Below are positions 1-64,000 of a stretch of DNA of 64,000 bases, in pieces. Under the pieces are notes generated by a model. That model was not told the origin of the DNA. It saw nothing but the letters and a program-made list of their open reading frames with translations, and did no database searches. The stretch comes from Candidatus Micrarchaeota archaeon (GTDB taxonomy: Archaea > Micrarchaeota > Micrarchaeia > Micrarchaeales > Micrarchaeaceae). Positions within the stretch are counted from its first letter, which is position 1. Every line of letters starts with the position of its first letter. A program made the position numbers and the translations under genes. Location of the stretch: contig JAGWHU010000001.1 in the NCBI GenBank assembly GCA_028866575.1, forward strand, positions 197-64,196, in the 5' to 3' direction.

Positions 1-720
1 TGAATACGATTTTATTGGCATTCTGGTGCGAAACTATGTTTGATATTAGGGGATCGTCTTTTCTGTAAGTAGCAACCTTGACCAGGTCGCCAAGTATGAA
101 TCCAGGGGTGTCCTTGCGCGTAGCTATAACATTTAGTACCTCGGATCTTTTTTCGTATCCGTAGGTTCTTGAAGGCTGCAGGATTATGTTGCTTATCAGG
201 AGCCATCTTGGCATTGGATTGTTTACTGTCCTTAGGTCGTTTTCGAATTCGTTGAGGTGCCTATTTGCCTTATGGTGCATTTTGAACATAGATATCGCTA
301 TTTTCTTGTTTTGCGGGATGGCGTTATTCCCTGGGATACAAGATGACGCCGAACGGTTTGTATTGATATGCCAAATTCCTCTGCAATATCCTTCATTGTT
401 TTCCCCTTTTCGTTAGGGGCATTTTCAAGATATGCCTTTTTTATTTCTGGGGCAATGGAGTTATAGTTTAACGGGGTGCCCCGCCTTGCCTTTATGTGGT
501 GCTTTTTCATGAAGTTTGAAACGGTGATTTGGGTCGTATTGAGAAGGGCTGCAAGCTGCTCCTACGTCGAAGTTTCATAAAGCCTCTTTATAAGCGCCGC
601 GTAATCGTCAGGGATCCTCTTCTGGTTTTTGTGCGATACGATTCTGGATCCGGCAAGGCGCAGCAGTTTGGCATATCCCTCTGCATTATGCGATTTGGCG
701 CGTAGGGTATCTGTCATCGG
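1..720 (-). mobile_element. Degraded IS-like transposase N-terminal region (HTH domains), interrupted by an in-frame TAG and probably a frameshift; truncated by the window edge
   Basis: Minus-strand reading frame from ATG at 717 encodes two HTH-like segments (…EQLAALLNTTQITVSNF… and …KDIAEEFGISIQTVRRHL…) typical of IS630/Tc1-type transposase N-termini. An in-frame TAG sits at 564-562. The downstream ORF 12-206 is in another frame. The ORF track splits it into 70-aa and 64-aa pieces. Confidence 0.4.
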
Positions 721-828
721 CAAATCATCACTTGTCTTTACTTTTACTAATAGTAAATAATAGTTAGTAATGCGTTTTTAGTAATATTTATAATTATCTT
801 ACAGAGAGGTTTGAATTCACGAAGATGC

Positions 829-1296
829 TTATTTCGGCAAATTTACTTTAATTTCTAGGTTGCTAATTTTTGATTTAAGAATGTCTATATCTTTCTTTTC
901 CTCACCTGCATTAAAATAGGACAGGTACGTAACCCCATTGGAAATAAATTTTAATGAATAATCCGGGCCGAGTATGAACTTTCCTATTTCTGCATTGGTT
1001 ATGCTAGACCAATTAATATGATCAACTTTTAGCCCTAGCCTTTTTATTGTTTCCGCAGTAGGGCTGGCCCTTAATTCCTTACGCAAATTATCTATTTTCA
1101 TCTGATCTTTCATCATTGGCGAGGGGAGACCATGACCAGCACCGACAGAATTGCCTCCCCACAATGTTAGGATATCATAGGCCTTTCTGGCATTTGAAAA
1201 TTCAACAAAAGTAATTACAACGATCTCATCTTCCGCGAATATCAAGTCTTGATAACGGTTTTCTGTTTTAAATAATACATCATTCATTATTACCAA
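829..1296 (-). CDS. hypothetical protein (155 aa), AT-rich
   Basis: ORF with no recognisable motifs. Lies in a markedly AT-rich segment between the IS remnant and tRNA-Leu. Separated by 3 bp from the upstream membrane-protein ORF (operon-like). Confidence 0.45.
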   Translation of the reverse strand: MVIMNDVLFKTENRYQDLIFAEDEIVVITFVEFSNARKAYDILTLWGGNSVGAGHGLPSPMMKDQMKIDNLRKELRASPTAETIKRLGLKVDHINWSSITNAEIGKFILGPDYSLKFISNGVTYLSYFNAGEEKKDIDILKSKISNLEIKVNLPK

Positions 1297-1299
1297 TTG

Positions 1300-1674
1300 C
1301 TACTTAGTTATAAAATATGCCTTAACATTTTTTCTAGTCAGATAATATATTACGACCGACGCAAGTACGGCTTTTACTAACACGTTGATTACTGTAGATA
1401 TAGGGTTAATTAATACGCTTAAAAAAGTAACAAGTATTATTAATATGGGGTATAAAATTGCAAGCGTCCAACCCCATTTAATCCTCGTCCAATAACCGTA
1501 TATTACCATAACACCAATTATGCTCAGGACCAAATATAGTATTCCGACAATCAGATAATAGGAACCTGCTAAAGAAAGACCATAAGCTACAGACAAGTAG
1601 TATATCGCCACAAAAAACGTCAATAACATCAAAATGGTGATGCCTAGTGGTCTCTTAGGTATATTTGCCACCAT
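1300..1674 (-). CDS. small multi-pass membrane protein (124 aa), paralog of the 3103-3501 protein
   Basis: Four hydrophobic segments. Shares motifs with the 3103-3501 product (GYW…KWGW vs GFW…DWGW; C-terminal YYLTRKNVKAYF vs YYITRRRVKRWF). Confidence 0.5.
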   Translation of the reverse strand: MVANIPKRPLGITILMLLTFFVAIYYLSVAYGLSLAGSYYLIVGILYLVLSIIGVMVIYGYWTRIKWGWTLAILYPILIILVTFLSVLINPISTVINVLVKAVLASVVIYYLTRKNVKAYFITK

Positions 1675-1787
1675 TATTCATATTGTAATGTGCATATTTT
1701 TAAATGTTAGTAATTTGATTCTGGCAGTTCAAATCTTCTTCTGAAAATCTTACTTATGAATACTATCTTGTCATCTGTTTCCATGTG

Positions 1788-1896
1788 TGCAGGGGGTGAG
1801 ATTTGAACTCACGAAGGTGCTAGACCACAGGATCTTAAGTCCTGCGCGATTTTCCGTGGCATAGCTTCTTGCCAGACCAGACTCCGCAACCCCTGC
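1788..1896 (-). tRNA. tRNA-Leu (anticodon UAA) with a putative ~23-nt intron at a non-canonical D-loop position
   Basis: Minus-strand sequence GCAGGGG…CCCCTGCA forms a 7-bp acceptor stem. T-arm GTGAG-TTCAAAT-CTCAC. Anticodon arm CAGGA-CTTAAGA-TCCTG. Long variable arm. The 109-nt length is about 23 nt longer than a mature class-II tRNA. The excess maps between the D-stem halves GCGG…TCGC. Confidence 0.6.
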
Positions 1897-1897
1897 G

Positions 1898-2635
1898 TTA
1901 AGCATACATCGATGGGCCCGTGCTGTCCACAGTCTTCTTGTAATTGTCGTGCGTTTCCTTGTGCTTGTTTATCAGCTCCCTTATTTTTACCTCCACAGCT
2001 TTAGCCTCCTTCTCCAGCTCAGCCACGTCTATATTGAGGTTCATGAGCTTGTTTATGCTTTTTATCGCTATTTCAGCATATATGGGATTTATCACGTTCT
2101 GCTTCACCGGTACCATTATGTCTATCGCATTCAGTGAGTTTATGGAGGACCTGATGAGCAGCATGGCGCTTACTCCTGTTGCTACGCCCTCGTTTATGGA
2201 CTTAAGTCCTGCGTCCTGCGCCTTCTTCAGCGACTTGGAATTTGAAGCAACCACGAAAGGAGTGTCGTTCCCGTCCTGCTGCATAGGTATGCCACCAATC
2301 GAATATACGTCGGTGATTCCGTTTTTCTTTATGAAATCGTACACCGAATCGCTGAGCGCGGATACGAGCTCTATGGTTATTGCAAACTCTGCAAATATCG
2401 TTATGATCCTCTCTTTCTCGGAGCAATACACGCGTATAGGCGGCATCGGCTGGCTCTTGTGTATTGAGATCAGCGGCGGAAAGTTTTCGCTTTCCATGTA
2501 GCCCACGTATTTCATCTGCAGCTTGTCTATCATGTAGCTTATTGTCATTGGTCCGACTAGCCCCGCGCCAGGAAACCCCTCTATGAAAGTATAGCCTTTG
2601 AAGTTTTTGTCCTCGAAAAGTTTTATCTCGATCAT
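1898..2635 (-). CDS. PAC2-family protein (proteasome assembly chaperone-like, ATP-grasp superfamily)
   Basis: 245 aa. N-terminal …FIEGFPGAGLVGPMTISYMIDKL… matches the PAC2/DUF75 signature (GxPGxGxVG). Paralog of the 59740-60537 product. Confidence 0.7.
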   Translation of the reverse strand: MIEIKLFEDKNFKGYTFIEGFPGAGLVGPMTISYMIDKLQMKYVGYMESENFPPLISIHKSQPMPPIRVYCSEKERIITIFAEFAITIELVSALSDSVYDFIKKNGITDVYSIGGIPMQQDGNDTPFVVASNSKSLKKAQDAGLKSINEGVATGVSAMLLIRSSINSLNAIDIMVPVKQNVINPIYAEIAIKSINKLMNLNIDVAELEKEAKAVEVKIRELINKHKETHDNYKKTVDSTGPSMYA

Positions 2636-2774
2636 CGTATCACAGCATATATCCTTTAGCCGTAAAGTATATTAAAACAACACGCATTTTTATTCCTCGA
2701 AATCCCGTCGTCAGGAAAAAACACGTTGTTGCAAAAAAATGGTAATTCCTTTACTGACGGTATATCGACGATAG

Positions 2775-2783
2775 TTATTTAAA
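2775..2783 (+). promoter_or_regulatory. TATA-box-like element (TTATTTAAA) ~35 bp upstream of the 2814 start codon
   Basis: AT-rich octamer at the expected archaeal distance for a short-leader or leaderless transcript. Confidence 0.35.
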
Positions 2784-2813
2784 CCTATTCTGAGATAAAA
2801 GCTTGGTGAATTT

Positions 2814-3038
2814 ATGGCAGAAAGAATAGGCTCAGAAAGGCTACAAAGAGAAGACGGATATCTTTACTTCCTAGGTAAGGATGGCTTCGTATGGAGGACT
2901 CCAATGAAGACAAATCCAAGAGGCCGTAAGGCAAAGATTGGGAGTGAAAAGATAAGGAGGGAACAGGGATTCCTCTACTTCATAGACAAGAGCGGATATG
3001 TAGCAAGGGCAAAAATGAACAGGAAGGGAAGGAGATAA
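2814..3038 (+). CDS. small basic protein (74 aa) composed of two tandem ~32-aa repeats
   Basis: ERLQREDGYLYFLGKDGFVWRTPMKTNPRGRKAKIG is repeated as EKIRREQGFLYFIDKSGYVARAKMNRKGRR. Lys/Arg-rich. Confidence 0.5.
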   Translation: MAERIGSERLQREDGYLYFLGKDGFVWRTPMKTNPRGRKAKIGSEKIRREQGFLYFIDKSGYVARAKMNRKGRR

Positions 3039-3102
3039 TTAATTACTTTTTCTTTTATTCCTATTTTTTATATTTTTTCTGTGATAGTTAACCAGTGGTC
3101 TG

Positions 3103-3501
3103 ATGGCCAGAGGTAAAAAGCGTAGAGTAACGGATTTCACCAGAGGCAAGAGGCCCCTGGGAGTTGCACTTATCACGGTATTTGAGGTAGTTGCGGCACT
3201 GTACATGTTGTTAGGTGTTGTTTCGTTCAGCGCCATAAGGCATTTTATGGGCATGGGCAATTTTGTCGGAATGATAGCAGGGTTTGGGGGCGCAATCCTT
3301 CTTTTAATCGGGATTGTGCTGCTTTTTTCTGCATATGGTTTCTGGAGCGGAAGCGATTGGGGCTGGTGGCTGGGAATTGCAATATCCGGTTTTCTCATAT
3401 TCAGCATAGTGTTCCTAAACGTTTTGGGCCTTGTGCTTGGGCTTGCAATGGTATATTACATTACCAGAAGGCGCGTCAAGAGATGGTTCGGGGTTTTATA
3501 A
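3103..3501 (+). CDS. small multi-pass membrane protein (132 aa), paralog of the 1300-1674 protein
   Basis: Basic N-terminus then 4 TM segments. Shares WGW and YYITRRRVKRWF motifs with the 1300-1674 protein. Preferred over the overlapping antisense ORF 3039-3407. Confidence 0.55.
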   Translation: MARGKKRRVTDFTRGKRPLGVALITVFEVVAALYMLLGVVSFSAIRHFMGMGNFVGMIAGFGGAILLLIGIVLLFSAYGFWSGSDWGWWLGIAISGFLIFSIVFLNVLGLVLGLAMVYYITRRRVKRWFGVL

Positions 3502-3900
3502 TCGGTTTAGCCTTGCCCCAATTCTTATCTTGTATTTCTTAACCGCTCCAGCATTGAGTTCCGCCACGTATTTTGCCTTTGCAACAGGCACATATGGTTT
3601 GCAGCCAAGGAAAGATTTACATGGCTTGAACCCTTCCATTATATCAACAACGCACAGCTTTCCGTCAAACCAGACAACATCTATTGCGAATTGCATATTG
3701 TACATCCATATCCCGTGGAAACCCTCGTAGGGAAATACGAAAAGCATGCACTTTCCACTCCCAAGGCTTTTCCTGAACATCAGCCCTATCATCCTCTTGG
3801 CCTCGCTGTCCGCAATTATGGCCCTGAGCCTCTTCCCGTTTATTGATATTGCTTTTTCCCTGTATTTCTGCATCCTGTAAATTAGCTTCAGCAGCAACAC
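3496..3900 (-). CDS. DUF192-family protein (COG1430)
   Basis: 134 aa. MIGLMFR…MLFVFP…IWMYNMQFAIDVVWFD pattern is typical of DUF192. Confidence 0.6.
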   Translation of the reverse strand: MLLLKLIYRMQKYREKAISINGKRLRAIIADSEAKRMIGLMFRKSLGSGKCMLFVFPYEGFHGIWMYNMQFAIDVVWFDGKLCVVDIMEGFKPCKSFLGCKPYVPVAKAKYVAELNAGAVKKYKIRIGARLNRL

Positions 3901-3904
3901 ACCA

Positions 3905-5533
3905 CTATTTCGTTATTGAGACGCTTTGCTCCCTCATGAACTGCTGCAGATAGAACTTGCTGCCCGTGCCCTTCCCGGTAAGGGCGCTTCCCTTCCATCC
4001 GACGAACGTGTGTACCCCTACGATAGCACCGGTTGTGGCGCTTATTTCCCTGTTTATGTATATGACCCCCGCATTTATGTTATCGATAAACCTCTTGATT
4101 TCCTTCCCGCTCTTGCTGTAGAATCCTGCAGTGAGGCCGTATTCCGTATCGTTGGCAAGTCTTATCGCATCGTCCAAATCTGAGAAGCTTTCTATTGTAA
4201 GTATGGGAAGGAAGAGTTCCTTGTGCACGAGCTCGTTGTCGTGGTGCACCTCTATTATTGTAGGCTCGACATAAAATCCGTCTGCAAACCCGGTTTTCAC
4301 TATGTTGCCTCCATATAGTATCCTTCCGGAGGTCTTTGCCTTGCCTATCATCTCCGTATAGCGCCTGAACGCGCTTTCGCTTATTATAGGGCCTATGTAT
4401 ATGCCTTTTTCCAATGGATTTCCTATCTTTAGCTCCATCACCTTGCTTATAAGCTTGCTTACGAACTGCTCCTTTACTGACTCGTGCACGTAAACCCTTG
4501 AGAGCGCGCTGCACTTCTGGCCCGCGAATCCGAACGCCGCGCTGGAAACCCCGGCTACGGACCTGTCAAGATCCGCGTTCTTTGATACTATGGCAGGGTT
4601 CTTCCCACCCATTTCTACTATGAACACCTTCTGCTTCCCCATGCTGAAGCACTTCGATACCATTGACATCCCAGTAATTCGCGAGCCCGTAAATGCGATG
4701 CCGGATACGTCTTCATTTGTCACGAGCTCGTCACCAACCACAGAGCCGGGCCCTGTCACATAGTTGAATACACCTTCTGGCACGCCGGCATCCTTGAAAA
4801 GCTCATATATCTTCAATCCGGTAAGCATAGTCATGTTGTCCGTTGACGAGGGTTTGAAAACAACGGTGTTGCCAGTTATTAGCGCTCCGACGCTCATGCC
4901 TATCGATATGGATATAGGGAAATTGAACGGCGCTATGACCCCGAACACCCCGTAAGGCTTCATTGAGATCTTTATCTTTTCTGCGCCTGAAGGCGCACCC
5001 TGGAACCCGGAATCCACGCCCTTCCGGCTTTGCATTATCTTGTTGCTCCTGGAATACCCCTTGTTTATGGCCATTTCATTGGCGTAATACCTCATGAAGT
5101 CTATCGCCTCGTCCACTTCGCCGATAGATTCGTATCTTGATTTCCCGTTCTCGTAACTAAGTATTGCTGCCACTTTGAATTTCCTTTCCGAAAGAAGGTT
5201 TGCGGCATTTTCAAATATAGCCATTCTCTGCTTGTAGGGAGAATTGGACCATTGCCCAAATGCCTTTTTAGCTTCAGATATTGCGAGTTGCGCGTGCTCC
5301 TTGGTGCCTTTCTGGAAGGTTCCGAGAACCGTCTTGAAGTCTATTGGGGATTTTTCTTCTATGCGCTCGTTAGAGTATACCTCTTTTCCGCCTATGTACA
5401 TCGGATGGTTCTTCCCGAATTCGTCCTTTACGCCGATTACTGCATCATCAAAAAGCCTGTCGAATTCATCCTCACTTCCGCCGTCCAAATAACTCTTGTA
5501 AGTTGACTCGTTGTTAAATTTATTTTTGGCCAT
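3905..5533 (-). CDS. aldehyde dehydrogenase family protein, probably 1-pyrroline-5-carboxylate dehydrogenase-like
   Basis: 542 aa. ALDH motifs FTGS, EMGGKNP (E-L-G-G-K-S/N-P) and catalytic-Cys motif FGFAGQKCSA. Length is typical of P5C dehydrogenases. Confidence 0.75.
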   Translation of the reverse strand: MAKNKFNNESTYKSYLDGGSEDEFDRLFDDAVIGVKDEFGKNHPMYIGGKEVYSNERIEEKSPIDFKTVLGTFQKGTKEHAQLAISEAKKAFGQWSNSPYKQRMAIFENAANLLSERKFKVAAILSYENGKSRYESIGEVDEAIDFMRYYANEMAINKGYSRSNKIMQSRKGVDSGFQGAPSGAEKIKISMKPYGVFGVIAPFNFPISISIGMSVGALITGNTVVFKPSSTDNMTMLTGLKIYELFKDAGVPEGVFNYVTGPGSVVGDELVTNEDVSGIAFTGSRITGMSMVSKCFSMGKQKVFIVEMGGKNPAIVSKNADLDRSVAGVSSAAFGFAGQKCSALSRVYVHESVKEQFVSKLISKVMELKIGNPLEKGIYIGPIISESAFRRYTEMIGKAKTSGRILYGGNIVKTGFADGFYVEPTIIEVHHDNELVHKELFLPILTIESFSDLDDAIRLANDTEYGLTAGFYSKSGKEIKRFIDNINAGVIYINREISATTGAIVGVHTFVGWKGSALTGKGTGSKFYLQQFMREQSVSITK

Positions 5534-5694
5534 CCTATCAACCTAAAATAAGTAGACTAATTTCTCTGTCAACGTTTTTAGCCTTATTGCCAATGCTTGC
5601 AGTGCATGTGCATATATTGGATATAAGCATGCATGCAATTTTTGTATCTGATTATCGGTTTAAAGCATAAGGTTTTAAATACCTTGAAAATAAC

Positions 5695-5711
5695 TTATAA
5701 CTGAGTTATAA
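5695..5711 (+). promoter_or_regulatory. Perfect 7-bp inverted repeat TTATAAC-TGA-GTTATAA overlapping the TATA region ~25-35 bp upstream of sufB; candidate operator
   Basis: Seen directly in the sequence. The 5600-5640 stretch upstream is additionally rich in GCATGC palindromes. Confidence 0.45.
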
Positions 5712-5731
5712 TTATAGCAAGAGGTGCATCT

Positions 5732-8233
5732 ATGACGGATTCTTCTGTAAATGCCGAGAAAGTAGTAGTTGGAGATGAGGAGTACAAAAGGACATACGGG
5801 TTCAACGATTCGTTCGAATACAAGTTTAAGACAAAAAAGGGCCTGTCTGAGGAGATAGTCAGGGAGATTTCGGCAATGAAAAATGAGCCTGAGTGGATGC
5901 TGGAAAAGAGGCTTATAGGGTACAAGCAGTTTGTCAACAGGCCGACCCCGCAATGGGGTGGCAATCTCAATGAGATAGACTACAATGACATCTATTACTA
6001 CCTGAAGCCAACGGACAAGAAGGGCAACACCTGGGAATCTGTGCCCAAGGAGATAAAAGATACCTTCGACAAGCTCGGTATACCGGAAGCGGAAAGGAAG
6101 TTCTTTGCTGGAGCAGAGGCACAGTACGATTCTGAGGTAGTATATTCGCATATAAGGGAGGACCTTGCCAGAGATGGTGTCATATTCACAAGCACGGACG
6201 AAGCAGTTAAGAAGTATCCAGAGATTATGAAGAAATATTTTGGGACGATTATACCACCAACAGACAACAAGTTCGCAGCACTTAATACCGCAGTATGGAG
6301 CGGGGGATCGTTCATCTACGTCCCGAAAGGAGTAAAATTGAAGATGCCACTCCAGGCCTATTTCAGAATAAATTCTGAGAAGGCAGGTCAGTTTGAGAGA
6401 ACATTGATAATTGCAGATGAAGGAGCTGATGTTACATATATAGAAGGGTGCCTGCCTGCTGATGAATTAGTAAGCAAGGGAGATACTTTTGAGCCAATAG
6501 TGAATATAAACACAAATGACTCTGTTGTAACACACAATGGGACACATGAAAATGTAAGTAGATTGTTTGTGCACGAACATGAAGGGATAATGTATGAGAT
6601 AACACCCGAGTCTGGCTTTAACGGATTTAGATTAACAGGAGAGCATCCAGTGCTATGCATAAAAAGAAATGATGTTTTGGCCAAAAGGGCAAAAAGGGGC
6701 GATTGGCTACCTGAAGCTTCTACAAAATTGCTTTTGGATGCAGAACCTCAATTCATAAATGCGAATCAGTTAGATGTTGGCGACTTTTTGGTATATGTTG
6801 CACCTACTTTAAGAGAAGATGATGAATCATTAGATGAGGACCTACTTCAAATATTAGGTTTATATCTAGCAGAAGGCAGTATATCACAGAATAAAGCTTT
6901 AAGAAATATAAAATCAGTATCATTCAGCTTTGGTTATAGCAATAAAGAAGCTTCCATTGCCAAATCACTGCATTCTCTCCTTAATAAAAAAGGGTATAGA
7001 AGTTCCATATGCAGAGGTAAAGGTAAATACTACATAGTAAGTTCTTACTCAAAAGAATTAATTGAAATATGTGAAACTCATTGTGGAAATGGAGCCGCTA
7101 CAAAGAACTTATCATCAACGATAATGAAACTTCCACCAAAAAAACAAAAGATCCTCATAGATAATTATTGGAAAGGGGACGGTAGCATATATGTAAAATA
7201 TGGTAAAAGATTAATGAGAGCTGCAACGATAAGCAAAATACTAGCATTGCAGATACAGGAGATACTTGCGAGAAATGGAATATTTGCAAATCTAAATGTC
7301 AGAAAAGGATCTGATGATAAGATTTTAGGCAGAAAGATTACAAGAAAGGACCAGATAATAATAGAATATACAGAAGATAGGAATATTGGTGGAGTGAGGA
7401 GAAAAGGAAATTCCTTCTTTGTACCAATAAAGAAAATAGGCAAAAAAGATTTCAAGGGTCCTGTTTATAATTTCAGTGTGAATAAAGACGAATCTTATCT
7501 TGTTAGAGGATTTGCAGTACACAATTGCACAGCGCCGATATACATGAGTTCATCTCTGCATTCCGCAGTAGTGGAGCTCGTAGCCCATAAAAATGCGCAC
7601 ATAAGGTACGTTACCATCCAGAATTGGTCAAAGAACGTTTACAATCTTGTCACGCAGAGGGCCTTTGCCTATGAGAATGCACATGTCGAATGGATAGACG
7701 GCAATATTGGCAGCAAGCTCAACATGAAGTACCCCAGCGTGTTCCTGAAGGAAAGGGGCGCGAGGGGGGAAATAATGTCAATAGCGGTAGCGGGCCCTAA
7801 GCAGGTACAGGATTCTGGAGGTAAGATATATCACCTTGCTCCGGATACCACATCGCAGATAATATCGAAGAGCGTTTCGTCTGGCGATGGGATAACGACA
7901 TACCGCGGCTTGCTGCACATAGGCAAGAATGCGTCAAATGTAAAATCAACCGTGCGCTGCGATGCCCTGCTTCTGGATGATGAATCCAAGACCAACACGT
8001 TCCCATATATGGAGGTGAACAGGGACGACGCGACGATAACCCACGAGGCCAGCACGGGAAAAGTAGGCGAAGAGCAGCTTTTTTACCTGATGTCCAGGGG
8101 GCTCAGTGAGGAGGAGGCACTGACGACAGTGGTTCTTGGATTCCTGGACCCTCTTGCAAGGGCGCTTCCTTTGGAATATTCCCTTGAGTTGAGGAGATTA
8201 ATAAAGCTGGACATGTCAAATTCTGTGGGCTGA
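5732..8233 (+). CDS. sufB: Fe-S cluster assembly protein SufB, interrupted by a 359-aa intein
   Basis: 833 aa against ~470 for SufB. Conserved extein motif …TYIEG|C…intein…VHN|CTAPIY… (EGCTAP). Spliced product would be 474 aa. Confidence 0.85.
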   Translation: MTDSSVNAEKVVVGDEEYKRTYGFNDSFEYKFKTKKGLSEEIVREISAMKNEPEWMLEKRLIGYKQFVNRPTPQWGGNLNEIDYNDIYYYLKPTDKKGNTWESVPKEIKDTFDKLGIPEAERKFFAGAEAQYDSEVVYSHIREDLARDGVIFTSTDEAVKKYPEIMKKYFGTIIPPTDNKFAALNTAVWSGGSFIYVPKGVKLKMPLQAYFRINSEKAGQFERTLIIADEGADVTYIEGCLPADELVSKGDTFEPIVNINTNDSVVTHNGTHENVSRLFVHEHEGIMYEITPESGFNGFRLTGEHPVLCIKRNDVLAKRAKRGDWLPEASTKLLLDAEPQFINANQLDVGDFLVYVAPTLREDDESLDEDLLQILGLYLAEGSISQNKALRNIKSVSFSFGYSNKEASIAKSLHSLLNKKGYRSSICRGKGKYYIVSSYSKELIEICETHCGNGAATKNLSSTIMKLPPKKQKILIDNYWKGDGSIYVKYGKRLMRAATISKILALQIQEILARNGIFANLNVRKGSDDKILGRKITRKDQIIIEYTEDRNIGGVRRKGNSFFVPIKKIGKKDFKGPVYNFSVNKDESYLVRGFAVHNCTAPIYMSSSLHSAVVELVAHKNAHIRYVTIQNWSKNVYNLVTQRAFAYENAHVEWIDGNIGSKLNMKYPSVFLKERGARGEIMSIAVAGPKQVQDSGGKIYHLAPDTTSQIISKSVSSGDGITTYRGLLHIGKNASNVKSTVRCDALLLDDESKTNTFPYMEVNRDDATITHEASTGKVGEEQLFYLMSRGLSEEEALTTVVLGFLDPLARALPLEYSLELRRLIKLDMSNSVG
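6449..7525 (+). mobile_element. Intein with LAGLIDADG homing-endonuclease domain inside sufB
   Basis: Starts with Cys (CLPADELV…), ends …FAVHN followed by extein Cys. Two LAGLIDADG-type blocks (LLQILGLYLAEGSIS and ILIDNYWKGDGSIY). Insert is clearly more AT-rich than the flanking sufB. Confidence 0.8.
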
Positions 8234-8251
8234 CCGACCCTATCAGGTGTA

Positions 8252-9556
8252 GTGATAAATTTGCAGGATTACAAAAGTTTCATTAGGGAGGCTGTTGAGC
8301 AATATGGCAAGCTGCCGCAAGAAACAAGCGAGCTTTACAAGCACCATTACGTGAACATACCATTTGATCTTAAGGCATTCAGTGGCAACCAGCAGGACGG
8401 CGATCCCATAAAGAGTTCCGTAAACCTATGGGCGTCAAAGCTGGGGATAAGGTTCGGTCTGGCTTTGGGAAGCCTTGATTCAATAGTAAATAATGACCTT
8501 GTCAGAGTGGAGAGGACAGAGAGCCTTGACAGCTCTTTGATCAACAGCATGTTTAAAAGCGAAGAGGACAAATACGTTGCCTACATAAATTCCAATTCGG
8601 AAAGATCCGTTTTTGTAAACGTACCGGAAGGTAAATCGGCAAGCATCAACATAATGCTGCTAAATTCTTCCAAACCGCTCAATGCAAGAATATTCATTAA
8701 TGTAGGGGACGGCGCGAAGCTTAACGTGCTTGAATACTACGGCTCAGCCGCATCCATGCCCACCTCGCTTGGGGTAATTCATGAAGCAAGCATAGGTAAT
8801 GGCTCTGAGCTAGAGCTGAATGCCGTGCATAACGAGGATGCCAATACCTTATGCCTGGGCTTCTGCAAAAACAGGATAGGTGAGAGGTCCCATTTCAGGT
8901 TCAACTCATTTTACAACGGCTCATCGCACACGAGGATCAGGAACTCTGTAAGGGCAGACGGCAATGAAAGCAAGGTGGACGTAAATGAGGCGATATTCGG
9001 ATCCGCAAAACAGAAGTTCGACATAAACACATACATAATAAATGCTGCCAAGCACACCCATGCGAGCCTCGAATCCAAGGCTGCGCTAATGGACGAGTCT
9101 TTCTGCATAATGAAAGGGTTTGCAAAGATACTGAATGGCGCAGCCAAGGCAAGGTCTTACGTTCACGAAAGGGGCATACTGCTCGACAAGGGCGCTAAGG
9201 TTGACGGCCTGCCAGATATGTCCGTAGATGAAAATGACGTAAAGGCGACGCATTCTTCAGCCACTGCGCCTGTCGATCCCGAATCCGTTTTTTACCTCAT
9301 GTCGAAGGGAATTGGAGGGGAAGGGGTCAGGAAATTGCTTGTAACAGGATTCTTTGCGGAGAGCATTTCAAGGATAGGCAATCCCCTAATGAGGGAAATC
9401 TCGATGTCTTTGATAAACAGCAAGCTCGCGGAAAGGAATTACGGGAGCATGCCGAGCATGGACACGAGGAACATTTGGGTGGGATTGGGAGGAGCCCAGG
9501 ATGCCCCGGAATCCGACATGTTTAAAGGGCACTACAAGTATAGGGGAACCGAATAG
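8252..9556 (+). CDS. sufD: Fe-S cluster assembly protein SufD
   Basis: 434 aa. GTG start. C-terminal region homologous to SufB/SufD (…HSSATAPVDPESVFYLMSKGI…). Follows sufB. Confidence 0.75.
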   Translation: MINLQDYKSFIREAVEQYGKLPQETSELYKHHYVNIPFDLKAFSGNQQDGDPIKSSVNLWASKLGIRFGLALGSLDSIVNNDLVRVERTESLDSSLINSMFKSEEDKYVAYINSNSERSVFVNVPEGKSASINIMLLNSSKPLNARIFINVGDGAKLNVLEYYGSAASMPTSLGVIHEASIGNGSELELNAVHNEDANTLCLGFCKNRIGERSHFRFNSFYNGSSHTRIRNSVRADGNESKVDVNEAIFGSAKQKFDINTYIINAAKHTHASLESKAALMDESFCIMKGFAKILNGAAKARSYVHERGILLDKGAKVDGLPDMSVDENDVKATHSSATAPVDPESVFYLMSKGIGGEGVRKLLVTGFFAESISRIGNPLMREISMSLINSKLAERNYGSMPSMDTRNIWVGLGGAQDAPESDMFKGHYKYRGTE

Positions 9557-9564
9557 GCGATAAC

Positions 9565-9876
9565 ATGATGACTGACTATGAGAGGGTCGTAAAGAGCTTC
9601 ATACCTGCTTTCAGGCTGAAGGCAGCAAAGATTATGCTCAAGGAATATGGAATAAAGCAGCAGCAGGCTGCAGTTATCTTAGGGACGACGCAGGCCGCAA
9701 TAAGCAAATACCTGAAGGAAAATCCAGGAAAATACGAAAATATCAAGATAGATTCAAAATCCTTGAGGGATTTTGTTGAAAGAATGAAAGAGAACAACGA
9801 GCATGAGGGACAAAAGGTAATGTGCAACGTATGCCAGAGCAACAAGAAGTTCGATTGCGCTTTTATAGTTAAATGA
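9565..9876 (+). CDS. small HTH transcriptional regulator with C-terminal Cys cluster, embedded in the suf operon
   Basis: 103 aa. HTH-like QQQAAVILGTTQAAISKYL. C-terminal C-x2-C-x7-C (CNVCQSNKKFDC). Confidence 0.5.
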   Translation: MMTDYERVVKSFIPAFRLKAAKIMLKEYGIKQQQAAVILGTTQAAISKYLKENPGKYENIKIDSKSLRDFVERMKENNEHEGQKVMCNVCQSNKKFDCAFIVK

Positions 9877-9885
9877 AGTGGTTAG

Positions 9886-10626
9886 ATGATGCTGGAAATA
9901 AAGGATCTGCATGTAAGCGTGGAAGGCAAGGAGATAATAAAGGGGCTCAACCTCAGGATGAAGCAGGGGGAGACGCACGTGATCATGGGGCCTAACGGCT
10001 CTGGAAAGAGCACGCTTGCAAGGACCATAATGGGGCACCCGAAATCCGTAGTCACGAAGGGGGACATACTCGTAGACAATCAGAGCATCCTGGGCCTGAC
10101 TACTGACAGGCGTGCAAAGTTGGGGCTTTTCATGCAATTCCAGAATCCCGTAGAAGTCGAGGGCGTCGGGTTCATCAATTTCCTCCACCTTGCGAAGCAG
10201 TCTTCAGGCGATAGCGCAGTAAGCACAAAGGACTTTATGAAGGACATAAAGAGCAACATAAGCGAGCTGAAGATGGGCGAGGATTTCCTCGGAAGGTCCT
10301 TAAACCAGGGATTCTCCGGAGGCGAAAAGAAAAAGGCGGAAGTGCTGCAGCTATCGATACTGAAGCCCAAGATAGCGATCCTTGACGAGCCGGATTCGGG
10401 GCTTGACATAGACGCGATAAAGGTTGTATCGAATTCAGTGAACAATCTTGCGGAAAGGATTGACTTGGGGTTGCTCATAATAACCCACTACAGCAGGATA
10501 CTTTCGTTCATAAAGCCGCAGGTTGTGCACGTCATGGTGGACGGCAATATAGTTGCGGAAGGGGGGAACGAGCTCATAGAAAAGCTTGAAAAAGAGGGCT
10601 ACAATACATATATAGATCCTAAATAG
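9886..10626 (+). CDS. sufC: Fe-S cluster assembly ATPase SufC
   Basis: 246 aa. Walker A GPNGSGKST. ABC signature FSGGEKKK. Walker B ILDEPDSGLD. Confidence 0.85.
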   Translation: MMLEIKDLHVSVEGKEIIKGLNLRMKQGETHVIMGPNGSGKSTLARTIMGHPKSVVTKGDILVDNQSILGLTTDRRAKLGLFMQFQNPVEVEGVGFINFLHLAKQSSGDSAVSTKDFMKDIKSNISELKMGEDFLGRSLNQGFSGGEKKKAEVLQLSILKPKIAILDEPDSGLDIDAIKVVSNSVNNLAERIDLGLLIITHYSRILSFIKPQVVHVMVDGNIVAEGGNELIEKLEKEGYNTYIDPK

Positions 10627-10627
10627 T

Positions 10628-11905
10628 GTGAAAATGGCGGAGAGCATAAAGTACTCAAAAAATGAATTCAAGGTCGAAAATATAAGGGCTGATTTCCCGA
10701 ACCTGAAGGTGGAAATGAACGGGAAACCCCTTGTTTATCTTGACAGCGCGGCAACCTCGCAAAGGCCGCGGCAGGTACTTGAGGCAATGGACGGCTACTA
10801 CAAGACCTACAATGCAAACATACACCGCGGAATATACAGGATTGCGGAAAAGGCAACGGAGGAGTACATAGATTCCAAAAACAAGGTTGCAAAGTTCATA
10901 AACGGAAGCTCAATTGAGGAGATAGTATACGTAAGGAACGCAACGGAGGCCATAAACCTCGTGGCGCTTTCATGGGGCAACATGAACATAGAAAAGGAGG
11001 ACCACATACTCATATCCGAGATGGAGCACCATAGCAACATGGTCCCTTGGATGCTGCTTGCAAAGAGGAAGGGCGCTTCGCTCGACTACATACCGCTTGA
11101 CAGGACCAACAGCAAACTGGACATGGCCGGATTCAATAAGATGCTGGACAAAAATCCGAAGATAGTTGCAGTTACGCATGCCTCGAACGTGCTAGGCACT
11201 GTCAACGACGTAAAGGAGATAACGAAAAAGGCACACAAGAAAGGCGCAAAGGTCCTGATCGACGGCGCGCAGTCTGTGCCGCACATGAAAGTTGACGTTA
11301 GAGAAATAGATTCTGACTTTTTCGCCTTCTCCGCGCACAAGATGCTAGGCCCGACCGGGCTCGGGGTTCTGCATGCAAAGGCCGAGATACTCAATGGCAT
11401 GGATCCGGTTATCGGAGGAGGGGACATGATAAAGAGCGTAAAATACGATTCCTGCAGCTGGAACGACCTGCCGTGGAAGTTCGAGGCTGGGACCCCGAAT
11501 ATAGCAGGTGCAATAGGGCTTGGGGCTGCAATAGACTATCTAGAATATTTCGGAATGGATAGCATAAGGGAGCATGAAAAGGAGCTTACAGCATACGCGC
11601 TTGAGAAACTCACGAAGGTGAAAAATGTCACCATATACGGCCCCGGAATCAAGGATCTTGATGCCAGGCTCGGGGTCATAGCATTCAGCATCGACAAAGT
11701 GCATCCGCATGATGTGGCGCAGGTACTTGATGCAGAAGGGGTAGCGATAAGGGCAGGGCATCATTGCGCCATGCCGCTGGTGACCCAAAAGCTCGGGGTT
11801 CCAGCTTTGTCAAGGATGAGTTTCTACATCTATAACAAGGAATCAGAAATAGATGCGGCAGTGGAGGCATTGGAGAAGGTCAAAAAGGTATTCAAGGTTG
11901 TGTGA
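10628..11905 (+). CDS. sufS: cysteine desulfurase SufS (class V aminotransferase)
   Basis: 425 aa. PLP-lysine motif FSAHKMLGPTGLG. C-terminal RAGHHCA active-site Cys motif. Confidence 0.8.
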   Translation: MKMAESIKYSKNEFKVENIRADFPNLKVEMNGKPLVYLDSAATSQRPRQVLEAMDGYYKTYNANIHRGIYRIAEKATEEYIDSKNKVAKFINGSSIEEIVYVRNATEAINLVALSWGNMNIEKEDHILISEMEHHSNMVPWMLLAKRKGASLDYIPLDRTNSKLDMAGFNKMLDKNPKIVAVTHASNVLGTVNDVKEITKKAHKKGAKVLIDGAQSVPHMKVDVREIDSDFFAFSAHKMLGPTGLGVLHAKAEILNGMDPVIGGGDMIKSVKYDSCSWNDLPWKFEAGTPNIAGAIGLGAAIDYLEYFGMDSIREHEKELTAYALEKLTKVKNVTIYGPGIKDLDARLGVIAFSIDKVHPHDVAQVLDAEGVAIRAGHHCAMPLVTQKLGVPALSRMSFYIYNKESEIDAAVEALEKVKKVFKVV

Positions 11906-11909
11906 TTGC

Positions 11910-12314
11910 ATGCCGATAGACATTTATGCGGAGGAGATAATAGCACATTACGAGAAGCCCCACAACATAGGGGAAATTCAGAACCCCAGCATCAGCTTCC
12001 ATAACAACAATCCGCTGTGCGGGGACGACCTGACAATGTACTTGATGATAGATGGGAACAAGGTGCAGGATGTGAAGTTCAAAGGCACGGGATGTGCGAT
12101 AAGCATGGCAAGCGCGAGCATGCTTACTGATTTTGCAAAAGGGAAGACCCTAAAGGAGATAGAGGACATGAACGTGGATACCATAATAGATCTTTTAGGG
12201 ATAGATCCGGGCCCTGCCAGGCTCAAGTGCGCTACGCTGTCCTTACGAACGCTGAAAGAGGCCACGTTCTTGTATGAGCACAAGGAAGTGGACAGGGAAA
12301 CAAAGGAGCTTTAG
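11910..12314 (+). CDS. sufU: SufU/IscU-like Fe-S scaffold protein
   Basis: About 134 aa from the ATG at 11910 (the ORF-track start at 11853 overlaps sufS). NPLCGDDL…GTGCAIS motifs of the NifU-N/IscU family. Confidence 0.7.
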   Translation: MPIDIYAEEIIAHYEKPHNIGEIQNPSISFHNNNPLCGDDLTMYLMIDGNKVQDVKFKGTGCAISMASASMLTDFAKGKTLKEIEDMNVDTIIDLLGIDPGPARLKCATLSLRTLKEATFLYEHKEVDRETKEL

Positions 12315-12346
12315 GCTGTAAGCAATTCTAAGATTCGTAAATGAAG

Positions 12347-12419
12347 TAGCCCCGACCGGATTCGAACCGATGTAAACGGGTCCAAAGCCCGCTATCCTTG
12401 GCCACTAGATGACGGGGCT
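12347..12419 (-). tRNA. tRNA-Gln (anticodon UUG)
   Basis: 73 nt. Acceptor AGCCCCG/CGGGGCT. Anticodon arm GCGGG-CTTTGGA-CCCGT. T-arm ATCGG-TTCGAAT-CCGGT. Confidence 0.7.
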
Positions 12420-12473
12420 GCAGTAAGTCATTTGTTTTTGGTGATATATAAACTAAAATATTTTGGTATATAC

Positions 12474-13328
12474 TTACCTTTCAAATAATGACATTAATAT
12501 TAGGTACGCGTGCCGTTGCTCGATCATTCTCCTGTATGCGAATTTTATCCAGTCGCTGCCGAATGGAAGGTATATGTATACCTTTTGCCCTTGGTTTGCA
12601 AGGTATCTTGCGTATCCGTTCCTTATCCCGTTTAGCATTGCGAAATCCATCTTCCTTTTGTACCTTTTATTCAGTTTTATCGCCCTTTCTATGATGCGTA
12701 TGTCATGTGTTGCGATCATGAATTCATTGGAATGCTTGAATAGCATATCCATCAAGAGCATGTAGTTATGTGTTGCAGCCTTTCTTGAATCGAATATCCC
12801 GTCGTCCTTTATCTTATATGCACCTTTCACAAGCCTTATCTTGGCCTTGCGTTTGATAAGCTCCTTGATGTCCGATTCGCTCCTTTTCAGGTATGACTGT
12901 ATGCATATGCCCGTATTCCCATACCTGAGTGCTGACTTGTAAACCCTTATCGTATCGCTTACGCACTTGGGGGATTCCATGTCGAGCCATACGAACACGC
13001 CGTTTTCCCTTGCAAGTCTCACCAGCTCAAGGTAATTGCGGCGCATTTCGCCGTAGCTTATCGAGAGGCCTATTTGCGTCGGTTTTAACGATATCTGGGC
13101 TTTGAGTTTTTTTCTCTTTATCTCCTTTATCAACTGGGTGTAAGTACGCATCGTTTCCTTTATTTTATAGCGGTCCGACAGATCCTCCCCAAGAAAATTT
13201 ATGGACGTGCCTATGCCTTTTGAATTGAGGAATGCCGTCCTGTCTACCGCGTCTTTCAGATAATATCCCGCAATCCATTTTCCCGCAATAAATTTTTCTG
13301 CGCTAGCATTCAAGTTCAAACTTACCAT
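12474..13328 (-). CDS. proline dehydrogenase family protein
   Basis: 284 aa. ProDH-type motifs (…VWLDMES…, …RLVKGAY…, …FMIATHD…). Confidence 0.65.
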   Translation of the reverse strand: MVSLNLNASAEKFIAGKWIAGYYLKDAVDRTAFLNSKGIGTSINFLGEDLSDRYKIKETMRTYTQLIKEIKRKKLKAQISLKPTQIGLSISYGEMRRNYLELVRLARENGVFVWLDMESPKCVSDTIRVYKSALRYGNTGICIQSYLKRSESDIKELIKRKAKIRLVKGAYKIKDDGIFDSRKAATHNYMLLMDMLFKHSNEFMIATHDIRIIERAIKLNKRYKRKMDFAMLNGIRNGYARYLANQGQKVYIYLPFGSDWIKFAYRRMIEQRHAYLILMSLFER

Positions 13329-13918
13329 CGGATCCCTGTTTTTTTCAGCCCTTTTACAAGATCTGAATAGCCTGTGAATTGTATTACGCCTATGCCTACC
13401 CTCCTGGCTCCGTCAGTATTTCTCTTTAAGTTATCTACAAATATCGTTTCGTGTGGCTTGGCGTTCATCTTTTTGAGCACGAACCTGTATATTCTGCCGT
13501 CTGGCTTTGCCATTCTCAGGTAGCATGATGTGAACATCTTGTCGTATTTTACGTTTTTCAGGTATCTTTCCATCTTTGCAATATGCCTGCTCCTGCTCAC
13601 ATTGGTCAATATTGCGATGTCGTATTTTTTTGACAGCTTTGCTATCAATTTTATGACGTTTCCGTTCAACCGGTTTAGTTTCGTGAAAGCCACATCCCAC
13701 TCCAGGCTTTTTTTGGTCACGCCGAACTTCCTTGAAAGCGCTTCTTCAAGCTGCACCAGGTTTAATTTCCCTACTTCCATTTTGTCGAGCATCGGGATTA
13801 ATGCACCCTTGAATTCCTTCGGGTCAATATCTAGTTTCCTTGATATGTATTCCACATACTGGCTCTCGTCAAAAGTATCTATCACGCCGCCTACATCGAA
13901 TATTATTAACTTGATCAT
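13322..13918 (-). CDS. HAD-superfamily hydrolase
   Basis: 198 aa. N-terminal motif I MIKLIIFDVGGVI (DxG). Confidence 0.65.
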   Translation of the reverse strand: MIKLIIFDVGGVIDTFDESQYVEYISRKLDIDPKEFKGALIPMLDKMEVGKLNLVQLEEALSRKFGVTKKSLEWDVAFTKLNRLNGNVIKLIAKLSKKYDIAILTNVSRSRHIAKMERYLKNVKYDKMFTSCYLRMAKPDGRIYRFVLKKMNAKPHETIFVDNLKRNTDGARRVGIGVIQFTGYSDLVKGLKKTGIRW

Positions 13919-13970
13919 CTCAATATCATCTTATATTTTAATAGACAGCATTAATAATAAAGTTGATTTT

Positions 13971-14891
13971 ATGAAGACCGTCGTCATCGCGCTTGGAGGA
14001 AATGCGCTGCTTGATCCTTCCGGCAAGCAGTCCTTTTCCATGGAAAACGAAAACATAGGTAGGGTCTCAAAAAGCATTGCAGAGTTATGCAAAAACAGGA
14101 ACTACAGGGTTGTCATAACACATGGCAATGGATCACAGGTTGGCGACGAGCTCATGAGGAACGAGCATGCAAAGATGCAAGTCCCGAAGCTCCCGCTGTA
14201 CATCTTAAATGCCGAAACACAGGCCCTGATAGGAAGCATACTGGAAACCTCGTTGCGCAACAGCCTCAATGCAATGAAAGTGCGAAGGAGCGTTTGCGTA
14301 ATACTAGCGCACGTCCTGGTTGATAAGGAGGATGGCGCTTTCAGGAACCCATCCAAGCAGATAGGCCCCTTTTATGGGAATAAGGAATTGGGACGGGAGC
14401 TTGCGCTCGGCAGATTTGACTACATAAAGTCCGGCTCAAAGTATCGCCGGGTGGTTTCATCCCCCAAGCCGAAGGGCATCCTTGAATTGGACCCCATAAA
14501 ATCGGAGGTTTCAAGGCATATTGTGATAACCTGTGGTGGTGGAGGGATACCTACAGTGAGGAAGGGTAAAATGTTTTATGGGATCGATGCTGTGATTGAC
14601 AAGGACCTTACAACGCAGCTGCTTGCCAATTCAATAAATGCCGAAAAGATGATAATACTCACGAATACTGACTATGTTTATGGGAATTACGGCAAGCATG
14701 CGAATAGGATAAAGGAGGTAAGGGCAAGTACAATCAAAAGGCGCCTTGAAAAATTTGAAAACGGTACGATAAGGCCCAAGATTGAGGCTTGCGTGAGGTT
14801 CATAGAGAATGGAGGAAAGGAGGCATACATAGGGGATGTTTTCAGCCTTGACGCCATATTGAAAAGAAAATCTGGAACGATGATTCACTGA
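13971..14891 (+). CDS. arcC: carbamate kinase
   Basis: In-frame ATG at 13971 gives MKTVVIALGGNALL… (carbamate-kinase N-terminal signature) and …IVITHGNGSQVG…. The 5' extension of the ORF-track entry overlaps the HAD gene on the other strand. Confidence 0.75.
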   Translation: MKTVVIALGGNALLDPSGKQSFSMENENIGRVSKSIAELCKNRNYRVVITHGNGSQVGDELMRNEHAKMQVPKLPLYILNAETQALIGSILETSLRNSLNAMKVRRSVCVILAHVLVDKEDGAFRNPSKQIGPFYGNKELGRELALGRFDYIKSGSKYRRVVSSPKPKGILELDPIKSEVSRHIVITCGGGGIPTVRKGKMFYGIDAVIDKDLTTQLLANSINAEKMIILTNTDYVYGNYGKHANRIKEVRASTIKRRLEKFENGTIRPKIEACVRFIENGGKEAYIGDVFSLDAILKRKSGTMIH

Positions 14892-14902
14892 GACTGCCAG
14901 TT

Positions 14903-15757
14903 TCATACCTTGAATACCAGGTATATTACACCGCTTGCCATTGCTATTATCCCCAATGCCGCAGTCACGTATACTATCTTTGATTTCCCGGCGACTTTGA
15001 CAAGGAAATCTATAAGGAATACGCTTATGATCGTTGCTGTAGCAATTGCGACCAGTAGTCCGACTATGCCTATGCTTGCCAATGCAGTAGTTACGTTCGC
15101 CCTTGATGCGACCAGGGTCAGGCCGAATGCAGCTATGGCCGCAAATATACCTATAAGGAAGGAAAGCCTGAACGCCTCGTCAGGCTCAACACCCATCACC
15201 AGCATTGTGCTCGTTGTTATGCCCGACCTGCTTACACCCGGTAGCGCAGCGATTCCCTGCGCTATGCCAACCAGTATGTAGTCTTTCATCTTTAGGTCCT
15301 TGAATTTCTTAGTGCCGGCGCCCTTACTCTGAATTTTTTTTGAATACCTTATCACCAGCGCATCCCCTATTAGGACAAGGCCTATTATCATCATTGGTAT
15401 TCCCAGGGATATCCCGGTTATTGAGTCCGCCACAAGGTAAAGCGGTGCGCCTATTATTCCAGTTGCTATCGTACTTACCAGGACATACTTGAAAAGCCTC
15501 CTGCCCTCCTCCGATTTCGATCCCAGCAGTACCCTTGCCAGTGTGGCTATGTCCTTCCTGAAATATATTATGGCCGCAAGGATTGTTCCTATTTCCATGA
15601 ACAGCCCGAACGTGTACGCCTGCTGGAAGTTCAGGTTAAGCAGGTAGTTTGACGCAACGAGAACCTGCGTCTTGCTGCTTATCGGAAGCCATTCGGATAT
15701 GCCCTGCACTACCCCTATTATAACGGAATACAGCAGATGGATTAGGGTGTTTTGCAT
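14903..15757 (-). CDS. uppP: undecaprenyl-diphosphatase (UppP/BacA family)
   Basis: 284 aa. 8 TM. Conserved LPGVSRSG motif. Confidence 0.75.
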   Translation of the reverse strand: MQNTLIHLLYSVIIGVVQGISEWLPISSKTQVLVASNYLLNLNFQQAYTFGLFMEIGTILAAIIYFRKDIATLARVLLGSKSEEGRRLFKYVLVSTIATGIIGAPLYLVADSITGISLGIPMMIIGLVLIGDALVIRYSKKIQSKGAGTKKFKDLKMKDYILVGIAQGIAALPGVSRSGITTSTMLVMGVEPDEAFRLSFLIGIFAAIAAFGLTLVASRANVTTALASIGIVGLLVAIATATIISVFLIDFLVKVAGKSKIVYVTAALGIIAMASGVIYLVFKV

Positions 15758-15889
15758 GCTAATACTTGTCCATAAAAGATTAAAAGCCTAATTAGTCCTG
15801 ATTTTTGATGCTGGATTTGGGGATTTGTAAAATCCAATAGAGACATATCGTATGTATTTAATTACTTTGTATGTTAATAACTAGGTATT

Positions 15890-16582
15890 ATGAACAGAGG
15901 GGTTTTTGGCTTAGTTTTCCTGCTGGCGTTAATGGTACCTTCGGCCTTGCTAGTTTCTTATGCGACCGGACCTACCGGCGTGGAAAACATAACGCTTTCT
16001 TCGCACTCCGTAAAGCTGTCGCCCGGAGGGAATGCAATAGTGAGTTACAGCCTTAATTACGTAAGCGGGTATTACCTGTATGGCACCGAGTTGTACGTTG
16101 TCGGATACAATCAGCTCGGCTCAGAAAACATAACCGTGCTGATCACGAACAAAAGCGGGAACCCGCCGATTAAAGGAACAATGTACATATTTTTATCGCA
16201 TGCATTGCAGCCAGGGACATACAACATAACTCTTGCGGGGAACAGCTCTGGTACCAAGGTAAACCCGGACACGCTGATACTGACAGTCCTCTCGCCCTAC
16301 AATACAACTACGCGCTCAACGGTGAGTGCGCCAACTTCCACAATTTATGGCTCCACAGGACCCAGCACGCAAGCAACAACAGCACCGCCGGGCTCTTCCA
16401 CGCCCAAATCAACAGTATATGCAACGCAGGGATCCCAGTCCCAGAATAACACAATGTATTACGCATTGGCAATCGTTGCGATAATCATACTGATAGCCAT
16501 AATCTTTGCATTTGGCAGGATGCGCAGGAAGGAAGAGGAAAAGCCAAAGAAGCAGCAAAATGCACAGCAGCCGAATGCTTGA
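15890..16582 (+). CDS. secreted Thr/Ser-rich surface protein with C-terminal TM anchor and basic tail
   Basis: Signal-peptide-like N-terminus. Many N-x-S/T sequons. Thr/Ser/Pro-rich stalk. C-terminal hydrophobic segment followed by RMRRKEEEKPKK. Confidence 0.55.
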   Translation: MNRGVFGLVFLLALMVPSALLVSYATGPTGVENITLSSHSVKLSPGGNAIVSYSLNYVSGYYLYGTELYVVGYNQLGSENITVLITNKSGNPPIKGTMYIFLSHALQPGTYNITLAGNSSGTKVNPDTLILTVLSPYNTTTRSTVSAPTSTIYGSTGPSTQATTAPPGSSTPKSTVYATQGSQSQNNTMYYALAIVAIIILIAIIFAFGRMRRKEEEKPKKQQNAQQPNA

Positions 16583-16606
16583 TGTGCCTACTGTTAGGTT
16601 ACCATC

Positions 16607-17446
16607 ATGTTGAAACCTTACGGCTATTTTGGGCTGGCCCTTGTAGTTTTTGCCGAGATAAATTTTTCGCTGAAGATACAGCCTTTTGCTGCGTGGTACA
16701 TACCAATAGTCTGGTACGGGTTCATCCTGTTTGTGGACAGCGTGGTCTTTAGGATAAAAAAGAAATCGATAATATCCACATATCCCAAGGAATTCGTGCT
16801 CATGCTCGTCGTTTCTGTGCCGTTTTGGCTGATATTTGAATTGTATAACTTTTTCACGGTCAGCTGGATATACACGAACTACGTCTGGTACTTGCACCTT
16901 GTAGATTTCACTACAATAATGCCAGCGGTGCTTGAGGTATTTTCGTTGATTAGTGCCCTTGGGATAGCTTCGAGCTTAGACTCTATGAAGAACCATGCAG
17001 GAAAGACGAGATCCAGTACACCGCTACAATCCGCTGTGATAAAATTTCTCGTAGCTGTGGGAGCATTTGCAGTGGTAATTCCAATACTTGCACCGGTAAT
17101 TGGTTTCCCTTTAATGTGGATAGGCATTTTCCTTTTTATAGATCCGCTCAACTATTTGACAGGAAAGCCAAGTATTATTGCAAAGGTCAGCAAGGGGTCG
17201 AAAGGCATTCTAATAAGGTTGTTCCTTTCAGGGATAGTGATGGGCTTCTTCTGGGAGTTCTGGAACTTCCAGGCTTATCCAAAATGGACTTACAATCTCC
17301 CATCATTCGTGCCTGCAATAAAGCTCTTCGAGATGCCTTTATTGGGCTATTTGGGCTACCTGCCCTTTGCCATAGAGGTATTTCTGTTCTATGCCTTATT
17401 GAGGTCTTTTGTGTTCAATTATGAAAACCCGCTGCTTTCCATGTAA
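16607..17446 (+). CDS. multi-pass membrane protein, unknown function
   Basis: 279 aa. About 7-8 hydrophobic segments. No recognisable catalytic motif. Confidence 0.45.
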   Translation: MLKPYGYFGLALVVFAEINFSLKIQPFAAWYIPIVWYGFILFVDSVVFRIKKKSIISTYPKEFVLMLVVSVPFWLIFELYNFFTVSWIYTNYVWYLHLVDFTTIMPAVLEVFSLISALGIASSLDSMKNHAGKTRSSTPLQSAVIKFLVAVGAFAVVIPILAPVIGFPLMWIGIFLFIDPLNYLTGKPSIIAKVSKGSKGILIRLFLSGIVMGFFWEFWNFQAYPKWTYNLPSFVPAIKLFEMPLLGYLGYLPFAIEVFLFYALLRSFVFNYENPLLSM

Positions 17447-17501
17447 AATATGCAGGTGCATGCAGGCCCTGCATCTAGCAGGCTTTTCAACAAGCACATA
17501 G

Positions 17502-18752
17502 TTATATTATGTAGTTGTAAAGCAGATCGTTGTCGGTAATTTGCATGTACGTTATTCCGATCTTGTCCATCCTTGCAAGCAAGGGCTCCAAGTCCTCCTT
17601 TTTTATCAGTTCTATCCCTACAAGGGCTGGGCCGGTTTCCTTTGATGTTTTCTTTATGTACTCGAATCTTGCTATGTCATCGGTAGGTCCTAGTATGCTG
17701 TTAACGAAATTCCTTAGCTGCCCCGGCTTTTGGGCAAATTCTATTATGAAATAATGCTTTAGGCCTTTATGGATAAGGCTTCTTTCCATTACCTCGGGAT
17801 AGCGGAGTATGTCGTTGTTTCCTCCGCTGAGTATGCACACTATGGTCTTGCCTTTTAGTTTGCCTTGCATGTTTTCCAGTACAGAGATGGATAATGCACC
17901 AGCAGGCTCCACAACTATACCTTCGTTCTGGTATAATTCGATCATCGTCGTGCAAACCTTGCCCTCTTCGGCAAGGAATATATTGTCGACTAGCTCGTTT
18001 ACTATCTTGAACGTCTTTTTCCCCGCACTCCTTACCGCGGCGCCGTCTACAAACGTGTCTATTTTTTCCAGCGTGATTGGCTTGCCTTGCCTGATAGATT
18101 CGTACATGCTCGGGGAACCGAAAGGCTCTGCGCCTATAATCCTAGTCCTCTTTGACTTGGCTTTCATGTATGTAGAAACCCCGGATATGAGCCCGCCGCC
18201 ACCTATTGGACACACTATGTAATCCGCTTTTGGCCCGATCTCATCATATATCTCCTTGGCTATTGTACCTTGGCCAGACATTATTTTATAGTCGTCAAAT
18301 GGATGCGCAAATGTTGCACCGACGCTGTTGCAGTATTCCTTTGCAACTTTGTACGTTTCATCGTAATTCTGCCCCACGAGCCTTGTCTCAACCCATTTTC
18401 CGCCGAATGCATTTACCCTGCTGATCTTCTGCAAAGGCGTTGTTATCGGCATGAATACCACCGCCTTTATCTTAAGATGGAATGCACTGAACGCGACACC
18501 TTGTGCATGATTCCCGGCGCTTGCACATACAACCCCGTTTTTCCTTTGTGAAGGAGACAACGAGCTCATTAGGTTGTATGCGCCCCTTATTTTGTAGGAT
18601 CTTACTTCTTGAAGGTCCTCCCTCTTCAGGTAGATTTTGGCACCATACTCCCTTGACAGTCTTTCCGAGAACCACAATGGAATTCGGGATACCACTCCGT
18701 TTACCCTCGCCGCTGCATCATCTATGCTTTTAACGCTTATTTCGTCTGCCAT
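17502..18752 (-). CDS. ilvA: threonine dehydratase (biosynthetic, with C-terminal regulatory domain)
   Basis: 416 aa. PLP-Lys region KREDLQEVRSYKIRGAYN. Gly-rich PLP-binding loop GGGGLISG. Confidence 0.8.
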   Translation of the reverse strand: MADEISVKSIDDAAARVNGVVSRIPLWFSERLSREYGAKIYLKREDLQEVRSYKIRGAYNLMSSLSPSQRKNGVVCASAGNHAQGVAFSAFHLKIKAVVFMPITTPLQKISRVNAFGGKWVETRLVGQNYDETYKVAKEYCNSVGATFAHPFDDYKIMSGQGTIAKEIYDEIGPKADYIVCPIGGGGLISGVSTYMKAKSKRTRIIGAEPFGSPSMYESIRQGKPITLEKIDTFVDGAAVRSAGKKTFKIVNELVDNIFLAEEGKVCTTMIELYQNEGIVVEPAGALSISVLENMQGKLKGKTIVCILSGGNNDILRYPEVMERSLIHKGLKHYFIIEFAQKPGQLRNFVNSILGPTDDIARFEYIKKTSKETGPALVGIELIKKEDLEPLLARMDKIGITYMQITDNDLLYNYII

Positions 18753-18756
18753 AAGC

Positions 18757-19143
18757 TCAATCCAAATAGGCTGTGCATGAAATTTCTACCTTTGCGCCCT
18801 TTGGCAGTGCTGAAACCCCTGCAGTTTGCCTTGCAGGCTGTGGATCCGTATTGAAATACTTGGAGTAGACATCGTTGAATTTCTTGTAATCATTGATATC
18901 AGAAAGGTATATTTCGGTCTTTACAACGTCTTCTAGCCCTGCACCTGCCTCAGAAAGGATTGCAGTGATATTTTTCATCGTTTGGTCCGTTTCATTTTCC
19001 ACGCCGCCTTCCACAAGGGTCCCTGTCTTTGGGTTTATCCCTATTTGGCCGGAGCAGAGAACGAATTTGCCTGCAAGTATAGCTTGCGAATACGGGCCTA
19101 CGGGTTTCGGCGCATCTGCTGCGGTTATTTTTTTAATATCCAT
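18757..19143 (-). CDS. ridA: RidA/YjgF-family reactive-intermediate deaminase
   Basis: 128 aa. GPYSQA… N-terminal motif and PARQTAGVSALPKGAKVEI C-terminal motif. Immediately downstream of ilvA. Confidence 0.8.
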   Translation of the reverse strand: MDIKKITAADAPKPVGPYSQAILAGKFVLCSGQIGINPKTGTLVEGGVENETDQTMKNITAILSEAGAGLEDVVKTEIYLSDINDYKKFNDVYSKYFNTDPQPARQTAGVSALPKGAKVEISCTAYLD

Positions 19144-19211
19144 AGCATCACCATAACATTAGCCGATAAAGTTAATTGGACGGTTAGTTATTTAATTCCA
19201 GCCTGCAACGC

Positions 19212-19940
19212 CTAGGCAGTGTCTGCTTCTTTTTTCCTTGTACTGCTAAAGAGCATTCCCGCCCCGGCCCCAAACACCCATGAACCGTAAAGAACCGAAG
19301 ATAGGGTCTCTTTTATGGCTATTCCAGGGTATACTCTTGTTGAAAGTATTGCCAGCGATGCAAGCCCTGCAGACACGGTAACAGCGCCTATGGCTTTCTT
19401 GTACCCGTCTTTCAAAAAACCGGTGCCGAGGATTATAAGCGATGCGGATGTTGCGGCGAAGTATCCTGTTGCCGCAGGCACATGCATGAATGACAAGTCG
19501 CCATGGGATATGCTAACGGCAGCAAGAGATGCACCACCTATTCCCAAAAGTATGGCCCCTGCCCTCAACGTGTTGGAATCTGAGTATTTCTTGCCAAGTC
19601 CATAGGCAGATGCTGATGTGAGGATCCCGGAAGCAAACAGGCCTGCGGTTAGCACCCCGTCAGCCCTTGTGCTGAAAAAATCGCTTACGGCCTGGGTTTT
19701 CCATGAGAAGCCGGCATAATTCCTTGTTGCTACGTAAAGCGAAACCCACCCTATTGCAGGGCCCAACATGCCCGCCATCCCGTAAAATTTTTTTACGTGG
19801 CCGGATTTATCTTCGATGCAGCTATCAGTACTCTTATTTTCTTTTCTGATTAAGTCTGAAACATGTGTTTTGTTCCGGAGAGCTATCGTATCCTTGTGGC
19901 TCGATACATCGTATGGTTTAGTAGCCATGATAAACCCCAC
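19212..19940 (-). CDS. membrane protein (possibly DUF998-like)
   Basis: 242 aa. About 60-aa soluble N-terminus then about 6 TM. Confidence 0.4.
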   Translation of the reverse strand: MGFIMATKPYDVSSHKDTIALRNKTHVSDLIRKENKSTDSCIEDKSGHVKKFYGMAGMLGPAIGWVSLYVATRNYAGFSWKTQAVSDFFSTRADGVLTAGLFASGILTSASAYGLGKKYSDSNTLRAGAILLGIGGASLAAVSISHGDLSFMHVPAATGYFAATSASLIILGTGFLKDGYKKAIGAVTVSAGLASLAILSTRVYPGIAIKETLSSVLYGSWVFGAGAGMLFSSTRKKEADTA

Positions 19941-19959
19941 ATGGTTCCTTTATTCCAAA

Positions 19960-20277
19960 TCACTTCCGTGCCCCTTTCTTCGCGCCTGTCCAATTGTATA
20001 TCAAGGCTATCAAAGCACCGGCTACGGCACCGTCAAAGAAAGCCTCTATGCCACCTATTATGCCGCTGACGAGTCCGGAGCCATACCCAGGATATACGGT
20101 GGAGAAAACCTGTACAAAGCCGGAAGCCCAGAATGGGGATACGAGTCCAGCAACAAGGACGCACAGCGCCCAGGGTATTCCAATACCAAGAGCTAGTCCT
20201 TTCACGCTCAATTTATCCATGCTTGTCACAACTGGATATATGATTAAACGTTTATATATGTAACGATGCCATGGCAT
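19960..20277 (-). CDS. small Gly-rich membrane protein
   Basis: 105 aa. Three hydrophobic Gly-rich segments. Confidence 0.4.
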   Translation of the reverse strand: MPWHRYIYKRLIIYPVVTSMDKLSVKGLALGIGIPWALCVLVAGLVSPFWASGFVQVFSTVYPGYGSGLVSGIIGGIEAFFDGAVAGALIALIYNWTGAKKGARK

Positions 20278-20282
20278 AAGCT

Positions 20283-20419
20283 TGGGGTCGCTGGGATTTG
20301 AACCCAGATTTGCAGGTTACTTCATATTTTTCTGTATTCCAGATCTTAATCATCGCGTTTGCTCAATATACATATAAACATCTGGAGCCTGCCGCGCTGC
20401 CAAGTTACGCTACAACCCC
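20283..20419 (-). tRNA. tRNA-Trp (anticodon CCA) with a ~63-nt intron at the canonical 37/38 position
   Basis: Acceptor GGGGTTG/CGACCCC. D-arm GCGT-loop-GCGC. Anticodon stem GCAGG/CCTGC with loop CTCCAGA interrupted by the intron. T-arm CTGGG-TTCAAAT-CCCAG. Confidence 0.7.
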
Positions 20420-20492
20420 TCACGCTATAATTTGTTAAAGACATAAATATATTGCTATCTAATCCATATCATATTAATTATCAGGTAGTGGG

Positions 20493-21284
20493 ATGAAAAA
20501 GGAATACTTGATTTACATAATAGTCGGGGTTATAGTCGTAATAGGGATAGCGGCATATGTGCTGCTCAGGTCTTCTGGGTGCAGCGCTTGCGGGAAGCAG
20601 GTAAGCGGATCCTACATCCAGGGAATGTACAATATAGCCAATAATTATACGCTTGCGGACAACATAGGCACAGGAGCCATAGTCCCAGGACCGCAGGCAA
20701 ACCTGCCCAAGCACGTAAATGCAACACCGCTAACCTCAAACGGAAAGCCGGAGATACTCTACGTAGGAGGGGACTACTGCCCGTATTGCGCAATCACAAG
20801 GTGGGGACTCATACTTGCGCTTATGAGGTTCGGCAACTTCACAAGCCTGAACTACATGGAGTCTACGAGCAGGGACATATATCCGAATACCGCGACATTC
20901 TCGTTCTCTGGTTACGGATACAGCAGCAGCCTTGTCAGCTTTGATGCTTTCGAATTATATGACAGGAATGAACAGAACATAACGTCAGTGAATTTCACCC
21001 AGAAAGACCAGTTCCTTTTGGCTAGATATTCAGGGGGCGGGATACCCTTCATCGATTTTGCAAATAGCACAGTGCAGAGCGGCTCAGTGATAAGCCCGCA
21101 GATAATCCAAGGAGAGGACTGGAGCCAGGTGCTTGCGGATCTTTCGAACCAGAATTCCGTAGTCGCGCAGGAGATAATAGGAAATGCAAACATATTCACG
21201 GCATATATATGTGCGAGCAACCAGACGCTAAATTCAACGGCATATGCGTGCAAGCAGCCTTATGTAAGGAAGGTACTGGGCTGA
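20493..21284 (+). CDS. membrane-anchored thioredoxin-fold protein with CPYC motif (DUF929-like)
   Basis: 263 aa. N-terminal TM. GGDYCPYCAITRWGL redox-type CxxC. Family assignment from memory of DUF929. Confidence 0.45.
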   Translation: MKKEYLIYIIVGVIVVIGIAAYVLLRSSGCSACGKQVSGSYIQGMYNIANNYTLADNIGTGAIVPGPQANLPKHVNATPLTSNGKPEILYVGGDYCPYCAITRWGLILALMRFGNFTSLNYMESTSRDIYPNTATFSFSGYGYSSSLVSFDAFELYDRNEQNITSVNFTQKDQFLLARYSGGGIPFIDFANSTVQSGSVISPQIIQGEDWSQVLADLSNQNSVVAQEIIGNANIFTAYICASNQTLNSTAYACKQPYVRKVLG

Positions 21285-21293
21285 TTTGCCAGC

Positions 21294-22718
21294 TCAGTTA
21301 TGCATTGAGCTGACCATTGACAGGGCTATGCTCCTGTTGCTGTCTATCACGTTCGAGCTTTCATTGGGATCTTTCTTTATGTCGTATAGTTCGTCCTTTT
21401 TTCTCCCGAAATAGTGGATCAGCTTCATTCTGCCGCTGTAAACCGCAGTTACTTTGTTGTTGTAATGCCGCTTGGCCTTCAGTATGCCTGCCGCGCTCTT
21501 CGATCTTGGGGACAGCATCCTGAGAAGCTTCTCGTCCCAGCCTTCGCTTATACCAGTATGCTCGCAAAAGACATACCTGTCCTTCCTTAGGTTACCGTTA
21601 AGGTAATCATACCTTCCCGATGCAAGGTTTAGTATTGAGTTGTGCAGGGCCGATATCGAAACAGGAGTATCGACGCTGTCCTTCATGCGGATAAGCTTGC
21701 CGTTTTCATAGTTTGCGGCTATCAATGGCACCCTTGAAACGCTCTCGTATGGCGGCAGCGAATGATAGAGCATGTTGTGCTCCCCGAAGAACTGTCCGTG
21801 GTCCGAAGTTATTATTATGGTTGCGTTATCCAGGATTCCCTTCTCCTTGAGCATTGATATGGTTGCATTCACTTTCCTGTCAAGGTACTTCAGCCTTTTG
21901 AGGTAGGCAATGTGGAGCTGGTGCATGTTGTAATCGCTCATCTCTTCGAGGCCGCTAAGGTATAGCCACTTGTCCTGGGGCACCTTCATGTCATTCACAG
22001 GATAGTTTTCGTGAGCCTCCATGTAGTTTATGAACATGAATTGCGGCTTGTAGTTGTAGTTGTACGTGAAATGCTCCTCCAGCAGTTTTATCGTGTCGTT
22101 TGCCCCCCTGTCCATCATGTAGGTCCCGTCTACTTTGGAAGCCGAGGTGGCCATCTTCTTTCTTAGCCTGATGTATACCTTGTCCATCATTTCGCTTGGC
22201 ATCCACCTCGTCGCTGCATATCCCATGTCCATCATCCTCGCAAACGAGCTTGCCCCGCCGTCAAGTATGAAGTTGAACCTTTTTGCGAATGACCTGTTGT
22301 ATTTTACGTTCGATGACAGCCATATGTCGTGTATTCTATCGAATCCCAATGCAAGGTTCGTGTAGCTGGTGAGGAACGGGTTGTTTGACAATAGAACGGA
22401 CTGGTAGCCGTAAACAGATACCTTTTTTGCAATGGTCTCCGTGTTCTCACCAAGGAACTTTGTCTTGACCATCCATGGCTCCATCTTGTACGTGCCGTTG
22501 CTGAGGAAGTTCTTTGACACATGCCTTATCTTTGATACCCTCCTGTCGGTAAATAGCGCTGCGTGTGCTGGCGCCGTCCACGTACCTGGCGAAACGGCGC
22601 ACTCGTACTTCGTTGCGTTCCTTGAAATGCCATCCAGCGTACCCAGGGAGCTGTTTCCGTATATGTCGCTAGCCCTTGCAGTATCCATTAGTATTACAAT
22701 TACGTTCTTTTTCATCAT
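21294..22718 (-). CDS. sulfatase/alkaline-phosphatase-superfamily hydrolase
   Basis: 474 aa. N-terminal VIVILMDTARASD metal-site motif. TSDHGQFFGEHN C-terminal motif typical of sulfatase-family enzymes. Confidence 0.55.
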   Translation of the reverse strand: MMKKNVIVILMDTARASDIYGNSSLGTLDGISRNATKYECAVSPGTWTAPAHAALFTDRRVSKIRHVSKNFLSNGTYKMEPWMVKTKFLGENTETIAKKVSVYGYQSVLLSNNPFLTSYTNLALGFDRIHDIWLSSNVKYNRSFAKRFNFILDGGASSFARMMDMGYAATRWMPSEMMDKVYIRLRKKMATSASKVDGTYMMDRGANDTIKLLEEHFTYNYNYKPQFMFINYMEAHENYPVNDMKVPQDKWLYLSGLEEMSDYNMHQLHIAYLKRLKYLDRKVNATISMLKEKGILDNATIIITSDHGQFFGEHNMLYHSLPPYESVSRVPLIAANYENGKLIRMKDSVDTPVSISALHNSILNLASGRYDYLNGNLRKDRYVFCEHTGISEGWDEKLLRMLSPRSKSAAGILKAKRHYNNKVTAVYSGRMKLIHYFGRKKDELYDIKKDPNESSNVIDSNRSIALSMVSSMHN

Positions 22719-22898
22719 TACACGCGCATTACTAATCCTGAAACCATATATATACGTTGTCTTGAAACGGTTTCAGCATATTCAATTGCTATCATTTTAT
22801 TTAAGCCTTGCTTATACATTTAAAGTATTGCCGTCCAATACTATATTTCATCCCTTATGCATTTGCTTTTGGATAAGGTTGCTTATCGGTGATTATTC

Positions 22899-24062
22899 TT
22901 GGATATATGCGTTCTCAATCCGTTCTTTTACCCTTACAAGGGAGGTACTGAAAAGGTACTGCTTGAGGTATACAGGAGGCTCGCCAAAAGGCACAACATA
23001 ACTGTAATAACTTCTGCACCGTTGGATAACAACAGGCATTCGGTGGAGGAGGTCTTTGGGATAAGGGTGGTTCGCTTGAGGACTTTCCAGGAGCATGTGC
23101 CGATATTCCCCATGCCTTTCCTCTTTTTTGACGGCCTCAAAAGGGCGCTGGAACGGGAGAGGGGCGACATATACCACATAAACAATAGGTACCAGTTCTT
23201 TGAAGACAGCGTAAAGGTGATAAAGGGAATGGACAGGAAGATAGCCCTTACGATACACAACGCGCTCCCGAAGAACATAGACCCGCTGACCGACGAGCTC
23301 GGTGAATTTTACGACAGGATCTGGGGAAGGAAGCTGATGCACGCCGCTGACATAATAACAGGGGTTTCGACCAGCACAATAAACACCACGATACCAAGGT
23401 CGGAGCGGCACAAGACGCACCTTGTCTTCAACGGGGTCGATTACAGGAGGTTCAGAAGGCTTGGCAAGCGCAATGAAAGTGTTGCAAGGATATCGAAAAG
23501 GATGGGATTTGGCGCGGATAGCACGAATATACTCTGCAATGGAAGGCTGGTAACGCAAAAGGGCCAGAAGTACCTTTTGCACGCGTTTGCCGAATTGGTG
23601 ACCAGGGACCACGAAGACCTGAACATGCTCATCATCGGGAAGGGCCCTTTGAGGAGGCAGCTCTACAGCATGGCAAAGAAAATGGGTGTCGAAAGAAGGT
23701 TCAGGATAACATATGGAATAGATGACGACAATTTGCCCTACTACTATAACGCATGCGACATATTCTCGCTTCCCTCGCTGTACGAGCCTGCCGGGCTTGC
23801 GCTTCTGGAGGCGCTATCGTGCGAATTGCCTTCAGTCATATCAAGAATAGGAGGCATGCCGGAGATCGCAGGAAATTGCGGTATATACGCGAAACCAGGA
23901 GATCATCGTAGCATCAAAAAGATGGTAAAATACGTGCTGGAAAACGGTGATGATGCCTCAAAATTGGCAAGCAAGGGAAGGAAGCGCATCATAAAGTACC
24001 ACGACTGGGACAATATATCCAAGCAGTATGAGGGACTTTTCCTTGGTTGCCTTAGGAGATAA
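22899..24062 (+). CDS. glycosyltransferase family 4 (GT-B fold)
   Basis: 387 aa. C-terminal FSLPSLYEPAGLALLEALSCELPVISRIGG (E-x7-E type motif). Confidence 0.7.
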   Translation: MDICVLNPFFYPYKGGTEKVLLEVYRRLAKRHNITVITSAPLDNNRHSVEEVFGIRVVRLRTFQEHVPIFPMPFLFFDGLKRALERERGDIYHINNRYQFFEDSVKVIKGMDRKIALTIHNALPKNIDPLTDELGEFYDRIWGRKLMHAADIITGVSTSTINTTIPRSERHKTHLVFNGVDYRRFRRLGKRNESVARISKRMGFGADSTNILCNGRLVTQKGQKYLLHAFAELVTRDHEDLNMLIIGKGPLRRQLYSMAKKMGVERRFRITYGIDDDNLPYYYNACDIFSLPSLYEPAGLALLEALSCELPSVISRIGGMPEIAGNCGIYAKPGDHRSIKKMVKYVLENGDDASKLASKGRKRIIKYHDWDNISKQYEGLFLGCLRR

Positions 24063-24091
24063 AGCCAAAAAAAGAAGCAATCCCGAATGAT

Positions 24092-24454
24092 TTATTCTTC
24101 GGGCTCGTCCATTTCCTCCTCCGACTCGCTGTATTCGGACTCCTCCGAGCCGCCGCCGGATCCCTTCTCGACTACGGTTATCTTGCCGAACTTGCCTGAA
24201 GCAAGCTGCGGCGTGCCCCTGAACTCGTTCACGTACCCATTGGTAACTTCTATCGTGTCCCCTACGTCCACGGTGCTTATATCATTGCCCCATAATGACA
24301 TTGCTATAGAGCCGGTGTCGTCCTGAAGCGTTATGTTTGCAACGCTGAGCCTCTTGCCATACTTTGTCACTACCTCCCTGGGGGAGTCCTTCTGTGTTAC
24401 CTTTGCCTGAATAGTAACATTGCTGGCACCGACTTTCAAATCACTTATCTTCAT
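24092..24454 (-). CDS. OB-fold ssDNA-binding protein (SSB/RPA-like) with acidic C-terminal tail
   Basis: 120 aa. OB-fold pattern. C-terminal GSGGGSEESEYSESEEEMDEPEE. Confidence 0.55.
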   Translation of the reverse strand: MKISDLKVGASNVTIQAKVTQKDSPREVVTKYGKRLSVANITLQDDTGSIAMSLWGNDISTVDVGDTIEVTNGYVNEFRGTPQLASGKFGKITVVEKGSGGGSEESEYSESEEEMDEPEE

Positions 24455-24559
24455 TTTCTCGCCTTACAAATAGATTTTTCACTACAGGTTATTTTATGAT
24501 TAGAAAGCTATTTAACACTATTTCTTTTTGGCGGGAGCTATTTTTCAGCATAATTACCA

Positions 24560-25426
24560 ATGAAAATGAAATGTAATATAAATTTGAAACAACAATGGTA
24601 TGAGCATATGGAAGAAACAGGCAATGCAGAAAGGCCCGTTGGGATGCACCCGTCCTTCGTAGGGGTAATAAGGCAAAAGGAGAGGCTGAAGGAGAAGCTT
24701 TCCAACATATCCCACAAGATAGGAGTCTATAGCGCCAAGGGGGGCGTAGGCAAGACCACGGTTGCCGTAAACATAGCGTATACGCTTGCCGAGATGGGCT
24801 TCAGGGTGGGACTCCTGGATGCTGATATAGACACGCCGAACGTGGCCCTTTTCGTGGGCTCGGAGGACAAGTTCGACACCTCCAAGATGCCGCTCAAGCC
24901 TGTTGAGAAATATGGAGTAAAGATAGCGTCGACATCCATGCTGGCCACAAATCCAGAAAGGCCCATAATATGGAGGGGACCGATGATGGTCAAGATGCTT
25001 GGCGAATTCTTCGAGAATACAGACTGGGGTAACCTCGACTACCTGATATTGGACCTTCCCCCTGGGTCAAGCGACACCCCATTGACAATAATGCAGGTCC
25101 TGGATCTTGACGGCTTCGTCATAGTGACTACCCCGCAAAGGATAGCTTCGATAAATTCGATAAGATCTGGCATTATGGCGAAGAAGCTCAACATCGCGAT
25201 ATTGGGCGTTGTGGAGAACATGTCAGACGGCAGCGAAAGCAAGAGCACAAGGGACGTGATCAGCGCCCTTGATACCGGGCTTCTCGGGGTCGTAAAACTT
25301 GATGGCAGGTTCAATTCCTACAGCGATACCGGGAAGGTTCCAGTTCTCGAGGACGATGAGATATACAAGACGTTCGAGGGAATAGTGATAAAACTTCCCG
25401 GAAGCTTTGATGGGAAAGGGCCGTAG
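24560..25426 (+). CDS. Mrp/NBP35-family Fe-S cluster carrier ATPase (ApbC)
   Basis: P-loop SAKGGVGKTT. A-type motif. True start may be an internal Met (MHPSF…). Confidence 0.75.
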   Translation: MKMKCNINLKQQWYEHMEETGNAERPVGMHPSFVGVIRQKERLKEKLSNISHKIGVYSAKGGVGKTTVAVNIAYTLAEMGFRVGLLDADIDTPNVALFVGSEDKFDTSKMPLKPVEKYGVKIASTSMLATNPERPIIWRGPMMVKMLGEFFENTDWGNLDYLILDLPPGSSDTPLTIMQVLDLDGFVIVTTPQRIASINSIRSGIMAKKLNIAILGVVENMSDGSESKSTRDVISALDTGLLGVVKLDGRFNSYSDTGKVPVLEDDEIYKTFEGIVIKLPGSFDGKGP

Positions 25427-25433
25427 CAGTATG

Positions 25434-26033
25434 TTATTTCCTTAGTATTTTCTGCGCCGGCTTTTTGCAGTATGCGTACAGCTTACCGTTGGTGTATGCG
25501 GCAACGCCGTAGCCCATGCAGGTGGCCTCAAAGCGCTCGTTTATGCCCCTTTCCCTGCTTTTCCTGTCCTTGAAGTCATGGTCGCCCACCAGTATTAGCC
25601 CTGCCTTCAAGGTCGTTGCAGCTATAAGGTCAGTGATCACGTCCTTGCTTGCGCCGCTTACGGAAGTCCTGACAGTGTATGAAACGATGCCCATGGCCCT
25701 GTCGAACGAATCCACTATTCGCAGATCCGCTGCAGCCCCCCTCAGCGCCACTGCCGTTGATACCCATGAAACGCCCCTTACTTCTGCCGCGGAGCGCGCC
25801 GCGGTCCTCGCCTTCTCTACGGTATCTTCCTGGAAAATAACCCATTTTTGGCTTGGCTTGTCCGCGGGGTTTGGCCTAAGGAAGCTTATATGGCCTATGC
25901 TTGAGACAAAATCCCTGAATTCATCGAAGCTTTTTTGAGGCAGCTTCCTCTTGAGCAGGTCCATCATATCTGCGTCTGGTCTATTGCTTTCGTTGTACTT
26001 TTCAGCCATTTTACCACATTTTTGATTATGCAT
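25434..26033 (-). CDS. hypothetical protein (199 aa)
   Basis: ORF with good coding statistics. No motif I can assign. Confidence 0.4.
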   Translation of the reverse strand: MHNQKCGKMAEKYNESNRPDADMMDLLKRKLPQKSFDEFRDFVSSIGHISFLRPNPADKPSQKWVIFQEDTVEKARTAARSAAEVRGVSWVSTAVALRGAAADLRIVDSFDRAMGIVSYTVRTSVSGASKDVITDLIAATTLKAGLILVGDHDFKDRKSRERGINERFEATCMGYGVAAYTNGKLYAYCKKPAQKILRK

Positions 26034-26184
26034 CCAATATATTTATACCAGTGCGGTGCCGCTTTATCGGAGCAATATATATAAATGTTTAACCCCAATA
26101 ATTATTGTATAAGATAAGGCTGTGCGCATCTTGCCGGCTATTTTTGAAGTTTTCTTGTTATCTGATAATGCTTACACTCAATAG

Positions 26185-27855
26185 GTGAAATTTATGGCAG
26201 AAAATAATCTAGGCGGACAACAGGTTCTATTGCTTCCCGACGGAGCCACAAGGCTCATAGGCAGGGACGCGCAGAGGACGAACATTGCGGTAGCTGTGGC
26301 CGTTGCAGGCGCAGTAAAGACCACGCTTGGCCCAAAGGGGATGGACAAGATGATGGTGAGCGACCTCGGGGACGTGGTGATAACGAATGACGGCGCAACG
26401 ATACTTGAGGAAATGAACGTGGAGCACCCCGTTGCGAAGATAATGGTTAACATAGCAAAGACGCAGGACAAGGAGGTAGGCGACGGGACAACCAGCGTGG
26501 TAATACTTGCAGGAGAGCTACTGAAAGGCGCAGGGGACCTTCTTGAGCAGGGTATACATCCCACTACGATAATACGCGGATACAAGATGGCCGCAAGCAA
26601 GGCAAACGACCTGCTTTTGAGCCGCGCCAGGAGCGTGGATCTGAACGACGACAAGACGTTGGAGAAGATAGCCATGGTATCCATGGGCTCGAAAAACGTA
26701 GGGGACGAAAATACGAAATTGGTGCTCGGGAAGATGATAATAAAGGCGGTAAGGCAGGTAATGGAGAAGAATGCCGAGGGCAAGGTCGTCATAGACCACG
26801 ACTTCATAAAGGTCGAGAAAAAGGCAGGCGGAAGCATAGCTGACACGCAGTTCATAAACGGGGTCCTGATAGACAAGGAGATAGCCCATCCCGGGATGCC
26901 CAAGTCCATGAAGAACGCCAAGATAGCCATACTGGACATAGCGCTTGAAATAGAGAAGACGGAAACGGATGCAAGAATAGAGATAACATCGCCAGACCAG
27001 ATGCAGGCGTTCCTGCAGCAGGAGGAAAGGACGCTGAAGGAAATGGTTGAGAAGATATCGAAGAGCGGGGCCACTGTGGTTTTCACGCAGAAGGGGATAG
27101 ACGACGTGGCGCAGCACTTCCTTGCAAAGGCTGGGATTATAGCGGTCAGGCGCGTCAAGAAGAGCGACATGGAGAAGCTCGGAAGGGCGACCCAGGCTAA
27201 GATAGTCACAAGCCTTGACGATCTAGGCTCCGAGGACCTTGGCTATGCAGGGATAGTGGAGGAGAGGAAGATAAGCGGGGAGCAGATGGTGTTCGTTGAG
27301 AAGTGCAAGGACCCGAAGAGCGTTACGATATTCATAAGGGGAGGCAGCGAGCACGTGGTAGACGAGGCAGAGCGATCGATAACGGACGTGATAGGCGCTG
27401 TGTCAAGCGTGATAGAGGACGGCAAATACGTGATAGGCGGCGGAAGCATAGAGATAGACCTGGCCAACGGGCTCAGGTCATATTCCGGCGATGTAGGAGG
27501 GCGCGAGCAGCTCGCTATACAGAAGTTTGCCGATGCACTCGAAGCGATACCAAAGACGCTGTCCGAAAGCGCAGGAATGGACGCGATAGACACGCTCGTG
27601 CAATTGAGGAGCAAGCACAAGTCAAAGGAAGGCAGCGTATACGGAGTGGACATATTCCGGAATACCGTAGGGGACATGAGCAGGAACGGCGTCTACGAGC
27701 CCCTGAAGATAAAGAGCCAGGCGATTGACAGCGCCAGCGAGGCCGCAGAGATAATCCTAAGGATAGATGACATGATAAGCTCAAAGGGCAAGGCCAGAGG
27801 AGGAGGAATGGGAGGCCCCGGAGGGATGGGCGGCATGGGAGGGGAGATGGACTGA
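26185..27855 (+). CDS. ths: thermosome subunit (group II chaperonin)
   Basis: 556 aa. TTLGPKGMDKM, GDGTTS, VIGGG motifs. C-terminal GGMGGPGGMGGMGG tail. Confidence 0.9.
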   Translation: MKFMAENNLGGQQVLLLPDGATRLIGRDAQRTNIAVAVAVAGAVKTTLGPKGMDKMMVSDLGDVVITNDGATILEEMNVEHPVAKIMVNIAKTQDKEVGDGTTSVVILAGELLKGAGDLLEQGIHPTTIIRGYKMAASKANDLLLSRARSVDLNDDKTLEKIAMVSMGSKNVGDENTKLVLGKMIIKAVRQVMEKNAEGKVVIDHDFIKVEKKAGGSIADTQFINGVLIDKEIAHPGMPKSMKNAKIAILDIALEIEKTETDARIEITSPDQMQAFLQQEERTLKEMVEKISKSGATVVFTQKGIDDVAQHFLAKAGIIAVRRVKKSDMEKLGRATQAKIVTSLDDLGSEDLGYAGIVEERKISGEQMVFVEKCKDPKSVTIFIRGGSEHVVDEAERSITDVIGAVSSVIEDGKYVIGGGSIEIDLANGLRSYSGDVGGREQLAIQKFADALEAIPKTLSESAGMDAIDTLVQLRSKHKSKEGSVYGVDIFRNTVGDMSRNGVYEPLKIKSQAIDSASEAAEIILRIDDMISSKGKARGGGMGGPGGMGGMGGEMD

Positions 27856-27889
27856 TTCCCTCTAAACAATTTGAATGAGTTAGTCTTTC

Positions 27890-28465
27890 ATGGCAAATAA
27901 GATAGTCTTCGTTTGCGGTTCCCCTGGTGCGGGAAAGAGCACCATAGTAAATTCCATTGCAAAGGACAGGAAATACAAGGTCCTGAACATGGGAACCCTC
28001 ATGATGGACATTGCATTGAGCAAAAAATACGTGAAGGACAGGGACGAGCTGCGTTTCATGAGCAGGGAAAGGGTAAACGAGCTCCAGATCTTAACGTTTC
28101 AAAGGATATCCAAAATGAACGGCAACATAATACTTGACACGCATGCGACTGTCGAGGAGAACGGCAGGTACCTTCCGGGATTTGCGGTAAGCCACATAAA
28201 CCACCTCAAGAGGCTAGTGGGGTTCGTATACATAGATTCCCTTACAAGCGACATAGCTAAAAGGAGGAAGTCGGACAGGACCCGCAGGAGGGAAAACGAG
28301 AGGCTTGATTTCATAGACGTGCAGAGGGAGATAAACCTTTCCATACTTTCGACCTGCTCCACATACTTCGACATGCCGCTTTACGTGGTTTTCAACGAGC
28401 AGGGCAAGCTCAGGGAGAGCATAAAGCAGACAAAATCCCATCTTAAAGATATTTTCGGTGCTTAA
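27890..28465 (+). CDS. adkA: archaeal-type adenylate kinase (AdkA)
   Basis: 191 aa. P-loop GSPGAGKST. DTHATVEENGRYLPG is characteristic of the archaeal Adk family. Confidence 0.75.
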   Translation: MANKIVFVCGSPGAGKSTIVNSIAKDRKYKVLNMGTLMMDIALSKKYVKDRDELRFMSRERVNELQILTFQRISKMNGNIILDTHATVEENGRYLPGFAVSHINHLKRLVGFVYIDSLTSDIAKRRKSDRTRRRENERLDFIDVQREINLSILSTCSTYFDMPLYVVFNEQGKLRESIKQTKSHLKDIFGA

Positions 28466-28987
28466 ATGGGCCTTATACCTTCAATACCTTCACTCCCCAC
28501 AAATGTCGAGATAATAATAATAGTAATGGCATTGGCGTATACAGGAATATCAATCGCCGCGCAGAGGCTTCTCAGCAACCCGAAGAGGATGAGGGAGATC
28601 CAATCCAAGGTGCAGGCGCTGCAGAAGGAATTGAACAGCATGATGAAAAGCAATGCGCCGCAGGAGGAGCTGATGAAGAAGCAGAGGGAGATAATGCCGC
28701 TTCTCGGCGAGCAGATGAAGAGCAGCATGAAGCCCATGATTGTAATTTTCCCGCTGCTTATACTCACGTACTATGTCGTAATACCGCACATGCCGCTCCT
28801 TTCCAAGTATGTTTCTGCCTCGAAGAGCCTGTTCTTCATACTCGTGTTCATAATAGGCATCATAACCGCGATAGTTATATTCATCTACGACAGGAAGATG
28901 CTGAAGGAGGAGAGGGAGTTCAGGAAGGACGAGAAGATCATAGACCAGAAATATTCTGGTAATAACGGCCCGCAGAACAATCAATAA
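28466..28987 (+). CDS. DUF106 membrane protein (archaeal YidC/Oxa1/EMC3-like insertase homolog)
   Basis: 173 aa. TM – amphipathic/coiled region – TM. Conserved position between adk and L34e/cmk in archaeal genomes. Confidence 0.6.
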   Translation: MGLIPSIPSLPTNVEIIIIVMALAYTGISIAAQRLLSNPKRMREIQSKVQALQKELNSMMKSNAPQEELMKKQREIMPLLGEQMKSSMKPMIVIFPLLILTYYVVIPHMPLLSKYVSASKSLFFILVFIIGIITAIVIFIYDRKMLKEEREFRKDEKIIDQKYSGNNGPQNNQ

Positions 28988-29021
28988 ACCTTTCAATGCT
29001 AATATAGTTGTTTAACAAGGT

Positions 29022-29354
29022 GTGATTATGCCAAAACCAATGCACAGATCAAGAAGTTTCAAGAGATCTGACAGGATAACGCTCAAGGGAAGGCACGTTG
29101 TGCATTTCAAGAGGGCAAAGAACGAGTTCCCGCACTGCGCAATATGCAGGGTCGAGCTCAACGGGATAAGCATAAATTCAAAGAAGGGAGGGAGGTCAAG
29201 GAGGACAAACAGCAGGCTGTTCGGGGGCGTACTCTGCGCAAACTGCACGGCTGACGTTGTTAAGCTCGGCAGCAGGGTTGAGCAGGGCGAGATGAAGCTT
29301 GACGACATAAGCATAAGGCAGCGTGCATACGTGCTGCAGCTTGTAGCGCACTAG
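29022..29354 (+). CDS. rpl34e: ribosomal protein L34e
   Basis: 110 aa. Basic. CxxC…CxxC zinc-ribbon pattern (CAICRV…CANC). Confidence 0.7.
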   Translation: MIMPKPMHRSRSFKRSDRITLKGRHVVHFKRAKNEFPHCAICRVELNGISINSKKGGRSRRTNSRLFGGVLCANCTADVVKLGSRVEQGEMKLDDISIRQRAYVLQLVAH

Positions 29355-29372
29355 GCCCTTAGGGGCGTACCA

Positions 29373-29900
29373 ATGCCTAGGCTAATAATAACCATATCTG
29401 GCCTTACTGGATCAGGCAAAACCACGCTGGGCAGGAAGATAGGAAAGATGCTCGGTATAAGGCACATATGGAAGACGCACAAGGCGTTTTCGGGCAAGGC
29501 CAAGGTTGTGGAGTTCACCAGGAAGGCTTCTGTGGGCTTTGAAAGGTCGTTTGACAGGAATATAGTTGGCGAGGCCGGAAAGCAGGATTGCGTGGTGACA
29601 ACATGGCTAGGCCCGTGGCTGATAAAGGAAGCCAGTGTCAGGGTGTGGCTCTATGCAGATATTGGCTCGCGAATAAGGAGGAAGGCTGATGAATTGAAGG
29701 TTTCTGCAGTCATGGCAAGGAAATACGTAGAGGAAAAGGACAAGCTTAATAAGGTGCGTTTTAAAAAGATTTACGGCATAGACATCGATGATCATGGCGG
29801 CTTTGACCTGCTTATCAACACGTCAAGGCTGTCCCCGGGGCAGTGCGCCAACATGGTAATATTTCTCACCCAGGAGAAGATGAAGAAAAAATTCGCGTGA
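29373..29900 (+). CDS. cmk: archaeal cytidylate kinase
   Basis: 175 aa. P-loop SGLTGSGKTT. Confidence 0.7.
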   Translation: MPRLIITISGLTGSGKTTLGRKIGKMLGIRHIWKTHKAFSGKAKVVEFTRKASVGFERSFDRNIVGEAGKQDCVVTTWLGPWLIKEASVRVWLYADIGSRIRRKADELKVSAVMARKYVEEKDKLNKVRFKKIYGIDIDDHGGFDLLINTSRLSPGQCANMVIFLTQEKMKKKFA

Positions 29901-29904
29901 TACA

Positions 29905-30159
29905 ATGGCATTATTGGAGCAGGGAAGAGTCTGCATAAAGAAATACGGAAGGGACGCAGGAAGCAGGGCGGTGATAACAAAGGTTCTGGACGGCGGTTTT
30001 GTCAACGTAATAACTGCTGTAAGGCACAAGGAGAGGAGATGCAACGCAAGGCACCTGGAATTCCTCAACGAGAAGATAGACGTCAGTGACACAGCACAGG
30101 TAAACAAGACGCTCGGAATAAAACCAAAGGAAGAGCCAAGGGCAAGGAAGGCGAAGTAG
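29905..30159 (+). CDS. rpl14e: ribosomal protein L14e
   Basis: 84 aa. KOW-like GRVCIKKYGRDAGSRAVIT…RRCNARHLEF. Confidence 0.7.
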   Translation: MALLEQGRVCIKKYGRDAGSRAVITKVLDGGFVNVITAVRHKERRCNARHLEFLNEKIDVSDTAQVNKTLGIKPKEEPRARKAK

Positions 30160-31362
30160 CTATTCGTTTCCGTTCAGGAACTCCATAGCCTCCTTCAGCA
30201 CCTTTTCCTTCTTGGAGTCGTTGCTAAGTATGCCGAAGAGCTGCTCGTGGTCAATTTTTTCGTCGAATTTCTGCTCCTTGAGCTTTTCGGAAAGCATCTT
30301 CATCCCCAGATCCTTAACGGGAATGCTCCCTATCTTGTTGTCCCTAAGCTCCTCTATGCTGGACTGCAGCTCTGGATTCAACAGCTTTGAGTTGTCTATC
30401 TCTATTACCGCTTTTTGGGAATACTTCATGAGTATTGACTGTAATGGCATGTCGGTGCTCCCGAAACCGGATTCTATGGTGCCGCGTAGCTTCAGCCTTA
30501 TTATCGGTTTAGTCTCATGCCTGTCCAGGATCTCGTCGATCTTGCCCTCGCACCTTTCCTTGACGTCCTTGGGCCTTGCCATATCGAAATCAAGTTCTAC
30601 CGATACGAAAGGCCTTGATTTTATCTTTACGAATTCGTACCTATAGGTTGAGGTATCAAACAGTATGAACCCCTTGCCGTTCTGCTCGCCGTCCTTGAGC
30701 TGCGTCAGGACCGTGCTTCCAGGTATTAGGAGCTTCTTGCCGTGCACGTCTGCTTCAACCATGTTGTGTATGTGCCCGTCAACGTACAGGTCAAACCCTT
30801 TCGGCAGATCGTCATAATGAATGAAATCCTCGCTGAAAGGAAGCAGTTCATACGTTGACTGGTGGAACATGAATATGTTGAATGCGCCGCTTACCGGCCT
30901 TGGTTTGAGCTCCTTGAGCGACTCCATAACCATTTCCTCGGACAGGCCACCCAACCCGAATATCGCGACCTTTTCGCCGCCTTTGCCCACTATCGTAGTC
31001 GCCTCGCTGGTATCTACAACGAGCCCTGCAAGTCCCAAAAGGCTGAACGGGTTTTCCTTTCCGAACGCCGTCCTTTCGTGGGTTCCGGATATTCCGATTA
31101 CAGGCACATCCGTGTGAAGATTGCTTCCTGTGAAGCCTATAACTTTCGCATCCCATTTCTTTTGCGATAGTTCCCTGAAGATGTTTATCGCCTGGGCTAT
31201 TACTTCTGGCTTCGGGGAGCGTTTGTCGAAGATGTCACCAGGCATTATTATCAGGTCTGCAAGCTCGCTTGCCTTTTCAAGGGCCTCCTTAGCCTGTACG
31301 TATGCATCCTCGGCGAAGCGCTCGTACCCTATGTGCATATCTGACACTATTGCAACTTTCAT
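30160..31362 (-). CDS. mre11: Mre11/SbcD-family DNA-repair metallophosphoesterase
   Basis: Phosphoesterase motifs SDMHIG, GDIFD, GTHE, GHIH. Likely start MKVAIVSDMH at 31362 (the ORF track extends to 31425). No rad50 adjacent. Confidence 0.6.
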   Translation of the reverse strand: MKVAIVSDMHIGYERFAEDAYVQAKEALEKASELADLIIMPGDIFDKRSPKPEVIAQAINIFRELSQKKWDAKVIGFTGSNLHTDVPVIGISGTHERTAFGKENPFSLLGLAGLVVDTSEATTIVGKGGEKVAIFGLGGLSEEMVMESLKELKPRPVSGAFNIFMFHQSTYELLPFSEDFIHYDDLPKGFDLYVDGHIHNMVEADVHGKKLLIPGSTVLTQLKDGEQNGKGFILFDTSTYRYEFVKIKSRPFVSVELDFDMARPKDVKERCEGKIDEILDRHETKPIIRLKLRGTIESGFGSTDMPLQSILMKYSQKAVIEIDNSKLLNPELQSSIEELRDNKIGSIPVKDLGMKMLSEKLKEQKFDEKIDHEQLFGILSNDSKKEKVLKEAMEFLNGNE

Positions 31363-31493
31363 TTCCCCACGCAAGAACTTGATGCATATATTACCCACTT
31401 GTACTATAAATAAGTTTATGGGCAAGGATGACGATACCTTGGCTAAGCCGCAGGCTGGGAAACAAATAAATATATCGGCTGCGTTTTATCCTC

Positions 31494-32507
31494 ATGGCAG
31501 TAACTGCGAGGCCGATTGCAGGCGATAAGCCCAGAGGGAGCGGAGCCATAGGCGACATTTATCCGGAGAGGCAGTTCGGCGGGCTTGGGGCTTCGTATAA
31601 CGGCGCTGCTGCAATCATTGCAGACCTAATCATTATAATCGTGTTCGTACTTGCGGGATTGTATTTTGGAAGCGTCGTTGGCGCACTCATAGCGCTCCTT
31701 GTGGGCATCATATTCGTGTCGATAGTTTCAGTGAGAATAATAAAGGAATGGAACAGGGTAGCCGTTCTCAGGCTGGGCAAGTTCGTGGGCATAATAGGGC
31801 CAGGCGTCTTCCTGATTATGCCCTTCATAGAGTCAACCCCGATAACCGTTGACACGAGGGTAATAAGCACCACGTTTACAGCAGAGAAGACGCTTACAAA
31901 GGACAACGTTCCCGTGGATGTCGATGCGATACTTTTCTGGAGGGTGCATGACCCGCAGAACGCGATACTCAATGTGCAGAACTATACCGATGCCGTTCTG
32001 CTTGCGTCGCAGACCGCGCTCAGGGACATCATAGGAAAAAGCGAGCTTTCCGACATGCTTGCTGGAAGGGACATAATCGGGAAGGACATACAGGAGCTCA
32101 TAGAGGAAAGGATACAGAACTGGGGCACAGACGCGATATCGGTGGAGATAAGGGACGTGAAGATACCTGATGAGCTGCAAAACGCCATGGCAAGGGTCGC
32201 CACGTCTGACAGGGAGAAGCAGGCCAGGGTCATACTTGCGGAGAGCGAATCTCTTGCAGCGGACAAGATGATAGAGGCAGCGGCAAAATACGAAAGGGAT
32301 CCTTATGCGATGCAGCTCAGGGCGCTGAACGTGATGTACGAGATAAGCACCAGCGGCAAGAACCTCATAGTGTTCATACCTACGGAGAACAAGGGATTCA
32401 GCATGCCCACGCCGATAGGCATAATGGGCCTTGAGGAGGCGATGAAAAGGACGCAGCAGGGCCAAGAAAAGAAAGACAAGGGCAAGAAGCAGGAGCAGGG
32501 CGCATGA
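31494..32507 (+). CDS. SPFH/band-7 (stomatin/prohibitin-like) membrane protein
   Basis: 337 aa. N-terminal TM. SPFH core (…VAVLRLGKF…DTRV…). Basic, Lys-rich C-terminus. Confidence 0.65.
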   Translation: MAVTARPIAGDKPRGSGAIGDIYPERQFGGLGASYNGAAAIIADLIIIIVFVLAGLYFGSVVGALIALLVGIIFVSIVSVRIIKEWNRVAVLRLGKFVGIIGPGVFLIMPFIESTPITVDTRVISTTFTAEKTLTKDNVPVDVDAILFWRVHDPQNAILNVQNYTDAVLLASQTALRDIIGKSELSDMLAGRDIIGKDIQELIEERIQNWGTDAISVEIRDVKIPDELQNAMARVATSDREKQARVILAESESLAADKMIEAAAKYERDPYAMQLRALNVMYEISTSGKNLIVFIPTENKGFSMPTPIGIMGLEEAMKRTQQGQEKKDKGKKQEQGA

Positions 32508-32513
32508 GCGGCA

Positions 32514-33521
32514 TTAATCTGCTGCATTTCCCTTTCCGGATGTCTTTTCCCTTATTTCCTCAATGAACCTTTCCATTAGCAATTGTGCGCCATCCCTGTT
32601 TGAGCCGTATGCCCCGGCAGCGCATGGGTGCCCGCCGCCCTGGCCGTTCACCAACGGGGCAAGGGACTTCATGATCCTTCCGAGGTTTATCCCGTATTCC
32701 CTGTCAAGCGTAGGCCTCAGCCTTGCAGAAAACGATATTTCAGCGTTGTTTGACGTGTAGAACAGCGCCACGTCAGCACCTATCTTTATTGCATCGTCTG
32801 CTATCTTATTTGCATGCACATGGGCGCTTCCGTACAGCATTAGAACCGACTTGCTCCTGATTATCTTGGAGCTGAACAGGTCTGTTATGAACCCCTCCCT
32901 GTTATGCACAGGGGCTATGTGCTGCATGTCGAGGAGTAGCGATTGGTAGTCCATGCCTCCATTCTGCAACAGCTCGCCGAGCTGCACGAACGTGTTCGGG
33001 AATGCGTTTCTTAGCTCCGCGGAATCGGATATTATCCCTGCCGCAATGAGCCTCGATGTATTTTCGTTTGCCTTGAAGCCCAATGATTTCATAATTTCGT
33101 ATACGATGCTTGCGGTTGAGTTATATGACTCGTCGTTGAACACGTACACGTTGTCCTGATCCATCGGGTTGGGTGTATGGTGATCGATTATTATTATCCT
33201 GCCCCTGAAGCCCTCCAGTTCCTTCCTGAACGCGCCGCAGTCCGCAAAATTGTTTACGTCAAGGAGCACAACCGCATCCGCATTCCTGTCGAATTCTGTT
33301 TTGACTGATTGATCATCGAACCCGAATCTCTTGAGTATGCGCCGTGAATTGCCTGTTATGAAATCAGGAGTAGCTATGGCGGCATTTTTAAGGATGCTGC
33401 GGATTGCGAATGAAGACGACACTGAATCGGTGTCGCCTATTGAGTGGAAAGTTACGAGCACTTTCTTACCGGAGATTTCGTTTATTGCATGCTTGAGCGA
33501 CTCGAAATCTAGCTCTTTCAT
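32514..33521 (-). CDS. DHH/DHHA1-family phosphoesterase (RecJ-like/nanoRNase-like)
   Basis: 335 aa. IIIIDHH motif. GGGHPCAAGA (DHHA1). Confidence 0.7.
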   Translation of the reverse strand: MKELDFESLKHAINEISGKKVLVTFHSIGDTDSVSSSFAIRSILKNAAIATPDFITGNSRRILKRFGFDDQSVKTEFDRNADAVVLLDVNNFADCGAFRKELEGFRGRIIIIDHHTPNPMDQDNVYVFNDESYNSTASIVYEIMKSLGFKANENTSRLIAAGIISDSAELRNAFPNTFVQLGELLQNGGMDYQSLLLDMQHIAPVHNREGFITDLFSSKIIRSKSVLMLYGSAHVHANKIADDAIKIGADVALFYTSNNAEISFSARLRPTLDREYGINLGRIMKSLAPLVNGQGGGHPCAAGAYGSNRDGAQLLMERFIEEIREKTSGKGNAAD

Positions 33522-33522
33522 T

Positions 33523-33879
33523 TCAATCCTGCTGCTTAAAATCCTTGAGGGCTGTTGTTATGTCGCTTCTCAAGGACTGCTCCTTCTTTGAGGCCTCGTC
33601 GAACTGCTTTTCCACTATAGTGAGCCTCATCGCGTTGGAGTCCTGCTTTTCCTTGAGGCTCTTGATTGCAGTGTCCTTGTCAACGTCAACCATTATTCCG
33701 CCTATGGCGAGAAATATCTTCCCCTTTGCCTTCTCCGCCTCTTCCACCGCCTGCTTGAGCTCCTCCTTCTGCCCTTTGAACTGCTCCTTCTGCATTGCAA
33801 GCGCCTGGAGCTGCTCCTGCAGTTGCTGGTAGTCCCTTGTCAGTTTTTCCAGTTGGTCCCTTTCCATATGATCACTCAC
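33523..33879 (-). CDS. pfdB: prefoldin beta subunit
   Basis: 118 aa. Coiled-coil – beta hairpin – coiled-coil layout. Confidence 0.6.
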   Translation of the reverse strand: MSDHMERDQLEKLTRDYQQLQEQLQALAMQKEQFKGQKEELKQAVEEAEKAKGKIFLAIGGIMVDVDKDTAIKSLKEKQDSNAMRLTIVEKQFDEASKKEQSLRSDITTALKDFKQQD

Positions 33880-34973
33880 TTGTCCACTTCCCCCAATACC
33901 ACATCAAGGCTTCCCAGTATTGAGAATATGTCAGCGAACTTTACCTTTTCCGTTAATACGTTTAATACTGCGAGGTTTATAAATGTGGGGGACCTCAGCG
34001 ATATCCTGTAGGGCCTTTGCTTGTCTGGTATCATGTATATCACACCTTCACCCCTTGGAAGCTCCCTGCTTACAAGAACCGGGTCTGGCTTTGCGCTTGG
34101 GCCTATGAGCTTTATGGGCATACCCTTTACGTCGCCATCCTCGGGCATGATCTCTAGCAGCTTGCGTATTATCCTTATGCTCTGGATCATTTCCTCGTAC
34201 CTAACCTTGTACCTGTCGAAGTTGTCGCCCTGCCTTCCTGTTGGAACCCTGAACTTCACCTTGTCATAAACATAATACGGGCTTGATTTCCTTGCGTCAT
34301 CCATTACCCCAGAAGCCCTGAGCACGGGCCCGCTGACCCCGTAGTTTATTGCATCCGCCTTGCTTAGCCTTCCTATGCCCTTGGTCCTTTCCATGAATAC
34401 AGGATTGCCCTCAAGCACGTCGGGATATTCCAATATCTTCCCTTCGAGGTAATCTGCTAGGGAGTGCGACCTTTCCCGAAAATCCGGAGGAAGCTCCTGG
34501 TTGAGCCCGCCCAGCCTGAGGTTGACGTAGAACATCCTGCCTCCCGAGACATCCTCAAGAAGGCGCAGCACCTTCGCTCTTTCCCTGAAGGCCCAGCAGA
34601 AAACCGTAAGCAGCTGGCCCATGTCGTTGCACAATGTTCCGAGCCAAAGCAGATGGCTCGCTATCCTTTGGAACTCAAGCAGTATGGCCCTTGCATATTG
34701 CGCCCTTTCCTTTACCTCTATGCCTATCGCCTTCTCAACCGCGGATACGTATAGGTCGTCCCAGCTGAGCGGCGCTATGTAATCCAGCTTCTCGGTATAT
34801 GAAGGGTTCTGCATGTACATCCTGGTTTCCATCAGCTTCTCCACGCCCCTGTGCAGGAATCCGATGTGGGGCTCTACCCTTTGCACGGTATCTCCGTCGA
34901 CATCAACTATCAGCCTGAGCACCCCGTGCGTGCTTGGATGTATCGGCCCCACGTTTATCCTCATTATAGCCAT
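33876..34973 (-). CDS. nuoD: NADH-quinone oxidoreductase subunit D (49-kDa / NiFe-hydrogenase large-subunit-like)
   Basis: 365 aa. MRINVGPIHPSTHGVLRL N-terminus. Confidence 0.85.
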   Translation of the reverse strand: MAIMRINVGPIHPSTHGVLRLIVDVDGDTVQRVEPHIGFLHRGVEKLMETRMYMQNPSYTEKLDYIAPLSWDDLYVSAVEKAIGIEVKERAQYARAILLEFQRIASHLLWLGTLCNDMGQLLTVFCWAFRERAKVLRLLEDVSGGRMFYVNLRLGGLNQELPPDFRERSHSLADYLEGKILEYPDVLEGNPVFMERTKGIGRLSKADAINYGVSGPVLRASGVMDDARKSSPYYVYDKVKFRVPTGRQGDNFDRYKVRYEEMIQSIRIIRKLLEIMPEDGDVKGMPIKLIGPSAKPDPVLVSRELPRGEGVIYMIPDKQRPYRISLRSPTFINLAVLNVLTEKVKFADIFSILGSLDVVLGEVDK

Positions 34974-34976
34974 GTC

Positions 34977-35357
34977 CTACAGCCTCTTGTAATTCGGGTT
35001 GCCCCAAATGAACCCCTTCCTGAGCGGGGGCTCTGAGCCGTTCCATTTCTCCAGCAAAAGCCTCTTGGATTTCCTTCCGGTGATCTTTATCCCGAACATC
35101 TCCGCCATTTCACGCTCGTACCAGTCGGCGGCCTTGTATATACCAATTACGGATTCTATCGACGGGTCTTTCGGATCTAGCTTCACCTTGACTATTTCGG
35201 TCTTGCCGCTTGAGGTGCCGTACAGTATGTACACTGCCTCGATATGGCTGACATAGTCGACAGCCGTTATCTTCTTCAGGTAGTCAAATCCTCCTGTTTT
35301 CAGTTTTCCTAACGTTTTCGCTAATGCTTCTCTCTGAATTTCCTGCAATCTTTCCAC
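34977..35357 (-). CDS. nuoC: NADH-quinone oxidoreductase subunit C (30-kDa)
   Basis: 126 aa. …AADWYEREMAEMFGI… motif. The 5' end overlaps the nuoB 3' end by about 74 nt as drawn. Confidence 0.7.
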   Translation of the reverse strand: MERLQEIQREALAKTLGKLKTGGFDYLKKITAVDYVSHIEAVYILYGTSSGKTEIVKVKLDPKDPSIESVIGIYKAADWYEREMAEMFGIKITGRKSKRLLLEKWNGSEPPLRKGFIWGNPNYKRL

Positions 35358-35919
35358 CTATTTTTTCCTGCAGCTTCATGAGCGCCGCAAAAAGGTTCTC
35401 CGGTTTAGGAGGGCATCCTGCAACATACACGTCGACAGGCAATACCTGGTCTATGCCCTGTATTATGTTGTAGCTCTCCCACCATGGCCCTCCAGACGTT
35501 GCACATTCCCCATAGGCTATTACGTAGTTTGGCTTTGACATCTGCTCGTACAGCCGCTTGACCCTGGGAACCATAGCTTTTGTCACCCATCCGGCAACCA
35601 CCATTACGTCGCACTGCCTGGGCGTGCTCCTGAACAGCAGGTATCCCTTCCTTTCGGCATCTATCCTTGAGGCTCCGAAGTCCATTAGCTCTATCGCACA
35701 GCAGGCAAGACCGAACTGCATGGGCCATACGGACTTCTCGTTGCCCCATTTTATGAAGGGCTTAGCTGTTGCCTTTGACATGTCGCTGAGCTTGGCAAAT
35801 ACGGCGTTTGTGGGTATCTTGTACTTCTTTGACGATTCCTCGAGTATCTTGTTCATTTCCTGCTCTGCATTCATGAATTCCTCTTTCGTGTAAGGCGCTT
35901 CCTTGTTTGGGTCGTCCAT
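35284..35919 (-). CDS. nuoB: NADH-quinone oxidoreductase subunit B (20-kDa, N2 cluster)
   Basis: 211 aa. GLACCAIE…GCPP Cys motifs. Confidence 0.85.
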   Translation of the reverse strand: MDDPNKEAPYTKEEFMNAEQEMNKILEESSKKYKIPTNAVFAKLSDMSKATAKPFIKWGNEKSVWPMQFGLACCAIELMDFGASRIDAERKGYLLFRSTPRQCDVMVVAGWVTKAMVPRVKRLYEQMSKPNYVIAYGECATSGGPWWESYNIIQGIDQVLPVDVYVAGCPPKPENLFAALMKLQEKIGGKIAGNSERSISENVRKTENRRI

Positions 35920-36297
35920 TCAACCACTTGCGATCCTGTATCCCACGAGGGCCAGTGCCGTTGAAAGCACACCAAGCACCATCATGGCCATCCCGGCAGC
36001 GAATCCGGAGCTTCCTGCAACGAGTGACCATAGTAGCAGCGCCACCATTATCACCTCGAAGGGCAGGAATATCATGAAATGCGGGAGGTACTCGTTGTCT
36101 ATGTCCCTGCTGCTGCCAATGGTCTCCTCTCCGCTCTCGTACGGCGCGTTCTTCACAGGGTTTCCCTTCCTTCCTCTGCCTATCAGCTTAAAGGTGAGTA
36201 TGAAAGACGCAGGCATAAAAGCAGCAAATGCAACGAATACCACCAGTGCAAAGTAATTATACAACATCCGCGTACCCCTAGATATTATAAATTTCAT
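35920..36297 (-). CDS. nuoA: NADH-quinone oxidoreductase subunit A
   Basis: 125 aa. 3 TM. …FLPFEVIMV… motif. First gene of the nuoABCD run. Confidence 0.7.
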   Translation of the reverse strand: MKFIISRGTRMLYNYFALVVFVAFAAFMPASFILTFKLIGRGRKGNPVKNAPYESGEETIGSSRDIDNEYLPHFMIFLPFEVIMVALLLWSLVAGSSGFAAGMAMMVLGVLSTALALVGYRIASG

Positions 36298-36337
36298 CTA
36301 TAAAACCTTTATGTTGCTTCCTGGCAGGTGAATTTGA

Positions 36338-37123
36338 GTGGTTTGCTTCGTTTATTCCAAGGACGTCACATCATCAAACATAGCCAGCTCGCTGAAGGCA
36401 GAGTTGGGCCTTGAGGAAGCAGAAAGTTTCCATGGAATGAGGAGTTTCGTGGCCGACAGGATAAGGATGATAGAGATAAGTGACGCGCTCGTGCATGCGG
36501 AGTCGCTTGACGGCATACTTGACGACACGGCGATATTCCTGAGCAGGCATAGCAGCAGCATGGGCATAGCCTCGTTTACAGTACATGCGGAGGGAAACTG
36601 GTCATCTGAGAATCCGCTTGGCGGAAGGCCAAAATCCCTGAGCGTTTCATCGCCAGTGGGCATGATTAAGGTGCTTGGTGCCATAGGCAGGATGAACATT
36701 TCTGGCATGGGCACCACGTATGAGGCCACGCATCACGGCCCGTATCTTGATAATCCGTCGTTTTTTGTCGAGCTGGGGGGAAACGAGGACATGATGAAAA
36801 GCGTGGCGCATGCCAAGCTCATCGCTTCTGCGATAGCAGTTTCGCTGGATGAAGAGCCAGAGTACGACAAAATAGCGGTAGGGATAGGGGGCATGCACTA
36901 CCCTGAAAAATTCACAAGACTCGCGCTTGAGGGCAAATATGCATTCTCTCACATAATGCCCAAATACCACATAGCGTGCATCGACATGCTCGGCAGCGCG
37001 TTTGAGAGGAGTGACATCGGTGCCGAAATTGCAGTAATAGAATGGAAAAGCATAAAAGCGGTTGGAAGAGAAATGATAGTTAGAGAACTTAATCGGTTAG
37101 GTATAGATTATGCGAAAGTATAA
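36338..37123 (+). CDS. dtdA: archaeal-type D-aminoacyl-tRNA deacylase (DtdA)
   Basis: 261 aa. N-terminus …YSKDVTSSNIASSL… resembles the DtdA family signature. Confidence 0.55.
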   Translation: MVCFVYSKDVTSSNIASSLKAELGLEEAESFHGMRSFVADRIRMIEISDALVHAESLDGILDDTAIFLSRHSSSMGIASFTVHAEGNWSSENPLGGRPKSLSVSSPVGMIKVLGAIGRMNISGMGTTYEATHHGPYLDNPSFFVELGGNEDMMKSVAHAKLIASAIAVSLDEEPEYDKIAVGIGGMHYPEKFTRLALEGKYAFSHIMPKYHIACIDMLGSAFERSDIGAEIAVIEWKSIKAVGREMIVRELNRLGIDYAKV

Positions 37124-39116
37124 TCTCTTTAATTACGCGACCTTTGCAGTTTTTGCAGCGCTGATGCTGGTAAATGTAGCGTCAGCGCAGTACTGGTTCC
37201 AGAGCGGAGCAAGGGGCTCGGGAGGCGCGGTTTTAAACAGCGGCGCGGCGATTTCCATACAGACGGTTTACCAGAATGCCACTAACGGATCCCTGGGTTT
37301 CTGGGTGGGGGAGGACCTGTCAAACGGGGCATTCATACAGGTAGGCTATGAGATAACAAATGCTACAGGATACTATTCTTCCTCGTGCATGAATTCGACG
37401 AAGAGCGTTTACCTGCATGCCGGCGTTCCCACCTGGTTCTGGGAATATTTCGGCCCTGGAAGCACTAACGACTCCTTCTGCGGCGGGATAGGACCAAATG
37501 GATCCGCTGGGCCCGGGGGCTCATTCAACGAGTATTCATTCAGGTCTTCGGGCAACGTATGGAATGCGTATTTCAACGACCAGCTGATAGGGACAATAAA
37601 TCTCGGTACTGACAATTCCGGACACAATTCGCCGTCGGCTTTTGCAGAATATGCAGATACCAACACCAACAAATGGCCGCTTAAAAACGTCACGTTCAGG
37701 GACCTGCTGTATTACATAGGGAACAGCTCCAGGCTTGTCCCTGAAGGCTATGCATCCATAGGGTACGGGGTTTCGAGCCTTACCGCGCTGACCAATCCGT
37801 ACAGCGTCGCAGAGGTGAAAAACTACTCGAACTATTTCGTCGTAGGCTCAAACGTCCAGCGCGTCAAGAACTCCGCCGTATTGTGGAAGACTGGATACTC
37901 CGTAGCTGTGTATTCCGCCTATGGTAACATAACAGGAGCAGGAAACTACATAGCATATTCCCAGGTGCCGCTGTATGCGCCTCCAACAGTGAACGTAAGC
38001 AGCGGAGTAAGGGAGGTTTTCAACGGATGGACAGGCACCGGATTCAGCTCGTATACGGGCATACAGGAGAAGGTCTACATAACGCTTTACGACAACGTCA
38101 CCGAAACTGCAAAATGGACGAGGCAGTACTACCTCAACGCGACTTCGCAGTACGGCAGGCTTTCCGGAAACGGGTGGTACGATGCAAACAGCACAGCCTA
38201 CCTGTCGTTGAATTCAAACATCATAATGATAGGCCAGGGCTCGCGTGCGGTATTTGAAGGATGGAGCAACAACGTCTCTTCGGGCAGGACAAGCATATAT
38301 CTTGACAGGCCAAGAGAGGTGCATGCGGTATGGATGATACAATACTACCTCAACGCGACTTCGCAGTACGGCAATGCCATCGGGAGCGGGTGGTACGATG
38401 CAAACAGCACAGCGACTGTATCCTTGCAAAAGAGCTTTGAGCCGATAAACCAGACGGAGAGGCTTGCATTCAAAAACTGGAGCAACGGGGCGAAGTCCAA
38501 CACCACGAAAGTAGTAGTCTCCTCGCCGATGAGGCTTTCCGCGGTTTTTGAAAGGCAGTACCTAGTGGGCCTTGTTCCGGAGGACTCTAGCGGCAACGCC
38601 CTTAGCAACGTGAGTTATTACAATGTCAGCGGCCAGCAAAGCAGCTCCAACAGCATATTCGCATTTCCGGGCTCGCCGTACAACATAGAATACATATACT
38701 ACAAGGGAGCAATAGTGACGGCAAACCACAAATTCAGCATAGATTCCCCGTCGATAGTGACGTTCAAGGTGCCGGTATACGACATAATTGTAAATACGCA
38801 GAGCATATTCAGGACTCCGGTAAATGCAAGCATGAATATAACCTTTAAGAACAATACAAGCATAAATACGTATTCAGGGAATTCCGGCAGCAGGGTCTTC
38901 AACGACGTGCCGTATGGATATGCAACAGGATATGCAGAGTATTTCGGGGTGCGGCAGAGCATCAATCTGGAATACGGGGTTGACTCATACCTTACTTTCT
39001 TAACGGCATCGCTTATTGAATTCATATTTGCTGGCGTCGTGCTCATAGTTGCGATTGCAAAAGCGGCATCGTATTATGAAAACAGGCGCTCCGCCGGGCG
39101 CAGCAGGGGCAGGTAA
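37110..39116 (+). CDS. large secreted Asn/Ser/Tyr-rich surface (S-layer-like) glycoprotein with internal domain duplication and C-terminal TM anchor
   Basis: 668 aa. Signal peptide. More than 40 N-x-S/T sequons. Two ~73-aa repeats (QYYLNATSQYG…GWYDANSTA…). C-terminal hydrophobic anchor plus RRSAGRSRGR. Confidence 0.6.
   Translation: MRKYNLFNYATFAVFAALMLVNVASAQYWFQSGARGSGGAVLNSGAAISIQTVYQNATNGSLGFWVGEDLSNGAFIQVGYEITNATGYYSSSCMNSTKSVYLHAGVPTWFWEYFGPGSTNDSFCGGIGPNGSAGPGGSFNEYSFRSSGNVWNAYFNDQLIGTINLGTDNSGHNSPSAFAEYADTNTNKWPLKNVTFRDLLYYIGNSSRLVPEGYASIGYGVSSLTALTNPYSVAEVKNYSNYFVVGSNVQRVKNSAVLWKTGYSVAVYSAYGNITGAGNYIAYSQVPLYAPPTVNVSSGVREVFNGWTGTGFSSYTGIQEKVYITLYDNVTETAKWTRQYYLNATSQYGRLSGNGWYDANSTAYLSLNSNIIMIGQGSRAVFEGWSNNVSSGRTSIYLDRPREVHAVWMIQYYLNATSQYGNAIGSGWYDANSTATVSLQKSFEPINQTERLAFKNWSNGAKSNTTKVVVSSPMRLSAVFERQYLVGLVPEDSSGNALSNVSYYNVSGQQSSSNSIFAFPGSPYNIEYIYYKGAIVTANHKFSIDSPSIVTFKVPVYDIIVNTQSIFRTPVNASMNITFKNNTSINTYSGNSGSRVFNDVPYGYATGYAEYFGVRQSINLEYGVDSYLTFLTASLIEFIFAGVVLIVAIAKAASYYENRRSAGRSRGR
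38127..38197 (+). repeat. 71-bp direct repeat, copy 1 (near-identical to 38343-38413) within the surface-protein gene
   Basis: tactacctcaacgcgacttcgcagtacggca…ggtggtacgatgcaaacagcacagc recurs 216 bp downstream. Only a short central stretch differs. Confidence 0.8.
38343..38413 (+). repeat. 71-bp direct repeat, copy 2
   Basis: See copy 1. Confidence 0.8.
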
Positions 39117-39124
39117 ACACACAT

Positions 39125-41893
39125 TTGGTGCCGGCAATGGTGGACTTGTATTCGTCGTTTTTAGAAAAGCATTCCGATTTCACAGAGATACAGAAGCTTT
39201 CGATGGGCATTATCGAGGGCGGAAGCAACTGCCTGATAGTGGCGCCCACCGGCGCAGGCAAGACAGAGGCTGCAGTGCTGCCATTGCTAAGGGCTTTGGC
39301 AGGAAGGGGATTGCCGCCTATAAATGTACTTTACATCACGCCGTTGAGGGCCCTGAACAGGGACATGCTGGGAAGGCTGGAGGAGCTTTGCAAGATTGCA
39401 GGCATAACCATAGGCGTCAGGCACGGCGACACTACGCAAAAGGAAAGGAGCAGGCAGGCAAGATTGGCGCCTTCGCTGCTCATAACTACGCCGGAAACGC
39501 TCCAGAGCATATTGCCCACGAAATACATGGGCGCCTACCTCAGGAACCTGAAGGTTGTTGTCATAGACGAGCTGCATGAGCTGTACCACAACAAGAGGGG
39601 GGCGCAGCTTTCGGTTGCGCTTGAGAGGCTGGAGGAGCTTTCGCCGAACTTCCAGAGGATAGGGATCAGCGCGACAATAGGGGACACGCAAACGGCAAAA
39701 AGCTTCCTCTGCGGCGATAGAAACTGCAAGATAGCAAAAGTAGGTTCGGTAAGGGACGTCAGGCTGTCTGTAGAGATGCCGCAAAATCCTGGCAAAGGAT
39801 CGGAAGAGATGAGGGACAGGTTCGGCCTTGACGGTCCCTCGATGGCGCGCCTGGAGAGGATATCGGAGCTTGTCAGGCATTCAAGGTCCGCGCTGATATT
39901 TGCGAACACAAGGCAGATAGTTGAAAGCGTAGGGAGCAGGCTGCTTTACCTTAACGGAATAAACCCGTTCGGCGGAATGGGCATACACCACAGCTCGCTG
40001 GACAAGGCGGAACGCATAGAGATAGAGAACAGCTTCAAGAACGGAAACATAAGGGGCATAATGTCGACCAGCTCGCTGGAGCTTGGAATAGACATAGGCA
40101 GCATAGACCTCGTCATACAGTACGGATCGCCGAGGCAGGCGCTCAGGCTTGCGCAGAGGGTGGGAAGGAGCGGGCACACGCATAAGGGAACCGCAAGGGG
40201 CGTTGTCATAGCAACCAATCCCATGGAAGCGCTCGAGACCTTTGCTATATTCAGGATATTGAAGGAGGGTGAATTCGAGAGGTTCAGGCCGCAGCTGGGT
40301 GCGCTCGATGTCCTTGCTAACCAGATATGCGGGATAGCACTGGACAAGGGGAAAATAGAGCTGGAAGCTCTGCTTAGGATAATCAGGAGGTCCTTCATTT
40401 ACCGCGATGCGGATTCTGCATTGCTGGCGAGGCTCGCAGGGTTCATGCTGAAGCTGAGGTTGATAGGATTCGACGGGAAGTTCATAACTTCAGGGAGCAG
40501 GACAAGGATGTATTATTACAGCCACTTGAGCACCATACCTGATTCCAAAAGGTTCATTGTGAAGAACGTAATGGAGAACCGCACGATATCATCCCTTGAC
40601 GAGAGGTTCGTTGCCAACAACGTTGACGAAGGCAGCATATTCATAACCAAGGGCCTGCCGTGGCGCGTTATCAGCATAGACGGAGGCGTGATAAGCGTTG
40701 AGCCGAGCACGGACCTGGAGGCTGCGGTCCCGGATTGGACCGGGGAGGATATACCGGTAAGCGGGAAAACCGTTGAAAACGTGTTCGGTTTCTTCGGAAG
40801 CAAGCGTATGGATCAGGGGGCAGAGTTGGATCAAGGCACTTACACGGCCATGAAGAGGCTCGTGGAGAGCCAGAGGCAGCACTTCATACCATCCAAATCT
40901 GAGCTTGCGATAGAAAGGCTGGACGACCACTGCATAATATACACCGGACTGGGCACGCAGGCAAACGAGGCCCTGTCAAGGCTTCTTGCCCACCTTGTCA
41001 GCCTGAAGCTCGGCGCCAGCATAAACGTGAAGTCCTCACCTTATATGATCATGCTTGATGTGAATAGGGACTTCGACATCGCTGGCATTTTGAAAAGCAT
41101 GGGACCAGATGCCGCGGAGAATGCATTGAGGGAGGCGCTTTCAGATACAGAGCTTTTCAGGTACAGGTTCATAACAGTTGCAAAGCTCTTCGGGATAATC
41201 GACAGGGATGCAACCGTGTCCAGATCCGTTGCAAGGAAGGTCATGCGGGTGATGCAGGGCACCCCGATGTACGATGAGACTTTCAGGGAGCTCATGGAGA
41301 ACTACTTTGACATAGGTGCATTGAGGGAATTCTTCGGGATGCTAGATAAGGGATTGATTGACGTAAAGCAGTATGACCTTGGATCTGCCTCTCCGCTGAC
41401 AAGGCTGATATTGAACTCTGCTTATTACACCAAGGAGCTCATAACGCCTTTAACGCCGAACAGCGCGCTTGTCGAATCGTTTGCGCGTTTTATAATGCAG
41501 AAGAGCGCGAAGCTCCTGTGCACATACTGCGGCTTCACCTTCTCCAGGAAGCTTTCGGAGATAAAGGATTCCGGAAGGATATCGTGCCCGGGCTGCGGGA
41601 GCCCGATGATAACATTTTACGAGGATTCGTATGCAGGTGTCATACGCAAGCGGATTGGATCGAAGCGCCTGAATGCCAAAGAGAAATCCGTGCTCAAGGA
41701 AATGCTGCAGTATTCAAGCCTGATTGAGGCATACGGGCCTAAGGCTGTGATAGCGTTATCGGTCTATGGGGTAGGACCGAGGAGCGCTGCCAGGATCCTC
41801 ATGATGCTGAGGAGGGAGGAGAAGACCTTCTTCCTGGACCTGATAGAGGCGCAGAAGAGCTTCATAAGGACGAAGAAATACTGGTCAGTGTGA
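39125..41893 (+). CDS. lhr: Lhr-family large ATP-dependent helicase (DEAD/DEAH box, superfamily 2)
   Basis: 922 aa. Walker A APTGAGKTEAA. DELHEL. Helicase C motifs. C-terminal CxxC…CxxC zinc ribbon (CTYCGF…CPGCGS). Confidence 0.8.
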   Translation: MVPAMVDLYSSFLEKHSDFTEIQKLSMGIIEGGSNCLIVAPTGAGKTEAAVLPLLRALAGRGLPPINVLYITPLRALNRDMLGRLEELCKIAGITIGVRHGDTTQKERSRQARLAPSLLITTPETLQSILPTKYMGAYLRNLKVVVIDELHELYHNKRGAQLSVALERLEELSPNFQRIGISATIGDTQTAKSFLCGDRNCKIAKVGSVRDVRLSVEMPQNPGKGSEEMRDRFGLDGPSMARLERISELVRHSRSALIFANTRQIVESVGSRLLYLNGINPFGGMGIHHSSLDKAERIEIENSFKNGNIRGIMSTSSLELGIDIGSIDLVIQYGSPRQALRLAQRVGRSGHTHKGTARGVVIATNPMEALETFAIFRILKEGEFERFRPQLGALDVLANQICGIALDKGKIELEALLRIIRRSFIYRDADSALLARLAGFMLKLRLIGFDGKFITSGSRTRMYYYSHLSTIPDSKRFIVKNVMENRTISSLDERFVANNVDEGSIFITKGLPWRVISIDGGVISVEPSTDLEAAVPDWTGEDIPVSGKTVENVFGFFGSKRMDQGAELDQGTYTAMKRLVESQRQHFIPSKSELAIERLDDHCIIYTGLGTQANEALSRLLAHLVSLKLGASINVKSSPYMIMLDVNRDFDIAGILKSMGPDAAENALREALSDTELFRYRFITVAKLFGIIDRDATVSRSVARKVMRVMQGTPMYDETFRELMENYFDIGALREFFGMLDKGLIDVKQYDLGSASPLTRLILNSAYYTKELITPLTPNSALVESFARFIMQKSAKLLCTYCGFTFSRKLSEIKDSGRISCPGCGSPMITFYEDSYAGVIRKRIGSKRLNAKEKSVLKEMLQYSSLIEAYGPKAVIALSVYGVGPRSAARILMMLRREEKTFFLDLIEAQKSFIRTKKYWSV

Positions 41894-41896
41894 ATT

Positions 41897-42427
41897 CTAC
41901 CTGCTGCTTACTTCCTTTACCTCCACGTCGTGCTCCTTTGGGATAACCTTGTACTTCGCGTTCTCGAAATGCATCGCCAGCTCCCTACCGTTGTAGAATT
42001 CATGCAGGAATATTGCTATGGCTGCAGAGCTGCAGTGCGGCTGGGATGATACGCTTATGTTGAAATCTGCGAGCTTGTGCACCTGCTTCGCCTTGTCGTT
42101 GTCCTTGAGCGTAACTATGAGGAGTATGTTCCTGTATGTCTTTAGGGAGTATTTTTTCTCGTGAAGTGGAACCCCGTACCTCGTGAGATAAACCTTGATG
42201 TACTTGGATGACGGCGCCAGCAGCTCCCTGTGGCTTTTGGCGAAGTTCACCCTGAACCTCCCGCCCCAGTTTTTGTTTAGTTTGGAGACGTATCCGAGGA
42301 TCTTCCTGTCTGCAATGCCCACAAAAGTTATTTCAGACGCTCCCAGAGCCCTGGACGTCAGGCACAGGTCAAGGCTCGAAGCGTATGTGCTTTTACCCAT
42401 GGCTAGTACGCTTATCGTAAATTGCAC
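41897..42427 (-). CDS. trm56: tRNA (cytidine56-2'-O)-methyltransferase aTrm56 (SPOUT)
   Basis: 176 aa. WGGRFRVNF…YLTRYG…ADFNISVSSQPHCSSAAIAIFL matches the aTrm56 family. Confidence 0.65.
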   Translation of the reverse strand: MQFTISVLAMGKSTYASSLDLCLTSRALGASEITFVGIADRKILGYVSKLNKNWGGRFRVNFAKSHRELLAPSSKYIKVYLTRYGVPLHEKKYSLKTYRNILLIVTLKDNDKAKQVHKLADFNISVSSQPHCSSAAIAIFLHEFYNGRELAMHFENAKYKVIPKEHDVEVKEVSSR

Positions 42428-42469
42428 CCGATATTTACCGTTGTCAAACTTAATAATTGTTTTGCGCGG

Positions 42470-44899
42470 TTACGCAACCTTTTCATCCACGTATTTGGTT
42501 ATTGTCTGTGCGTCCACTATCGTTGCACCGTCATCAAGCCTCATCAGCCTCACGCCGCTAGCTGCCCTTCCGGTCACCCTTATGTCTTCAACAGGGAACG
42601 TTATGGATATGCCCTTTGAGCTGATTAGTATCACGTTGTCGCTGTTGGCGACTTTCAGGGCCTTTACCACGTATCCAGTCTTCTCTTTCGTCTTGAGGTT
42701 TATGACGCCCTTGCCGCCCCTCGCCTGCGTCCTGTACCTGTCTAGCTCTGTTACCTTCCCGTACCCCTTTTCCGTTATCGATGCTATCAGGTCGCTGCCG
42801 TTGGCTGAAAGGACGTTTACAACCCTGTCCTCGGGATTGAGCCTTATGCCCCTTACGCCATGCGCGATCCTGCTCATCGGCCTTATGCCCTCTTCCCTGA
42901 ACCTGAGCGCTTTGCCCCTTCTGGTAGCTATGAAAAGCTCAGAATTGCCGTTGGACAGGCATACATCAGAAAGCTCGTCGCCATCTCGGAGAGGCATGGC
43001 CATTATGCCGTTCGCCCTCGGCCTGGAGAACTTTTCGGCCCGCACCCTCTTTATCTTGCCCTTTGCCGTTATGAACGTAAGGTAAGATTTCTCGAAGACC
43101 CTTGTGTTTATTATGCTGCCTACCTTTTCCCCTTCGCTGAACTTCACAAGGTTTACCGCTGCCTTCCCTATCCCGTATCTTCCCTCTTCCGGGACCATGT
43201 AGGCCTTGAGCCAGTACGCCCTTCCCTTGTTTGACAATACAAGGAGATAGTCCTTGAGCATGCAGGATACTATCTGCTTGACGAAGTCGCCCTCCTTCAG
43301 CTGTATGGCTATGACGCCCTTGCCGCCCCTTTCCTGGGATCTATAGACCTTTGTTGAAATCCTCTTCATGTAGTTATTGTTGGTGAGGATGATTGTGGCT
43401 TCCTCGTCCTTTATGAGATCCTCGTTGTCGAATTCCTTTTCCGGGACGTTCTTGTCTATGTCGGTGCGCCTGTCCCTGCCGTATTTCCCCTTTATGTACG
43501 CAGTCTCCTGCTCGATTATATCGTATACCTTTTTATCGTCCTCAAGAATCGCCTTCAGGCTGGATATGCTCGCTGTCAGCTCTCCCCTTTCCGTTTCAAG
43601 CGAGCTAGTCTCGAGGTTGGTAAGCTTGCTCAGCTTCATGTCGAGTATGGCGTTTGCCTGCCTCTCGCTTATCATGTATTTTTCCATGAGCGTGGACCTT
43701 GCGGACTTCAGGTCCTCGCTGGCCTTGATTGCAGATATCACGCCGTCTATGTCGCGTACCGCGACAAGCAATCCCTCGACTATGTGAAGCCTGTCAGAAG
43801 CTATGCTTAGATCGTATTGCGTCCTTTTCGTTATGACGCTTATCCTGTGCTCTATGAATATCTTGATGAACTGCCTCAGGTTCAGGGTCACAAGGTTGTT
43901 CCCTATAACTGCTATGTTCATCACAGGCATGGAGGTCTCAAGCTGAGTGTGCCTGTATAGGGTGTTGAGCACGACATCAAGGTCGGCGTCCTGCCTTAGC
44001 TCTATGACTATCCTTATACCCTCCTTCCCGCTTTCGTCCCTAAGGTCGGATATGCCGGTTATCCTCTTGGTCTTCACAAGGTTTGCTATAGCCTCGACCA
44101 TCGAGGCCTTGTTTACGGTGTATGGTATTTCGGTTATTATTATCGCGCTCCTGTTCTTTATCTTCTCTATGCTGTGCTTGCCCCTTATCGTCACCGTCCC
44201 CCTCCCGGTTATGTAAGATGATACAAGCGCGTTGTTGTAGAATACAGTGCCGCCGGTAGGGAGGTCCGGCCCCAGAACGTACTGCAGGAGCTCCTCAGAG
44301 GTTATTTCGTGGTTCTTGATATAGGCGATTATTGCGTCGCACAGCTCGGAAAGGTTATGTGGCATTATGTTAGTGGCTACCCCTACAGCTATGCCCGAGG
44401 CCCCGTTGAGCAGGAGATGGGGAAGCTTCGTAGGCAGAAGTAGCGGCTCCTCCTCCGTATTGTCAAAGTTCGGCACAAATGTAACTGATTTCTTTTCCAG
44501 GTCCGCAAGCATCTCGTCGGAGATTTTGCTAAGCCTGACTTCCGTGTACCTTTGCGCGGCAGGCGGGTCCCCGTCAATCGATCCCATGTTCCCCTGCCCT
44601 TCCACGAGCATGTGGTTCATGGAGAAGTTCTGCGCCATCCTTACGAGCGTGTCGTATACTGCCATGTCCCCGTGAGGATGGTATTTGCCCATGCATTCGC
44701 CGACTATCCTGGCGCTTTTCTTAGTTGGCTGGTCATGGGTGTTGTTGATCTTGTACATCGTGTAGAGTATCCTCCTCTGCGCCGGCTTCAGGCCGTCCCT
44801 TGCGTCGGGAAGCGCCCTGCCGACAATTACGCTCATCGCGTAATCGATGTAGCTTGACTGCATCTCTTTCTCAATATCGGAATCTATTACTTCCTCCAT
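42470..44899 (-). CDS. gyrA: DNA gyrase subunit A
   Basis: 809 aa. …GKYHPHGD… and active-site region IMPHNLSE… (Tyr region). C-terminal beta-pinwheel repeats. Confidence 0.9.
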
Positions 44900-44902
44900 G
44901 TT

Positions 44903-46840
44903 TCACACGTCCAAGAACGATACCTCGCTGGAATGCTCCTCGAGGAATTTCCTCCTCTGCTCCACGTCAATCCCCATGAGTATTGAGAATATCGCATCCG
45001 CTATCCTCGCGTCCTTTATCGTTATCTTCTTGAGCATCCTGTTTTCCGGGTTCATTGTGGTTTCCCAGAGCTGCTCCGGATTCATCTCTCCGAGACCCTT
45101 GTAGCGCTGCACTGACGCCTTGCCATCGTACTGCTGCATCGCCTTGTTGAGCTCGGCGTCGGAATAAAGGTATTTTGATTCCTTGCCCTTTGTAACCCTG
45201 TAGAGGGGAGGCTGGGCTATGTATATGTTGCCCTTTTCTATAAGGGGGCGCATGTACCTGTAGAAAAATGTGAGCAGCAATGTCCTTATGTGGCTGCCGT
45301 CGACATCCGCATCAGTCAGGAGTATTATCTTGTTGTACCTTAGGTTTTCCGGATTGAACGATTCCCTTATGCCTACCCCAAAGGCGGTTACCATAAGATG
45401 AAGTTCCGAATTGTTGAATATTTTTTCTTCAGATGCCTTTTCAACGTTGAGCACCTTTCCCCTTAACGGGAGTATGGCCTGGAAGTGCCTGTCCCTGCCC
45501 TGCTTGCTGGAGCCGGCCGCGCTGACGCCCTCGACTATGAATATCTCGGACTTGGAGGGATCGCTTTCCGTGCAGTCGGCGAGCTTGCCGGGCAGTACGG
45601 AACCCTCGAACAGGCTCTTCTTCCTTGCCAGCTCCTTGGCCCTCCTTGCTGATTCCCTTGCCTCTGCAGTACTTGTTATCTTCCTTATTATGCTAGCAGC
45701 CTCTGCAGGATTCTCCTCCAGATAGGTCGATAGTATGGAATATAAAGTGGTGTCGACCACGCTTTTTACGGTGCTGTTACCTAGCTTTTCCTTTGTCTGC
45801 CCTTCGAATTCGGGGTTTTGCATCGATACTGACAAAACCGCTATAAGGCCCTCCCTTGTGTCCTCTCCCTCGATGTTAACCTGCTGCTTTATTTTTTTGC
45901 TGCTCTTCTGCAGGTAGTTGGTGATTGCACGTGTAAGTGCAGTCCTGAATCCAATGACGTGCGTTCCCCCTTCCGGAGTCCTTATCTTGTTTACGAACGA
46001 TAGGAGGTCCTCGGAATAGCTGTTGACGTACTGCATTCCAAGTTCTATGTTTATCGAATCTGCATGCTTGCTCACGATTATCTTGCTTGTAAGCGGCTCC
46101 TTGCCATCCCTTATAAACTCGAGGAAATCAGATATCCCTTTTTCTGATGTGTATTCTGATATTTTCTCGTTTGTGGGGTCCCTCTTGTCTATGAGCACTA
46201 TCCTTATCCCCGGATTTAGATACCCGAGCTCCTTGAGCCTTTCGTTGAGCTCTATCGAGTCGAAGCTCTTAGCAGAGAATATTGTAGTGTCTGGCTTGAA
46301 CCTTATCGTAGTGCCGGTATCGCTTGTTTCGCCCATCACCTCTAGCGGCTTTGATACCGCGCCCTTGCTGAATGTCTCCCTGTACATTTTCCCGTTTCTT
46401 TTCACAGTAACTTCGGTGAACTCCGACAGCGAGTTCACGACAGTGAGCCCGACCCCGTGCAGTCCTCCGGAGACCTTGTATATTTTGTTGTTGAACTTTG
46501 CGCCTGTGTGAAGGGAGGTCATTATTACCTCAAGCGCAGACTTCCCCTCTTTTTCCATAATGTCAACAGGTATTCCCCTGCCGTTGTCGCTTATTTCTGC
46601 AACGTCCACATCCTGGTCCCGCGTGAGCACTATTTTTATCTCCTTTGCATAGCCTGCCTGCGCCTCGTCCACCGCGTTGTCCACTATCTCGTAGAGCAGG
46701 TGAAGGTAGCCCTTGCTGCTCGTTGAGCCTATGTACATTGCGGGCCTTTTCCGCACGCCCTCGGTGCCCGAAAGCGCCACTATATCCTTTGCGCTATACT
46801 CGTTAGTTTCCATGCTGCTACCACTGGATTTAGAAGTCAT
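44903..46840 (-). CDS. gyrB: DNA gyrase subunit B
   Basis: 645 aa. GHKL ATPase motifs (…LHHLVYEIVDNAVDE…, GLHGVG). TOPRIM EGVSAAGS…DGSHI. Confidence 0.9.
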   Translation of the reverse strand: MTSKSSGSSMETNEYSAKDIVALSGTEGVRKRPAMYIGSTSSKGYLHLLYEIVDNAVDEAQAGYAKEIKIVLTRDQDVDVAEISDNGRGIPVDIMEKEGKSALEVIMTSLHTGAKFNNKIYKVSGGLHGVGLTVVNSLSEFTEVTVKRNGKMYRETFSKGAVSKPLEVMGETSDTGTTIRFKPDTTIFSAKSFDSIELNERLKELGYLNPGIRIVLIDKRDPTNEKISEYTSEKGISDFLEFIRDGKEPLTSKIIVSKHADSINIELGMQYVNSYSEDLLSFVNKIRTPEGGTHVIGFRTALTRAITNYLQKSSKKIKQQVNIEGEDTREGLIAVLSVSMQNPEFEGQTKEKLGNSTVKSVVDTTLYSILSTYLEENPAEAASIIRKITSTAEARESARRAKELARKKSLFEGSVLPGKLADCTESDPSKSEIFIVEGVSAAGSSKQGRDRHFQAILPLRGKVLNVEKASEEKIFNNSELHLMVTAFGVGIRESFNPENLRYNKIILLTDADVDGSHIRTLLLTFFYRYMRPLIEKGNIYIAQPPLYRVTKGKESKYLYSDAELNKAMQQYDGKASVQRYKGLGEMNPEQLWETTMNPENRMLKKITIKDARIADAIFSILMGIDVEQRRKFLEEHSSEVSFLDV

Positions 46841-46965
46841 TTAATACTCTATTTTTTATCTTTAAAACCCTTTCTATAATGATAGCAAAAAACGGGAAAT
46901 GGCTACCTTGCACAACAGGCGAAAAGAAATAAATATATCAAAATCCAAATACCATTAGGGTTGAA

Positions 46966-48021
46966 ATGGATAGCGTGGCGAGGCTGTGGAAAGGGTCAGG
47001 AAACGGGAAGGTTGAGTGTACGGCTTGCGCTAGGAGATGCAGGATCCCGGAAGGATCCAATGGCTTCTGTTTCGTGAGGCAAAACCACAACGGAAAGCTA
47101 CGTCTAGTGAATTACGGGAAGCTGGAGGCGATACAGATAGACCCGATAGAGAAGAAGCCATTCAACCATTTCATGCCGGGAAGTTATGTCCTTGGTGTAG
47201 GGACTTCCTCGTGCAATTGGGGGTGCCTTTTCTGCCAGAACCACAACATATCCAAGGAAAGGGAGATAAACGGGAGGGATGTCACGCCGGAGGAGGTTGT
47301 GGGGCTTGCGCTTGAAAACAACGCGCAGTGCATTGCGTTTACGTACAACGAGCCGACAATCTTCATTGAATACGCGATAGACGTAGCGGGGTTGGCACAT
47401 ATGAGGGGGCTTTACAACCTTTTCGTCACAAACGGCTACATGACTGAGGAGGCGGTGGAGCTGATGAAGGGCAACATAGACGCCGCAGTGATAAACCTCA
47501 AGGGCAATGGGGAGCAGAAATTCTCGAACAAGTATGAGGTGGTGATGTCGAACAAGCCGGTAAAGGAATCGCTTGTAAGGCTGAAGGATTCCGGGATACA
47601 TGTGGAGATCACAGACTTGATAATACCTGGCGTCGGGGATTCGCTGAAGGCGTGCGACGAGCTGACAGGATGGATAGCGGATAATCTGGGAACTGATACG
47701 CCATTGCAGTTCACGCGTTTCCACCCGGATTACAAAATGCTGGATTCGTCGGTTACTCCGTATCAGACGCTTGAGAAGCACTACGATGTGGCAAAGCGCA
47801 ACGGCCTCGATTACGTTTACATAGGCAACGTCCCAGGAAATCCCCACGAGAGCACCTATTGCCCGTCCTGCAATTCCGAGGTCATAAAAAGATATGGGCA
47901 TTACATAACAGGATACGGGATTGATTCAGGCGGCAAATGCAAAAACTGCAGCTTCAGGATACCTGTTTTCGGCAGGCCACCGAAAGTATTTAGATATGAA
48001 AGTGTGAAAGCACTATATTAG
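46966..48021 (+). CDS. radical SAM enzyme, PFL-activase-like (AmmeMemoRadiSam-type, COG1180)
   Basis: 351 aa. N-terminal Cys ribbon (CTACARRC…GFCFVR). DPIEKKP. CNWGCLFCQN (Cx3Cx2C). C-terminal CPSC…CKNC. Confidence 0.6.
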   Translation: MDSVARLWKGSGNGKVECTACARRCRIPEGSNGFCFVRQNHNGKLRLVNYGKLEAIQIDPIEKKPFNHFMPGSYVLGVGTSSCNWGCLFCQNHNISKEREINGRDVTPEEVVGLALENNAQCIAFTYNEPTIFIEYAIDVAGLAHMRGLYNLFVTNGYMTEEAVELMKGNIDAAVINLKGNGEQKFSNKYEVVMSNKPVKESLVRLKDSGIHVEITDLIIPGVGDSLKACDELTGWIADNLGTDTPLQFTRFHPDYKMLDSSVTPYQTLEKHYDVAKRNGLDYVYIGNVPGNPHESTYCPSCNSEVIKRYGHYITGYGIDSGGKCKNCSFRIPVFGRPPKVFRYESVKALY

Positions 48022-48033
48022 GCGGCGTTTCCT

Positions 48034-49359
48034 ATGGACAGGAAAAAGGTAATAATACTCGGTGCTGCAGGTAGGGATTTCCACAATTTTAACGTCCTTT
48101 TCAGGAAGGATGATTCCTACGAAGTCGTTGCGTTCACCGCAAACCAGATACCATACATATCCGACAGGATTTATCCCAAGGAGCTCAGCGGCAAGTTATA
48201 TCCCAAGGGCATAAAGATATACGACGAATCGGAGCTCTCCACTTTGATAAAGAAATCCGGTGCGGACATCTGCATAATGTCCTACAGCGACCTGCCGTAC
48301 GTCGATGTTATGAGGAAGGCCAGCATGGTAAATGCCTGTGGCGCGGATTTCTGGCTTGTTGCGCCTGAAAGGACGATGATAAAATCCTCAAGGCCAGTAG
48401 TTGCCGTATGTGCTGTAAGGACTGGCAGCGGAAAAAGCCAGACGTCAAGGTATGTCGCAAAGATCCTCAGGGACATGGGGGTTAAGACCGTCATAATCAG
48501 GCATCCGATGCCATACGGGATCCTCAAGGACCAGATAGTGGAGAGATTCAGCACGATAAAGGACCTGGAGAAATACAAGACAACCATAGAGGAGAGGGAG
48601 GACTACGAGCCACACATAAGGAACAGGTTCGTGGTCTATGCAGGGGTAGACTACGGGGAGATACTGCACAAGGCCGAGGATGAATCGGATATAATAATAT
48701 GGGACGGCGGGAACAACGATGCCCCTTTCATAAAGCCGGACCTCTTCATCACAGTAGCAGATCCCCTGAGGGCAGGAAACGAGCTCACGTATTATCCGGG
48801 GGAAACGGTAGCCAGGATGGCTGACATTATCATAATAAACAAGGTAAACTCCGCCACCCCGGAGGAGCTGTCGCTGCTTGAGAAGGACATTAGGCAGATA
48901 AACGGCTCGGCAAAGGTGATATATGCCGATTCCGTGGTGATGCCGGACAATCCCGAACTCATAAAGGGGAAAAGGGTGCTTGTTGTGGAAGACGGACCGA
49001 CGATAACCCACGGGGGAATGAGGCTTGGCGCGGGAATGGTTGCAGCGAAGGACTTTGGGGCAAGCGAATTAGTAAGGGCCAAGGACTACGCAGTGGGGGA
49101 GATAAAGGCAACCTTTAAGAAGTACCCGAACCTTGGGGTTGAGCTTCCAGCGATGGGCTACAGCATAAAGCAGATAAGGGACCTTGAATCGACCATAAAC
49201 AACGCCGATTGCGACGTTGTGATTTCGGCCACGCCCACAAACCTCAGAAACATAATAAACATAAATAAGCCGATAGTGCAGGTCAATTACGAACTGGCGC
49301 CTAGGGGAAAGGAGTTCGACTCAATTATAAGAAAATTTGCAGAAGGTGAAAGGGGATGA
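48034..49359 (+). CDS. P-loop protein of the cyclic-2,3-diphosphoglycerate-synthetase-like family (COG2403)
   Basis: 441 aa. P-loop VRTGSGKSQT. Family call from memory, not verified. Confidence 0.4.
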   Translation: MDRKKVIILGAAGRDFHNFNVLFRKDDSYEVVAFTANQIPYISDRIYPKELSGKLYPKGIKIYDESELSTLIKKSGADICIMSYSDLPYVDVMRKASMVNACGADFWLVAPERTMIKSSRPVVAVCAVRTGSGKSQTSRYVAKILRDMGVKTVIIRHPMPYGILKDQIVERFSTIKDLEKYKTTIEEREDYEPHIRNRFVVYAGVDYGEILHKAEDESDIIIWDGGNNDAPFIKPDLFITVADPLRAGNELTYYPGETVARMADIIIINKVNSATPEELSLLEKDIRQINGSAKVIYADSVVMPDNPELIKGKRVLVVEDGPTITHGGMRLGAGMVAAKDFGASELVRAKDYAVGEIKATFKKYPNLGVELPAMGYSIKQIRDLESTINNADCDVVISATPTNLRNIININKPIVQVNYELAPRGKEFDSIIRKFAEGERG

Positions 49360-49751
49360 GGAAAAAAATAATACTTGCGGTGCTTTTGATATTGGGAATT
49401 GCTGACGCATCCTACCTGACGGTTGTGCATTTCCTGCCCCGCGCGCTGGAATGCCCTTCGATAGGGACAACAGTAAATTGCGAGGACGTATTGGGAAGCG
49501 TATATTCAACTGTGTTCGGTATCCCGCTCGCGGCTATCGGGCTTGTATGGTTCGTCGCTTCGCTCATTTTCCTTCTCCTGGGTTACAACAGGATAATAAA
49601 GAACATATGGATGCTTTTCGGGATTGGCGGAATCATATATTCTGCCACGACGCAGAGCATATTGGGGAAGATATGCATTTACTGCACAACGCTTGACGTG
49701 CTGATATTGCTCAGCGTCTACATGTTTCTTATGGTGAAGGACCTTGAATGA
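49356..49751 (+). CDS. VKOR-like (vitamin K epoxide reductase family) membrane thiol-disulfide oxidoreductase
   Basis: 131 aa. 4 TM. Loop Cys pair (ECPSIGTTVNC) plus TM CxxC (CIYC). This is the VKOR/DsbB-like arrangement. Confidence 0.55.
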   Translation: MRKKIILAVLLILGIADASYLTVVHFLPRALECPSIGTTVNCEDVLGSVYSTVFGIPLAAIGLVWFVASLIFLLLGYNRIIKNIWMLFGIGGIIYSATTQSILGKICIYCTTLDVLILLSVYMFLMVKDLE

Positions 49752-50883
49752 TTACAAGATTGAGGTAAGGGATCCTATACATGGAAACATACTTTTGGAC
49801 GAGACTGAATCAAGGATAATAGACACCCCTGAAATGCAGCGGCTGCGGTACATAAAGCAGCTCGACATGTCATACCTTATATTTCCAGGAGCTAATCACA
49901 CAAGATTCGAGCATTCGCTAGGCGCCATGCAGGTAACCAAGGAGCTGGTTTCCAGGACCTACGGTGATGACGAAAAGGAATTCCCGTATGTCGGGCTCCT
50001 TCATGACATAGGGCACGGGCCTTTTTCGCACCTCTCGGAGCATTTCATAAAGGAGATTGCAGGGAGGAACCATGAGCAGATAGGGGAGGATATTATAAGG
50101 AATTCGGAGATAAAGGACATAATATCGGATTCTGGGATGTCCTTCAAGAAGATAATGAGCTATTTCAATGAAGCTGACAGGATAGACATTGTCGGGGGGA
50201 TACTGGGCTCTGACAGGATAGATTACCTTATGAGGGATTCATATTATACGGGAGTTGCATACGGGATCATAGATTACGACAGGATAAAGAGCAGGATAGT
50301 TCTTTCGGGCGACAGGATTGCGATCCTTGAAAGCGGCATATCCGGAGCTGAATCCATACAGATCGCAAGGTACTTCATGCATTCCAATGTTTACACACAC
50401 CATGCCAAGCTGATTGCTTCGAGGATGCTTCATCGCGCTATAGCCTCTGCCATTGAAAACAGGGTATTTGACGTAGGCAGGCTGGAGCGCATGTATGATG
50501 ACGAGTTGATTGGCAGGTTGCTTAATTCCGGGATTGAAGAGACTGCAAGAATGGCAAGAAGAGTCATGGAGAGGCAGCTTTTCAAGAGGGCATATTACGG
50601 AAAGCTGCACAGGGACATTCATGCTGGCGAGATAGAGGATGCGATAGAAAAGGCGGGATATGGAAAAAGCAGTTTCATAGTGCACATAGTGAGCCTTGGC
50701 GGAGGGAGCGATGACATAAATGTCGTGGATTCCGATGGTAATCATGTGGGCAGGCTTACGGAGCTTTCCCCGCTTATGCAGACGCTGTCGGGAATGCTTT
50801 CCGGCTCAAGAAGGCTGATGGTGGCATGCGATGAAAAGGATGTCAACAGCATAAGCGGCATCGTGAAAAGGGCTTTGGGCTAG
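49744..50883 (+). CDS. HD-domain phosphohydrolase (dGTPase/SAMHD1-like)
   Basis: 379 aa. H…HD metal motif (RFEHSLGA…LLHDIGHGPFSH). …DRIDYLMRDSYYTG…. Confidence 0.65.
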   Translation: MNDYKIEVRDPIHGNILLDETESRIIDTPEMQRLRYIKQLDMSYLIFPGANHTRFEHSLGAMQVTKELVSRTYGDDEKEFPYVGLLHDIGHGPFSHLSEHFIKEIAGRNHEQIGEDIIRNSEIKDIISDSGMSFKKIMSYFNEADRIDIVGGILGSDRIDYLMRDSYYTGVAYGIIDYDRIKSRIVLSGDRIAILESGISGAESIQIARYFMHSNVYTHHAKLIASRMLHRAIASAIENRVFDVGRLERMYDDELIGRLLNSGIEETARMARRVMERQLFKRAYYGKLHRDIHAGEIEDAIEKAGYGKSSFIVHIVSLGGGSDDINVVDSDGNHVGRLTELSPLMQTLSGMLSGSRRLMVACDEKDVNSISGIVKRALG

Positions 50884-50927
50884 CTGGTTAGTATTATATT
50901 AATCTTTCTCCATTAAATATCTGTTGT

Positions 50928-51037
50928 GGGTCCATAGCTCAGCCTGGTCAGAGCGGCTGGCTCTTAACCAGTAGGTCGGGGGTCCAAAGTAAAATTTTGG
51001 CTAGTGCTGAATTTTAGAGGAAATCCCCCTGGACCCG
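50928..51037 (+). tRNA. tRNA-Lys (anticodon CUU) with a ~35-nt intron inside the T-loop (non-canonical position)
   Basis: Acceptor GGGTCCA/TGGACCC. D-arm GCTC…GAGC. Anticodon arm GCTGG-CTCTTAA-CCAGT. T-stem GGGGG/CCCCC encloses 42 nt instead of 7. Confidence 0.65.
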
Positions 51038-51055
51038 TAATGTTCCAATCCTTTT

Positions 51056-52024
51056 TCAAGGATACCTTTTTCTCAATTCAACCAGTTTATCCATAAGGCC
51101 GTCCATCATGGGGGTAAACTTCAGCTTGTACTTTTTCAGGTATTCGATATCCCTGAATGCAAGCTTTCTGCCGTGGTGGCGCATTATGCCTGCCTCAAAT
51201 ATCGACAGGTAAAGCGTCTCTGTTTCTTTCTCGCTAAGTTGCTTGTCCATAACCAATTTCAGGGCAAGCTTCCCATATTCAGGAATATCTTCCTTAATGA
51301 GATTTTCGATGCCTTTTTTGTCTGCAGGATCGGAGAATATTATAAGGTAATTCTCGAAGCTCTTCAAAGAGCCTACGCCCCACGGGTTGTTTATTCCTAT
51401 TCTTTTGTAGCTTTCGAGCAGCTTTTCCCTTATTGATCCTGTAGGCCTTATATTTATGGTGTCCATAATGGATTTTGCGTTTTCGAGGTTTCTCTTGGAC
51501 GGCTTATCCTTTAGGAACAATGTGGATTCGTATATCTTGTTTGCGGTTTCCTGGCTTATCCTTGCCCCTACAATGCTTGTGTATTTTTTCAATGAAGATA
51601 CAAGATGCCCGTACGGCACATCCGTTATCAATTTGACGATGCGGTCGTTTTGGCTTTTGGATATGTTTATGCCCGCGATTTCCCCCATCAGCTTTATCCT
51701 GTCCATCTCGACGTTGCTTATGTAGCCGCTTTTTTTGGCGAACTCCGACATCCTGTTGATTATGGCGTCGTAACCAGCGGCTACAACATCCTTTTCCTTG
51801 CCCCAATCAAGCTTTACGCCTGTATTTTTAATGTAGAGCTGCGCGTTCCCTGGTTGGCCCCCGAAAATGAAATAGCGTATGTATTCCTTGACGGTCCATG
51901 TTGAGGAAGGGCCGGACTTCCTTAGCAGATTACCCGCGTTTTCGAGCTCTCCTCGCTCCAGCTTTGCGATGAGATCGTCATTGAGCAGCTCTTTCGGAGC
52001 AGATTTTTCCTTTTGCATGGGCAA
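51056..52024 (-). CDS. hypothetical protein (322 aa)
   Basis: Long ORF with no motif I can assign. Lies between tRNA-Lys and endA. Confidence 0.4.
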   Translation of the reverse strand: MPMQKEKSAPKELLNDDLIAKLERGELENAGNLLRKSGPSSTWTVKEYIRYFIFGGQPGNAQLYIKNTGVKLDWGKEKDVVAAGYDAIINRMSEFAKKSGYISNVEMDRIKLMGEIAGINISKSQNDRIVKLITDVPYGHLVSSLKKYTSIVGARISQETANKIYESTLFLKDKPSKRNLENAKSIMDTINIRPTGSIREKLLESYKRIGINNPWGVGSLKSFENYLIIFSDPADKKGIENLIKEDIPEYGKLALKLVMDKQLSEKETETLYLSIFEAGIMRHHGRKLAFRDIEYLKKYKLKFTPMMDGLMDKLVELRKRYP

Positions 52025-52050
52025 TCACAGATATGCAAAAATAGGCTTGA

Positions 52051-52347
52051 TCATGCTGGCTGCCTTTCTCCAGGGTCCTTCCTCCTAAGCTCCTTAAGCT
52101 TCCTTTTCCCCGCAGATATTGCTATGGGTACTGCAGGAGCTATCGCTGCGATATAAAATGCACCAACGTGATGGCTTTCCAGATTATATATTGATTTGTC
52201 GGCATATGCAAATGCGCTTAGAAATAGGATGTTTTCCATGCTTACTATCGTTCCCCTTATTACCCCGTATCCCAGCGAAAAGCGTTGCTTCTTCGAATCT
52301 GTCATTGTTGCATGGGCTTCTGGATTATCCTTTGAAACTGAAACCAT
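52051..52347 (-). CDS. small membrane protein (98 aa)
   Basis: Two hydrophobic segments. Weak call. Confidence 0.3.
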   Translation of the reverse strand: MVSVSKDNPEAHATMTDSKKQRFSLGYGVIRGTIVSMENILFLSAFAYADKSIYNLESHHVGAFYIAAIAPAVPIAISAGKRKLKELRRKDPGERQPA

Positions 52348-52389
52348 AATATCACTATTAAGCGCTTTGCCTTGTCCAGATATTTATAC

Positions 52390-53562
52390 CTATGGCTGCA
52401 TCCAGTCTATCTCGTAATACTCGTAGTCGCTGCCCTGCAGCTCTATCCTCTTGACCCTGTAGTATGTTACCGATGATTCCCTGTCGGCTATTGCTATTAT
52501 GAGCTCCTGCCTGTTTGACTTCGCCTCGTTTATTATCGCTGATAGTTCTGCCCCGCCTATGTACTCCTCCTCGCTTAGGGAAAGCATCCCGAATCTCGGC
52601 TTGGTTTTTTCCGGGGTTTCTATCTCGTTGCCCCGCCTGTGGTATAGCGCGAAGTCTATCGCCAATGTCTTTCTCCTGCTTTTTCCAGGTATTGCGAGTA
52701 TGAAGGTCTTCCTTACCGAGTGCGCCACCCTTATCACCCTTGCCCATTCCGATATCAGGAGCTTCGTATCCCTGGGGAACACGTGTATGACGTGCATCGA
52801 ATGTATCCACGATGAATCGGTCTTTACAGGCTGTGCCCCTGGAAAATACACCCTGAAATGCGTACCGAACTTGAATCCGGTCTTTATCACGTAGCCCTTG
52901 GACCTCCAGTCTGCATATACGGAATACAGCTTTTGGAAGTCCGATCTCCTTTTTTCTGCGATCTTTATTATTTCCCTTTTGGTGAAATTGGATACGCCCA
53001 GTATTCCGAGGTTTATCAGGAAAAGTGTTTCGTATATGTCGAGCTTGTTAAGCCTGCCGTGCTCCTTCACCTTATAGGTCCCGTGCTGCCCGAACCAGTG
53101 CTCGTTGTAAATGCTTCTTCCCTTTTCCTCGTCATCAACAACGGTTATCATGTCTTCTATGAAGAAAACCCCTTTTATTGCACGTGCCTTGACCCTCAGC
53201 TGCTGCGCGTGGTATTTTTTAATTTGCATGTTAGCCTTCCCAGCGACAGGTTCGTATTTTTCAGGACCCTTTATTATAAGTCCGCGGTCCCTCCAGTCCT
53301 TGTAGGTGAAATATCTGGCCATGAACTTCTTGCCCGTGCTGAATTTCGAGGCGACGTCGTTGAACGAAAGCTCTGTCTCGCCATCGGGGGTCGTGCACCT
53401 CGCATTCCTCACGTCCATGAGGTACAATGCCTCTTCGGGAAGCATGACAAGTTTTCTTCCCTCTACTGTTCCGAAGAAGCTCCCAGTAAGTATGTCCTTA
53501 GTAGACTGGTCCACAGCGTATGTGCTCTTTTGCGTTGAATCAAAATGTATTAGCAGTGACAT
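52390..53562 (-). CDS. endA: tRNA-splicing endonuclease EndA, unusually long multi-unit form
   Basis: 390 aa. Catalytic-unit motif …KTGFKFGTHFRVYFPG…WIHSMHVIHVF… (conserved Tyr/His; Lys ~285) in the middle. Degenerate N-terminal repeat (1-~135). ~90-aa C-terminal extension. Confidence 0.65.
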   Translation of the reverse strand: MSLLIHFDSTQKSTYAVDQSTKDILTGSFFGTVEGRKLVMLPEEALYLMDVRNARCTTPDGETELSFNDVASKFSTGKKFMARYFTYKDWRDRGLIIKGPEKYEPVAGKANMQIKKYHAQQLRVKARAIKGVFFIEDMITVVDDEEKGRSIYNEHWFGQHGTYKVKEHGRLNKLDIYETLFLINLGILGVSNFTKREIIKIAEKRRSDFQKLYSVYADWRSKGYVIKTGFKFGTHFRVYFPGAQPVKTDSSWIHSMHVIHVFPRDTKLLISEWARVIRVAHSVRKTFILAIPGKSRRKTLAIDFALYHRRGNEIETPEKTKPRFGMLSLSEEEYIGGAELSAIINEAKSNRQELIIAIADRESSVTYYRVKRIELQGSDYEYYEIDWMQP

Positions 53563-53566
53563 CCTA

Positions 53567-54325
53567 TCATTCCGTTGCCCTTGCTGACAAAGCCTCCTTT
53601 TCTATATCCTTTAGCTCTGCAGGTATTATTATTACGTTGACACCACCGTAGTCAAGCGATTCCGCCTCTTTTATGCTAGTAAGCACCACTTTGGCATCAT
53701 CCTGAAGCATGTTGTGGAGTATGATTATCCTTGTAGCGGGGTTTATCACCCCTTTCTTGTAATGCGCCTCGGATTTCTCGATTATTGAAACTGCTTCCCT
53801 TATGCTTATCGTGCTTTTGCTTTTTGAATCGTAGTCCAGAAGCAGCATCGTGTGCTCGCCGTTATTAAGGTTGGTTGCTATCTTTTCGTAAAATGATACA
53901 GGGGAATAATGCTCGCTCCACCGCGGTATTGTGCATGTGCTTCCGAACCTGTAGAAATCCAGCCCGCTCTCTCCTATCGCAGTAGTCATTATAGAGTTTG
54001 CGTGGACGGCAACAGTTTTGACATTGTGTTTTTTTGCCTCTATGTAGAGTATCTTGTGCGTTGTGGCTATCAGCGGATCCCCTCCGACCAGTATCGCTAT
54101 GTCCTTCACCGAAGCCATGCTTACAAGCTCTGCCGCGCTGTCCTCCATGTCCTCCCTTGAGAGCTCGGTTATCCGCTTGCCGGTTGCGCTGGTTATGTAG
54201 TCCTTTGTGCTTTCGCCAACCGCGCTCGTGAATGTATCGATGTAGAGCTCGCAGTTCCTGCATACATCAATGGCTCCTGCGGTTATGTCCTTTTCCGAAA
54301 GGCCGAGTCCCACTAAAAAGAGCAT
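53567..54325 (-). CDS. dph5: diphthine synthase (Dph5)
   Basis: 252 aa. MLFLVGLGLS…YIDTFTS tetrapyrrole-methylase-fold N-terminus typical of Dph5. Confidence 0.75.
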   Translation of the reverse strand: MLFLVGLGLSEKDITAGAIDVCRNCELYIDTFTSAVGESTKDYITSATGKRITELSREDMEDSAAELVSMASVKDIAILVGGDPLIATTHKILYIEAKKHNVKTVAVHANSIMTTAIGESGLDFYRFGSTCTIPRWSEHYSPVSFYEKIATNLNNGEHTMLLLDYDSKSKSTISIREAVSIIEKSEAHYKKGVINPATRIIILHNMLQDDAKVVLTSIKEAESLDYGGVNVIIIPAELKDIEKEALSARATE

Positions 54326-54329
54326 GAAA

Positions 54330-55283
54330 TCAGTCTTTTATCCCTGTAGGGGTTATCTTTATCACGCATTCCCCCTCAGGCATGTTTGGCGAATCCACAA
54401 GCCTTGCAATCCTCTTGTCCTCCTTGCTCTTCTTCATGTAGAGCCTTGTTGTGGCTGCATGTGCAAGAACGTTTCCGCCTATCGGCGTAGTGGGGTCCCC
54501 GAATAGTATCCCGGGATTGTCCATCACCTGGTTGGTTATGTATACTGCAAGGTTGTACTTGTCCGCAAGCGTCTGGAGCCTGTGTATGTGCTGATTCAGC
54601 TTTTGCTGGCGTTCCCCCAGTGCGCCCCTACCTATGAATTCGGACCTGAACAGCGCCGTAAGCGAGTCAACAACTATGAGCTTTATGCCCTTTTCCAGTA
54701 TCAGCTTGTCGGCCCTCTCGACGGTGAGCACCTGCTGCTCGGTTGTGGTGGCGCGGACGACCATTATCCTCTCCAGGGATGATTCTGGATCCATGCCTGC
54801 GGCCTCTGCTATCGACTCTATCCTCTCCGGCCTGAACGTCCCTTCAGTGTCTATGAACAGGACAGACCCGTCAACCCCTCCTTTGTCCTTGGGAAGAAGC
54901 GCATTAACGCATAGCTGGAAGCCGATCTGGGTCTTCCCGCTCGCGAACCTGCCGTAAGCCTCTGTTATCGCGCACGTTTCCACGCCGCCGCCTATGAGCT
55001 CGTTGAGGCCCTTTGAGCCTGTCGATATCTTGCCGATTTCTTTCCTTTTCTTGTATACCGCGCTGCCGGTCTCATAGCTTATGGATGTCGATTCCTTCGC
55101 GGTTTGGATTGCCTTCTTTGCAGCATCAACGCTTATCCCAGCAAGCTCGTTTAGCTCATGGGGTGAAAGGGTTGCGATCTTGTCAAGCGAGTCTATCCCG
55201 GAAGACCTAAGCTTTTCCGCGGTTGTTGGACCGATGCCAGGCAAGTCCTCTAGCTCCTTTATTGATTTTTCCTTAGCCATCAA
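54330..55283 (-). CDS. radA: DNA repair and recombination protein RadA
   Basis: 317 aa. N-terminal HhH (LPGIGPTTAEKL). Walker A GRFASGKTQ. Walker B LIVVDS. Confidence 0.9.
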   Translation of the reverse strand: MMAKEKSIKELEDLPGIGPTTAEKLRSSGIDSLDKIATLSPHELNELAGISVDAAKKAIQTAKESTSISYETGSAVYKKRKEIGKISTGSKGLNELIGGGVETCAITEAYGRFASGKTQIGFQLCVNALLPKDKGGVDGSVLFIDTEGTFRPERIESIAEAAGMDPESSLERIMVVRATTTEQQVLTVERADKLILEKGIKLIVVDSLTALFRSEFIGRGALGERQQKLNQHIHRLQTLADKYNLAVYITNQVMDNPGILFGDPTTPIGGNVLAHAATTRLYMKKSKEDKRIARLVDSPNMPEGECVIKITPTGIKD

Positions 55284-55364
55284 AATCAGTCATTTAGATT
55301 ATGAATGAATAGGTATTTAAGTTTTGCAATATATGGTATCAAGGCAGCAAAATAAGGCGTTTGA

Positions 55365-55565
55365 ATGACCACCGCAAGGAAAAGGCCAATGGGCAAGAGC
55401 GATGCAATACTGGCAACGGCGCTGAGAAGATGGGAGCAGCCGGAGGTCAAGGCGGCATTCAGGAGGGAGTTCCATAAATGGGAGTTGAGGCTTAAGCCGC
55501 ATGTGGATGCCATTCGGCGCTCCGAGACCGTAACGGAAGAGGACCTCATGGCAAGGGTGCACTAG
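55365..55565 (+). CDS. small basic hypothetical protein (66 aa)
   Basis: ORF only. Weak. Confidence 0.25.
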   Translation: MTTARKRPMGKSDAILATALRRWEQPEVKAAFRREFHKWELRLKPHVDAIRRSETVTEEDLMARVH

Positions 55566-55816
55566 AAATGCGCAGCTGCAGGGGTTGTTATCTTTATACA
55601 TATGGCTGTGCTGTAGTTTATAATAAGGGCAAGCCAAGATATACTGAATGGGGAGAAATCAATTACAAAGAAGGAGTGCCAGCATGGATTACCACGCTGG
55701 CAAGACGACCAGTTTTTCACGACCTTCCTACAGTAGAGAACCCGTAATAATGTAAGGAAATATGGGTTTAAAAACCTTCCTAAATAGCGGAATATTTTCA
55801 TTTAAATGGAATATAC

Positions 55817-56518
55817 ATGGAGTTTTTGACTCTTGATATGTGGGGAGTGGTCCTTGCGATAGTTTTCGGAGTGCTTATGCTGGTACTCGGCTCTGGACTT
55901 GGAGCGTTCTTCCTGCTATCAATGATAGTTTTCCTTCTCCTTTCGGCCATAGTCACTTATACAGGGATAAAGTACAAGAGAATGCTAAAGATAGGCCAGG
56001 AGCCGCGCGGCATAAGGAACGTAATGGCCAATGGCGTGCCTCCCATCATCATGGTTGTACTTTTCTATGCCTTTGATGTTACAGGGAACGGCCAACTTGC
56101 GTTGCTTGCCGTGATAGGCTTCCTCGCAAGCGTTGCCGCGATAACAACCGACAAGTTCAGCAGCGAGATAGGGGTATTGAACGGCACGCCATATTCCATA
56201 TTCTCAATGAAGAGGGTAAAAAAGGGCACTTCCGGAGGTATAACGGTTCTTGGCTCGCTCGCAGGGCTTTTTGCGGCCTTCCTGGTGTCTCTGCTTGTTT
56301 TCTTCGCAGTAAGGCAGCTTTATGTGCTGAACGGCTACCACTCTTTCGGGCTGTGGAAGGCCATTGCATTGATAACGGTATCGGGGTTCATTGGAGGGCT
56401 CGTTGATTCCGTGCTGGGCCATTACGAGGAGAAGGGCATAGGCAACAAGTTTACCTCCAACTTCGCCTGCGGGATCGTTGCAGGCTTTGTGGCAATGGCA
56501 TTATTTGCGGTGCTGTGA
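55817..56518 (+). CDS. multi-pass membrane protein (possibly DUF92/TMEM19-like)
   Basis: 233 aa. About 7 TM. Family guess is low confidence. Confidence 0.4.
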   Translation: MEFLTLDMWGVVLAIVFGVLMLVLGSGLGAFFLLSMIVFLLLSAIVTYTGIKYKRMLKIGQEPRGIRNVMANGVPPIIMVVLFYAFDVTGNGQLALLAVIGFLASVAAITTDKFSSEIGVLNGTPYSIFSMKRVKKGTSGGITVLGSLAGLFAAFLVSLLVFFAVRQLYVLNGYHSFGLWKAIALITVSGFIGGLVDSVLGHYEEKGIGNKFTSNFACGIVAGFVAMALFAVL

Positions 56519-57375
56519 TTGGAATGCAGAAAAGCAAGGATTTGAATGGCGCAAGGGGCGTGTTTGGCAACCGCGAGGTGGTGTACTTTGGCTACGACAC
56601 CCTCAGCGCGGCAAGGAACATGGCCATAGACCACGCACTGCTACTTCGTGCAGGAAGGCAGGAGAGGTTCTTCCTGCGCTTCTATGAGTTCGAGCGCCCG
56701 GCAGTCATACTTGCGGCCCATGACCACCATAGCGTAATAAACAGCAGCAATAACGGCTTTGAGGTGTCAAGGCGCATGACTGGAGGCAGGCCGGTATATG
56801 TTGACAGGAGCAATTTCGAGTACAGCATTGCAGGGCCCCTGAAGGAGGGGGAGGCGCTGTGGACCAGCCCGACTACAAGCATACACGGTAATCTGGGGCC
56901 GCTGCTTGCAGATGCAATAGAGAGCACGCTAAACAACAGGCATGAGATAACCCTTGGCAGAAGCTCCAGCCTGAGGATCTCGGGAAAGCCAATAGCAGGG
57001 CATGGGCAGTACATAAGAAGGGGGCATTCATTCCTTTACCATGGGGTTGTGGCCGTTGACAGATGGGACACCAGAAATATAAGAAATGCGTTGAATGTGA
57101 CAGAAGAAGACTTGAAGACCCTGGAAACGCTTCCCAACATAAAGGACTTGCTGGGTAACGGGAAGAACAGGGAGATGCTCAAGGAGGAACTCGCCAATAA
57201 CATCCTTGCAAGGATACCGGAAAAAAACCTCAGCAGGATTTCCAGCCAGGAAAGAGATGACATAATGGAATATGCGCATAGGCTTGAGCTCATGAAGTAC
57301 AGCAACAGCGATTGGGTATACAGGAACGACGGCCTGCTGAGGAAGGACATGAAATTCTGCATAATAAGCCAGTAA
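56515..57375 (+). CDS. lipoate-protein ligase A family protein (LplA/LipM-like catalytic domain)
   Basis: 286 aa. …RRMTGGRPVYVDRSNFEYSIA… resembles the LplA RRxxGGGAVxHD motif. Confidence 0.5.
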   Translation: MIGMQKSKDLNGARGVFGNREVVYFGYDTLSAARNMAIDHALLLRAGRQERFFLRFYEFERPAVILAAHDHHSVINSSNNGFEVSRRMTGGRPVYVDRSNFEYSIAGPLKEGEALWTSPTTSIHGNLGPLLADAIESTLNNRHEITLGRSSSLRISGKPIAGHGQYIRRGHSFLYHGVVAVDRWDTRNIRNALNVTEEDLKTLETLPNIKDLLGNGKNREMLKEELANNILARIPEKNLSRISSQERDDIMEYAHRLELMKYSNSDWVYRNDGLLRKDMKFCIISQ

Positions 57376-57382
57376 TGCCTTT

Positions 57383-57721
57383 TCAGCTTGGAGTGGCCGG
57401 CGAGCCGCTTTGTTGGGCTGGTTTTCTGAGCATGTGCCTCACCATTTTCGTCGTCTGGAGTGCCAGCTCGGCCTCTTCTAATCTACCCTTTTTCATGGCT
57501 TTTGAAACAATATTCGAGCCTATTCCGTTGAGGGCCTTTTCATCTGCCAAATCCGTAATTCCTGATTGGCTCAACTGCCTCAATTTCATGAATGCCCCGT
57601 TGGCGTTCCCCCTGCTTATCTCCTCGCCTATCCAGCTCCTGAAGAGCCAGTCGCTCCTACTAGTGCCGGGCCTATAAGACTTCTGTTTCTTCGTCATGCA
57701 TACCCCCTGATTATATTGCAA
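57383..57721 (-). CDS. hypothetical protein (112 aa)
   Basis: ORF only. Confidence 0.3.
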   Translation of the reverse strand: MQYNQGVCMTKKQKSYRPGTSRSDWLFRSWIGEEISRGNANGAFMKLRQLSQSGITDLADEKALNGIGSNIVSKAMKKGRLEEAELALQTTKMVRHMLRKPAQQSGSPATPS

Positions 57722-57745
57722 TGCAATTCTTTTTAAATTTGTAGG

Positions 57746-58975
57746 TCATCTTGTTAGCCAGTCGTCCTGCTTCCATACTGTTGCAAGGGCATAGATGGAT
57801 GCCAGGAACATTATCAATGAGGTTATCCCCCCGAGCGCCATGGTCTTAAGCCTTGATTTTGTTATGAACTTAAGCAGCGTCAACAGAAACACAATCGTGC
57901 CTATGGTGCTGACGATCATTGCTATCCCCATATAAGTGGCGACGCCGCTGCCCATCAGTTTCGTGTTGAGGAACATTAGGTTGCCGATGCTCCCTATGCC
58001 GCTCCCTATGATGTTGGATGCACCGTATTCCATCATTATCTGTATCCTTATTATCCCTGTTACCAAGATCGTTACTGGGAGCAGGTATATGTAGAACATC
58101 TCGAAAGAGTAGAGCGCCCCGTTTTTAAAGAATGCACCATCGGCTATGTCCTTGAGGAAGTATATGTATCCCCCGCGTGCCCACCTCACCATCTGCTTGA
58201 ATAGAGAGCCGAATGTCCTTGGGGCATCAGTTACAACGTTAACCCCGTAATCTATCACAGCCTTGTATCCAAGCTTTCGCATGTGGTTGGTGATGTGCAT
58301 ATCCTCGGCTATTATGCATTTCCTTCCGAGTACCTTGCTTTCAAGGAATTCTTCCGAAGCCATGAAGCCTTTTACCGCGGATGTCCTCAGCAGGCAGCAC
58401 CTGCCGCCGACCACGAATATGTATCCGGAAGATGCCATTGCCTTGAAGATGACATCCTTGGCCCGCTGGAAAAACTCTGCAGAATAGGAAACCCAGCCAT
58501 CCGGCTTTATCGATATCCTCGTGCCAACCCCGCCTATCCCGTCGTCCATCTTTGAAAGCATGCTTTTTAGGGCATTAGGGGGTATTATGGTGTCGCTGTC
58601 CACGAGCAGCACGTATTTAGTATCTACGTGCTTCATGGCTGCGGCATGGGCTGCCCTCTGCCCGGAATGTTTTTTCAGGAAGATGAAGCTGCCGCCGTTG
58701 CCGGTTGTTATCTTACGATAGGGCTCGTTGGAGGAATCTCCAACTACGATGAATTTCGAGCCTTGAAGTTTTATTGCTTCGATGCACTGCTTAAAAGTTT
58801 CAGGATCCTCCTCGTATACCGGCACTATAACAGTGGCATCGGAAACATCCGCATCTGTAGATGGGGCCCTTATTTCTTCGCTGTAGCTCAATGCCATATA
58901 TGAGTTGATGGAGTAGTAAAGGAACGATGCGAGTGCTATCACGAGCGTGACCACGGCAAAATAATACCCGAGCAT
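57746..58975 (-). CDS. membrane-embedded family-2 glycosyltransferase, processive type (QxxRW motif)
   Basis: 409 aa. N-terminal TM. GT-A DxD motifs (VIVPVYEED…, LLVDSDT). QMVRWARG (Q-x-x-R-W). C-terminal multi-TM domain. Confidence 0.65.
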   Translation of the reverse strand: MLGYYFAVVTLVIALASFLYYSINSYMALSYSEEIRAPSTDADVSDATVIVPVYEEDPETFKQCIEAIKLQGSKFIVVGDSSNEPYRKITTGNGGSFIFLKKHSGQRAAHAAAMKHVDTKYVLLVDSDTIIPPNALKSMLSKMDDGIGGVGTRISIKPDGWVSYSAEFFQRAKDVIFKAMASSGYIFVVGGRCCLLRTSAVKGFMASEEFLESKVLGRKCIIAEDMHITNHMRKLGYKAVIDYGVNVVTDAPRTFGSLFKQMVRWARGGYIYFLKDIADGAFFKNGALYSFEMFYIYLLPVTILVTGIIRIQIMMEYGASNIIGSGIGSIGNLMFLNTKLMGSGVATYMGIAMIVSTIGTIVFLLTLLKFITKSRLKTMALGGITSLIMFLASIYALATVWKQDDWLTR

Positions 58976-59046
58976 TAGATCCTCGTCTTGTGCTTAAAGT
59001 ATTGCGGCTTAGTTAATTAAATCTTTCTGGACCGAGCATCAGGTAT

Positions 59047-59442
59047 TCAGCGCACATTGTTTTTTGCAAGCACTTCCATATTTTTAACGCTGGTTTGCAA
59101 CGATAACGTCTCGAAGCCGTAGTCCGGCTTGTGGTGCGCCTGCATTACCCTCAGCTGCTCCTTGTCCGATATGTACAGTATAGCTTCGGAAAGCGCGGCA
59201 ATGTCCCCTTTTAGCAATCCGTACGGGTATTTGCTCTGCGTGGCACCCAGTACCATGCATTGCGTATTTTCCACTTTGCTTATCCCATACCTGACGGACA
59301 TGTTGCGCGTTTTGAATACGCCCGAGCCTTCATCAGGCTTGTTGCTCTTTTTATGGATTACGTACTTGTCCCCAAATACATATACAGTTTCCTTTGTCTT
59401 GCTTTTGTATACCTTCTCCATGCACCCACCATTCTCACCCAA
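59047..59442 (-). CDS. hypothetical protein (131 aa)
   Basis: ORF only. Confidence 0.35.
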   Translation of the reverse strand: MGENGGCMEKVYKSKTKETVYVFGDKYVIHKKSNKPDEGSGVFKTRNMSVRYGISKVENTQCMVLGATQSKYPYGLLKGDIAALSEAILYISDKEQLRVMQAHHKPDYGFETLSLQTSVKNMEVLAKNNVR

Positions 59443-59601
59443 TTCAGTAATATTTTCCGTGTATTGTATTTAGGCTTTTCTGTTTTGATTCGGTTTCGCG
59501 ACTTCATTATGGCCAGTCATGCCATTTACTGCAGCGTTTTATTATGTCATTAGCGGAAGTGAGGCGCGTGGGAGCTGATTCTTTAGGAAAAAATCCGTTT
59601 A

Positions 59602-59674
59602 TGCGGGCACCGGGATTTGAACCCGGGTTGCAGCCTTGGGAAGGCCGCGTCCTACCAGGCTAGACTATACCCGC
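59602..59674 (-). tRNA. tRNA-Gly (anticodon CCC)
   Basis: 73 nt. Acceptor GCGGGTA/TGCCCGC. Anticodon arm CGGCC-TTCCCAA-GGCTG. T-arm CCGGG-TTCAAAT-CCCGG. Confidence 0.75.
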
Positions 59675-59739
59675 AATTTAAATAGTATTATAGGAAGCAG
59701 GTTTTGCGGCACTGTGCATAGTTCCCGCATAGAACATGG

Positions 59740-60537
59740 TCACCTTATGTATGATGGCCTACCTTCACTCTCGCTGCCCCTTTCCATAGGATACTGCTGT
59801 ACGTTTCCGACCTGCTTCTCGAGCTCGGTTATGGCCTTGGCAGTCCTTTCTATTATCTTGTCGAGCTCGGAAGTGTTGACCTTCAGATTGAGTTTCTTTG
59901 ACAGCTGTATGATTACGGCCTTGGCCGCACTTGCGTCCACATTGAGAAGGCTGGTTTCCCCCATGAGGCATATAGCATCAGTCTTTGTCATCTTCGCGAA
60001 TGCGATTATCATTCCTGCGGATCCCCATATCATGCCCTTTGACTTCCCAAAGACCACGTCGGTATCCTTGAATTGTCCTATCACTTTTTTATCCGTTGCG
60101 TTGCCGAATACCCTTGGATTTATCCCCATCCCGCTGCCTATGTTGTATCCCCCTATGGTGTATATGAACCTGCCGCCGAGCCGCTCCTTGAAAAACTCGA
60201 CTATCTTGGAGTTTACCTCATACTGCCCTTCAGGAGTAACGGCCTGCGCATCCCCCGTAAGTATTACTATGTCGCTTTCTGACTGCTTCTTCGCCTTTAT
60301 TAGGTAGAACCTGTTGTTCACCAGCCTTATTCCGCCGTTTTTAAGCATGACTACCTGGTGCGGAAAATGTGGCGAGTACAGCGTTGCGAATTTTTTTGCG
60401 CCGAACTCCCTTCTCAGGTGCTCGGCTACGAGCTTGCCCACGTTGCCTATGCCCGGAAGCCCGACTACAAGCACTGGCCTGTTCGGCTTGATTCCTTTTT
60501 TCATCTTTATTATGGTCTTGTCCAGCATGTCAGGCAC
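59740..60537 (-). CDS. PAC2-family protein (second paralog)
   Basis: 265 aa. PVLVVGLPGIGNVGKLVAEHL signature. Sits in the conserved position downstream of aIF2-alpha. Confidence 0.7.
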   Translation of the reverse strand: MPDMLDKTIIKMKKGIKPNRPVLVVGLPGIGNVGKLVAEHLRREFGAKKFATLYSPHFPHQVVMLKNGGIRLVNNRFYLIKAKKQSESDIVILTGDAQAVTPEGQYEVNSKIVEFFKERLGGRFIYTIGGYNIGSGMGINPRVFGNATDKKVIGQFKDTDVVFGKSKGMIWGSAGMIIAFAKMTKTDAICLMGETSLLNVDASAAKAVIIQLSKKLNLKVNTSELDKIIERTAKAITELEKQVGNVQQYPMERGSESEGRPSYIR

Positions 60538-61315
60538 TTATGGTAGATAGTATATCCTCGTTAGCCTTCTTTAGCTTTTCTTTTTCCATTTCGAATACCC
60601 CGTTCAGCAGCTTGCTTTTTATGAGCTCTTCTACCTTCTTTATCTTTTCTTCTGCTGTAGAATAGTTGTCACCCTCGGCCATGAGCCTGTATTTCGGGGC
60701 GCCTATGTATTTCACGCTCACATCCATACCTTTCACCAGCCCCATTATGCCCTTGAGCTCTGTCGCCCCCGAAAGCGTGTTGAACGTGTATATCGTAGCT
60801 ATATATGACACAAGGTACTTTTTTTGCTTTTTGTTTGATTCGAGCACTTTCAGTACCGATTCCTTGAGCTTTTTTGGCAGTTTTGACTGGTTGAACTCCT
60901 TTGTGTTGTCTGTCGCGTTCTGGACCAGATTGGTATAAGTCCCGAATTCTGAAATGGCTGTTTTTATCAGTTCGTCCTTGTTTTGGACCTCCTTTGCCAC
61001 CTTTATTGCTTGCATGAAAAGCGTCGACAATCTGCGCTCAAGATTATACGACCTTATCTTTTCCTTTGAATGTCCGGGTGAGACCCTTTTCAGGGATATG
61101 TCTATGGTGCCTTTTTCCCTGTCGTAAAATGTAACGGTGCATACTAGCTTCTGGCCTTCGTGTATGTGCTCCCTTATATTCTTGATCCATCCGGATGATA
61201 TCTCCCTTATTGGCAGGAATACCTCTAGGTCGTTGTACTCCGGAAGCCTGCAATAAGCCCCGAACTTGCTTATCTTAGTTACGTTGGCTATTACAAGCTC
61301 CCCAACCTTAGGGAT
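60530..61315 (-). CDS. eif2a: translation initiation factor aIF2 alpha subunit; no canonical start codon found
   Basis: Continuous minus-strand frame from just after TAA 61357-61355. N-terminal S1 domain …PKVGELVIANVTKISKFGAYCRLPEYNDLEVFLPIREISSGWIKNIREH…. C-terminal …VSVKYIGAPKYRLMAEG…. No ATG/GTG/TTG in frame before the TTG at ~61030. Best candidate start is ATC at 61315-61313 (M/I-PKVGELV). Confidence 0.65.
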   Translation of the reverse strand: MPKVGELVIANVTKISKFGAYCRLPEYNDLEVFLPIREISSGWIKNIREHIHEGQKLVCTVTFYDREKGTIDISLKRVSPGHSKEKIRSYNLERRLSTLFMQAIKVAKEVQNKDELIKTAISEFGTYTNLVQNATDNTKEFNQSKLPKKLKESVLKVLESNKKQKKYLVSYIATIYTFNTLSGATELKGIMGLVKGMDVSVKYIGAPKYRLMAEGDNYSTAEEKIKKVEELIKSKLLNGVFEMEKEKLKKANEDILSTISA

Positions 61316-61343
61316 ATTTTGATGATCCAGAGAATCACGGCTG

Positions 61344-61637
61344 CTATTGCAGCTTTATTTCTATTTTCTTCTTCGTCCTCGAACCGAATGTCCTGTCTAC
61401 CTTGTATTTGCACACCTTGCACTCGAGAAGCACCTTCTGCCGCTTCCCTAGCTTTTTGGGATGTATCTTTGGCTCTACACTTCCAACATAACCCCTTATG
61501 GCCCTGTTGTGCCTCCTTGTGGCCTTGCTTAAGGTGCGCTGCGGCCCTTTAGATGGCATTCTTATGGTATGAAGAGTATGCTTGTTGCATTTGGGGCAGT
61601 ATGTGTTTATTGTTTTGGTTATCTTCGTATAATCCAC
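61344..61637 (-). CDS. rpl44e: ribosomal protein L44e
   Basis: 97 aa. …NTYCPKCNKHTLH… and C-terminal CKVCKYK zinc ribbon. Confidence 0.7.
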   Translation of the reverse strand: MDYTKITKTINTYCPKCNKHTLHTIRMPSKGPQRTLSKATRRHNRAIRGYVGSVEPKIHPKKLGKRQKVLLECKVCKYKVDRTFGSRTKKKIEIKLQ

Positions 61638-62153
61638 CTAGATTTTCTCACATATTGTATTTTCTATTAAATATTTTATATCCTGCTCGTTTTCGGTGTT
61701 TACGATCTGGTCCTTTGCGAGGGGGCCTATCTTGTTTCCTGATGGTAATATTATTTCCGGTATGTCCTTGATTGATTTGAGTTCGGATACGATGTGCTTC
61801 TCTTGTATCGTAAAATCAAGCCTTTCCGATTTTACTGTTTGCAGCAGCCTGTTATAGAATTCTGTTTCGTTACTACTTATAGGTTGCGGTAATTGTTTGT
61901 TATAGGCAACATAAATAAGTATTTTTTGTTTGCGCTTCTCGAAGAAGTCATTCAGAAGTTTAATTGAAATTTCCTTCGTGTAGGTGCTGCCGGAATCATA
62001 GTTTATGTCATTTATGAATTTTATGGAATCTTCGTAGAATGTTTTCGGCACCAATAACAACTGGTTGGTCTGTTTTTCTTTCTGGAATGCCTGCCAAAGA
62101 TAATCATATGTTACGTTGTCACTCATCATAGCACCTACACACCACAATTCCAC
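61638..62153 (-). CDS. GINS subunit (Gins51/Sld5-like)
   Basis: 171 aa. N-terminal …YDYLWQAFQKEKQTNQLLLVPKTFYED… matches archaeal GINS N-termini. AT-rich gene. Confidence 0.45.
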   Translation of the reverse strand: MELWCVGAMMSDNVTYDYLWQAFQKEKQTNQLLLVPKTFYEDSIKFINDINYDSGSTYTKEISIKLLNDFFEKRKQKILIYVAYNKQLPQPISSNETEFYNRLLQTVKSERLDFTIQEKHIVSELKSIKDIPEIILPSGNKIGPLAKDQIVNTENEQDIKYLIENTICEKI

Positions 62154-62257
62154 TATTCGTGGTGTTTTATATATTATATGATATTTATTAAAAGAACATT
62201 AAAATTTTATTATACCCAAAACCGGAAAGAAATATTACCGGAAGTGTAAGGTCATAA

Positions 62258-62332
62258 TAGCGAGGAATGGATTTGAACCATTGATCTCCGGGTTATGAGC
62301 CCGGCGGGCACTCCAGACTACCCTACCTCGCT
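62258..62332 (-). tRNA. initiator tRNA-Met (anticodon CAU)
   Basis: A1:U72 pair. Acceptor AGCGAGG/CCTCGCT. Three G:C pairs in anticodon stem CCGGG-CTCATAA-CCCGG. T-arm AATGG-TTCAAAT-CCATT. Confidence 0.7.
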
Positions 62333-62422
62333 AACATATAATATAAGAAACAACCCTTATTTAGGTTTTCCTATACAACAATTAACAAATAACACAAAAC
62401 ATCAAAAAACCAAAGTGAGTTT

Positions 62423-63160
62423 ATGATAAAAACAGCCATAATCATAGCAGGCGGGGAAAGCACCAGGCTAAAGCCGCTAACCGACGAAAAGCCGAAGACA
62501 ATGATACCTGTCAACGGCAAACCCATACTCTATTGGATAATAAAATGGCTGAAGCACCACAAGATAAGACATATCGTCCTCGGCGTCGGGTACAAAAAGG
62601 AAAAAATATACGAATTCATGGAAGAAAACCGCAACTTCAAAATGGAAGTTGATTTCAGCGAAGACAAAATAAGCGGTGGTGGAACAGCACATGCCTTCAG
62701 ATGCGCAATCGGGGATTATATACATGAGGGCAATTTCATAGGCATGAACTCAGACGAGCTCACCAACATGAACCTTTCAAGGCTCATCAAGAAGCATGAG
62801 AGGTACAAGCCACTGGTTACAATGGCGCTTTCTCCATTCTACTGCAGATTCAGTGTAGTTAAGCTGCAGAAGGGGCTGAAGATAACTGATTTTGAATATG
62901 GTGAAAAATTATGGTCCGTGCCTGTTAGTATGGGCGTTTACGCCTTGAATAGGGGGATACTCGAATCGCTTCCCGAAAAAGGGTCGATAGAGGACAGCCT
63001 TTTCACACATCTTGCAACGAATAAGGGCAAAATAATAGGGGACATGTTAAACCGCAACGAAACCTGGGTCAGCGTCAACACACAGAAAGACATAAAAGAA
63101 GCTGATGCGTTCATAAAGTCGCTTTACCTGGAAAAGGCAACAAAAACACGCAAAAAATAA
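62423..63160 (+). CDS. sugar-phosphate nucleotidyltransferase (NTP-transferase domain)
   Basis: 245 aa. N-terminal AIIIAGGESTRLKPLT…KPKTMIPV signature. Confidence 0.7.
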   Translation: MIKTAIIIAGGESTRLKPLTDEKPKTMIPVNGKPILYWIIKWLKHHKIRHIVLGVGYKKEKIYEFMEENRNFKMEVDFSEDKISGGGTAHAFRCAIGDYIHEGNFIGMNSDELTNMNLSRLIKKHERYKPLVTMALSPFYCRFSVVKLQKGLKITDFEYGEKLWSVPVSMGVYALNRGILESLPEKGSIEDSLFTHLATNKGKIIGDMLNRNETWVSVNTQKDIKEADAFIKSLYLEKATKTRKK

Positions 63161-63213
63161 GATACCATTATAAATTTGTAAGTACTAATGATGAAAATAC
63201 TATTTGTTCAGGG

Positions 63214-63786
63214 TTGACGCAAATGAGCATGTATAAGCAGTTAAAGCAAACAATGGAATCCGAATATAAGAACAGGTCAGACGAATACAAGACGCGCATA
63301 ATAAAATGGAATGCAGAGTCTTCGATAACGCGCGTGGATAAGCCGACCAACATCGCTAGAGCAAGGGAGCTAGGTTACAAGGCAAAGGAGGGTGTCATAA
63401 TAGTGAGGGTGAAGCTTAAGGGCGGATCTAAAAAGAGAAAGCACGCGGCAGGTGGAAGAAAGCCATCAAAAAGCGGAAGGTATTTCACCAAATCCAAGTC
63501 GCTCCAGGCAATAGCAGAGGAGCGCGCGGCAAGGAAGTTCACTAATTTTGAGCCACTCAATTCATATTTCGTAGGGGCCGCAGGCTCAAGGAGGTTCTAC
63601 GAGGTTATACTGCTCAACAAAGGCGACAGAACAATAATTTCCGACCCGCAATACAGGAACGTTGCAAGGCAAAACGGGAGGGCATACAGGGGCCTGACAT
63701 CCTCAGGGAAGAGGCACAGGGGGATAATAAGGAAGCGTTTCGGATCGCACAAGTTGAGGCCTAGCCAGAACAGGTTCAAGATTTGA
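63214..63786 (+). CDS. rpl15e: ribosomal protein L15e
   Basis: 190 aa. …ARARELGYKAKEGVIIVRVKLKGG… and basic C-terminus typical of L15e. Confidence 0.7.
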   Translation: MTQMSMYKQLKQTMESEYKNRSDEYKTRIIKWNAESSITRVDKPTNIARARELGYKAKEGVIIVRVKLKGGSKKRKHAAGGRKPSKSGRYFTKSKSLQAIAEERAARKFTNFEPLNSYFVGAAGSRRFYEVILLNKGDRTIISDPQYRNVARQNGRAYRGLTSSGKRHRGIIRKRFGSHKLRPSQNRFKI

Positions 63787-63903
63787 TGCTCAAAATCCCA
63801 AATATAACTTGCAAAACTGGTAAAAAGAATAACATATATATACCTTGAATGCGTAATATTATCTATTCGTTTTGAAGCACTAAAATGCCCAGGTGTCGTC
63901 AAC

Positions 63904-64000
63904 ATGAAATCCAACAAACCCAAAAACCCTAAAAATAAAACTAAAAAAAATATTTCAAAATCTACTAGCAAAAAGTCAAGGCCTTCCAGAGAATCAAAGC
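63904..64000 (+). CDS. partial ORF (5' end) of a Lys-rich basic protein, truncated by the window edge
   Basis: ATG at 63904 followed by MKSNKPKNPKNKTKKNISKSTSKKSRPSRESK…. No stop before the window end. Confidence 0.25.
   Translation, partial: MKSNKPKNPKNKTKKNISKSTSKKSRPSRESK

Follow-up and report, generated by a model that had tools for sequence, protein, structure and literature searches.

The sufB gene of the Micrarchaeota archaeon studied here carries an in-frame insert that we interpret, with a probability of roughly 85%, as a class 1 intein with a double-motif LAGLIDADG homing endonuclease, belonging to the SufB (Pps1) intein family and probably gained horizontally in the recent past. 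Both protein splicing and DNA cleavage by this element are predicted from sequence, structural model, and homology. The window, i.e., the whole 64,000-nucleotide stretch of DNA that was analyzed, contains the sufB precursor gene and the rest of the suf operon on its forward strand.

The sufB precursor gene (5732..8233, stop codon included) encodes 833 aa (93.6 kDa) in an intact reading frame, with zero internal stops and zero frameshifts; an earlier note, made from the sequence alone, had allowed for a frameshift that it might have missed. The precursor was 100% identical to an NCBI protein from a Candidatus Micrarchaeota metagenome-assembled genome (MAG) (P0001); this match and the nearest loci are the basis for assigning the window to Micrarchaeota. 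It scored 682.9 bits against the sufB equivalog model TIGR01980 (cutoff, 346.4) and matched the Pfam families SUFBD_core (9e-77) and SufBD_N. The N-extein (239 aa; 5732..6448) ends with …ADVTYIEG and could be aligned with its E. coli counterpart as far as G253, and the C-extein (235 aa plus stop; 7526..8233) begins with Cys+1 (nt 7526-7528), which fell on Cys254 in the alignment to E. coli SufB (5AWF_A). In E. coli, C254 is the persulfide acceptor (PMC13228346). Of the 474-aa SufB formed by the rejoined exteins, residues 34-474 aligned to E. coli SufB (chain A of PDB entry 5AWF; E 3e-117), and the YFRIN strand and the equivalents of C254 and C405 were kept. Five intein-less SufB homologues (P0081, P0108, P0111, P0118, and P0120) have lengths of 474-479 aa and aligned with the 474-aa spliced form. 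The equivalog-level match, together with the functional residues conserved in the exteins, points to a genuine SufB as the host protein. The deposited protein is named just 'SufB', and the proteins of its relatives are named 'SufD family'. According to Pfam matches, the rest of the suf operon (8252..12314, forward strand) comprises sufD (8252-9556), sufC (9886-10626), sufS (10628-11905), and sufU/NifU_N (11853-12314), with a 103-aa HTH-like ORF (9565-9876) as a further member. The same gene order was also found in two relatives (L082 and L085).

The intein (6449..7525, forward strand) covers precursor residues 240-598, i.e., 359 aa (40.3 kDa) from Cys1 to Asn359. It is preceded by …ADVTYIEG, begins with CLPADE…, finishes with …GFAVHN, and is followed by CTAPIYM, so that the junctions read as the earlier note had described them: an in-frame insert in SufB with a Cys at its start, His-Asn at its end, and an extein Cys next. 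The insertion was precise relative to intein-less orthologues with extein identities of 90-93%, which read …YIEG|CTAPIY… with no residue lost or gained at the junction. An alignment with known SufB inteins, which had been proposed as a check, ran end-to-end with the SufB intein of M. tuberculosis (BLASTP, 34% identity over residues 1-359, E 4e-57), whose sequence and junctions were taken from the supplement of PMC8891592. The M. tuberculosis intein typifies the SufB (Pps1) intein family, to which the intein of the window belongs as an allelic member. The two share the host protein and the insertion site (…Y[IV]EG | C…GFAVHN | CTAPIY), and the junctions are …SYVHYVEG|CLPAGEL…GFAVHN|CTAPIYKS in M. 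tuberculosis and …ADVTYIEG|CLPADEL…GFAVHN|CTAPIYMS in the window. Also shared are the lengths of the intein (359 aa) and C-extein (235 aa), the colinear splicing and endonuclease domains, and Cys1, TxxH, the block F Asn, His-Asn, and Cys+1. Apart from the identity of only 34%, the two differ in their hosts, an actinobacterium in one case and an archaeon (Micrarchaeota, DPANN group) in the other, and in residue -5 of the N-extein, which is the His studied in M. tuberculosis and Thr in the window; the sufU and small HTH-like genes in the suf operon of the window are a further difference. The M. tuberculosis intein splices in vitro via the canonical route (PMC8891592), and SufBCD assembly in that bacterium requires splicing of the SufB intein (PMC8529194).

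The same intein family was present at the same SufB site in 97 of the best 120 SufB matches, with intein lengths of 351-361 aa across these 97 proteins. The scan of the species-genome collection, which did not return the genome of the window itself, gave 345 stretches with a confirmed relative, from both archaea and bacteria. The nearest inteins were 72-76% identical to that of the window. The statement in the earlier note that SufB inteins are 'known in a few bacteria and archaea' was thus a strong understatement, and the follow-up it recommended is not specially warranted: the intein is an ordinary member of the well-known M. tuberculosis SufB (Pps1) family, which is widespread in metagenomic archaea and bacteria and has already been studied. 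The family member that occupies this site in Acidiplasma aeolicum (locus L055; Ferroplasmaceae/Thermoplasmata) was 46% identical and had EG|C…VHN|C[TS]AP flanks, but it was shorter (337 aa) and came from a different archaeal phylum. The SufB intein of Ferroplasma acidarmanus, another archaeal member of the family at this position, was used in PMC8891592, and an archaeal SufB intein is thus already represented in the literature.

All of the splicing blocks that the earlier note had listed for checking were recognizable. The block A nucleophile Cys1 (6449..6451), T63 and H66 of the TxxH motif in block B (GFRLTGEHPVLC; 6623..6658), and N341, H358, and N359 of blocks F and G (GPVYNFSVNKDESYLVRGFAVHN; 7457..7525) were each invariant in 97/97 family members, and C[TS]AP followed the intein in every one of them, this motif being part of the family definition. 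In the alignment, H66 corresponded to His67 in block B of the M. tuberculosis intein (PMC8891592). Block G contained H358 and N359 followed by Cys+1, and the NCBIfam model intein_Cterm scored 20.5 against a cutoff of 15.6. Block F (VYNFSV…SYLV) was present but non-canonical, with the invariant N341 in place of the usual Asp and with the usual His absent. Because the splicing-proficient M. tuberculosis SufB intein has the same arrangement (VYNL…SYL), this arrangement is characteristic of the family and does not signal a defect, and the canonical Asp/His is not an absolute requirement of inteins. Pfam Intein_splicing scored 36.1 bits when the insert was scanned alone and 33.2 bits, slightly below the threshold of 35.8, when the whole precursor was scanned; both this model and LAGLIDADG_3 matched 27/27 aligned family members. 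Searches of the window with the family HMM and with four additional SufB inteins revealed no further inteins.

The two LAGLIDADG blocks noticed earlier were recovered by Pfam LAGLIDADG_3, which matched the precursor in two stretches (7e-12). The first LAGLIDADG helix (…LLQILGLYLAEGS; LGLYLAEGS; 6836..6886; helix 130-142 of the model) contains the acidic residue E142 (nt 6872-6874), a position occupied by E in 93/97, D in 2/97, and G or K in 2/97 family members. The second (…KILIDNYWKGDGS; IDNYWKGDGS; 7136..7192; model helix 230-244) contains D244 (nt 7178-7180), where D was found in 95/97 members and N or A in 2/97. The AlphaFold2 model of the intein had a pLDDT of 93.5 and a pTM of 0.91, and its best PDB matches by Foldseek were the inteins TliVMA, PI-SceI, PI-PkoII, PhoVMA, and PI-PfuI (E 1e-18 to 1e-13, TM 0.6-0.73); free LAGLIDADG enzymes, among them I-DmoI and I-Tsp061I, came next (target TM 0.59-0.68). 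The confident model, the PDB intein matches, and Pfam Intein_splicing together indicate a predicted HINT fold, and the order of secondary structures in the model and the Foldseek matches indicate a predicted pseudo-dimeric αββαββα endonuclease fold. The five inteins of solved structure share this layout (Foldseek probability 1.00), with a double-motif LAGLIDADG endonuclease lodged inside a HINT splicing domain, but they reside in other host proteins and sites, show identities of only 11-16%, and are mostly larger (361-537 aa), with extra DNA-recognition regions. In a sequence search of the intein against the PDB, PI-PkoII was the only genuine match (4e-07), and no SufB intein chains were obtained at E ≤ 1; two FGF2 matches were set aside as chance. 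The M. gastri Pps1 intein (PI-MgaI) is reportedly an active endonuclease. In eight pairwise comparisons, pN values were 0.14-0.29 (endonuclease domain) and 0.12-0.27 (splicing domain), and synonymous differences were saturated (0.68-0.94) in every comparison, so that a proper dN/dS is not estimable and only the qualitative observation that pN lies far below pS was used. Judging from this pattern, both domains are under purifying selection.

In base composition, the insert stands well apart from its host gene. The GC content is 0.346 in the intein and 0.446 and 0.503 in the N- and C-exteins, respectively, which confirms the greater AT-richness that the earlier note had ascribed to the insert. 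GC3 is 0.262 in the intein versus 0.563 in the exteins, and four-fold degenerate sites have a GC content of 24% versus 53% (Fisher p = 4e-7). Across 99 sliding 359-codon windows in the other genes of the window, GC3 had a minimum of 0.524, a mean of 0.644, and an SD of 0.045, placing the intein at z = -8.5. Amino-acid composition and drift towards the mutational equilibrium of the host were rejected as the main cause of the low GC, the deficit being at third positions with little difference at codon positions 1 and 2, and the GC3 of the intein (0.26) lying well under the GC of the non-genic DNA of the window (0.44). Among the 77 loci with the family, the window intein showed the largest deficit in both GC and GC3. 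In most loci (60/77), the family intein was a little richer in AT than its host (mean GC deficit, 3 points), and some of the shortfall may therefore be intrinsic to the element instead of signalling recency.

The states of the insertion site among relatives suggest mobility. In one relative (L081), the site is empty and reads GCTGATGTAACGTATATAGAAGGA|TGCACAGCTCCGATATACATGAGC; 44/48 nt match the rejoined junction of the window, making it a candidate cleavage target. A second intein family, 29% identical to the window intein, was found at the same site in a host with 94.7% identical exteins, and overall, hosts whose exteins were 93-95% identical had sites that were empty or otherwise occupied. 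Pairwise identities of exteins and inteins were uncorrelated within the set of the 22 nearest relatives (Spearman 0.06), and some inteins resembled each other more than their exteins did. The second family ('CF[TVI]KGTE…VHN', e.g., P0023), found in Micrarchaeota, is inserted at exactly the same point and likewise has Cys1, His-Asn, and Cys+1; it encodes a LAGLIDADG endonuclease when full-length and is AT-rich in comparison with its host (GC3, 0.34 vs 0.58). Its full-length forms are longer (387-394 aa) than the window intein, and two members (P0035 and P0072) are mini forms of 156-159 aa without an endonuclease. Thus, within closely related Micrarchaeota, one site was observed in four states: empty, with the window-type intein, with the second family, and with endonuclease-free mini forms of the second family. 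At least four insertion sites were observed in SufB of Micrarchaeota lineages. Taken together, GC3, the four-fold sites, the 77-locus comparison, and the absence of correlation between inteins and exteins agree with the horizontal acquisition for which the earlier note had taken AT-richness as a sign; the window copy was probably acquired fairly recently from a lower-GC donor. 'Recent' is meant in a relative sense because the nearest inteins share only 72-76% identity with it.

It is very improbable that the insert is something other than a functional intein, i.e., a non-splicing insertion domain, a part of a pseudogenised sufB, or a product of chimeric metagenome assembly. Although the source is a metagenome-assembled genome and the composition of the insert is so unlike that of its flanks, the reading frame is intact, every catalytic residue used by the family is present, conserved SufB residues, the counterparts of C254 and C405 among them, are retained in the exteins, and the same architecture recurs in hundreds of homologues. 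An assembly chimera was rejected because the sequences of L083 and L084, assembled independently from other sequencing runs, were identical to the window across both junctions, with 100% nucleotide identity over 6.5 and 4.6 kb, respectively. A more serious, albeit unlikely, alternative is that splicing has been kept while the endonuclease is inactive, and that the intein is a vertically inherited, fixed passenger, persisting only since its imprecise loss would kill an essential gene. Endonuclease activity of the window copy is indeed a prediction, an acidic LAGLIDADG residue is missing from a small number of family members (2/97 at each of E142 and D244), and decay does happen at the SufB site because the neighboring family has endonuclease-free mini forms; the closest relatives with the same synteny (L082) are also intein-bearing. 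However, the window copy retains E142, D244, and the complete double αββαββα fold, and its endonuclease domain is constrained like the splicing domain. Vertical fixation also fits poorly with the uncorrelated intein and extein similarities and the empty or otherwise occupied sites in close hosts, and the strongly foreign GC3 speaks against long residence.

We consider it doubtful that the intein has taken on the role of a post-translational switch, either in addition to its mobile role or in place of it, in which oxidation or persulfidation of Cys1/Cys+1 would block splicing. Splicing of the M. tuberculosis SufB intein was inhibited by oxidative and nitrosative stress via a Cys1-Cys+1 disulfide, according to the account of Topilina et al. 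2015 in PMC8529194, and the window intein shares its family and site with this intein, for which such a switch has been proposed. Splicing could conceivably be gated by oxidation or persulfidation because the +1 nucleophile is equivalent to the persulfide-acceptor Cys254 and Cys1 adjoins it in the precursor, and the family has been maintained near full length across many phyla. By analogy, SufB maturation in these DPANN archaea might, though improbably, be conditional on redox or sulfur status via the Cys1/Cys+1 pair; if true, this would explain the near-full-length retention of the family in so many phyla. On the other hand, no essential regulatory role is tied to the intein because close relatives either lack one (the five intein-less homologues above) or have this site occupied by an intein that looks unrelated (P0023), and the distribution and composition resemble those of a selfish mobile element.

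Under the preferred reading of a class 1 intein with a homing endonuclease, translation would yield the 93.6-kDa precursor, in which Cys1 would undergo an N-S acyl shift aided by Thr63/His66 of block B. The resulting thioester would be attacked by Cys+1 to form a branched intermediate, cyclization of Asn359, aided by His358, would free the 40-kDa intein, and an S-N shift would give a 53.4-kDa mature SufB able to assemble with SufC and SufD. The freed intein would act as a site-specific endonuclease cutting intein-less sufB at the …TATATAGAAGG|TGCACAGC… junction, and repair after the cut would copy the intein into that sufB allele (homing).

As an intein, the element is of little importance, being one more member of a family that has been catalogued and biochemically dissected in M. 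tuberculosis. Regarding annotation, the 833-aa length and the low-GC core of this SufB could misguide automated analyses. The four states of the SufB site in closely related Micrarchaeota offer natural material for studying homing cycles and intein competition in uncultured organisms.

The sufB ORF (5732–8233, + strand) was intact and encoded 833 aa, and the 359-aa insert (6449–7525, +; residues 240–598) lay in frame between …ADVTYIEG and CTAPIYM, reading CLPADE…GFAVHN. The earlier note had described just this arrangement, with a Cys start after TYIEG, a His-Asn end, and the CTAP Cys following. Deleting the insert in silico left a 474-aa protein whose residues 34–474 aligned with E. coli SufB (PDB 5AWF_A, E 3e-117), and the whole 833-aa protein scored 682.9 bits against the SufB equivalog TIGR01980 (cutoff 346.4). 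Its Pfam matches were SUFBD_core, SufBD_N, LAGLIDADG_3 (two stretches, as expected from the two LAGLIDADG blocks reported earlier), and Intein_splicing, the last with 33.2 bits in the whole protein versus 36.1 for the insert scanned alone (threshold 35.8). The protein was 100% identical to an NCBI protein of a Candidatus Micrarchaeota metagenome-assembled genome (P0001). Two assemblies, made independently from other sequencing runs, matched both junctions nucleotide for nucleotide; therefore, the insert structure is not an assembly chimera. No further inteins were found elsewhere in the window.

Members of this intein family (CLP…GF[AV]VHN, 351–361 aa) sat at the window intein's position, between …Y[IV]EG and C[TS]AP, in 97 of the best 120 SufB homologues. 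Counted from the intein start, Cys1, Thr63 and His66 (block B TxxH), Asn341 (block F), His358, and Asn359 were all present in the window intein and invariant in these 97 inteins, while the acidic residues ending the first and second LAGLIDADG helices (E142 and D244) were E or D and D, respectively, each in 95 of 97. Block F departs from the textbook form, with Asn in place of the usual Asp and no His, yet the Mycobacterium tuberculosis (Mtu) SufB intein has the same block F and splices. The AlphaFold2 model of the intein (27 family members; pLDDT 93.5, pTM 0.91) consisted of a β-rich splicing domain split by two αββαββα units, and its best PDB matches were the endonuclease-containing inteins TliVMA, PI-SceI, PI-PkoII, PhoVMA, and PI-PfuI, followed by free LAGLIDADG enzymes such as I-DmoI.

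The Mtu SufB precursor reads, by domain, …SYVHYVEG, CLPAGEL…GFAVHN, and CTAPIYKS… (PMC8891592 supplement). Its intein and that of the window aligned over their entire length (34% identity, E 4e-57), and the intein (359 aa) and C-extein (235 aa) are equally long in both proteins. The two are allelic members of one intein family and share one insertion site. The Mtu intein follows the canonical splicing route in vitro (PMC8891592), and SufBCD assembly in Mtu needs its splicing (PMC8529194). With full-length homology to a characterised splicing intein, and with the catalytic residues and the fold in place, the earlier reading of the insert as an intein was right. A non-splicing insertion, pseudogene, or artefact is contradicted by the intact ORF, the conserved catalytic residues, the E. 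coli SufB alignment, and the identical independent assemblies.

An archaeal member, the Ferroplasma SufB intein, is already in the literature (PMC8891592). Scanning one genome per species confirmed at least 345 stretches encoding a relative of the intein, a lower bound, as the scan relied on just two peptide patterns. The hosts included Micrarchaeota, Marsarchaeota, Nitrososphaerales, Thermoplasmata (including the cultured Acidiplasma aeolicum), ARMAN-4, and Nanoarchaeota among archaea, and Dojkabacteria, Peregrinibacteria, Bipolaricaulota, Chloroflexi, Planctomycetia, Gammaproteobacteria, and others among bacteria. A family profile search of 1.84 billion representative clusters gave 1,467 matches at E ≤ 1e-30 and 15,406 at E ≤ 0.001. 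The window intein is an unremarkable addition to a family that is well known, widespread, and studied by experiment.

We infer both splicing and homing for the window intein. Translation of sufB would yield a 93.6-kDa precursor, in which an N-S shift at Cys1, trans-thioesterification to Cys+1 (the first C-extein residue), and Asn359 cyclisation would release a 40.3-kDa intein and 53.4-kDa SufB; the freed intein would then cut intein-less sufB alleles, whose repair would copy it in. That the intein can splice but its endonuclease is dead is unlikely: pN in the endonuclease domain was 0.14–0.29, similar to the splicing domain (synonymous sites were saturated), and this constraint, with the conserved length and acidic residues, speaks for continuing selection on the endonuclease. 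Oxidative stress inhibits Mtu splicing via a Cys1-Cys+1 disulfide, according to PMC8529194, which cites Huet 2006 and Topilina 2015. That the window intein has been co-opted as a redox or sulfur switch, a role proposed for the Mtu intein, is more doubtful still, and such a role is not required because close relatives do without the intein. The site was empty in six more of the best 120 homologues: five were intein-less SufBs of 474–479 aa, among them P0081, P0111, P0118, and P0120 (90–93% identity to the window over the aligned extein stretch), and the sixth, P0112, had an intein at a different site.

The insert was, as claimed, more AT-rich than its host gene (GC 0.346 vs 0.446 and 0.503 in the two exteins). 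The gap lay almost wholly at third codon positions (GC3 0.262 vs 0.563), and GC at four-fold degenerate sites was 24% vs 53% (p = 4e-7); GC3 of other window genes never fell below 0.524 in 359-codon stretches (n = 99; insert z = -8.5). Across 77 loci with a family intein, intein GC otherwise follows that of the host (mean deficit 3 points), and the window intein had the largest deficit. At L081, a relative's locus, the empty site matched the window's rejoined junction at 44/48 nt. P0023, with the most similar exteins in direct pairwise comparisons (94.7%, BLASTP), carried a different, 29% identical intein at the same site. Among the 22 nearest relatives, extein and intein identities were uncorrelated (Spearman 0.06), and some pairs had inteins more alike than exteins (e.g., P0001-P0010, 72% vs 69%). 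The empty site, the different intein, the uncorrelated identities, and the GC deficit speak for a mobile element and together indicate that it arrived relatively recently from a lineage of lower GC, in line with the horizontal acquisition proposed earlier, although the nearest inteins are only 72–76% identical.

Several other features of the window were observed. Between sufD and sufC, a 103-aa ORF (9565–9876, +), HTH-like at its N-terminal end and with cysteines (CNVC…C) in its C-terminal region, had no significant Pfam match; ORFs occupy the same place in the relatives' loci L082 (103 aa, weak HTH_3) and L085 (106 aa), and it is a candidate operon regulator. The SufU/NifU_N-type gene (11853–12314, +) overlaps the end of sufS by ~50 nt if read from the first ATG, and its true start is probably further downstream. 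Rfam detected a 137-nt tRNA (20283–20419, −; 50.1 bits) missed by ARAGORN, which reads as tRNA-Trp (anticodon CCA) with a ~63-nt intron right after the anticodon, a position common in archaea; a weak 59-nt tRNA-like match (50928–50986, +; 30.2 bits, threshold 29) may represent a fragment of a tRNA or have arisen by chance. Two ORFs of unusually low GC for the window, of 155 aa (829–1296, −; GC 0.357, GC3 0.34) and 171 aa (61638–62153, −; GC 0.366, GC3 0.45), had no Pfam match and could be of foreign origin, if they are genes at all. A 668-aa ORF (37110–39116, +) matched no Pfam family, and only weakly, below cutoff, a Listeria/Bacteroides-type repeat (TIGR02543). Adjoining gyrB (44903–46840, −) and gyrA (42470–44899, −), neither with an intein, indicate that DNA gyrase is present in this DPANN archaeon.

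Inteins typically interrupt their hosts at catalytic residues. Cys+1 aligned with E. coli SufB Cys254, generally accepted as the scaffold's initial persulfide acceptor (PMC13228346). The insertion thus falls at a catalytic residue of SufB, and the precursor is expected to be inactive until it splices. In P0035 and P0039, another intein lay directly before the Cys405 equivalent (STVR/C…HN/CDALL; the equivalent STVR/C site of the window is at nt 7958), and two more insertion sites were found in relatives, WSGG/SFIY (P0072) and GNIG/SKLN (P0112). Together with YIEG/CTAP, these make SufB a four-site intein hotspot in related lineages, with proteins of up to 1237–1239 aa, and two of the +1 cysteines correspond to functional cysteines of E. 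coli SufB, C254 and C405. A second family (CF[TVI]KGTE…VHN, 387–394 aa) occupies the window intein's site in Micrarchaeota, at L085/L086 (P0023) in host exteins 94.7% identical to the window's; it is likewise AT-rich relative to its own host gene, and endonuclease-free mini-inteins of 156–159 aa also exist (P0035, P0072). The mildly interesting point is this multi-state polymorphism of the site, together with the multiple SufB insertion sites, in uncultured Micrarchaeota and other lineages.

Follow-up and report, generated by a model that had tools for sequence, protein, structure and literature searches.

Six tRNA genes are present within the window (the whole stretch of DNA analysed here, 64 kb in length), and three of them, coding for tRNA-Lys, tRNA-Leu and tRNA-Trp, are interrupted. 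A tRNA-splicing endonuclease (EndA) gene lies 1.35 kb from tRNA-Lys and codes for 390 aa, matching the preliminary description, in which an enzyme of 390 aa had been placed about 1.3 kb away. The features, with predicted exon and intron boundaries, are:

1788-1896, minus strand: tRNA-Leu(UAA); exon 1 1896-1875, intron 1874-1852 (23 nt, D-loop), exon 2 1851-1788
12346-12419, minus strand: tRNA-Gln(UUG), no intron (ARAGORN, Rfam)
20283-20419, minus strand: tRNA-Trp(CCA); exon 1 20419-20382, intron 20381-20318 (64 nt, 37/38), exon 2 20317-20283
50928-51037, plus strand: tRNA-Lys(CUU); exon 1 50928-50988, intron 50989-51023, exon 2 51024-51037
50989-51023, plus strand: T-loop intron of tRNA-Lys, 35 nt, 59/60 (between A59 and U60), from fold and orthologues
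52390-53562, minus strand: epsilon2-type tRNA-splicing endonuclease (EndA), 390 aa, from a full-length PDB match and a 100% identical database protein
53065-53562, minus strand: degenerate N-terminal unit of EndA (probably pseudo-catalytic, alphaN/alpha-p), aa 1-166; ARMAN-2 residues 1-163, 47% identity
52684-53064, minus strand: catalytic alpha unit of EndA, aa 167-293, from PF01974, PF02778 and residue mapping to ARMAN-2
52393-52683, minus strand: structural betaC unit of EndA, aa 294-390 (97 aa); ARMAN-2 residues 291-387, 73% identity
59601-59675, minus strand: tRNA-Gly(CCC), no intron (ARAGORN, Rfam); an intron is present in some orthologues
62257-62333, minus strand: tRNA-Met(CAU), no intron (ARAGORN, Rfam)

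ARAGORN in its default mode reports only the three intron-less genes (Gln, Gly and Met). Rfam adds the interrupted tRNA at 20283-20419 (minus strand), a shortened match at 50928-50986 (plus strand) and a weak match at 1789-1896 (minus strand). At the Rfam gathering threshold tRNA-Lys appears as a partial match of 30 bits, in which GGGGUCC is wrongly taken as the 3' acceptor strand, while tRNA-Leu gives only a sub-threshold match to tRNA-Sec. Once spliced in silico, all three products are called by ARAGORN, as Lys(ctt) of 75 nt, Leu(taa) of 86 nt and Trp(cca) of 73 nt. Two custom scans for acceptor and T-arm revealed no further tRNA-like genes in the window, and no other gene for Lys(CUU) or Leu(UAA). 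The preliminary description had counted introns in three of the six tRNAs, with tRNA-Trp alone interrupted at the canonical 37/38 position, and both the orthologues and the in silico splicing bear this out.

ARAGORN with introns allowed (-i) labels 20283-20419 as Arg(CCT), that is, a tRNA-Arg(CCU) with its intron inside the anticodon, and the Rfam model leaves the position of the insert undefined. However, the Arg reading places the 3' cut two unpaired nucleotides off the anticodon stem, with no fitting helix or bulge, whereas in the Trp reading the 3-nt bulge with UA|A immediately adjoins the anticodon stem and CUCC/GAAG forms the central helix of a bulge-helix-bulge (BHB) motif. The exon sequence CUCCAG, after which the intron starts, is invariant in five orthologues, and the product spliced in this register is the one called Trp(cca). 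In addition, a conserved stretch complementary to U33-G37 can be seen by eye in the intron, and known archaeal tRNA-Trp introns carry such a stretch. We therefore regard the tRNA-Arg identity as very improbable, and the Arg(CCT) label was dropped on the basis of BHB geometry and orthologue conservation. The intron of tRNA-Trp(CCA) is kept in all five syntenic orthologues, located through the neighbouring DUF929 gene, as a related intron of 67-68 nt, and none of them is intron-less. The BHB columns are invariant among the five and thus carry no covariation signal. No box C/D family was detected in the Trp intron by Rfam.

In tRNA-Lys(CUU), about 35 nt had been described inside the T-loop; an insert of exactly 35 nt is located at 59/60, and its position is supported by orthologues. 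Of the 41 syntenic orthologues, 20 are free of any insert; in the other 21 an insert of 13-44 nt occupies this T-loop position without exception, and the spliced tRNA-Lys of the window equals the intron-less orthologues (T-loop UCCAAAU). The exon-intron junctions can be folded into a relaxed BHB in which the T-stem provides the outer helix (h), U54C55C56(A57) is paired with (A)GGA and the 3' bulge is AA|U. The 5' site, AA|G, sits in an internal loop, and an inner hairpin is formed by UAAAAUUU/GAAUUUUA. Across the 21 intron-bearing orthologues, 75 of 84 cells of the central helix are paired in register as compared to at most 48 when the register is slid, and a value this high came up in one of 2000 shuffles. 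Covariation is seen between position 55 and its partner in the same 21 sequences (C-G nine times, U-A nine times and U-G twice). The T-loop of the window tRNA-Lys carries C55 instead of U55, a residue that is near-universal in T-loops.

In 41 of 80 related loci EndA is closely followed downstream by a tRNA-Lys(CUU) gene encoded on the other strand. Such a recurrent adjacency could be taken as a sign of functional coupling between the enzyme and its neighbour, by co-regulation or co-transfer. We find this highly unlikely, since 20 of the 41 neighbouring tRNA-Lys genes are intron-free, the two genes are convergent and not co-transcribed, and the content of the spacer varies, the ORF at 51056-52024 being unique to the window genome. 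Plain conserved synteny explains the proximity of EndA and tRNA-Lys, which is independent of the intron because nearly half of the neighbouring genes (20/41) have none.

The intron of tRNA-Leu(UAA) follows G18 G19 U20 C20a in the D-loop, where the preliminary description had mapped about 23 nt. Orthologues of tRNA-Leu and tRNA-Trp were sought in the 80 EndA loci and none were found there; those of tRNA-Leu were collected by a pattern scan of metagenomes. In ten of the 11 tRNA-Leu orthologues the D-loop is interrupted at this site by 20-29 nt, the interior of which varies, and one is without an insert. The D-loop of this intron-less copy, AGUCCGGUCAA, fixes the splice register. With a single and unusual intron-less comparator (the metagenome contig L083) the intron is probably 23 nt in length, and a register of 25 nt may still apply. 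In the orthologue sequences, read by eye, positions 18 and 42 remain paired, as U:G, C:G or U:A.

The related contig L083 deserves a separate remark, as its tRNA-Leu(UAA) may be circularly permuted, with the joint at 59/60. For the ORFs of L083, neither the window nor the other loci compared contain a homologue. The papers searched contain no report of a permuted tRNA gene in the Micrarchaeota lineage.

None of the three introns has the strict hBHBh' motif (two 3-nt bulges and a 4-bp helix), and all are relaxed. A 3-nt 3' bulge is present in each, with AA|U of tRNA-Lys and UA|A of tRNA-Trp each abutting a stem and AA|A in tRNA-Leu. The central helix pairs at three of four positions in each intron, the mismatches being A57.A (Lys), G.A (Leu) and C34.A (Trp). 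The 5' sites of tRNA-Lys and tRNA-Trp fall within an internal loop or a widened bulge. The tRNA-Leu motif is nearly without an outer helix. As predicted from the sequences, the three motifs fit the relaxed classes (hBH / HBh') reportedly cut by epsilon2 enzymes. The exact cut sites are assigned from the orthologues and the BHB rule, and are to be taken as probable positions because the central helices are imperfect and the 5' sites of tRNA-Lys and tRNA-Trp are not clean 3-nt bulges. Single-sequence minimum free energy folds of the pre-tRNAs were just modestly better than shuffles (z -2.2 to -2.8) and missed the cloverleaves, and are not used as standalone evidence. A generic BHB finder returned many spurious candidates and became informative only after the orthologues had set the register.

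The imperfect BHB motifs of tRNA-Lys and tRNA-Leu, the failure of ARAGORN to report either gene and the partial or sub-threshold scores in Rfam would be compatible with extra nucleotides that are not introns, the genes being either decayed pseudogenes or sources of mature tRNAs with enlarged T- or D-loops. Such an explanation is most improbable. Exons are 93-100% conserved between species while the inserts vary in length and sequence, and intron-less orthologues match the spliced product. The exon-intron helix of 3-4 bp followed by a 3-nt bulge is held in register, with compensatory changes, and no second gene for Lys(CUU) or Leu(UAA) was found in the window. Moreover, the 59/60 site is cleaved in vitro in the pre-tRNA-Cys of ARMAN-2 (PMC3239211). 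The preliminary description had allowed that tRNA prediction might assign the extra nucleotides to something other than introns; in the orthologue comparisons, which also rule out chance, they behave as introns.

We now turn to the enzyme. A phmmer search against the PDB aligns residues 1-390 of the window EndA to the ARMAN-2 EndA chain 1-387 (4fz2/9w2k) with an E value of 3e-165, and the two proteins are 61% identical globally. The NCBI protein MDE1870669.1, from a Candidatus Micrarchaeota MAG, is 100% identical to the window EndA and was deposited as a tRNA-intron lyase. Relatives are encoded in at least 126 species-level genomes, nearly all of them Micrarchaeota. In Pfam, PF01974 matches aa 209-292 (E 4e-30) and PF02778 matches aa 140-191; the N unit has a weak match to PF12928, and weak beta-subunit and Sen15 matches (Pfam/NCBIfam) are seen at aa 326-375. 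The ARMAN-2 alignment and these profiles divide the protein into units of 166, 127 and 97 residues, which agrees with the earlier account of a degenerate N-terminal unit, a central catalytic unit and an extra C-terminal unit of about 90 aa. The internal repeat between the N and alpha units is weak (aa 80-103 versus 209-232, E 3e-4), its alignment ending before the position of the triad tyrosine, and no HxxH or SVRK-like motif was seen by eye in aa 1-166, which would be in keeping with a pseudo-catalytic duplicate devoid of the triad.

The triad, the RNA-binding lysine of the loop and the dimer-contact residues of the ARMAN-2 enzyme are conserved. The catalytic triad Y239/H254/K285 aligns to Y236/H251/K282 of ARMAN-2 and is invariant in 118 homologues. 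The specificity loop GTYKVKEH occupies aa 161-168, straddling the boundary between the N and alpha units, and its K164 is invariant in all 118 EndA sequences; the counterpart in ARMAN-2, K161, is necessary for the cleavage of relaxed substrates (PMC3488258). The pocket residue K227 and D360 of the L10 loop are likewise invariant (118/118). They correspond to K224 and D357 of ARMAN-2 EndA, the L10-loop and pocket residues required for dimer assembly, for which mutants have been described (PMC3239211).

A standard alpha'2 EndA of two units with an extended non-EndA tail is scarcely conceivable here: A. fulgidus alpha'2 chains (2gjw/1r0v, with lengths of about 305-313 aa) come second among the PDB matches (E ~2e-25) and NCBIfam models of the alpha'2 type do match, but far under their cut-offs, and the reading is refuted by the full-length alignment to 4fz2, which spans 1-390 while the alpha'2 matches span mostly residues 166-291, as well as opposed by the C-terminal 97 aa, with their 73% identity to ARMAN-2 betaC, their weak beta-subunit/Sen15 matches and an invariant D360 that goes with an equally invariant K227. 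The enzyme is longer than the usual euryarchaeal two-unit form, as had been proposed, and the possibility raised alongside, that of an alpha'2 enzyme with a mere tail, fails on alignment: the match is end-to-end with the epsilon2 type and strong with alpha'2 chains only over about residues 166-291. On sequence grounds the window EndA is a typical representative of the three-unit (epsilon2) family already described for Micrarchaeota (ARMAN).

The closest characterized system is that of ARMAN-2 (Candidatus Micrarchaeum acidiphilum). Its EndA, with 387 aa three residues shorter than the window protein, has the same three units, Y/H/K triad, GTYKV-EH loop with the essential lysine and K/D pair. 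At the second loop position, K241 of ARMAN-2 is replaced by Q244, and this second loop is reportedly dispensable for activity. The ARMAN-2 enzyme has been shown experimentally to cleave strict as well as relaxed BHB motifs, in a host where 56% of the tRNA genes are disrupted (PMC3239211, PMC3488258, PMC12397907), and the pre-tRNA-Cys cleaved in vitro carries its T-loop intron at 59/60 (PMC3239211). Non-canonical tRNA introns, T-loop introns at 59/60 among them, are abundant in the host genome, a further point of resemblance. The RNA-bound structure of the enzyme has been published (PMC12397907; PDB RNA complex 9w2k). The EndA of ARMAN-1 (JF433956, PMC3239211) is alike by its published description, having 390 aa, units of 166/127/97 and about 62% identity to ARMAN-2. 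[quoted passage not shown] However, it is a heterotetramer of two polypeptides, and its PDB matches to the window protein span the alpha or the beta unit only. The Crenarchaea-specific loop is inserted at another place and is unrelated in sequence to the ARMAN loop, the two being convergent (PMC3488258). Euryarchaeal alpha'2 EndA (A. fulgidus 2gjw/1r0v) resembles the window enzyme in being a homodimer of a fused multi-unit chain with the same catalytic C-terminal domain, but has two units and about 290-315 aa, is without the specificity loop and is limited to strict hBHBh'.

Taken as a whole, it is highly probable that the window, which stems from a genome of Candidatus Micrarchaeota (ARMAN-type, DPANN), holds the epsilon2 EndA of this lineage, with the pre-tRNAs of Lys, Leu and Trp as its substrates. 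The orthology, the conserved residues, the intron positions, the polymorphism among orthologues and the helix covariation were observed directly. For dimerisation, catalysis, relaxed specificity and ligation we draw on the published ARMAN-2 work, by analogy with which the system would operate as follows. One polypeptide would contribute the degenerate N unit, the catalytic alpha unit and the structural, beta-like C unit, and two copies would form a homodimer through the L10-loop and pocket contact D360/K227. The homodimer would thereby have two active sites, each made up of Y239, H254 and K285 and serving one bulge of the BHB. The lineage-specific loop GTYKVKEH, by its K164, would grip the bulge phosphate, so that imperfect BHBs outside the anticodon loop could be cut. 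The predicted substrates are pre-tRNA-Lys(CUU) with 35 nt in the T-loop at 59/60, pre-tRNA-Leu(UAA) with 23 nt in the D-loop and pre-tRNA-Trp(CCA) with 64 nt at 37/38, and an RNA ligase would then join the exons. The suggestion that a multi-unit, broad-specificity EndA goes together with non-canonical introns finds support in the full-length orthology to the ARMAN-2 epsilon2 enzyme. The preliminary description had not recognised the enzyme class as one already published and solved structurally.

This system is already known and does not depart from Fujishima 2011, Hirata 2012 and Miyata 2025. Papers from 2011 to 2025 describe the enzyme class, its free and RNA-bound structures, its relaxed specificity and the tie to the heavily disrupted tRNA genes of Micrarchaeota, and the present case has small weight as a discovery. 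A possible, if rather doubtful, extension is that epsilon2 enzymes act in vivo on a broader range of substrates than the two assayed in vitro. The central helix is mismatched in all three introns, even in that of tRNA-Trp at 37/38, and the T-loop intron of tRNA-Lys(CUU), polymorphic across Micrarchaeota species, sits in a T-loop with C55. The tRNA-Leu(UAA) of L083 is possibly permuted and, if confirmed, would bring a permuted tRNA gene into the lineage. The practical point is one of annotation. Standard finders overlook three of the six tRNA genes of the window, and all 21 of the intron-bearing tRNA-Lys orthologues examined, and the tRNA sets of Micrarchaeota MAGs will therefore be underestimated by tools that take no account of BHB motifs. 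The series of 41 tRNA-Lys genes, in which about half have an intron and its position is constant, constitutes a ready data set for the gain and loss of non-canonical introns.

A sequence search of the PDB with the window EndA (tRNA-splicing endonuclease; positions 52390-53562, - strand, 390 aa) returned an end-to-end match (query 1-390, chain 1-387, E 3e-165) to 4fz2/9w2k, the tRNA-splicing endonuclease from ARMAN-2 (Candidatus Micrarchaeum acidiphilum). The two-unit alpha'2 enzymes 2gjw, 1r0v and 3p1y match with E about 1e-25 and essentially over residues 166-291 only, in contrast to the full-length ARMAN-2 match. Global identity to the ARMAN-2 EndA is 61% (47% in the N-terminal, 72% in the central and 73% in the C-terminal unit), and alignment to it places the units of the window EndA at residues 1-166, 167-293 and 294-390, in agreement with the three-unit architecture proposed in the preliminary description. 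The ARMAN-2 EndA consists of 387 aa and the ARMAN-1 EndA, 62% identical to it, of 390 aa with units of 166, 127 and 97 aa (Fujishima et al. 2011, PMC3239211); the geometry of the ARMAN-1 enzyme is identical to that of the window EndA. Pfam assigns the catalytic domain PF01974 to residues 209-292 (E 4e-30) and PF02778 to 140-191, while the C-terminal part gives weak beta-subunit and Sen15 matches (Pfam/NCBIfam).

The residues to which mutagenesis and crystallography have assigned roles in ARMAN-2 (PMC3488258, PMC3239211) have the following counterparts.

[quoted passage not shown]
Catalytic triad: ARMAN-2 Y236, H251 and K282; window Y239, H254 and K285
Relaxed-substrate recognition loop: ARMAN-2 158-165, GTYKVSEH, with K161; window 161-168, GTYKVKEH, with K164
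L10-pocket dimer contact: ARMAN-2 K224 and D357; window K227 and D360

The triad, the loop lysine and the L10-pocket residues do not vary in an alignment of 118 homologues. All testable sequence-level features that define the three-unit epsilon2 class are present in the window EndA, triad loss in the N-terminal unit aside, which is only indirectly supported. The N-terminal and catalytic units form a weak internal repeat (E 3e-4), the alignment of which ends ahead of the catalytic Tyr. The window EndA thus belongs to the published epsilon2 family and is an ordinary representative of it.

The protein is 100% identical to NCBI entry MDE1870669.1, which is encoded on a 188-kb contig and titled 'tRNA-intron lyase [Candidatus Micrarchaeota archaeon]'. 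Identity is 60-81% and length 357-406 aa among the best 120 relatives in the database, and a relative is encoded in at least 126 species-level genomes. Almost all of the 80 loci that we kept carry a Micrarchaeota label, among them those of the cultured Candidatus Micrarchaeum sp. A_DKE and of a Mancarchaeum MAG. By their record titles, a few epsilon2 EndA genes lie in bins labelled Marsarchaeota, Nitrososphaerota, Methanothrix or 'Acidiferrales bacterium'; since their proteins are 59-70% identical to Micrarchaeota proteins, these bins probably contain mis-binned Micrarchaeota contigs rather than the enzyme in other phyla.

The genes around EndA in the window (G+C 47.6%) are listed below; a VKOR-family protein and an HD-domain protein are encoded upstream.

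Locus around EndA
50928-51037, + strand: tRNA-Lys(CUU) gene, interrupted
51056-52024, - strand: orphan ORF, 322 aa, between tRNA-Lys and EndA
52051-52347, - strand: ORF, 98 aa, beside the 322-aa orphan ORF
52390-53562, - strand: EndA ORF, 390 aa
53567-54325, same strand as EndA: diphthine-synthase-like methylase, downstream
54330-55283, same strand as EndA: RadA, downstream

The 322-aa ORF matches no Pfam or NCBIfam family, and none of the 80 related EndA loci contains a homologue of it; the 98-aa ORF has a homologue in L001 only. In 41 of the 80 loci fetched via EndA, a tRNA-Lys(CUU) gene follows shortly downstream of EndA on the other strand, with a spacer of ~60 nt to ~1.7 kb across relatives. 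Because half of these neighbouring tRNA-Lys genes are intron-less, the adjacency reflects conserved synteny that has nothing to do with the intron.

Comparison with orthologues established the positions and evolutionary behaviour of the three introns that the preliminary description had placed in the T-loop of tRNA-Lys, in the D-loop of tRNA-Leu (~23 nt) and at 37/38 of tRNA-Trp. The tRNA-Lys gene reads acceptor GGGUCCA, standard D and anticodon arms, T-stem GGGGG, 42 nt, then CCCCC UGGACCC G, and for any cut register within the A run UCCAAAU is the sole sensible 7-nt T-loop. Twenty of the 41 orthologues lack the insert (T-loops UCCAAAU, UCCGAAU or UUCAAAU) and equal the spliced window tRNA-Lys; the other 21 carry 13-44 extra nt, always after position 59. 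In these 21 genes nucleotides 54-57 pair with the four nucleotides preceding the last three of the loop (AAU, AUU or ACU), with 75 of 84 cells paired in register as compared to at most 48 once the partner is shifted by 1-3 positions; one of 2000 column shuffles reached the observed pairing, and position 55 and its partner are C-G in nine genes and U-A in nine. The bulge-helix-bulge (BHB) layout has the T-stem as outer helix, a 3-nt bulge with the 3' site AA↓U (arrow, cut), a central helix of 3-4 bp and the 5' site AA↓N. In the window gene the fourth central-helix pair is an A.A mismatch, and folding puts the 5' site in a small internal loop, which an 8-bp AU-rich hairpin closes. An inner helix is missing from the shortest orthologous introns (13-15 nt), which in this are like the 13-nt relaxed (hBH) intron at 59/60 of ARMAN-2 pre-tRNA-Cys, which is cut in vitro by the ARMAN-2 enzyme (PMC3239211).

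The T-loop of tRNA-Lys(CUU) (UCCAAAU/UCCGAAU; window 50983-50988 and 51024) has C55 both in the window gene and in the majority of its 41 orthologues, intron-less ones among them. Position 55 is almost universally U (pseudouridine 55) in tRNAs. Among the intron-less tRNAs called by ARAGORN in all fetched DNA, Lys(CUU) has TCC in 17 cases and TTC in three, and the others nearly all have TTC, the one exception being a single Gly. In intron-bearing tRNA-Lys genes C55 pairs with an intron G.

The tRNA-Leu(UAA) gene (1788-1896, - strand) begins with GCAGGGG UU GCGG, a 34-nt D-loop and UCGC; its anticodon arm (CUUAAGA) and T arm are normal, and the variable arm between them is long. A metagenome scan with a 22-nt query (D-stem 3' strand plus anticodon arm) found 11 orthologues, ten of which have 20-29 extra nt at the same D-loop site, with conserved ends (NGGC ... 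GCCA CGGAA) and variable interiors. The lone intron-less comparator, locus L083, has the plain D-loop AGUCCGGUCAA and therefore sets the window intron at 23 nt, UGGCAAGAAGCUAUGCCACGGAA (1874..1852), between C20a and the two A before the D-stem. The exon-intron helix is C17-G43, N18-N42 and G19-C41 (gene numbering), flanked by U-C↓N and A-A↓A; by our own inspection of the sequences its middle pair is U:G, C:G (L084, L090) or U:A (L087). The inner hairpin GGC/GCC is conserved and the outer helix almost missing. An alternative register, in which U16-A44 adds a fourth pair and the intron has 25 nt and the D-loop 9 nt, is less likely because of the invariant C22 and the intron-less comparator.

The L083 gene itself (~341-450 of metagenome contig Ga0116153_10059216, 1650 nt) looks circularly permuted. 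Its body terminates at UUCAAA (A59), and the 14 nt that should end the gene (U60, CUUGU as 3' strand of the T-stem, CCCCUGC of the acceptor and A73) precede G1 at a distance of 14 nt; its leader ...G UGAA AAU could form a central helix and 3-nt bulge of the Lys T-loop intron type. A rearranged pseudogene is possible, since the trailer also has a CUUGC that could pair with the 5' strand of the T-stem. No homologues of the flanking ORFs occur in the other loci, and a literature search for 'permuted tRNA' together with Micrarchaeota, DPANN or ARMAN found nothing.

At 20283-20419 (- strand) Rfam scores a tRNA (50 bits) whose anticodon loop carries a 68-nt insertion. ARAGORN with introns labels this gene Arg(CCT), but for that reading no helix or bulge geometry fits. 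Read as tRNA-Trp(CCA) with an intron at 37/38, the gene has its 3' cut within a 3-nt bulge UA↓A directly on the stem, a central helix CUCC/GAAG with a C34.A mismatch, and a 5' site AG↓A in an enlarged bulge, beyond which lies an AU-rich inner helix. Exon end CUCCAG and intron end GAAGUA↓A at the anticodon stem are kept in all five syntenic orthologues (upstream of a neighbouring DUF929 gene), and the sequence of the 64-nt intron (20381..20318) is conserved in these five relatives (L092-L096). The intron contains GCGAUGA(UGA) followed by GAUCUGGAAU, complementary to U33-C34-C35-A36-G37 and two intron nucleotides. Euryarchaeal tRNA-Trp introns are known to carry a box C/D guide for Cm34, which this element resembles; it may likewise guide 2'-O-methylation at C34. 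Candidates for the D box (CAGA/AAGA) are poor, and Rfam gave no match supporting box C/D in the intron.

After in-silico splicing at these predicted sites ARAGORN calls Lys(ctt) of 75 nt, Leu(taa) of 86 nt and Trp(cca) of 73 nt. Two custom acceptor plus T-arm signature scans of the window, one for an intact T-loop and one allowing an interrupted T-loop, found the six known tRNA genes only, other candidates lying within coding sequence and not being tRNA-like. Three of six genes are disrupted, in line with ARMAN-2, where 56% of tRNA genes are disrupted (PMC3239211). Intron presence is polymorphic in tRNA-Gly(CCC) too, since the window copy (59601-59675) has no intron while orthologues (L013 123-213, L066 103-187, L032 and L044) have inserts of 12-18 nt in the anticodon loop or close to it. 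Across L001-L080, the 80 EndA loci, ARAGORN called all 20 tRNA-Lys genes that have no intron and missed each of the 21 interrupted in the T-loop. When introns were allowed, it gave wrong labels to several disrupted genes, such as Trp to the L013 Gly(CCC) orthologue and Phe(aaa) to others. Annotations of Micrarchaeota MAGs are therefore likely to give too low tRNA counts.

From homology we infer dimerisation, catalysis and relaxed cleavage by the window EndA. Two chains would form a dimer by way of the L10 loop of betaC (D360) and the pocket of the alpha unit (K227), and each alpha unit would provide one active site, the two sites cutting the two BHB bulges. K164 of the lineage-specific loop would grip a bulge phosphate, through which imperfect helices or absent flanking helices could become processable (PMC3488258, PMC12397907). 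The preliminary interpretation, non-canonical tRNA introns beside an unusually long, three-unit, broad-specificity EndA, is correct but rediscovers published work on an already known system. The window introns fail the strict hBHBh' definition and fit the relaxed classes that epsilon2 enzymes are reported to cut.

What the first reader, a model, noticed from the sequence alone, without database searches (positions are those of the whole stretch)
60530..61637. aIF2-alpha has no ATG/GTG/TTG start; S27e and Nop10 are absent from their conserved positions
The S1-domain N-terminus of aIF2-alpha (…PKVGELVIANV…) lies in one continuous frame with the C-terminal domain. The frame is closed by a TAA just upstream (61357-61355). 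It contains no canonical start until a TTG about 100 codons in. The plausible initiator is ATC (61315-61313), giving M-PKVGELV, which matches other aIF2-alpha N-termini. In most archaea the order is L44e–S27e–aIF2alpha–Nop10–PAC2-like. Here L44e ends 29 bp before the candidate start, and the aIF2-alpha stop overlaps the PAC2-like gene start. So neither S27e nor Nop10 is in place.
Basis: seen in the sequence. Interest (0 to 1): 0.6.

Follow-up and report, generated by a model that had tools for sequence, protein, structure and literature searches.

The report
aIF2-alpha gene starting at CTG
In this Micrarchaeota genome the gene for translation initiation factor aIF2-alpha has a CTG where all 80 related genomes compared have a canonical start (usually ATG), so it probably starts at a rare near-cognate codon, and the "missing" S27e and Nop10 genes reflect a loss shared by the whole lineage.

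Summary
On the minus strand, the aIF2-alpha frame (stop TGA 60532-60530) opens after TAA 61357-61355. It has no ATG, GTG or TTG for 108 codons, so the whole S1 domain lies upstream of any canonical start.

In all 80 related Micrarchaeota genomes a canonical start, usually ATG, lies five codons upstream of that position. It aligns exactly with CTG 61330-61328 (M-[E/D]-x-Q-N-[I/V]-P-K-V-G). NCBI already annotates the protein from this CTG (MDE1870679.1, 266 aa).

Two assemblies of other sequencing runs reproduce the CTG. An SD-like GTGAT lies 3 nt upstream of it, and the L44e stop lies 13 nt upstream. The S1 region shows no loss of constraint. The best reading is a lineage-specific ATG-to-CTG substitution, read as a near-cognate start.

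S27e and Nop10 are absent from the window and from all 80 related loci. All share the compact order tRNA-Met, GINS, L44e, aIF2-alpha, PAC2, tRNA-Gly. The closed Micrarchaeota genome Mia14 was already reported to lack S27e, and its supplementary table also scores Nop10, Gar1 and Cbf5 as absent.

This is a modest curiosity rather than a new system.

The parts
62257..62333 (-). tRNA-Met (anticodon CAT) with initiator features, just upstream of the operon
   Evidence: ARAGORN and Rfam both call it. Read by eye, the sequence shows an A1:U72 pair and a GGG/CCC anticodon stem. A tRNA-Met(CAT) occupies the same position in 38 of 40 related loci scanned.
61638..62153 (-). GINS-like gene (Gins15/Sld5-type). 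The true start is probably ATG 62129 or 62126.
   Evidence: The Pfam Sld5 match is weak (E 0.004, below the curated cut-off). tblastn finds the gene at the same position in nearly all related loci. It corresponds to the 'G' of the G-LSIN supercluster.
61344..61637 (-). Ribosomal protein L44e (eL42), GTG start directly after the GINS stop, stop TAG 61346-61344
   Evidence: Pfam Ribosomal_L44, E 8.3e-11; sequence read.
61334..61338 (-). SD-like GTGAT, 3 nt upstream of the CTG
   Evidence: Sequence. SD-like 4-mers are enriched upstream of the window's genes (28 of 48, against 12.1 +/- 2.9 in shuffles), mostly 2-7 nt from the start. Close relatives carry GGT(G/A)-type motifs in the same spacer.
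61328..61330 (-). CTG, the most likely initiation codon of aIF2-alpha (near-cognate)
   Evidence: It aligns with the canonical start codon (mostly ATG, some GTG) of all 80 relatives. The NCBI protein MDE1870679.1 (266 aa, MDHQNIPKVG...) starts here. Logan assemblies L001 and L002 carry the identical sequence.
61313..61315 (-).
   Evidence: The relatives have Ile/Val codons here, preceded by conserved M-[E/D]-x-Q-N.
60530..61330 (-). aIF2-alpha coding sequence (266 codons plus TGA): S1 domain followed by the eIF2-alpha middle and C-terminal domains
   Evidence: Pfam S1 plus EIF_2_alpha. PDB matches 1yz6, 3aev and 2aho at E about 1e-24. 220 homologues, the best ones from Micrarchaeota.
59740..60528 (-). 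PAC2-family gene (COG2047-type), ATG 1 nt after the aIF2-alpha stop
   Evidence: Pfam PAC2, E 4.5e-38. Logan calls a 262-aa product. It sits within 0-25 nt of the aIF2-alpha stop in most relatives.
59601..59675 (-). tRNA-Gly (CCC), closing the conserved block
   Evidence: The same tRNA follows PAC2 in most relatives.

Best explanation
The window comes from a Candidatus Micrarchaeota (DPANN archaeon) genome. It carries the compact operon GINS, L44e, aIF2-alpha, PAC2. This is a reduced form of the archaeal Gins15 + L44E-S27E-aIF2alpha-Nop10 + COG2047 supercluster.

In this one lineage the aIF2-alpha start codon has changed from ATG to CTG (61330-61328). I infer that translation still begins there. 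The ordinary initiator Met-tRNA (anticodon CAU; its gene lies about 0.9 kb upstream) would pair with CUG despite a first-position mismatch. Two features would help. An SD-like GTGAT lies 3 nt upstream. The L44e stop codon lies only 13 nt upstream, so ribosomes arrive locally and some termination-reinitiation is possible. The product would be the full 266-aa protein MDHQNIPKVG..., probably made at a lower rate than in relatives.

The lack of S27e and Nop10 is a separate, older event. Both genes were deleted from this cluster in the ancestor of the Micrarchaeota sampled here. In the one closed genome examined in the literature they are absent from the whole genome, along with Cbf5 and Gar1.

Shown: the sequence, the alignment with orthologous start codons, the shared gene order, the reproducibility of the CTG, and the constraint on the S1 region. 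Inferred: that CUG is the codon actually used, that Met is inserted, and that SD pairing or coupling compensates.
For: 1. There is no ATG/GTG/TTG between TAA 61357-61355 and TTG 61030.
2. All 80 GTDB-representative Micrarchaeota loci have a canonical start, mostly ATG, at the codon aligned with this CTG. The DNA alignment of the 8 closest shows ...spacer-ATG-GA(A/T)... against ...spacer-CTG-GAT....
3. The residues downstream of the CTG (D-H-Q-N-I) match the conserved M-[E/D]-x-Q-N-[I/V] of the relatives.
4. The NCBI protein MDE1870679.1 is exactly the CTG-initiated 266-aa product.
5. Logan assemblies of runs SRR32006840 and SRR32006850 are 100% identical to the window over 4.8 and 4.0 kb, CTG included. 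Their gene caller truncated the gene to 161 aa.
6. The S1 region upstream of the first canonical start is strongly constrained. pN is 0.05-0.11 against pS 0.63-0.92. It has 3 private residues, within the 0-3 range seen in relatives. The protein keeps the residue shared by all 36 aligned sequences at each of the 55 invariant columns.
7. SD-like motifs are enriched upstream of the window's genes at 2-7 nt spacing, and GTGAT lies 3 nt from the CTG.
8. Short-range reinitiation after a stop codon is documented in archaea. It is reduced but not abolished at about +14 nt (PMC10666635).
9. For S27e and Nop10: there are no hits in the window or in any locus, and the spacers are too short to hold a gene in nearly all loci. 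Mia14 lacks S27e according to the main text, and its Supplementary Data 4 scores Nop10, Gar1 and TruB/Cbf5 as 0.
Against: - There is no experimental evidence of initiation at this CTG. Reviews of archaeal initiation list only AUG, GUG and UUG as start codons.
- CUG is expected to be inefficient. From memory, the E. coli 64-codon study puts near-cognate codons at roughly 1% of AUG or less. quotes 0.3% for ATT.
- The 13-nt spacer falls in the range where coupling efficiency is gene-specific and reduced.
- The Logan runs may come from the same project or sample as the MAG. They exclude a single-assembly error but not a systematic one.
- The timing of the substitution cannot be resolved. The nearest relative is only about 80% identical, so the constraint tests cannot exclude a very recent inactivating mutation.
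- Genome-wide absence of S27e and Nop10 in this particular MAG was not tested. Only 64 kb was available.
Confidence: 0.75

Rival explanations
1. Initiation at ATC 61315-61313, the first reader's proposal, giving M-PKVGELV...
For: ATC is also a near-cognate codon, in frame and directly before the S1 domain. A 4-nt SD-like GATC lies 8 nt upstream.
Against: In the relatives this position is an ordinary Ile/Val codon inside the protein, five codons after the real start. The conserved Q-N before it is retained in the window. Solved aIF2-alpha proteins have 6-7 residues before the aligned Pro. The stronger SD-like GTGAT is 18 nt away from the ATC.
Confidence: 0.05
2. Only an N-terminally truncated protein is made, from the internal TTG 61030 or ATG 61015 (161-166 aa, lacking the S1 domain). 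The gene would then be a partly decayed aIF2-alpha. From memory of the structural literature, the C-terminal domain alone binds the gamma subunit, so a truncated form might retain some function.
For: These are the first canonical starts in the frame. Automatic gene calling on the Logan contigs produced exactly this 161-aa product (P0092).
Against: The 105 codons upstream are intact. They are even more conserved than the C-terminal part (pN 0.05-0.11 against 0.16-0.18) and show no excess of private substitutions. No SD-like motif was looked for upstream of the internal starts, and none is evident by eye in the 25 nt upstream of TTG 61030 printed. None of the 120 listed homologue clusters is naturally truncated in this way apart from this same sequence.
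Confidence: 0.08
3. A sequencing or consensus error, or a minority variant: the real population carries ATG.
For: A single A-to-C difference is all that separates this gene from the normal state seen in every relative.
Against: The MAG and two independently assembled runs give the same base, with 100% identity over 4-4.8 kb. The site is not a homopolymer or a low-complexity context.
Confidence: 0.07
4. Recoding at the end of L44e. The aIF2-alpha frame is the +1 frame of L44e and is open from 61354, so a +1 shift within the last three L44e codons or at its TAG would produce an L44e-aIF2alpha fusion, as in prfB-type frameshifting.
For: The frame relationship and the open +1 frame over the L44e stop are read directly from the sequence.
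Against: CTG-CAA-TAG-C offers no slippery re-pairing. The relatives have spacers of about 0 to 76 nt in no fixed phase, each with its own ATG and with in-frame stops, so nothing of the kind is conserved. A fusion of a 50S ribosomal protein with a 30S-acting factor is functionally implausible. A -1 shift from the short GTG 61338 frame was also examined and likewise has no slippery site.
Confidence: 0.02

Closest known systems
Archaeal aIF2-alpha (solved structures: Pyrococcus abyssi 1YZ6, P. horikoshii 3AEV, Saccharolobus solfataricus 2AHO)
   Same: It has the same three-part layout, with an N-terminal S1 barrel followed by the eIF2-alpha middle and C-terminal domains. Matches have E about 1e-24. 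With the CTG start, the N-terminal length before the conserved Pro is comparable.
   Different: The start codon is CTG rather than ATG, GTG or TTG. The protein itself shows nothing unusual.
PPsG-LSIN supercluster of Archaea (Gins15 + L44E-S27E-aIF2alpha-Nop10, followed by COG2047 in Euryarchaeota; Berthon et al. 2008, PMC2643942)
   Same: GINS, L44e, aIF2-alpha and the COG2047/PAC2-type gene occur in the same order and orientation and are tightly packed.
   Different: S27E and Nop10 are deleted. The spacers are 13 nt and 1 nt. This holds in essentially all 80 Micrarchaeota loci. The block is flanked by tRNA-Met(CAT) and tRNA-Gly(CCC).
Gene content of the closed Micrarchaeota genome 'Ca. Mancarchaeum acidiphilum' Mia14 (Golyshina et al. 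2017, PMC5498576)
   Same: Mia14 has L44E and aIF2-alpha and lacks S27e. Its supplementary table also scores Nop10, Gar1 and TruB/Cbf5 as 0. This matches the local absence seen here.
   Different: That paper reports gene content for one genome. It does not describe the local synteny or the start codon. Here the same absence from the locus is seen in 80 species-level genomes.
Near-cognate start codons on translation-factor genes (bacterial infC with AUU, autoregulated by IF3; from general knowledge)
   Same: A gene for an initiation factor carries a poor, non-canonical start codon.
   Different: In infC the unusual codon is conserved and is the basis of feedback. Here the CTG is confined to one lineage among 80 or more relatives, so there is no evidence of a selected regulatory role.

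Membership tests
aIF2-alpha / eIF2-alpha family | N-terminal S1 (OB-fold) domain | tested here: met
   Pfam PF00575, E 2.3e-09, residues 2-76.
aIF2-alpha / eIF2-alpha family | eIF2-alpha middle and C-terminal domains (PF07541), with sequence similarity to solved aIF2-alpha | tested here: met
   PF07541, E 8.4e-07. PDB 1yz6, 3aev and 2aho at E about 1e-24 over residues 5-238.
aIF2-alpha / eIF2-alpha family | Forms the aIF2 heterotrimer with gamma and beta and helps bind initiator Met-tRNA | not testable with these tools
   This needs biochemistry. The gamma and beta genes were not looked for in the window.
LSIN cluster (L44E-S27E-aIF2alpha-Nop10; PMC2643942) | L44E immediately upstream, in the same orientation | tested here: met
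   L44e lies at 61344-61637, 13 nt before the CTG.
LSIN cluster (L44E-S27E-aIF2alpha-Nop10; PMC2643942) | S27E between L44E and aIF2-alpha | tested here: not met
   The spacer is 13 nt. The seed HMM finds no S27e in the window or in the 80 loci.
LSIN cluster (L44E-S27E-aIF2alpha-Nop10; PMC2643942) | Nop10 directly downstream of aIF2-alpha | tested here: not met
   PAC2 starts 1 nt after the aIF2-alpha stop. There is no Nop10 hit in the window or in the loci.
LSIN cluster (L44E-S27E-aIF2alpha-Nop10; PMC2643942) | Association with Gins15 upstream and with COG2047 (ATP-grasp/PAC2-type) downstream | tested here: met
   PAC2, E 4.5e-38. The Sld5/GINS match is weak (E 0.004, below the cut-off), but the gene is conserved at this position in relatives.
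Autoregulated near-cognate start (infC-type feedback) | The non-canonical start codon is conserved among orthologues | tested here: not met
   All 80 relatives have a canonical start at the aligned codon, mostly ATG.
Autoregulated near-cognate start (infC-type feedback) | Expression responds to the level of the encoded factor | not testable with these tools
   This needs reporter or ribosome-profiling experiments.
Programmed +1 frameshift at a stop codon (prfB-type) | A conserved shift-prone site, a fixed frame relation to the upstream ORF, and no independent start in orthologues | tested here: not met
   The relatives have their own ATG and spacers of variable length and phase. CAA-TAG-C offers no slippery re-pairing.

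The most novel reading that the evidence does not exclude
The CTG is not a tolerated defect but a working feedback device. aIF2 takes part in start-codon selection, so translation of its alpha subunit from a near-cognate codon could tie aIF2-alpha synthesis to the current stringency of initiation. This would be an archaeal counterpart of infC (AUU) autoregulation. Alternatively, this reduced symbiont may have generally relaxed start-codon discrimination. Either reading would make CUG initiation in Archaea directly testable on a natural essential gene.
Probability: 0.06. Interest if true: 0.6.

Novelty: new member of a known kind. Interest (0 to 1): 0.3.

Why it matters
Reviews of archaeal initiation treat AUG, GUG and UUG as the start codons. 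A core, single-copy, strongly constrained initiation-factor gene whose only plausible start is CUG is therefore a clean natural test case for near-cognate initiation in Archaea.

It also has a practical side. Standard gene callers truncated the gene to 161 aa, which would count as a damaged or missing marker in MAG quality and phylogenomic pipelines.

The gene-order result extends a published single-genome observation (S27e, Nop10 and the rest of the H/ACA machinery missing from Mia14). It shows that the L44e-aIF2alpha-PAC2 junctions are collapsed in the same way in 80 Micrarchaeota species. That supports one ancestral deletion rather than repeated rearrangement.

Neither point changes current understanding of mechanism.

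Tried and rejected
- ATC 61315 as the start: rejected on the alignment with orthologues.
- A -1 shift from the short GTG 61338 frame, and a +1 shift at the L44e stop: no slippery site and no conservation.
- A genome-wide habit of non-canonical starts: aIF2-alpha is the only frame I take to be a real gene in the 64 kb window that lacks a canonical start, so there is no sign of one in this sample.
- Scanning JGI metagenome contigs for the exact junction with any base at the first codon position (TTCTNTGGATCATCAAAATATCCC): no match, so no ATG-bearing sister strain was found.
- Looking up the 266-aa protein in the contig index: not on record, because gene callers there do not allow CTG.
The only weak hits (E > 0.02) fell on the Zn-ribbon of L44e or inside large unrelated ORFs.
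- I ran no further search on S27e or Nop10. The 120 hits listed would come from the seed taxa and could not show presence or absence in Micrarchaeota.
- Literature searches for CUG starts in Archaea gave no experimental test. The only item was a Ribo-seq report that about 5% of newly found small ORFs in Methanosarcina mazei start with CTG.
Full report
**What is in the sequence**

On the minus strand the region holds four tightly packed genes.
- A GINS-like gene at 61638-62153. The Pfam Sld5 match is weak (E 0.004).
- Ribosomal protein L44e at 61344-61637 (PF00935, E 8.3e-11). Its GTG start directly follows the GINS stop.
- aIF2-alpha, ending at TGA 60532-60530 (S1, E 2.3e-09; EIF_2_alpha, E 8.4e-07).
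- A PAC2-family gene at 59740-60528 (E 4.5e-38).

tRNA-Met(CAT) at 62257-62333 and tRNA-Gly(CCC) at 59601-59675 flank the block.

The aIF2-alpha frame is closed upstream by TAA 61357-61355. It then reads SCNSSRDSLDHQNIPKVGELV.... It contains no ATG, GTG or TTG until TTG 61030-61028, 108 codons after that stop. Among the window's long open frames, this is the only one I take to be a real gene that lacks a canonical start.

**Which organism, and where the gene starts**

A protein search gave 220 homologues. The best are from Candidatus Micrarchaeota and Micrarchaeaceae MAGs. One NCBI entry is 100% identical and 266 aa long (P0001 = MDE1870679.1). It begins MDHQNIPKVG..., which can only come from using CTG 61330-61328 as the initiator.

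The closest relatives (73-81% identity) are almost all 266 aa and begin M-[E/D]-x-Q-N-[I/V]-P-K-V-G.

I fetched 80 species-representative Micrarchaeota loci. For each I walked the frame upstream from the match. Every one has a canonical start, mostly ATG and a few GTG, at the codon aligned with the window's CTG. The DNA of the eight closest relatives shows L44e-stop, a 10-19 nt spacer, then ATG-GA(A/T). The window shows L44e-stop, 13 nt, then CTG-GAT.

It is an ordinary Ile/Val codon in all relatives.

Solved aIF2-alpha structures (1yz6, 3aev, 2aho; E about 1e-24) carry the aligned Pro at about residue 7-8. That fits Pro7 with the CTG start, not Pro2 with the ATC start.

**Is the CTG real?**

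A 161-aa fragment with 100% identity (P0092) comes from Logan assemblies of other sequencing runs. It arises because the gene caller, finding no canonical start, fell back to an internal ATG.

The two contigs retrieved, from SRR32006840 and SRR32006850, are 100% identical to the window over 4783 and 3992 nt. Both contain the same ...GTGATTCTCTGGATCATC.... An error confined to one assembly is therefore excluded. I cannot tell whether these runs are independent samples of the population. A scan of JGI metagenome contigs for the junction, with any base at the first codon position, found nothing.

**Is the S1 domain still expressed?**

The 105 codons upstream of the first canonical start show pN 0.05-0.11 against saturated pS 0.63-0.92 in comparisons with seven relatives. 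They are more constrained than the C-terminal part, where pN is 0.16-0.18.

The window protein has 3 private residues in the N-terminal part and 2 in the C-terminal part. Relatives range over 0-3 and 0-8. It also keeps the shared residue at all 55 columns that are invariant across the 36 aligned sequences.

There is thus no sign of decay. This argues against a truncated product being the only product, unless the mutation is very recent.

**How it probably works**

This part is inferred.

The tRNA-Met upstream of the operon has an A1:U72 pair and a GGG/CCC anticodon stem. These are initiator hallmarks, read by eye. Its anticodon is the normal CAU, so CUG would be read with a first-position mismatch.

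SD-like 4-mers are enriched upstream of the window's genes (28 of 48, against 12.1 +/- 2.9 in shuffles), mostly 2-7 nt from the start. A GTGAT lies 3 nt before the CTG. Another gene in the window (1898-2635) has the same GTGAT + 3 nt + ATG arrangement.

The L44e stop lies 13 nt upstream of the CTG. Termination-reinitiation has been demonstrated in Haloferax and E. coli. It is local, and in the E. coli gene pairs tested a spacer of about +14 nt cut it by 40-80% without abolishing it. Spacers of 11-20 nt behave in a gene-specific way (PMC10666635).

SD positioning together with a high local supply of terminating ribosomes is the most economical way for a weak start codon to yield enough protein.

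Reviews list only AUG, GUG and UUG as archaeal start codons. The only archaeal data I found on CTG is a Ribo-seq report that about 5% of newly detected small ORFs in Methanosarcina mazei begin with CTG.

**S27e and Nop10**

Berthon et al. 2008 describe the L44E-S27E-aIF2alpha-Nop10 (LSIN) cluster. [quoted passage not shown]

HMMs built from seed S27e and Nop10 sequences found nothing credible among all ORFs of at least 30 aa in the window or in the 80 loci. The weak hits fell on the L44e zinc ribbon.

Measured spacers show the order GINS, L44e, aIF2-alpha, PAC2 in essentially every locus. The gap from L44e to aIF2-alpha is about 0 to 76 nt. The gap from aIF2-alpha to PAC2 is -5 to 81 nt in all but three loci (L056, L067, L077). 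The larger gaps in those three gave no Nop10 hit.

The absence is therefore shared across the sampled Micrarchaeota.

It is also already in the literature for the closed genome of Mia14. The main text states that S27e (arCOG04108) is absent. Supplementary Data 4 gives 0 for Nop10 (arCOG00906), Gar1 and TruB/Cbf5 in Mia14, while L44E and aIF2-alpha are present. That pattern points to loss of the whole H/ACA pseudouridylation machinery rather than relocation of Nop10.

I could not search the rest of this MAG.

**Verdict**

The gene does lack a canonical start. However, the initiator is almost certainly the CTG five codons upstream of the proposed ATC, and NCBI's annotation already uses it. The S27e and Nop10 gap is a lineage-wide loss that has largely been reported, not a local anomaly.

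What remains of interest is a natural case of an essential archaeal initiation-factor gene depending on a near-cognate CUG start. That CUG is confined to one lineage. A regulatory, infC-like role is conceivable but has no support from conservation.

Noticed in passing
window 62257-62333 (-); related loci L003-L081 at about 2900-3090 (+): The tRNA-Met(CAT) next to the aIF2-alpha operon has initiator features (A1:U72, GGG/CCC anticodon stem). A tRNA-Met(CAT) sits at the same place, about 0.9-1 kb upstream of aIF2-alpha, in 38 of 40 Micrarchaeota loci scanned. The initiator tRNA gene and the gene for a subunit of the factor that binds it therefore appear to be syntenic across the group. Initiator identity was checked by eye, and only in the window.
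   Followed up: partly
window 59601-59675 (-); related loci at about 5570-5720 (+): tRNA-Gly(CCC) follows the PAC2 gene in most related loci. The whole block tRNA-Met, GINS, L44e, aIF2-alpha, PAC2, tRNA-Gly is thus a conserved unit in these genomes.
   Followed up: partly
window 20283-20419 (-): Rfam reports a tRNA spanning 137 nt (50.1 bits) that ARAGORN did not call. It is probably an intron-containing tRNA gene.
   Followed up: no
window 50928-50986 (+): A borderline Rfam tRNA match of only 59 nt (30.2 bits against a gathering score of 29), not called by ARAGORN. It could be a truncated, split or unusual tRNA, or a chance match.
   Followed up: no
L056 4784-5030, L067 4799-5619, L077 4799-5804: Three related loci have 235-976 nt between aIF2-alpha and PAC2, where the others have only a few nucleotides. 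My Nop10 seed HMM gave no hit there. The content of these inserts was not identified.
   Followed up: no
L007 6659-6748 (+): ARAGORN calls a 90-nt 'tRNA-Stop' with anticodon TTA in one relative (SPRUCE 531 MAG). It may be a mis-called intron-containing tRNA or a suppressor-like tRNA. It was not examined.
   Followed up: no
window 63106-63786 (+): The first canonical start in the ribosomal protein L15e frame is TTG 63214, followed closely by two ATGs (MTQMSMYKQL...). The true start is uncertain.
   Followed up: no
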